Virus record (IMG/VR): IMGVR_UViG_3300025723_000029
Direction: 5' to 3' (one strand)
Length of the DNA stretch: 20,000 nucleotides
Origin: an uncultured virus (IMG/VR IMGVR_UViG_3300025723_000029)
Lineage: Duplodnaviria; Heunggongvirae; Uroviricota; Caudoviricetes
Both the position numbers and the translations under genes were made by a program. The notes below the pieces were generated by a model, which was given only the letters and a program-made list of their open reading frames with translations, was not told the origin of the DNA and did not search any database. Positions 1 through 20,000 of this stretch are shown here, piece by piece; position 1 is the stretch's first letter, and every line of letters begins with the position of its first letter.

Positions 1-841
1 GTGTTGCCTGGCTGCCATTCATTATGATCTTGTACAATGCATCGTATTTTTGTTCAAAACTCAGTACCTCGGTATTTTGCCCAGTGAACCAATAGTTGTA
101 GCTCTTGTGACTGCCTCTATATCGGCTGTCAGGAAAATAGTCGCTCACCATCTTGGTTATCGAATACGGAGTGATCACAAAGGTCATGTGATAGGCAAAA
201 TCTCGCCGCAGATTGTCAAATCCCAGACTGACAGCCTGCACACTGACGTTGTACCAGGCTATGATGCCGTTGCTGGTGCTGGGTATGTTTTTTTGCGTGT
301 TGGCATCAATCTGCGCGGTTGCTTGCTGGCTGATGTATTCACTGCTGCGCATGATCTGATCAATGACCTGGATGATTTGTGTGCCGGCCTGTACGTCCCA
401 GTTTTGACTGTTGCTGCTTACTGCATCAGTTGTTGAATCTAGTGCTTGTCTGGCTGTGGCAGCGTTTTTGCCAGCGGTTTTTGATCGATCGGTACTGCCA
501 GCTTTCTTGACCTTGCTGCTGCCCAGTGCGATTGGATTGAATTGGAATTCATAAAAGTCAGCAATTTGATAGATGCCGTCTTTGACCAACTGGTTCTGAT
601 AGGTGTTAAGGGCTTCGGCCAGACCGGTAAAGGCATAGTTGGAATTGCCAGTGGGTGCCGACGTGGCTTTGGCTGGCGGTGATGCAGGATCAACTGCGGT
701 TGGTTGCTGTGGCTGTCGTACACCGGGTATCTTGAGATCAGCAGGTGTCTTGGGAGTCTCCAGCAACGGATTGCCCCGCTGTAGATAGGTGTTGGTGGCT
801 GTGATGTAGGCATTCTGTGGTTTGTTGGTGAGATCAGTCAT
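1..841 (-). CDS. Baseplate hub-like structural protein, C-terminal part (partial, runs off the left edge; not in the ORF track)
   Basis: Manual translation from ATG at 841 gives 280 open codons to the edge: MTDLTNKPQNAY...GLAEALNTYQNQLVKDGIYQIADFYEFQF...WYNVSVQAVSLGFDNLRRDFAYHMTFVITPY...HKSYNYWFTGQNTEVLSFEQKY. It starts 2 nt after the upstream TAG. Function inferred from position in the baseplate block and resemblance to large myovirus hub proteins. Confidence 0.7.
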   Translation of the reverse strand, partial: MTDLTNKPQNAYITATNTYLQRGNPLLETPKTPADLKIPGVRQPQQPTAVDPASPPAKATSAPTGNSNYAFTGLAEALNTYQNQLVKDGIYQIADFYEFQFNPIALGSSKVKKAGSTDRSKTAGKNAATARQALDSTTDAVSSNSQNWDVQAGTQIIQVIDQIMRSSEYISQQATAQIDANTQKNIPSTSNGIIAWYNVSVQAVSLGFDNLRRDFAYHMTFVITPYSITKMVSDYFPDSRYRGSHKSYNYWFTGQNTEVLSFEQKYDALYKIIMNGSQAT

Positions 842-843
842 GG

Positions 844-2454
844 CTAGTATATTCCAGGAGTGTCACTATAGGTTAAACTATTACCCGCATTAAATGTTCC
901 AAACTGTGTGATTTGCTGTTCAGCAGTTATAACTGTTGCTATAGTTGTGCTGGCATTGCCTGGTGGGGTTGTTGTTGTAACACGACCATCCTGTTTTGGA
1001 ACCAGACCAGCCTGCGCCGGTTTACCGATCAAGAGGTCCTTGACCGTGTTTCCGCTTAACTGGAAATTGTATGGCACTGTGCCGCGTGCCTGGGCAAAGG
1101 CCAGCTGACCCCTAGGCACACATTCCACATGATATTCGATGCCGCGACTGTTGGAACCCGGAGCCATGGTAAAAGTGATGTTGACCAGCTGGAACGGATA
1201 GATTTTTTGTACTATGGCCTGTTGACTGCCGTTGGTTCCCATGATGGGTGCCTGCAGATTGCCCTGTGCGTCATAGCCGTAGAATCGTATCACAAGACAA
1301 TACATGGCCTGTAGATAGTTTGGTGGTTGTATGGATATAGGAGCTTGTCCGGGTTTGTACAGCAGATTCTGTGCAGGATCATAGTCCCCGGTATTGTCGT
1401 ATCCATACAGTGCAGACACAGCCGAATACAAATTGCTGACCAAGGTCACACCGTTGGGTTCGGTGACCTTGAACTTGATACTGGTAGCAGTGTGAGCCAT
1501 TTGTGTGCCGCCCTGCGGAATCAAGGTGTGTATTTCAAGATCGTCCATGTAATAATCTAATGGAAAAAACTGATTACGAATGGGCAGGTTGTTGTTGGCA
1601 GCAGTGGCTCCTGTGGTCTGTACCGGTGCTCCGCCGCTTTGCATCAACAGGCTCCAGCCACCCACGTTACGATTTCCGCTCTTGATCAGATCATTGTATT
1701 GAGAATCGGTCATAAGATACCAGCTGAGCTGATAGGTGTAGCTGGCAAACTGATCCAGCACATTGGGCTGTGTGGGTATGCGTTGATTGGTATTGGACTG
1801 GAAGGCAAAGCGTATGATGTCCTGGGCCGAAGTACCAATACCATCACTGTTGGGGGCACCTTGGCCGGGCTGGCTGGCAGCGCTGGCCCGGAATTCGTTG
1901 CCAAGTATGGTATTAGCACCGACTCCACCAGGCAACAGGTTGTTCACTGTGGAAAAAGGCGGAGTGGCCTGACTCTGACTCAAACTCAGGCTCTGGTTGG
2001 CCGGCAAGCCCGATGTCAACAGGCGATTGTTGGTCCCCACAAACCGACTGGCCAGACCACCAATGCTGAACCCCTGGGCCGCAAGGCTGTTGTTGGCAAC
2101 AGTAACCACAGTGTTGGCAATCGTTTCTGCCCCCACAATTGAGGTCACTGGTGAGGTGAGAACTGGTGGATTTTGACTGATGGCTCCTTCGTCGCGAGCA
2201 TCTGCGGCCTCGACCACAATCTGGGCAGCACTGTCTTGTGGTTGGGCGGTTGCTGACAGCATTGCTGCAAAACCGAGTTGTCCGCCCTGTGCTACATATT
2301 GAGCATAGGCCTGTGCATTCAACGTGCCAGAGTAAGCACTAGAATAGGTGTCGTTGCCCAGTTGAATAGACGCCGAAATAGCCGCCATTTGTGCCAGCGA
2401 CAAAGACTGCCCTGGTACATAAGGTTCACCGCCAATCAAAATTTGTGTAGCCAT
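844..2454 (-). CDS. Baseplate hub-like structural protein, N-terminal part (536 aa)
   Basis: Start moved to ATG 2454 (MATQIL), 1 nt after the gp53-like stop. Low-complexity N-terminus, then NVLDQFASYTYQLSW...YYMDDLEI...IKFKVTEPNGVTL...LVIRFYGYDAQG. Baseplate gene context. Confidence 0.6.
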   Translation of the reverse strand: MATQILIGGEPYVPGQSLSLAQMAAISASIQLGNDTYSSAYSGTLNAQAYAQYVAQGGQLGFAAMLSATAQPQDSAAQIVVEAADARDEGAISQNPPVLTSPVTSIVGAETIANTVVTVANNSLAAQGFSIGGLASRFVGTNNRLLTSGLPANQSLSLSQSQATPPFSTVNNLLPGGVGANTILGNEFRASAASQPGQGAPNSDGIGTSAQDIIRFAFQSNTNQRIPTQPNVLDQFASYTYQLSWYLMTDSQYNDLIKSGNRNVGGWSLLMQSGGAPVQTTGATAANNNLPIRNQFFPLDYYMDDLEIHTLIPQGGTQMAHTATSIKFKVTEPNGVTLVSNLYSAVSALYGYDNTGDYDPAQNLLYKPGQAPISIQPPNYLQAMYCLVIRFYGYDAQGNLQAPIMGTNGSQQAIVQKIYPFQLVNITFTMAPGSNSRGIEYHVECVPRGQLAFAQARGTVPYNFQLSGNTVKDLLIGKPAQAGLVPKQDGRVTTTTPPGNASTTIATVITAEQQITQFGTFNAGNSLTYSDTPGIY

Positions 2455-2455
2455 G

Positions 2456-2758
2456 CTAGATCCCCAATACTGCCTGCAAGGTACTGATCTGTGGTAGATA
2501 GATGGACGTACCGGCTGCAAAATCCAAAGGCGGTGTTGTCAAGGTATTGGGATTTCGTTGATAAAACACCCACCACAAACGACTGTTGCTGTAAAGGTCA
2601 AATGCCAACAGATCGGGCCTGTACTGATAGGTAGCCGTGATAGCCCAGTAACGATCGTCCGACAACACCGGTATGGGCCGGTTGGTCATGGTATCTAGGA
2701 AAAATTGGCTGTAGCCCGTGGTAAAATACGGACTGGCAGCATCATAGGTGACGGACAT
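2456..2758 (-). CDS. gp53: Baseplate wedge subunit, T4 gp53-like (LysM-like)
   Basis: 100 aa with YQYRPDLLAFDLYSNSRLWWVF...N...DFAAGTSIYLP, the RPDxxAxxxYxxxxxWW pattern of gp53-like proteins. Start overlaps the upstream stop by 1 nt. Confidence 0.75.
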   Translation of the reverse strand: MSVTYDAASPYFTTGYSQFFLDTMTNRPIPVLSDDRYWAITATYQYRPDLLAFDLYSNSRLWWVFYQRNPNTLTTPPLDFAAGTSIYLPQISTLQAVLGI

Positions 2759-4590
2759 TACCAGAATCCTTTTGTGAGTTGGCTACCATTGGCAAAACTG
2801 TCTAGATTGAACACCTGGCTGACCTGTTGACGACTTTGTACCGGCAACAGGGTCAGCACTATTTCCATCTTGGTTGGCACATAGGTAGGGCTGTTGGTCA
2901 ATGGTTGTGCTACCGGAGGGCGCACATTCTGTGCCGCCCCCTTGGTCAAGAAAGCTGATGCTAACCGAGCCACTGAGGCCAAGGCCGGATTGACAGTATT
3001 GGTCTGGGCACGCAATTGGTTTTGCGGAAGATTTAGATTGTTGCTGCTGCCGGCACGTATGTAATCCACATCAGCTGGCAACGAGTAGTTGAACTGGCTG
3101 ACCAAGACCGGATGTTGGTTGAATTGAAATTCGCCCAGGCCGTTGAGATAGCAGATGGGTGGCGGTGATCCCAGGTGTGAGCTTTGCCCATAAAACATCT
3201 TGGTAACCGAACGGAAAAAGTGTATGACAGCCAGGAGATAATTGGCTTCTTGGGTGTTCTGTGCCGTGAATGCAGCGGTGACAGTTATGCTGTCAGTGTA
3301 ACTGTTCTGATAAAAATAACCACGATAGTTTGAATGTGTAAGGTCGTAGCTGTTGTAGTTGGCCTTGTAGCTGGTACTGATTGTGGGCGTGTAAGGAAAT
3401 ATGATGCCATTGGTGGCCCGAAGTGGCGACAGTATGCCCGAGGCAGCATCAGCTGCCGAATACAGATAATCGGCTCCGTTGGCCAGACTCAATCTCACAC
3501 GCCAGTCAGTGTTGTTCACGCTGCGGTTTGTGTTGTTGATTGCTGGTTGATTCTGTGCGTTTGCAGTGCCGGCTCTGATAGCCGACGGACCTGCATTGAG
3601 CTGGTCCCCGCCGTTGCCGGCCGTGAATGCTGTGGAATCAGTATTGCTGGAGGCCTGTGCAGCTGCTACAGCATCTGCACCGACCGGGGTGGCCGACGAC
3701 ACAAAATTGCTGACATCAGTGCCGCCGGAGGCCTGTGCAGATGCCACAGCATCTGCAACAACCGGAGCCGGTGTTCCAACGAAACTGCCAACGTCGGTGG
3801 TGTTGTTTTGATTGAGACTGGATAGACCGCTAAGTCCATATGTTACTGGTGCAGCCAAACTGACAGTGGTGATTTCACCAGCCGGTGTTCCAACGAAACT
3901 GCCAACGTCGGTGGCGTTTGTTTGTATTTGGTTAGCCGGAAGCGGAGCACTGGTACTGTAGATTTGCTCTTGTCCTTGTTGTGTGTCGTTGGCACCAACC
4001 GGGCTGGCAGAAGAAGCACTGCTGAATTGTGTAGTGGTTGTGGTTGTAGTAGTGTTTGGCGTAGTAGTTACTGTGGGAGTGCCCGGTAGTGTGGCAGATG
4101 CTGCAGCATCTGTTTGTGCATTCCATTGATCATACAGCTCTGCTCGTTGCGCTTGTAGTGTTGCACGCTGGTCTGCTGTTAGATTTGGAGTGCCGCCAAA
4201 AGCAACCGGAGCTAGCTGTCGATTAATTTTGTCAATTTGAGATGACGTAGCATTGATCTGTTCCTGTAGTGCCTTGCTTTCTGGGGTGGGCGTATCTACC
4301 CCTGCTATTATAGTTGTTGTTCCGCCCCCACTGGTTGTTATGGTCGTAGTGGTGGTGGTTTTGACACTAGATGCCGGGGGCTCGTTGTCAAAATTATCTG
4401 TGTTATTCACTCCAGACTTTTGTCCAACCCCTATCACCAAAGGTCCAATTTTTCCGTCTAGGCCTATTACATAAGTTCCAAAATCGGCCTCGGTGATTCC
4501 AGCTTGTTTTGCCGCCGCATCCTCGCTCAACCCGTCTTGGATTAGTTTATTAAATAACGCTGCTTTAGCCGGATCGTACCCTTGTGCCAT
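2758..4590 (-). CDS. Tail tube initiator/baseplate cap-like protein (T4 gp48/gp54-like C-terminal domain) with long Thr/Ala/Ser-rich N-terminal extension
   Basis: C-terminal ~250 aa: DWRVRLSL...GIIFPYTPTIS...THSNY...ITVTAAFTAQNTQEANYLLAVIHFFRSVTKMFYG...GSPPP...LVSQFNYSLPADVDYI...VPTKMEIVLTL. AGGA RBS and a CTAAATA box upstream. Confidence 0.6.
   Translation of the reverse strand: MAQGYDPAKAALFNKLIQDGLSEDAAAKQAGITEADFGTYVIGLDGKIGPLVIGVGQKSGVNNTDNFDNEPPASSVKTTTTTTITTSGGGTTTIIAGVDTPTPESKALQEQINATSSQIDKINRQLAPVAFGGTPNLTADQRATLQAQRAELYDQWNAQTDAAASATLPGTPTVTTTPNTTTTTTTTQFSSASSASPVGANDTQQGQEQIYSTSAPLPANQIQTNATDVGSFVGTPAGEITTVSLAAPVTYGLSGLSSLNQNNTTDVGSFVGTPAPVVADAVASAQASGGTDVSNFVSSATPVGADAVAAAQASSNTDSTAFTAGNGGDQLNAGPSAIRAGTANAQNQPAINNTNRSVNNTDWRVRLSLANGADYLYSAADAASGILSPLRATNGIIFPYTPTISTSYKANYNSYDLTHSNYRGYFYQNSYTDSITVTAAFTAQNTQEANYLLAVIHFFRSVTKMFYGQSSHLGSPPPICYLNGLGEFQFNQHPVLVSQFNYSLPADVDYIRAGSSNNLNLPQNQLRAQTNTVNPALASVARLASAFLTKGAAQNVRPPVAQPLTNSPTYVPTKMEIVLTLLPVQSRQQVSQVFNLDSFANGSQLTKGFW
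3649..3914. repeat. Intragenic coding direct repeats
   Basis: 35-nt perfect repeat at 3766-3800 and 3880-3914 (encodes TDVGSFVGTPA); 31-nt repeat with 2 mismatches at 3649-3679 and 3727-3757 (ADAVA[S/A]AQAS). Confidence 0.9.
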
Positions 4591-4608
4591 GATTGTTCCT
4601 GTATATGA

Positions 4609-4626
4609 TATTTAGCCAGCTAAATA
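4609..4626. promoter_or_regulatory. Palindromic back-to-back late-promoter-like boxes (TATTTAGC-CA-GCTAAATA)
   Basis: Perfect 8-bp inverted repeat; each arm reads CTAAATA outward, resembling the T4 late -10 box TATAAATA. Lies between divergent genes. Confidence 0.55.
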
Positions 4627-4649
4627 AACGGACCAGATAATGATAATGG

Positions 4650-4682
4650 TTGACATTCCTGCAATGTGTTGTAAAATAAATA
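4650..4682 (+). promoter_or_regulatory. Sigma70-type promoter overlapping a late-promoter-like box
   Basis: TTGACA 4650-4655, 16-nt spacer, TAAAAT 4672-4677; ATAAATA 4676-4682; AAGGAG RBS at 4689-4694. Confidence 0.6.
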
Positions 4683-4702
4683 CACTTCAAGGAGAATCGC
4701 AC

Positions 4703-5602
4703 GTGGCCACAACCACTTTCAAAACACCAGCAAAAATCAACTATCTCAACAATCGAGATATCTTAAAAGAAATACACCTGAGCAAGAACACCTACTGCAC
4801 ATATCTGGATCCGGTTGCCGATCATCAGTACGACATAATCTTGCCCACGGTATTGAAAATCAACCAAAGAACCGTGGCCGAAGCCAGACGCAATCGTGCT
4901 GACCGTATCAAGCGAGAAACTGGACAGGTCATCGATCCAGTCAAAATCGCCAACACTGATCTGGTGTTCAGGATCACCTGTTGGGAACACATACCCATGG
5001 CGCCCAAAAAAATACCCAAGGGTGCAACCAAAAAGAAAAAGATCCAAGACATATTCGAACTGGATGCCGTAGAAGAAGATCCCATCGCCGATCTGGTAGA
5101 TGATGCTGTGCTCAGCCCCAATCATGTGCGATTGAACTTTCCACCGTTTTATCACTACCGTATAGATGAAAATCGCGAGCCGTACCTGGTGGGCAAGAGC
5201 CACTGGCAGGGTGACCTGGTACACGGCGAATTCTGCAAGGATCACGGCAAAATGACCCGCACCTTGGCCAACATGTTCATGAAACTGTGTGAACGCTATG
5301 CCACCAGATCAAACTGGAGAGGTTATACCTACAACGAAGAAATGCGCGGCCAGGCCCTGTTGCAACTGAGCCAGATCGGCCTGCAGTTTGACGAAAGCAA
5401 GAGCCAGAATCCATTTGCCTACTACACTGCGGCCATCACCAATAGTTTTACCAGAATCCTGAATCTGGAAAAGAAAAATCAAAACATCCGAGACGATATC
5501 TTGGAAATGAACGGTCTCAATCCGTCATGGACTCGTCAGAATGCCGGACGCAGAAATCCAGACATGATTGCCGGAGAGGTCGTATTCATCACTGAAGAAT
5601 AG
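4703..5602 (+). CDS. gp55: Late transcription sigma factor, T4 gp55-like (299 aa)
   Basis: GTG start at 4703 behind AAGGAG. NYLNNRDIL N-terminal motif and KLCERYATRSNWRGYTYNEEM...FDESKSQNPFAYYT...NSFTRILNLEKK match gp55 patterns. Directly upstream of gp47/gp46 as in T4-like phages. Confidence 0.8.
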   Translation: MATTTFKTPAKINYLNNRDILKEIHLSKNTYCTYLDPVADHQYDIILPTVLKINQRTVAEARRNRADRIKRETGQVIDPVKIANTDLVFRITCWEHIPMAPKKIPKGATKKKKIQDIFELDAVEEDPIADLVDDAVLSPNHVRLNFPPFYHYRIDENREPYLVGKSHWQGDLVHGEFCKDHGKMTRTLANMFMKLCERYATRSNWRGYTYNEEMRGQALLQLSQIGLQFDESKSQNPFAYYTAAITNSFTRILNLEKKNQNIRDDILEMNGLNPSWTRQNAGRRNPDMIAGEVVFITEE

Positions 5603-5614
5603 TATACTAGCAGG

Positions 5615-6631
5615 ATGACAAATCTATTCCGTAAAGCAGCCATCTGTACTGACATACACTGGGGACTAAAAAGCAACAGCCTGATTCACAATCAGGACTG
5701 TGAAGCATTTGTTGATTGGTTCATAGACACAGCCCGGGCCCAAGGTTGCGAAACCGGCATGTTTCTAGGCGACTGGCATCATCATCGTGCCAGTATCAAT
5801 CTACAAACTTTGCACTTTAGCCTGCGTAGTTTACAAAAGCTCAGTGCAGCATTTGAACGCTTTTATTTTATTCCGGGCAATCACGATCTCTACTACCGAG
5901 ACCGGCGAGACATACACGGCGTGGAATGGGCCGAACACTTGCCCAATATTACTATAGTCAACGACTGGTTCAAATCCGGTGATGTGATCATAGCTCCCTG
6001 GTTGGTCGGCGACGATCACAAACGCATACCACGAATGTCAGCACAGTACATGTTTGGGCACTTTGAACTGCCGCACTTCAAGATGAATGCCATGGTCGAA
6101 ATGCCCGACCACGGCGAAGTTCGTGTGGACAGCTTTGGTGGCGTTGGGTCGGTGTTCAGTGGACATTTCCATCTTAGACAAAGCAAACGAAACATCAACT
6201 ACATTGGCAACTGTTTTCCACACAACTTTGCCGATGCTGGCGATGCTGACCGAGGCATGATGATCCTGGAATGGGGCCAACAGCCCGAGTATCGGGCTTG
6301 GCCCGATCAACCCCTGTATCGAGTCATGCGGTTGAGCGAGGTAATTGACCACGGTGCCAGCATACTGACTCCCAACATGCATGTGCGTGTGGAGCTGGAT
6401 ATCGACATCAGCTACGAAGAAGCATCGTTTATCAAGAACACATTTGTACAATCACACAATCTCAGAGAGATGGCCCTGATACCCAGCAAAAGAACCACAG
6501 TGGATCTAGACCTGGCGCCTGGCGAAGTACGATTCGAAAGCGTGGATCAGATCGTGACTGACCAGCTGACCAATATCGAAAGTGAATTTTACGATCCCAA
6601 GTTGTTATTAAAAATATATCAAAATCTATGA
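5615..6631 (+). CDS. gp47: Recombination endonuclease subunit, T4 gp47/SbcD/Mre11-like metallophosphoesterase
   Basis: Motifs DIHWG, GDWHH, GNHD, FGHFE, SGHFH; partner gp46 downstream. Confidence 0.92.
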   Translation: MTNLFRKAAICTDIHWGLKSNSLIHNQDCEAFVDWFIDTARAQGCETGMFLGDWHHHRASINLQTLHFSLRSLQKLSAAFERFYFIPGNHDLYYRDRRDIHGVEWAEHLPNITIVNDWFKSGDVIIAPWLVGDDHKRIPRMSAQYMFGHFELPHFKMNAMVEMPDHGEVRVDSFGGVGSVFSGHFHLRQSKRNINYIGNCFPHNFADAGDADRGMMILEWGQQPEYRAWPDQPLYRVMRLSEVIDHGASILTPNMHVRVELDIDISYEEASFIKNTFVQSHNLREMALIPSKRTTVDLDLAPGEVRFESVDQIVTDQLTNIESEFYDPKLLLKIYQNL

Positions 6632-6681
6632 AAAAAATTTTAGTATTTGGTGCAGGAGGATTCATTGTTGGAAAAAATTAA
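6628..6681 (+). pseudogene. 17-codon remnant of an NAD-dependent epimerase 5' end
   Basis: ATGA overlap with the gp47 stop; MKKILVFGAGGFIVGKN* versus MKKMLVLGAGGFIGSHL of the intact gene at 7876; 32 of the first 39 nt identical. Confidence 0.75.
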
Positions 6682-6698
6682 ATTATTAGAAAATACGT

Positions 6699-6721
6699 TT
6701 GATCTATTGTTAATAGATCAA
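6699..6721. promoter_or_regulatory. Perfect 10-bp inverted repeat (operator or hairpin)
   Basis: TTGATCTATT-GTT-AATAGATCAA; no U-tract follows. Confidence 0.5.
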
Positions 6722-6748
6722 GACTTCATCGAGCAGTCACATAACCAT

Positions 6749-6757
6749 TGGTATAAT
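6749..6757 (+). promoter_or_regulatory. Extended -10 promoter element for the accessory cassette
   Basis: TGGTATAAT (TGn + perfect TATAAT), 4 nt before ATG 6762. Confidence 0.45.
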
Positions 6758-6761
6758 TTAC

Positions 6762-7295
6762 ATGCTTGATATATCCACTATCAACATACTAGAAAAATAT
6801 TTTAAATTTGATCGAATATTTAATTTACTCAACTACCAAAGTGATATGTCAAGACTATACAATGACCTACTAAAATTAAAACAAGACCATTACGAATCAA
6901 ACTATCGATTTATATTTTTGCATTATGATACTGATTACTATGTTACCAACGATCAACCTGGACTAATGTTGCGTAATTTGCAGAGAATTTTAGTTAACCT
7001 AGATGTTTCAAATTATTTTTGTTTAATTTTAACTCAGCAAAATATAGAAAAAGAATTAGAAATTTTAAGACAACAAGAAACTACAGAGAATTGTGCTATT
7101 GCTAACATACAAAATTTCTTGCAAAATTTATTATGGTTTGATAAAGAAAATGTTGAATTAAATCCTAAGGCTATTACTTCAAAGTATCAATCGTTATGTA
7201 GAGTTCGTAGATCGCATCGTACTCTTTTATATTCATTGTTGCGCAATAAAAATCTAATAGATCATGGTATGGTAAGTTTTTGTAATAATAACTAA
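6762..7295 (+). CDS. Hypothetical protein, probable N-terminal half of a glycosyltransferase-like protein
   Basis: 177-aa AT-rich ORF ending YQSLCRVRRSHRTLLYSLL...GMVSF; 1 nt from the next ORF. Confidence 0.55.
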   Translation: MLDISTINILEKYFKFDRIFNLLNYQSDMSRLYNDLLKLKQDHYESNYRFIFLHYDTDYYVTNDQPGLMLRNLQRILVNLDVSNYFCLILTQQNIEKELEILRQQETTENCAIANIQNFLQNLLWFDKENVELNPKAITSKYQSLCRVRRSHRTLLYSLLRNKNLIDHGMVSFCNNN

Positions 7296-7296
7296 C

Positions 7297-7872
7297 ATGT
7301 ATCCAGAACATTTACATTTACTTTATATTGACAAACATGCCGGAATAAGAGACCGATTGCTTATCAACCACCCCTGGTTGGTTGATGCATTTAATCAAAT
7401 CTTGCCTAATCATTCTTTTAAAAATTTTAAAGATATCAGAAAAGAAAATTACGTATCTGGATCGACGGCGTTATCACAACAATCTTTTTTACACGTTATA
7501 ACAGAAACTGTGTTTGATTATCCAAATGTTTATGTTAGCGAAAAATCAATTAAACCAATAAGTTCTAAACGCCCGTTTGTAATTGCCGGAAGCACTGGGT
7601 GTTTAGCTAATCTTAAATCTATTGGATTTAAAACATTTGATCGCTATTGGAGTGAACATTATGACGCTGTGGATGACCCAGTGGATCGACTGTTAGCAGT
7701 TGTTAGCATAGTTGAATCAATTTGTAACAAGTCCGTGGCCGAATTAAAAGAAATGTGCATGGACATGCAAGATATATTAGATTATAATTTTAATTATTAT
7801 TACAACGAATTACACCAGCTTGAATTAAAAAACTTTGCCGCAGAATGTCAAAAAAATTTAGGAGTCAGATAG
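7297..7872 (+). CDS. Glycosyltransferase-like protein, C-terminal domain (GT10-like S/TEK motif)
   Basis: HVITETVF...YVSEKSIKPI...PFVIAG...LKSIGFKTF...YD resembles the E..Y.[ST]EK nucleotide-sugar binding motif; next to an epimerase. Function is inference. Confidence 0.5.
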   Translation: MYPEHLHLLYIDKHAGIRDRLLINHPWLVDAFNQILPNHSFKNFKDIRKENYVSGSTALSQQSFLHVITETVFDYPNVYVSEKSIKPISSKRPFVIAGSTGCLANLKSIGFKTFDRYWSEHYDAVDDPVDRLLAVVSIVESICNKSVAELKEMCMDMQDILDYNFNYYYNELHQLELKNFAAECQKNLGVR

Positions 7873-7875
7873 TAA

Positions 7876-8841
7876 ATGAAAAAAATGTTAGTTTTGGGCG
7901 CAGGCGGTTTTATTGGGTCGCACTTGGTTATCCGATTAAAAAAACAAGGACATTATGTAACTGGGGTTGATTTACATTTGCCAGAATTTAGTGTAACCGC
8001 TGCTGATAATTTTATTGTTGGCGATTTACGAGACCGTGATGTGTGTAGAATGTTGTTGGAAGAACCTGTCGATGAAATTTATCAATTGGCTGCAGATATG
8101 GGCGGAGCAGGCTACGTGTTTACGGGCATAAACGATATGGACATTCTTTATAACTCAGCTTTGATAAATTTAAATATTATCAATGAGTTGATGAAAAATC
8201 CTAAACCAAAAATCTTTTTTAGTTCGTCTGCTTGTATATACCCGGCTTACAATCAACTTGACCCTGATAACCCCAATTGTGAAGAAAGTAGTGCATATCC
8301 GGCCGAGCCTGACAGTGAGTATGGGTGGGAAAAGTTGTTTAGTGAACGCTTATATCAAAATTTAAAAAAAAACTACGGAGTCGAGGTTCATATTGGTAGA
8401 TATCATAATATTTTTGGTGTTGAAACTAGCTGGAACAACGGCAAAGAAAAGGCGCCGGCAGCTATTTGCCGAAAGGTAGCCCAGGCACACGACGGTGGAT
8501 CAATCGACGTGTGGGGGGATGGATCGCAGACTCGTTCATTCTTGTATATTGACGAATGTTTGGATGCTACTATTAAAATAATGGCTAGCGATTTTGCTGG
8601 GCCAGCTAACATAGGTAGCGAAGAGTCAGTTAGCATCACTGAATTAGCAAAAAAAGTAATAGCTATTTCAGGAAAAAATATTTCAATTAATTATGTAGAC
8701 GGTCCTATTGGAGTTAACGGTAGAAATTCAGACAATAGATTGATTAAAGAAAAACTAGGATGGACCCATACTCAATCATTGGATGATGGGTTGAAAAAGT
8801 TATATGATTGGATAGTCCAGCAAAACAATGCTGTTAACTAA
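7876..8841 (+). CDS. NAD-dependent nucleotide-sugar epimerase, GDP-mannose 3,5-epimerase-like
   Basis: GAGGFIG Rossmann motif, LAADMGGAG, SSSACIYP, AYPAEP, YGWEK (YxxxK), RYHNIFG, EKAPAAICRK, VWGDGSQTRSFLYIDEC, GVNGRNSDN. Confidence 0.88.
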   Translation: MKKMLVLGAGGFIGSHLVIRLKKQGHYVTGVDLHLPEFSVTAADNFIVGDLRDRDVCRMLLEEPVDEIYQLAADMGGAGYVFTGINDMDILYNSALINLNIINELMKNPKPKIFFSSSACIYPAYNQLDPDNPNCEESSAYPAEPDSEYGWEKLFSERLYQNLKKNYGVEVHIGRYHNIFGVETSWNNGKEKAPAAICRKVAQAHDGGSIDVWGDGSQTRSFLYIDECLDATIKIMASDFAGPANIGSEESVSITELAKKVIAISGKNISINYVDGPIGVNGRNSDNRLIKEKLGWTHTQSLDDGLKKLYDWIVQQNNAVN

Positions 8842-9544
8842 AGAAACCCTTTATATATGCGGAGACAGTTTTTGTTCTAGCGACCCCGACTATGGCAATA
8901 ATTGGACTGAGATGCTGGCTAAAAAATTGCCCAACACAACCGTCGTTAATTTATCTATACCGGGTGCTAGTAATTACTTGATATATCTACAGGTTAAACA
9001 CGCTTTAAAAAATCAGTGCGATTATTTAATATATAACGCTACTGGATCAACTCGTCAGGAATTTGTTTTGAATTTAAATGATTCCCAAACAGATAATATA
9101 AATCGATATCACAATGTGTTGGCACCAGGTGCCCGCAAGGAGTTATTGTGTATGTCATGGGTTAATCCGTTTAATCCAAAATTGCACAACAATATTTTTA
9201 CCACTGCCTGTGTAGACAAAATTAAAAACTTTTTTATGCGGTATGTAGATATGCCGTCGACAATTGAAAAAAATTATATTTTTATACAACAAACCCTATC
9301 AATGATTGATTCTGCTAAGAATGTCAAAGGATGGGCCTGGAGTCAGGGTGGATTTGAACATAAAAATTTTAAACCTGCACAAGATTGGAACTTTTCAAAA
9401 TATAAAGAAAAAGAAAATTGCATCAATCTTTGGGACTACTACGATTCATCTATAGCTCGACCCTACTATCATATAACTGACAAAAAAATTCTCCAAAGTG
9501 TTTGTGATCAATATCTTAATATGTTAAACTTAAACACCATATGA
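8828..9544 (+). CDS. SGNH/GDSL-like hydrolase or acyltransferase family protein
   Basis: ICGDSF block I, VNLSIPGASN block II, His near the C-terminus (PYYH); overlaps both neighbours. Confidence 0.55.
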   Translation: MLLTKETLYICGDSFCSSDPDYGNNWTEMLAKKLPNTTVVNLSIPGASNYLIYLQVKHALKNQCDYLIYNATGSTRQEFVLNLNDSQTDNINRYHNVLAPGARKELLCMSWVNPFNPKLHNNIFTTACVDKIKNFFMRYVDMPSTIEKNYIFIQQTLSMIDSAKNVKGWAWSQGGFEHKNFKPAQDWNFSKYKEKENCINLWDYYDSSIARPYYHITDKKILQSVCDQYLNMLNLNTI

Positions 9545-11304
9545 TCCAAATTAAAAAACTAACCGTTAAAAACTTCATGAGTGTGGGCAATGCCACACAG
9601 GCCATCGATTTTGATCGGTCAGACCTTACTCTTGTGTTGGGTGAAAATCTTGACCTGGGCGGTGACGGCAGTCGCAACGGCACCGGCAAGACCACCATCA
9701 TCAACGCACTCAGCTATGCCTTGTATGGCAACGCACTCAGCAATATCAGAAAAGACAACCTGGTCAACAAGACCAACGGCAAGGGCATGCTGGTCAGTCT
9801 GGACTTTGTGTTGGGCGCACAGGCGTATCGAATCGAACGTGGTCGCAAGCCCAACCTACTGAAATTCTATGTCAACAGCGAACAAAAGGTCGCCGCGGAC
9901 GAAGCACAGGGCGACAGCCGAGAAACACAGGAAGCCATCGAGTCGGTGCTGGGACTCAGCCACGACATGTTCAAACACATCATGGCCTTGAATACCTATA
10001 CCGAACCATTCTTGAGTCTCAAGGCCAACGATCAACGCACCATAATCGAGCAGTTGTTGGGCATCACACAACTGAGCGATCGAGCCGATCGCATCAAAGA
10101 GTTGAACAAGGGCACACGAGATGCCATACAGCAAGAAGAGTTCAGGATACGAGCTGTGCAAGAGGCCAATCAACGCATCCAAGAACAGATTGAAAATCTC
10201 AAACGTAGACAACGACTATGGGCGGAAAAACATTCCACTGACGTACAGGAACTGGAAAAAGCACTCGAGGCGCTACAAAATATACAGATCGAAGACGAAA
10301 TTGCAGCGCATCAAGCACACCGGGCTTGGGATCAAAAAAGAAAAGACTTCAACGATCTATCCGGTCAGATCAGCCGCACCAAACTGGACCGTGATCGAGA
10401 AAACAAAACGATAGACAAACTGTCGAAAGAAATTGCAACGCTGGAGAGTCACGAATGCCATACCTGCGGCCAGCCCTTCCACGACAACAAGCACCAATCG
10501 GTCGTGACAGCGAAACAGGAGGATCTGGCAACAGCTAGAACAGCAAGCCTGGCACATGCACAGCTCTTGGCAGACCTCGAGCTTGCAGTTGAAACCCTGG
10601 GCACGCTGGGGAGACCGCCCAAGATGTTCTATGACAACGAAGCTGACGCGATTCAGCATCGTGCCACAGTGGCCGGTCTCGTACAGCAGATTGATCACAA
10701 GCGACAAGAAATCGACCCTTACACTGAACAGATTGAAGAAATGACCCAGGCTGCCTTGCAAGAAGTCTCCTACGACAGCATGAATGAACTCACTCGCTTG
10801 CAAGAGCATCAGGAGTTCTTGCTCAAACTGCTGACCAGCAAGGACAGTTTCATACGCAAAAAGATCATAGAACAGAATCTCAGTTACCTGAATGCCAGAC
10901 TCACACACTATCTGGACAGCATGGGACTGCCGCACACAGTCATATTCCAGAATGACCTCACAGTTTTGATCGAAGAGCTGGGCCGCGAGCTGGACTTTGA
11001 CAATCTCAGTAGAGGTGAACGCAACCGACTGATTCTCAGCATGAGCTGGGCCTTCCGTGATGTGTTTGAAAGTTTGTACCAGCCAATCAACCTTCTGTTC
11101 ATAGATGAAATGATCGACAACGGCTTGGACACAGCTGGTGTGGAAGCGGCCCTGGCCTTGCTCAAGCACATGAGTCGCGAGCGCCACAAGAGCATATGGT
11201 TGGTCAGTCACCGAGACGAGCTGGCTGGCCGAGTGGAGAATATACTAAAAGTGGTCAAAGAGAATGGCTATACCAGCTATAACACAGACGTGGAGATGGC
11301 ATGA
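9541..11304 (+). CDS. gp46: Recombination nuclease ATPase subunit, T4 gp46/SbcC/Rad50-like
   Basis: KNFMSVG, Walker A RNGTGKTT, coiled coil with zinc hook CHTCGQ, signature LSRGE, Walker B LLFIDE, H-loop VSH. Confidence 0.93.
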   Translation: MIQIKKLTVKNFMSVGNATQAIDFDRSDLTLVLGENLDLGGDGSRNGTGKTTIINALSYALYGNALSNIRKDNLVNKTNGKGMLVSLDFVLGAQAYRIERGRKPNLLKFYVNSEQKVAADEAQGDSRETQEAIESVLGLSHDMFKHIMALNTYTEPFLSLKANDQRTIIEQLLGITQLSDRADRIKELNKGTRDAIQQEEFRIRAVQEANQRIQEQIENLKRRQRLWAEKHSTDVQELEKALEALQNIQIEDEIAAHQAHRAWDQKRKDFNDLSGQISRTKLDRDRENKTIDKLSKEIATLESHECHTCGQPFHDNKHQSVVTAKQEDLATARTASLAHAQLLADLELAVETLGTLGRPPKMFYDNEADAIQHRATVAGLVQQIDHKRQEIDPYTEQIEEMTQAALQEVSYDSMNELTRLQEHQEFLLKLLTSKDSFIRKKIIEQNLSYLNARLTHYLDSMGLPHTVIFQNDLTVLIEELGRELDFDNLSRGERNRLILSMSWAFRDVFESLYQPINLLFIDEMIDNGLDTAGVEAALALLKHMSRERHKSIWLVSHRDELAGRVENILKVVKENGYTSYNTDVEMA

Positions 11305-12803
11305 CTGACGTAGTGATTTTAACTATACCTAGAGTGGCACCAGTGCGTCCAGCAGCAGCACCAGCAATCATCAAAGGTATTTTAAATCGCTTGAATGTTA
11401 CAAGTCGTATTTTAGATATCAATATCGATTACTTTACAGATTTCAAAAAAAACACAGATGCAGGACTGTTTAACGAAATTGACGAGTTTTTATTTGTCAA
11501 AAATAAAAAAATTGGTCAAGTTGCACAAAAAACGTTAGATCTATTTGTTCAACAATGGATTGATCAGATACTGTTGGAGAAACCAAAAAAATTATTTATC
11601 AGTGTGTTCAGCTGGCAAGCACAAAGATTTTGTGTGGAGTTTTTAACTCGATTAAGAAAACTATCTACGGTAGAAGTGATTGTGGGGGGACAAGGACTGA
11701 TACGAGAAGAAAACGGAAGCTATAGTCAACGTCCTGAATTTGCACACTTTTTAAAAGATCAACAGTTGATCGATCATTGGATCCGTGGTGAGGCCGAAAC
11801 AACCATTCCGTTTATTATGGCCGGTGATTATTCTGTGGCTGGTATTGACACCGATTTCTTAGCAGAATACAGCAACATAAAAGAACATGCTCCAATGGAT
11901 TTTAGCGACTTTGACATTACCAAATACCAAAGTGGTTATACTACCGGAGTACTGCCGATGGAAACTAGTCGAGGTTGTGTAAGAAATTGTGTATTTTGTG
12001 ACATTCCTACCATGCAGGGAGGCTATAGATTCAAACGCGGTAAACAGTTGGCTGACGAGATGATACATTACTACGAACACTATCAAGTGCGCGATTACTT
12101 TTTTCATGACGCATTGTGCAACGGAAGTGTGAAAGATTTCAGAGAATTCAATCAAACCTTAGTGGATTACTACAAAAAAAATAATTTGCCAAACAGATAT
12201 TTCAAATACAGTAGTCATGCTATTGTGCAACCTTACAGTAATTTTAAATCAGCTGATTTTGAAATCATGGCACAAGGTGGTGCAGATACCATGGTTATCG
12301 GAATAGAAACCGGTAGTGATCGTGTAAGAAAACACATGCGCAAGGGCTTTACCGGTGCTGACTTAGATTATAACATGGAAGAATACAGCAAGAACAAAAT
12401 ACAAGTGTATTTTCTTATCATTGTGGGCTTTCCCACCGAGACTAGAGAAGACTTTGACCAGACTCTAGAAATGCTGACTCGTTATCAAAGATATGTGGCC
12501 GACGGCACAGTGATCGGTGTGAATTTAGGAACCACCTTGACCATTGAAGAAGGAACCGAAATGTACGATTATCCAGAGCGCCTAAACTTGATCGGCGTCA
12601 ACGGCAATCGCCCCCAGGGTGCCGACTGGAAATGCTTGGATAATCCAGAATTAACCTACAAAGAACGCATCATGCGACGACTTGAAGCCCAAGAACATGC
12701 AGTAAATCTAGGTTATACCTTTTGGAAGGGCGACGATCAAATCAAAATTATGATGGACAAGTACCAGGAAAGAATTGCACGACTAGCTGGAGTGATACAT
12801 TGA
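11301..12803 (+). CDS. Radical SAM protein with N-terminal B12-binding-like domain
   Basis: ETSRGCVRNCVFC (CxxxCxxC) after a ~215-aa N-terminal domain (ISVFS, VIVGG, RGEAE); GIETGSDRVRKHMRKG and IVGFPTETREDF. Confidence 0.85.
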   Translation: MTDVVILTIPRVAPVRPAAAPAIIKGILNRLNVTSRILDINIDYFTDFKKNTDAGLFNEIDEFLFVKNKKIGQVAQKTLDLFVQQWIDQILLEKPKKLFISVFSWQAQRFCVEFLTRLRKLSTVEVIVGGQGLIREENGSYSQRPEFAHFLKDQQLIDHWIRGEAETTIPFIMAGDYSVAGIDTDFLAEYSNIKEHAPMDFSDFDITKYQSGYTTGVLPMETSRGCVRNCVFCDIPTMQGGYRFKRGKQLADEMIHYYEHYQVRDYFFHDALCNGSVKDFREFNQTLVDYYKKNNLPNRYFKYSSHAIVQPYSNFKSADFEIMAQGGADTMVIGIETGSDRVRKHMRKGFTGADLDYNMEEYSKNKIQVYFLIIVGFPTETREDFDQTLEMLTRYQRYVADGTVIGVNLGTTLTIEEGTEMYDYPERLNLIGVNGNRPQGADWKCLDNPELTYKERIMRRLEAQEHAVNLGYTFWKGDDQIKIMMDKYQERIARLAGVIH

Positions 12804-13300
12804 AATTAGATATTTCTTTAAGCGTCGAACGAGGATTAGGAGATCCACTGGTAAAAATAATTGTAGACGATTATTTGACCTTGGCCGACGGTCCTGCACA
12901 GGACCAATACAGTTTTGAACTCAACATACCAGACGAATTGCATTCATTAAAAATTACACACTACGGCAAAACCATCGACGATGCTAGCAACAGCAATATT
13001 GACAAACATGTAGAAATAACGGCAATCAGTATGGATCAAATTTCACTTGAGAGAGAATTGTGGGATGGTAAATTTTTTCCAATTTATCTACACAAAACCG
13101 ACAGCGATCCTTACTACATCAGTCCCAATCTGTATCTAGGGCACAACGGCACTTGGGTCTTGGAGTTTACCACCCCGGCGCCACTGTGGTTAATTTCTTT
13201 ACGCAAGCCTGGGCCAAAATTAGATAATACTATTTTTAAAACCAACAAACAGACATTGGATCATGCTAAAGATTTTTTTAAAGGGTTGCCCGATGTTTAA
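12800..13300 (+). CDS. Hypothetical protein (166 aa) in the radical SAM cassette
   Basis: TTG start at 12800 overlapping the upstream TGA, with GGAG at 12789-12792; fills the gap between the two RS genes. Confidence 0.65.
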   Translation: MKLDISLSVERGLGDPLVKIIVDDYLTLADGPAQDQYSFELNIPDELHSLKITHYGKTIDDASNSNIDKHVEITAISMDQISLERELWDGKFFPIYLHKTDSDPYYISPNLYLGHNGTWVLEFTTPAPLWLISLRKPGPKLDNTIFKTNKQTLDHAKDFFKGLPDV

Positions 13301-14405
13301 TGTAACAGACATACAGGAATATCAACTGGAAATTACCAGTTACTGTAATGCCGCATGCCCGCAATGTCCTCGCAATGAAAATGGTCGCGGTATCAACAAA
13401 AGAATGCCGCTGTGCCATCTCGATCGTACTGTAATAGATCAAACTTTTATCGCTGGAATATGCAAAGGTCTGAATCAGATTTTTTTCTGTGGTAGCTACG
13501 GCGATCCTATTATGCATCCAAATTTTTTGGATATCTTGCGTGATTTTCGTAAAAAGAATCCCACACTGTGGTTGTATTTTCATACTAACGGTGGTGTGCA
13601 TGAACCAGAGTACTGGGCAGAAATTGCCAGGATCATGGCCGGTTATGGACAAATAGATTTTGGTATCGATGGCCTGGAAGATACTTTACATTTGTATAGG
13701 AAAAATGTAAACTATAACAAAGTGATCAAAAATGCCAAGTCTTTTATTGACGCAGGGGGTCGTGCTCAATGGAATTTTATTGTGTTTCAACACAACGAGC
13801 ATCAGGTAGAAAAGGCCAAACAGCTGGGCAAGGATTTGGGTTTTTTTAATGTGTTGATTAGAAAAACTGGAAGATTTTTTAATCACAGGACTGTTGAAGA
13901 AATGACAGCATGGCCTGTCAGGGACGAGTATGTTATAGAACCGCCTGTTAATCCCGAGTACCGCAATCAGAGCATGCTGTTTTTACCAGAATTAAAACGA
14001 CAGTACAGCAATATTAAAGACTATTTTGATACCACAGAAATCAAATGCGATGCCATGATTGGCCCCAAGGTTGTTGTCAATGCAGAAGGATTGGTATTGC
14101 CCTGTAACTTTTTTAATCATAATCTGTACGATCGTAGATTTTACGAGGCAGGTGTGTTGCCCGAGTCCAACCAGTTGAGCACAGTTGATGGCAAAAATCA
14201 AGTTAGGTCGTTTTTGGAAAGTTACGATTTAGACAGTTTCAATATTAATCTGCACAGTTTAGAAGAAATTTTTAGTAATTCTATGTGGGCAGATCTAGTA
14301 AAGTCGTGGAACAAAACACTGGCCAACGGTCGTTTGTTTGAGTGTGCCATGACCTGTGGTTCTAAAATTACCAAAGTATGGGATCAAGGAGGAAGTAAAC
14401 GATGA
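13293..14405 (+). CDS. Radical SAM protein with C-terminal Cys-containing twitch/SPASM-like region (370 aa)
   Basis: Likely start MFNVTD at 13293. EITSYCNAACPQC, FCGSYGDP, HTNGG, FGIDGLEDT; C-terminal C...NAEGLVLPC...CAMTC. Confidence 0.85.
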   Translation: MFNVTDIQEYQLEITSYCNAACPQCPRNENGRGINKRMPLCHLDRTVIDQTFIAGICKGLNQIFFCGSYGDPIMHPNFLDILRDFRKKNPTLWLYFHTNGGVHEPEYWAEIARIMAGYGQIDFGIDGLEDTLHLYRKNVNYNKVIKNAKSFIDAGGRAQWNFIVFQHNEHQVEKAKQLGKDLGFFNVLIRKTGRFFNHRTVEEMTAWPVRDEYVIEPPVNPEYRNQSMLFLPELKRQYSNIKDYFDTTEIKCDAMIGPKVVVNAEGLVLPCNFFNHNLYDRRFYEAGVLPESNQLSTVDGKNQVRSFLESYDLDSFNINLHSLEEIFSNSMWADLVKSWNKTLANGRLFECAMTCGSKITKVWDQGGSKR

Positions 14406-14986
14406 AATACATGATTACTGGCGGTAGCAAGGGCCTAGGACTTGCCATGATTGACCGTTTTGGCGGCGACAGTTACTGCCGAGGCAACGGCTTTGACATC
14501 ACAAAAGATACAGAAAAGTTGGCCAAGATCAGTTTAGACTATGACGTGTTTGTTAACAACGCATTTGACGGACCATTTCAAGAGCCCTGGGCCAATTTTG
14601 CACAGGTTCAGTTGTTGTATGCAGTTGGAGATCTGTGGGCCAAAGAAAACAAGTCAGGATATATTGTCAACATAGGCAGTGTCGGCAGTGAAACAGTGTC
14701 GGCGCCGATTCCAAGTTTTGAAACCTATCGTGTGAGCAAGGCAGCCTTGAAAGAACACAGTCGCCAGTGGACACGAGCATTCAAAGACAACAAGGTACCG
14801 TTCAAAACCAGTCTACTCACCCTCGATCGGCTGGATACTGATTTGACTCGCAACAGATCCAGCTGGACTGGGAACGGAATTGACACAGCAGATATCTGTT
14901 CGTACATTGAGCTAATTACTAATGCTCAACCAAACACATGCATTGAAGAAATTATAGGGTGGGTGAATTTTGATCATAAACAATAG
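14402..14986 (+). CDS. Short-chain dehydrogenase/reductase (compact, 194 aa)
   Basis: ITGGSKGLG, VFVNNA, IVNIGS, YRVSK (YxxxK). Confidence 0.85.
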   Translation: MKYMITGGSKGLGLAMIDRFGGDSYCRGNGFDITKDTEKLAKISLDYDVFVNNAFDGPFQEPWANFAQVQLLYAVGDLWAKENKSGYIVNIGSVGSETVSAPIPSFETYRVSKAALKEHSRQWTRAFKDNKVPFKTSLLTLDRLDTDLTRNRSSWTGNGIDTADICSYIELITNAQPNTCIEEIIGWVNFDHKQ

Positions 14987-14989
14987 TCC

Positions 14990-15430
14990 ATGTCATGGTT
15001 ATACGAAAACACCCAGATCAACCAACTGCCCGAAGACTGTGTGGGCTTTGTGTACCTGATCACAAACACCACAACCGGACGTCGATACATCGGCAAAAAA
15101 CTAGCAAAATTCAGCAAGACCACGTACAAGGTAGTCAAACTCAAAAACGGCAACAAGAAACGAAAACGCATCCGCAGCAAGATAGACTCAGACTGGCAAC
15201 AATACTACGGCAGCAACGATCAACTGAACCAAGACCTACTGGCGCTGGGCGCCGACAACTTCACTAGACAGATACTATTTTACTGTAAAAGCAAGGCCGA
15301 ATGCAACTATATTGAAGCCCGCGAACAGTTCCGTCATCAAGTACTGGAATCAGACGCTTGGTACAACGGGCAGATAGTGTGCCGCATACACGGCAGTCAT
15401 ATAAAAAACAAACTTTCTACAGGCAACTAA
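14990..15430 (+). CDS. GIY-YIG endonuclease, T4 endonuclease II-like
   Basis: GFVYLITN...RRYIGKK, YYGS, NFTRQIL, conserved E and terminal YN; basic insertion KVVKLKNGNKKRKRIR. Confidence 0.85.
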   Translation: MSWLYENTQINQLPEDCVGFVYLITNTTTGRRYIGKKLAKFSKTTYKVVKLKNGNKKRKRIRSKIDSDWQQYYGSNDQLNQDLLALGADNFTRQILFYCKSKAECNYIEAREQFRHQVLESDAWYNGQIVCRIHGSHIKNKLSTGN

Positions 15431-15431
15431 A

Positions 15432-15832
15432 CCGACTGTGTTTGATCGAGGTAGCTCGATCCCCGTTGAGGGCCGACAGTATCGGCTCGGATAGAATGGA
15501 CCTAGGTTCGCTCGGGTGTCAAAGGCAATTGCTAACTTAAGGCAACAAAGGATTTGAGCTCTGTGAAAAAGACACAACTCATGCCCATAGGACTTGGATT
15601 TACGATTGGGTCACTAGGGTTCCGTTGATATGTGAAGCTAGAGTAGGGGGTACCGGTCAACCGCCTCCGTCGTGAAAACGAATCTCTTTATCGTAAATGA
15701 CAGCTACAACTCGGATAATGTAGAAGTCAGTTCACCGTGAATACGGTGAATTGTGACCGCATAATCTGGATAATGCAAGAGAAGAACACAGTTGCTGAGC
15801 ACAGCGAAAGCAACAGATCTCGTTAGAGATCT
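15432..15832 (+). ncRNA. Candidate large structured non-coding RNA (family not recognised)
   Basis: No credible ORF in an otherwise gene-packed window; at least 10 stems including a 9-bp long-range helix, a GAAA-capped hairpin and G-U pairs that only form on the plus strand. Confidence 0.6.
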
Positions 15833-15853
15833 TGAAATGAAACAACAGGTTCT

Positions 15854-16084
15854 TTAAAAGAAAGGCAGTCCTGACTTTTTGGTAGTTTCCAAATTGTCCT
15901 TGATCAGCTGATTGATCAACACTCGTTCGCTGGCACTGAGTTGCAGGGCATGTTCGTAGCTGAGCCCGCCACGCATGTACCAACTGAGCTGGAAAGCCTC
16001 TTGTCTGATCTTGTTGCACTCTTTTTCCATATCGTCTACCATGAGCCCGATCTGTTCAGAGTCCGAGATCAGGAGGCGCGATCG
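15854..16084 (-). CDS. Small baseplate/tail assembly ORF, probably the -1 frameshift extension of the gp26-like gene (alternative ATG at 16042 or 16030)
   Basis: LSWYMRGGLSYEHALQLSASERVLINQLIKDNLE...GLPFF; frame is open back through the slippery heptamer at 16084-16090; no clear RBS before internal ATGs. Confidence 0.7.
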   Translation of the reverse strand, partial: RSRLLISDSEQIGLMVDDMEKECNKIRQEAFQLSWYMRGGLSYEHALQLSASERVLINQLIKDNLETTKKSGLPFF

Positions 16085-16917
16085 AAAAAACTCGACATGT
16101 CCAGAGTCAGTTGCTGTTGATACACATGATTGCACTCGTCGCAGGTCAATTGCATGGGCTGCATTTCTGACTGCGATTTTAGGTCAATCGCATGATCGCG
16201 TATCTGCGCAAACAGTCGACGATCACAGTTTTTGAGCATTTCTTCAATGTATTCAGGTTCGTGTACCATGGCTGTGGGGGTCTTGACTGCGGCAATGCTC
16301 TGGGCCAAGGCATGCACCGTGACTTCGGTTATCTTTTTCAAGGCATCGCTGACTGCTGTGATTTTGGCTTCGTTGATCTGCTCGGAATCTGACAGATCTG
16401 GCATCATCTGTAACAGCTTTTGATTTTCGTACTGCATGCGATTGTTATCGCTGAGATTCTTGTAGCTCATGGGACGGAAAAATATCTCCATGTCGCCTGA
16501 CTGCACGCTGCTGTCGTAGTCGCCGGCTGTGAGGCTTTCCAGCACAGATCTAAGATCTATTGCACGGTCTGACTGGGCCCGGCAACTGGGGCAGGTGCTG
16601 CCAAATTCCATTTCGTGCCCGTAGCTGGCCATGCGTATGGCAGCCAAGATAGCATCCATGTCCGTGGCCGGAATAGCCCAGGCATCTATAATGTCGGGCA
16701 TGCAACTCTTGATCACGTTCACTGTGGATTGTCCGTTGAACAGGCTGTCTGGAGTACGATAGGTTATTTCGTCTATGGCAGTCATGGGATATACTGGATA
16801 TTCGCCGGTGACACTGGGATTCAGGGCACCGGGTGGATAAAATCGTCCGTTGCTGGGCAAGCGTATGTACACTGCTGGTTGGCGGAAATACTGTTTTAGT
16901 GGGTTAGTTTGGCTCAT
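16069..16917 (-). CDS. gp26: Baseplate hub/assembly protein, T4 gp26-like
   Basis: NPLKQYFRQPAVYIRLPS.G.FY, PMTAIDEI, D.DAILAAIRMASYG, CPSC and CDEC motifs; GAGGA RBS. Confidence 0.7.
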   Translation of the reverse strand: MSQTNPLKQYFRQPAVYIRLPSNGRFYPPGALNPSVTGEYPVYPMTAIDEITYRTPDSLFNGQSTVNVIKSCMPDIIDAWAIPATDMDAILAAIRMASYGHEMEFGSTCPSCRAQSDRAIDLRSVLESLTAGDYDSSVQSGDMEIFFRPMSYKNLSDNNRMQYENQKLLQMMPDLSDSEQINEAKITAVSDALKKITEVTVHALAQSIAAVKTPTAMVHEPEYIEEMLKNCDRRLFAQIRDHAIDLKSQSEMQPMQLTCDECNHVYQQQLTLDMSSFFDRAS

Positions 16918-16927
16918 GATTTTCCTC

Positions 16928-16935
16928 GATAAATA
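16928..16935 (+). promoter_or_regulatory. Late-promoter-like box GATAAATA
   Basis: 7/8 match to T4 late TATAAATA; 5 nt before ATG 16941 in a 23-bp divergent spacer. Confidence 0.55.
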
Positions 16936-16940
16936 TAATT

Positions 16941-19268
16941 ATGGCCGATCTATACACCGCTGAAGAAATCAAAGAAATATTTGACACCTACAATCGAGCT
17001 ATCGAAACAGGCACACCGATCACGGCCGAACTGTCAAGGCAGATGAAAGATGCCACAATTGGTGTCAAAAACTACACAGCCCAGCTCAACAAGAGTTTTT
17101 CAGACCTAGGATCGTCGGCACTCAAATACGCAGAAAATCTCAAAGACGGTGCGCAAGGTGCCGCAGTGTTCAACGACGGCATTGGAGCAACAGCCAAGGT
17201 CATGAGCGACCTGCTCGCTCGGATACCGTTTGTGGGCCGGGCTTTGGGTCTGGCCGCTACGGCTGCAGCCAGATATGCTCAGGAAGCCAACAAGCAATCG
17301 GATGCTCTGTTCAAGAGCTATCAGGATCTGACCAGATTTGGTCAAGGCACTGCCAATGGCATGAGCGATGTGTTTGATACCATGCAGAAATTCAGCTACG
17401 GCATCGGCGAGCTGGATCAGATGACTGCATTGTTGCAGGCCAATGCCAAGAGTCTGGCTCTGTTTGGTGGCACAGTGGCACAAGGCACCGCGGCCATGGC
17501 CAAAACAGCCGAAGATTTTAAAAATACCGGTCTGCAAGACACGTTCCAAAAGATGGGGCTCAATGTTGACAATCAAAATCGTGCCATTGCAGGATACTAC
17601 AAACAGATAACCATGCTGGGTCAGGGCCAGGGCAAAACACAGGCCGAGCTCACACAGGGTGCTGTGGCCTATCTCAAAGAGATGGAAGGCCTTACCAGAT
17701 TGACTGGCCAACAGCGTGAAGAATTGGAACAGCAACGTGAAGCAGCCCAGGCTGTGGATTCGTTTGCAGTCACAGTCAGCGACATGGGCGAAAAAGGCGA
17801 AGAATTGCAAAAAATCTTCAATTCCTTGATGAGCGTGGACCCTACTGGCGCCAAGGCTCGTGCGTTTGCTGAAAGTGTGACCGGTATGTTTACTGGAAGC
17901 AAAGAACAGAACCAGTTGTTCCAGCTGTCGGGCGGACGACTCATGGAAATGATAAATCAAGTGAAAAACGGCACCATGAACATGGGCCAGTTCATGGATG
18001 CATTAAAACCCGCAGGTGCTGCCCTTGACAACTTCAAAGGTCAAGCTCGCATGAACAACCTGTCTGATTTTGCAGGCCCTTACCGTGACATAATCAAGCT
18101 AAACAGCAAAAACTGGACTGAATCAGCTGCTGCAGCTGAAAAATCAACCGAAGTCACTGACAGTACCACAGATGCGGCTGTGTCTCTTAGAGAAAAACAA
18201 CTCAAGACCAGAGATGCACTGCAAAGCATGATCAACGACGGCGTAGGGCCAGCTACCAAGGCCATGGCCAAATTGGCTGGAATCACAGACCAGGCCGCCG
18301 AAGGTAGCAAAGGGTTTTGGGACAAAGTGGGTGACTTTTTCAGCGGTGGCAAGGACGCCAAAGGTCCAGCTTCTGTTGGAAAAACTGCAACTGGATCGCC
18401 TACTATCACGTATTCCAATGGGGAAATGCGTAGCGGGGGCGATCGCAATTGGAGAAGCAACAACCCTGGCGATATCGAGTACGGAGATTTTGCCATTAAA
18501 ATGGGAGCCATTGGCAGTGATGGTAGATTTGCTATATTTCCTTCAGAAGAGATGGGTCGTAGAGCCGCTGATGCTTTGTTAAAAGGCGACCTTTATAGCA
18601 AATTGTCAGCAGCCGATGCTATAAAAAAATGGGCCCCGCCCAACGAAAATGATTCAGGATCGTATATTAAAAATGTGGCCAAGATGGCAAATCTGGACAT
18701 GAGCAAACGCTATGTTGATATGTCCAGAGAAGAACAAGGCAGATTTTTAGATGCGATGAAAAAAGTTGAAGGCGGAAGAGTTGGCACAATCACGCAAGTA
18801 GCTAGTTCAACATCGCCAACAACAGCTAACACCCCATCAAAGAATAACGGTCCTACCATGCCCGCGAGCGATGCTCCTGCCGGTCCTAAAGTTGGCATGA
18901 ACAATAGTGAATCAGCTGTGATGGATCAAATTTTAAAAAACGGATCGACGGGCCCGTCGATACGGGGTGCCAACGGATTTGATGGCCAGCTGTCAGGGCC
19001 GGTCAGTGGATACAAGCCCGACATCACCATGCACGGCACTGAACAGCTTACAATCACACCCGATCGCATGCGGTCAGACACAGCCGATCAACCGGCCACT
19101 AGCATGATGACCCAGCAGATGTCAAAACTGGATCAAATGGTGCAGGCACTACAGGACAACAACAATCAAGCAATCATGTCCATGCAACTGGACAAACTGG
19201 ACCAGTTGATCACAGTGATGAAGAACCAAGTAAACGTCAGTCAAAAGATATTGCAACAGAGTCATTGA
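16941..19268 (+). CDS. Tape-measure-like tail protein with embedded lysozyme-like domain
   Basis: 775 aa, Ala/Gln/Met-rich helical composition; RSNNPGDI...GRFAIFPSEEMG...IKKWAPPNEND...YI module; C-terminal G.LSGPVSGY....HGTEQL motif; between tail assembly and portal genes. Confidence 0.7.
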   Translation: MADLYTAEEIKEIFDTYNRAIETGTPITAELSRQMKDATIGVKNYTAQLNKSFSDLGSSALKYAENLKDGAQGAAVFNDGIGATAKVMSDLLARIPFVGRALGLAATAAARYAQEANKQSDALFKSYQDLTRFGQGTANGMSDVFDTMQKFSYGIGELDQMTALLQANAKSLALFGGTVAQGTAAMAKTAEDFKNTGLQDTFQKMGLNVDNQNRAIAGYYKQITMLGQGQGKTQAELTQGAVAYLKEMEGLTRLTGQQREELEQQREAAQAVDSFAVTVSDMGEKGEELQKIFNSLMSVDPTGAKARAFAESVTGMFTGSKEQNQLFQLSGGRLMEMINQVKNGTMNMGQFMDALKPAGAALDNFKGQARMNNLSDFAGPYRDIIKLNSKNWTESAAAAEKSTEVTDSTTDAAVSLREKQLKTRDALQSMINDGVGPATKAMAKLAGITDQAAEGSKGFWDKVGDFFSGGKDAKGPASVGKTATGSPTITYSNGEMRSGGDRNWRSNNPGDIEYGDFAIKMGAIGSDGRFAIFPSEEMGRRAADALLKGDLYSKLSAADAIKKWAPPNENDSGSYIKNVAKMANLDMSKRYVDMSREEQGRFLDAMKKVEGGRVGTITQVASSTSPTTANTPSKNNGPTMPASDAPAGPKVGMNNSESAVMDQILKNGSTGPSIRGANGFDGQLSGPVSGYKPDITMHGTEQLTITPDRMRSDTADQPATSMMTQQMSKLDQMVQALQDNNNQAIMSMQLDKLDQLITVMKNQVNVSQKILQQSH

Positions 19269-19271
19269 GTC

Positions 19272-19279
19272 CATAAATA
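19272..19279 (+). promoter_or_regulatory. Late-promoter-like box CATAAATA
   Basis: 7/8 match to T4 late TATAAATA; 7 nt before the portal ATG. Confidence 0.65.
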
Positions 19280-19286
19280 CTAGACT

Positions 19287-20000
19287 ATGGCAGAAAACAA
19301 CAAAGGTTGGCGCAAGTATTTCAAGGTAGCCAGCACAGGCGGTCAACTCAGTCCGATCTCGGGATCCAATCAATTTGGACTGCCCGGCTACGGCAAACAA
19401 AACGGTGCCGGCTACGACACTCCGGGCACTGGCAATGAATTTGCCTATCGCAACTATGCCAGTCGTTTGCCTGAAGTTTATTCGGGGCATCCCAACCGTA
19501 TTGAACGCTACAATCAGTACGAAAACATGGACTGTGACAGTGAAGTCAATGCTTGCTTGGACATCATAGCTGAATTCAGCACGCAGGTCAATGCCGACAA
19601 CAAGACACCGTTTGACATACAGTTCACCGACAAGCCCACTGACCACGAAATAGACATCATCAAGAAACAGTTGCAACAGTGGACCAAACTCAACAAGCTG
19701 GATCAGCGCATATTCAAGCTGTTTCGCAACGTGATCAAGTATGGCGATCAGGTGTTTGTGCGCGACCCAGAAACATTTGAAATGTACTGGGTGGACATGG
19801 TCAAGGTGGCACGTGTGATCGTGAACGAAAGCGAAGGCAAGCGACCCGAGCAATACATCATCAGAGACATCAACCCCAATTTCCAAAACATGAGCATGGC
19901 AGCCAAGACCACATCGGATTACTATGTGAGTCGTGCTACCGGCAGTGCAGGACAAAACAACTATACTGCACCCAACGGCGGTGGCTATGGTGGAGCCGGT
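19287..20000 (+). CDS. gp20: Portal vertex protein, T4 gp20-like (partial, runs off the right edge; not in the ORF track)
   Basis: Manual translation: MAENNKGWRKYF...RIERYNQYENMDCDSEVNACLDIIAEF...IFKLFRNVIKYGDQVFVRDP...; open for 238 codons to the edge. Confidence 0.85.
   Translation, partial: MAENNKGWRKYFKVASTGGQLSPISGSNQFGLPGYGKQNGAGYDTPGTGNEFAYRNYASRLPEVYSGHPNRIERYNQYENMDCDSEVNACLDIIAEFSTQVNADNKTPFDIQFTDKPTDHEIDIIKKQLQQWTKLNKLDQRIFKLFRNVIKYGDQVFVRDPETFEMYWVDMVKVARVIVNESEGKRPEQYIIRDINPNFQNMSMAAKTTSDYYVSRATGSAGQNNYTAPNGGGYGGAG

What the first reader, a model, noticed from the sequence alone, without database searches (positions are those of the whole stretch)
15432..15832. ~400-nt densely structured non-coding element directly after the GIY-YIG nuclease gene: candidate nuclease-associated large RNA
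Seen: this is the longest ORF-free stretch in a window whose genes mostly overlap or abut, and much of it can pair. Stems: GATCGAG/CTCGATC (15444-15461); GCCGA/TCGGC (15472-15486); TGAG-TGTG/CACA-CTCA (15555-15581); a perfect long-range helix ATTTACGAT (15598-15606)/ATCGTAAAT (15690-15698) enclosing a multibranch domain with GGGGG/CCTCC, CGG-TCAA-CCG and TCGT-GAAA-ACGA; CTACA/TGTAG (15704-15723); 11-bp CAGTTCACCGT/ACGGTGAATTG (15728-15753); GCAT/ATGC; GTTGCT/AGCAAC; AGATCTC/GAGATCT. G-U wobbles and the GAAA loop favour the plus strand, co-oriented with the nuclease. I see no tRNA, tmRNA, RNase P or group I/II intron core. Inference: a phage large ncRNA co-transcribed with a GIY-YIG protein whose basic insertion could bind RNA. 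The layout recalls TnpB/IscB nuclease-RNA pairs, but RNA guidance is speculation.
Basis: partly seen in the sequence, partly recalled or inferred. Interest (0 to 1): 0.82.

Follow-up and report, generated by a model that had tools for sequence, protein, structure and literature searches.

The report
Knotted RNA marks jumbo-phage replication start
The gene-free stretch is a real, widely conserved, doubly knotted RNA followed by DNA-type signals, found in a family of giant phages. It does not depend on the neighbouring nuclease gene and most likely marks where these phages start copying their DNA, although that function is inferred, not shown.

Summary
The element is real. It follows the GIY-YIG gene in 71 of 72 informative loci and covaries strongly: 60 of 91 pairs show double changes, including a 9-bp pseudoknot. 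It has no Rfam match. The nuclease-guide idea fails: 9 of 65 element loci lack the GIY-YIG, other genes or other resolvases sit beside it, and cultured Rak2-like phages lacking that nuclease carry 3-5 dispersed, co-oriented copies. The element has two parts. The 5' part is a plus-strand RNA with two pseudoknots and GNRA loops. The 3' part looks like DNA: genome-specific direct repeats around a hairpin, an A-rich tract and C-GNA-G mini-hairpins (69/124 versus 0/124 in the 5' part). ColE1 has the same order. A published PA5oct transcript covers one copy and ends before its mini-hairpins. Best reading (0.55): an RNA-primed replication origin. Against: no skew signal, one copy and no own promoter in most lake phages, weak sequence link between clades, no experiment. 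The scan found the enterobacterial family before, function unknown; its notes I saw do not mention the lake-phage or PA5oct branches.

The parts
14880..14908 (+). Sigma-70-like promoter match TTGACA-17-TACATT inside the upstream SDR gene; possible source of a read-through transcript
   Evidence: 10 of 12; the region has no more such matches than shuffles; function untested
14976..14982 (+). ATAAACA motif just before the GIY-YIG start; resembles the late promoters of T4-like phages (resemblance recalled)
   Evidence: motif HTAAN[TC]A at -22..-5 in 49 of 59 sequences examined
14990..15430 (+). SegE-like GIY-YIG protein (PF19835, phrog_447), 146 aa; neighbour, probably a branch-cutting nuclease, not part of the element
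   Evidence: model with I-TevI catalytic domain as best plausible fold match, E 0.34, prob 0.92; slot held by phrog_244 or endo VII in relatives
15434..15520 (+). RNA 5' domain: helices P1 (15434-36/15518-20), P2 (15444-61), P3 (15462-65/15513-16), P4 (15470-88)
   Evidence: P2 is partly misaligned between subgroups (75% paired)
15529..15581 (+). P5 and P6; P6 holds the motif GAT-N3-5-GCTCTG-N1-4-GAAA[AC]AGA
   Evidence: motif occurs once in the window (15551) and exactly 3 times in PA5oct, in its three copies
15584..15698 (+). Double-pseudoknot core: hairpin P7 15584-15619; PK1 15598-15606 with 15690-98; PK2 15624-28 with 15657-61; P8 15641-43/15684-86; P9 15646-68 with near-invariant GGTAC.GG.....CGCC; P10 15670-81 (GAAA loop)
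   Evidence: same topology in 12 cultured-phage copies and in PA5oct
15698..15720 (.). Direct repeat 1: TGAC-N8-CTC-GGATAATG
   Evidence: changes together with repeat 2 (identity 0.96-1.00, E = 0.00); repeat pair found in 58 of 60 sequences
15728..15753 (.). Central palindrome; carries a G6 run in enterobacterial-phage copies
   Evidence: (z -5.4 as DNA)
15754..15775 (.). Direct repeat 2: TGAC-N7-TCT-GGATAATG
15776..15790 (+). A-rich spacer (candidate unwinding or RNA-to-DNA switch region)
   Evidence: in 107 of 124 homologues measured: median 26 nt, 73% A+T against 53% in the 5' domain
15791..15832 (+). Two DNA-type hairpins: GA-GC-loop-GC-GA tandem-GA hairpin (15791-15814) and C-GTTA-G mini-hairpin (15815-32)
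   Evidence: tandem-GA motif in 110 of 124; C-GNA-G triloop hairpin in 69 of 124 here against 0 of 124 in the 5' domain; covariation
15854..16917 (-). Convergent gp51-like (15854-16135) and gp26-like baseplate-hub chaperone (16069-16917) genes; conserved downstream anchor

Best explanation
The element is an RNA-primed replication origin of Rak2-like jumbo phages. SHOWN: a conserved plus-strand RNA fold with two pseudoknots, then two direct repeats fixed within a genome around a palindrome, an A-rich tract and DNA-type mini-hairpins; 1-5 dispersed copies per genome, all on one strand. INFERRED: RNA polymerase transcribes it (own extended -10 promoter in enterobacterial phages, read-through from upstream in most lake phages). 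The folded 5' domain steers the RNA's 3' end to stay hybridised at the palindrome/G-run and A-rich tract as an R-loop. RNase H trims it into the leading-strand primer. A phage protein bound to the two repeats gives genome specificity. The displaced plus strand folds its mini-hairpins as a primase or helicase loading signal. The GIY-YIG is the lake phages' interchangeable branch-cutting nuclease in the gp47-gp46 block and is only a neighbour.
For: (1) RNA-type loops 5', DNA-type loops 3'. G-U bias in the 5' helices, none in the last two hairpins (10 G-U, 14 A-C). GCGNAGC/GCGNNAGC hairpins are much more stable as DNA and occur at G4, St-1 and alpha3 priming sites and RSF1010 ssiA (PMC13037366, passages). 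(2) Same order as ColE1: G6 at 1175-80, A5 at 1193-97, GAGCGTAGCGA at 1332-42 of NC_001371 on the primer-sense strand (1 of 200 shuffles). ColE1 has a ~600-bp ori with an RNase H-processed primer and a downstream ssiA (PMC3167613, passages). (3) 12 of 12 copies in three enterobacterial phages have TG-N-TA[T/C/A]AAT 444-592 nt before a G6 run. 5 of the 6 G6 runs in the 357-kb BF genome lie in its five copies, all on +. (4) Copies are dispersed and co-oriented: BF 30, 93, 175, 259, 335 kb; vB_Ec-M-J 60, 112, 196, 307 kb; RaK2 7, 192, 280 kb; PA5oct 13, 77, 247 kb. T4 uses at least 5 dispersed origins, two of them shown to be promoter + AT-rich element + R-loop (PMC3016281, passages). (5) The repeat is shared by the copies within a genome and differs between genomes: BF CGTCAG, vB_Ec-M-J CGTCAA, RaK2 CTTCAAG, as expected for a phage-specific DNA-binding site. 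[quoted passage not shown] (7) An 11-kb E. coli integrative island with an integrase and no annotated Rep gene keeps a complete copy with promoter, BF-type repeats, G6 and GAGCGAAGCGA, as a satellite would. (8) RNase HI flanks the equivalent gap in phage Phosso.
Against: No experiment and no RNA reads for this window. GC and third-position skew follow gene strand and show no inflection at any copy in G001 or BF. The 99%-complete lake genome G001 has one copy, and five partial lake genomes have one each. Lake copies have no G6 run. Of 27 lake loci scanned only L112 has a strong sigma-70 promoter directly upstream, and a late-type motif precedes the GIY-YIG gene, which suits an early origin poorly. 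The sequence link between lake and enterobacterial copies is weak: 18.3 bits, E about 0.04 one way, 14.6 bits and rank 2 in the window the other way, and neither model scores the PA5oct copies. The topology descriptor was written after seeing the sequences; it misses RaK2's 3 copies and 22 of 124 lake copies, and gives one probably false hit in Atu_ph07. No copy was found in Atu_ph07 and Phosso's is not confirmed. Only 1 of 3 PA5oct copies was listed as an ncRNA. PK2 mismatches are C-A in 9 of 60 sequences, which does not favour the + strand. The unbiased G-U/A-C contrast between domains was not significant (88:55 vs 34:31, p = 0.23). T4's own R-loop origins need no folded RNA.
Confidence: 0.55

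Rival explanations
1. A trans-acting large ncRNA (ROOL/GOLLD/OLE-like, regulatory, structural or catalytic). The 3' repeats and hairpins are only a terminator, a processing site or operators for neighbouring genes.
For: Ornate conserved fold with a near-invariant core; own promoter in 12 of 12 cultured copies; a discrete transcript in PA5oct; 15815-32 scores as terminator-like on the minus strand; island carriage could be a decoy against the phage.
Against: The PA5oct RNA is rare and highest early (0.08% to 0.02%) while ncRNA001 and ncRNA002 reach 2-5%. C-GNA-G loops, tandem GA and identity-covarying repeats are DNA-type features kept in most copies. Dispersed same-strand copies are not needed for a trans-acting RNA.
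Confidence: 0.25
2. A cis DNA site for recombination-dependent initiation, resolution or packaging: the palindrome extrudes a cruciform cut by the adjacent resolvase (GIY-YIG, phrog_244 or endo VII), and transcription only opens the DNA.
For: One copy sits beside a branch-cutting nuclease in almost every lineage. The three nucleases appear mutually exclusive in the genomes tested: G001 lacks phrog_244 and PF02945; BF, PA5oct and Phosso lack phrog_447.
Against: The two BF copies whose neighbours I read have no nuclease next to them; RaK2's slot has endo VII and no copy; it does not explain a 270-500-nt covarying RNA fold.
Confidence: 0.08
3. A non-autonomous mobile element or selfish ribozyme that spreads within and between genomes.
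For: Several diverged copies per genome; presence in a bacterial island; varied contexts in L092, L098, L112, L135, L146.
Against: One copy keeps the gp46-gp26 slot across lake, enterobacterial and Pseudomonas phages; all copies lie on one strand and between genes; no reverse transcriptase or transposase seen beside any copy examined. Target-site duplications were not tested.
Confidence: 0.07
4. One reading: a guide or scaffold RNA for the GIY-YIG nuclease, in the manner of TnpB/IscB.
For: Core within 350 nt of the GIY-YIG stop in 59 of 72 loci; same strand; long basic beta-hairpin in the model.
Against: Element without nuclease, nuclease without element, intervening genes, no guide-like variable segment, no Rfam HEARO or other match.
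Confidence: 0.03

Closest known systems
ColE1/pMB1 plasmid origin (RNA II preprimer, RNase H, Pol I, n'-pas/ssiA)
   Same: Promoter, then about 450-600 nt of folded RNA, G6 run, A-run and a downstream GAGCG-N-AGCGA hairpin on the primer-sense strand. That this ColE1 motif is the n'-pas itself is recalled, not seen in a paper.
   Different: No sequence match in the plasmid collection and no RNAI family match; two pseudoknots; genome-specific direct repeats; several copies in a 290-380 kb phage with its own replisome; no G6 run in lake or PA5oct copies.
Phage T4 origins oriF/ori(uvsY) and oriG/ori(34)
   Same: Several dispersed origins; promoter plus AT-rich unwinding element; R-loop primer (PMC3016281, passages).
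   Different: T4 origins are about 100 bp, share little sequence and need no specific RNA fold; here the fold is large and conserved across copies and genera.
Single-strand initiation hairpins of phages G4, St-1, alpha3 and RSF1010 ssiA; N4 vRNAP promoter
   Same: GCGNAGC/GCGNNAGC-type DNA mini-hairpins, including the GTTA loop seen in this window (PMC13037366, passages).
   Different: Here they lie in double-stranded DNA behind an RNA gene; no primase binding shown.
Large ornate ncRNAs GOLLD, ROOL, OLE, raiA, HEARO, GEBRO, ARRPOF
   Same: Size, many helices, pseudoknots, phage or mobile-element setting (family traits recalled; only search listings seen).
   Different: No Rfam 15 match; DNA-type 3' part.
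PA5oct ncRNA004 (Lood et al. 2020, PMC7318152)
   Same: A 619-nt plus-strand transcript that coincides with one copy of this architecture.
   Different: In the passages I read the paper gives no structure, family, paralogues or function; homology rests on topology and one sequence motif, not on model scores.

Membership tests
OMEGA/TnpB/IscB-type nuclease-guide RNA | Obligate linkage of RNA and nuclease | tested here: not met
   9 of 65 loci without GIY-YIG; BF 5 copies, no phrog_447; nuclease without RNA
OMEGA/TnpB/IscB-type nuclease-guide RNA | RuvC/HNH nuclease and a variable guide next to a scaffold | tested here: not met
   Protein is PF19835 GIY-YIG; the variable part is a duplicated repeat
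Rfam families (HEARO, GOLLD, ROOL, OLE, raiA, RNase P, group I/II introns, RNAI) | Covariance-model match | tested here: not met
   None at E <= 1 over the element; none at gathering score in six cultured-phage loci
ColE1-type origin | Sequence similarity to RNA II / RNA I | tested here: not met
   No plasmid hit for the enterobacterial copy; descriptor finds nothing in the ColE1 origin region
ColE1-type origin | Promoter 450-600 nt upstream of a G-run, A-run and ssi-type hairpin | tested here: met
   Met in 12 of 12 enterobacterial-phage copies; the window itself has the hairpins but no G6 run and no adjacent promoter
ColE1-type origin | Antisense RNA I control | not tested
   No dedicated search for a conserved antisense promoter; one search shows none inside the window's element
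RNA-primed origin (ColE1/T4 type) | Persistent R-loop, RNA-DNA junction, autonomous replication in cis | not testable with these tools
   Needs experiment
RNA-primed origin (ColE1/T4 type) | Strand-composition switch at the site | tested here: inconclusive
   Skew follows gene strand, no inflection in G001 or BF; not expected for several same-direction origins
RNA-primed origin (ColE1/T4 type) | Transcribed on the predicted strand, ending at the unwinding element | tested here: inconclusive
   Fits PA5oct ncRNA004; 1 of 3 copies; short-read boundaries; nothing for this window
Holliday-junction resolvase (for the GIY-YIG protein) | Non-orthologous replacement of a known resolvase in the same slot | tested here: met
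   one near-complete lake genome only; activity untested

The most novel reading that the evidence does not exclude
The near-invariant double-pseudoknot core is an active module, either a ribozyme that cuts its own 3' end into the primer or a scaffold that loads the phage replisome, making this a new class of RNA-defined, multi-copy phage origin that satellite-like bacterial islands have captured to be copied by the infecting jumbo phage.
Probability: 0.2. Interest if true: 0.95.

Novelty: new variant of a known kind. Interest (0 to 1): 0.76.

Why it matters
In the passages and listings I saw, no replication origin is described for Rak2-like jumbo phages (121Q, BF, GAP32, RaK2, PA5oct, Paride). 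This gives exact, testable candidates in cultured phages of laboratory hosts. It joins lake, enterobacterial and Pseudomonas phages in one uncatalogued RNA architecture and gives a published orphan transcript a structure. It also bears on a question left open for T4 in PMC3016281: what rules govern R-loop formation at phage origins. If it is instead a trans-acting RNA, it is still a large new family with a conserved knotted core. It removes a false lead for an RNA-guided GIY-YIG nuclease.

Tried and rejected
Rfam and ARAGORN: nothing. blastn of the window's element against cultured phages: nothing; the link came through synteny. nhmmer with the lake profile found nothing in six cultured loci. 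GC skew: uninformative. Apparent second copies in lake genomes were chance hits: L228, L238/L239 inside an ORF. Ten of 80 pattern loci had no profile match and were dropped; L134 among them later scored E 0.011 with the RNA model. Fold search for the GIY-YIG gave no match at E <= 0.001 and no SLX1-type hit; solved-structure sequence search gave only 3r3p at E 0.008. RNA reads could not be examined for this window, so its expression is open. Fremin 2023 (PMC10690425): six core motifs and five contig names not found in the 6 supplementary files searchable each time; two large files were unreadable, so a 30-150-nt fragment of this RNA may be among its 8,495 candidates. CBB (PMC5259590) and Munch (PMC8273493) papers: passages on 'repeat', 'origin', 'intergenic' do not mention the element. 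Ten literature searches listed no paper describing it; most subscription journals and bioRxiv supplements are not covered.

Full report
Setting. The window is a piece of a T4-superfamily jumbo phage: gp55 sigma factor, gp47, gp46, a radical-SAM/SDR cassette, a SegE-like GIY-YIG gene (14990-15430, +; PF19835, phrog_447), a 423-nt gap, then convergent gp51-like and gp26-like genes. Its closest cultured relatives by the hub protein are Rak2-like phages at 28-35% identity. The host is unknown.

Observation. The stems are there. The 401 nt fold with z = -3.24 on + and -2.71 on -, but the 5' 269 nt give z = -0.30, so energy alone proves little. Rfam and ARAGORN find nothing.

Conservation. I took the best 80 of at least 599 GIY-YIG loci, so the set leans to close relatives. 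Eight end too soon. Of the other 72, the core lies within 350 nt of the stop in 59, at 351-700 nt in 4 and beyond 700 nt, behind an inserted ORF, in 7. One has the 5' part at the contig end, and one (L048) has none. After removing copies above 95% identity, 49 and 75 sequences of two subtypes remained from 67 and 84 full-length ones. A G-test with a tree-based null gave 12 and 20 column pairs at E = 0.00, of which 10 and 16 are base pairs and 2 and 2 are identity links between the two direct repeats. On 36 sequences of the window's subtype, 91 named pairs are 92.8% paired and 60 have double changes; no shuffle of 500 reaches this and slid partners give 38-44%.

Structure. A second pseudoknot joins GTTGA 15624-28 to TCAAC 15657-61. 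It is invariant in that alignment but compensates in the wider set: all five pairs in 50 of 60 sequences, four in 10, nine of these with a C-A mismatch; the partner was chosen for best pairing.

Two chemistries. In 124 sequences the 5' domain has 60 GNRA against 2 GNYA tetraloops and never a C-GNA-G triloop hairpin. The 3' end has such a hairpin in 69 sequences and a tandem-GA hairpin in 110. These mini-hairpins are far more stable in DNA than in RNA and occur at phage and plasmid priming sites (PMC13037366, passages). G-U exceeds A-C 244:40 in the 5' helices and 10:14 in the last two hairpins (helices defined on the window); a strand-neutral selection gave 88:55 and 34:31, p = 0.23. Between the two parts lie two direct repeats around a palindrome, found in 58 of 60 sequences, whose 6-11-nt core is identical within a locus and differs between loci, then an A-rich tract.

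Independence from the nuclease. 56 have the GIY-YIG upstream (8 of them more than 1 kb from the core) and 9 do not. In L122 and L140 a phrog_244 resolvase takes its place and in L092 it follows the element; L094 and L108 carry a similar protein by inspection. L112 has a terminator and a perfect TTGACA-17-TATAAT directly upstream. In cultured phages the slot between gp46 and gp26/51 holds endo VII (BF, vB_Ec-M-J, RaK2) or a RusA-like/Holliday junction resolvase (PA5oct, Phosso), and in all of these but RaK2 a gap of 0.8-1.5 kb. G001 (99% complete) has the GIY-YIG but neither phrog_244 nor PF02945; BF, PA5oct and Phosso lack phrog_447. G006, Melnitz and S-SM2 have the GIY-YIG and no element. I infer that the GIY-YIG is an interchangeable branch-cutting nuclease; its model best matches the I-TevI catalytic domain, weakly.

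Copies in cultured phages. The vB_Ec-M-J gap matches 72 phage records, mostly at 4-5 places. BF has copies at 30, 93, 175, 259 and 335 kb, vB_Ec-M-J at 60, 112, 196 and 307 kb, RaK2 at 7, 192 and 280 kb, all on +. These 12 copies show the same topology: 94% of cells paired, 14 of 25 pairs with double changes, PK2 5 of 5; PK1 is complementary in each by inspection. All 12 have an extended -10 promoter 444-592 nt before a G6 run. Five of BF's six G6 runs, and all five AA[TC]C[TC]CGTCAG sites, lie in the copies. The G side of that hairpin is fixed while the C side drifts.

How good is the link between clades? Sequence evidence is weak. The lake-only model's two hits in BF both fall on copies, but at 18.3 bits, a score also reached elsewhere in other genomes. 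The reverse model ranks the window's core second. A topology descriptor written after seeing the sequences finds 1 hit in the window, exactly the 5 copies in BF, 1 in G001, 3 in PA5oct and none in shuffles; it recovers 102 of 124 lake copies, misses RaK2's three and gives one doubtful hit in Atu_ph07. The window's P6 motif occurs three times in PA5oct, once in each copy. With the shared slot, I regard homology as likely but not proved by score.

Expression. [quoted passage not shown] The other two PA5oct copies are not among the paper's four ncRNAs. No reads were available for this window.

Bacterial island. Following earlier scan notes, I found the element in 2 of 5,426 E. coli genomes. In one it lies in an island of about 11 kb next to ffs, with an integrase and no annotated Rep or primase, and keeps promoter, both pseudoknots, BF-type repeats, G6 and GAGCGAAGCGA. 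A satellite borrowing the phage's origin would look like this; so would a decoy.

Mechanism. The order promoter, folded RNA, G-run, A-tract, ssi-type hairpin is that of ColE1, where G6 (1175-80), A5 (1193-97) and GAGCGTAGCGA (1332-42) lie on the primer-sense strand (mechanism from PMC3167613, passages). Several dispersed R-loop origins are the T4 pattern (PMC3016281, passages). I therefore put an RNA-primed origin first (0.55). The fold, the DNA-type 3' part and the copy pattern are shown; R-loop, processing, repeat-binding protein and priming are inferred. Against it: no skew signal, a single copy in G001 and five partial lake genomes, no G6 run and mostly no own promoter in lake copies with a late-type motif ahead of the GIY-YIG, and no copy found in Atu_ph07. 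A trans-acting ncRNA is the main rival (0.25).

Novelty. Not in Rfam 15; not found in ten literature searches. Papers seen: passages of PMC7318152, PMC5259590, PMC8273493, PMC5778457, PMC3016281, PMC13037366, PMC3167613 and PMC10690425 (plus searches of 6 of its supplementary files; two unreadable files may hold a fragment); all others as search listings only. The scan had already noted the enterobacterial family as a multi-copy RNA of unknown function; I had found those copies, before seeing the notes. It works like a ColE1/T4-type origin if the best reading holds, but is not a member of the ColE1 family or of any nuclease-guide family.

Noticed in passing
window 16082-16089 (minus strand TTTTTTC near the end of the gp26-like gene): The slippery run that earlier scan notes propose for a -1 frameshift into the gp51-like ORF is present here.
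   Followed up: no
window 15418-15430; L042, L045, L092, L098 upstream of the element: Short AGGCA/GGGCA words, up to three copies, precede the element's 5' end in many loci; possible processing or binding sites.
   Followed up: partly
L002, L006, L015, L018 (GIY-YIG stop): The GIY-YIG reading frame appears to run 80-115 nt into the element's 5' end in these loci.
   Followed up: no
L028, L037 vs L080; L039 vs L055, central hairpin loop: Loop sequences of the central palindrome occur as reverse complements between relatives (CCCGCCCTGGG / CCCAGGGCGGG), as expected from loop inversion at a DNA cruciform.
   Followed up: no
L206:7224-8237 (Phosso) and L201:6535-8047 (PA5oct): The GAGCG/GAGTG-type terminal hairpin motif lies on the opposite strand in these two gaps; Phosso's gap is single-copy, borders an RNase HI gene and was not confirmed as the same element.
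   Followed up: partly
window 7876-14986; L079:3434-4264 and similar: The cassette of epimerase, radical-SAM, SDR and roughly 190-300-aa unassigned ORFs is shuffled among relatives and inserts on either side of the GIY-YIG and of the element.
   Followed up: no
L050:3430-3900, L078:3660-4150, L067:3430-3900: Further diverged subtypes of the element with different core sequence but the same repeat-hairpin-repeat and terminal hairpins.
   Followed up: partly
L302:1167-1180 (ColE1): CTCGTCAG directly precedes the ColE1 G6 run and matches the BF-type repeat; probably chance, since the repeat differs between phages.
   Followed up: no
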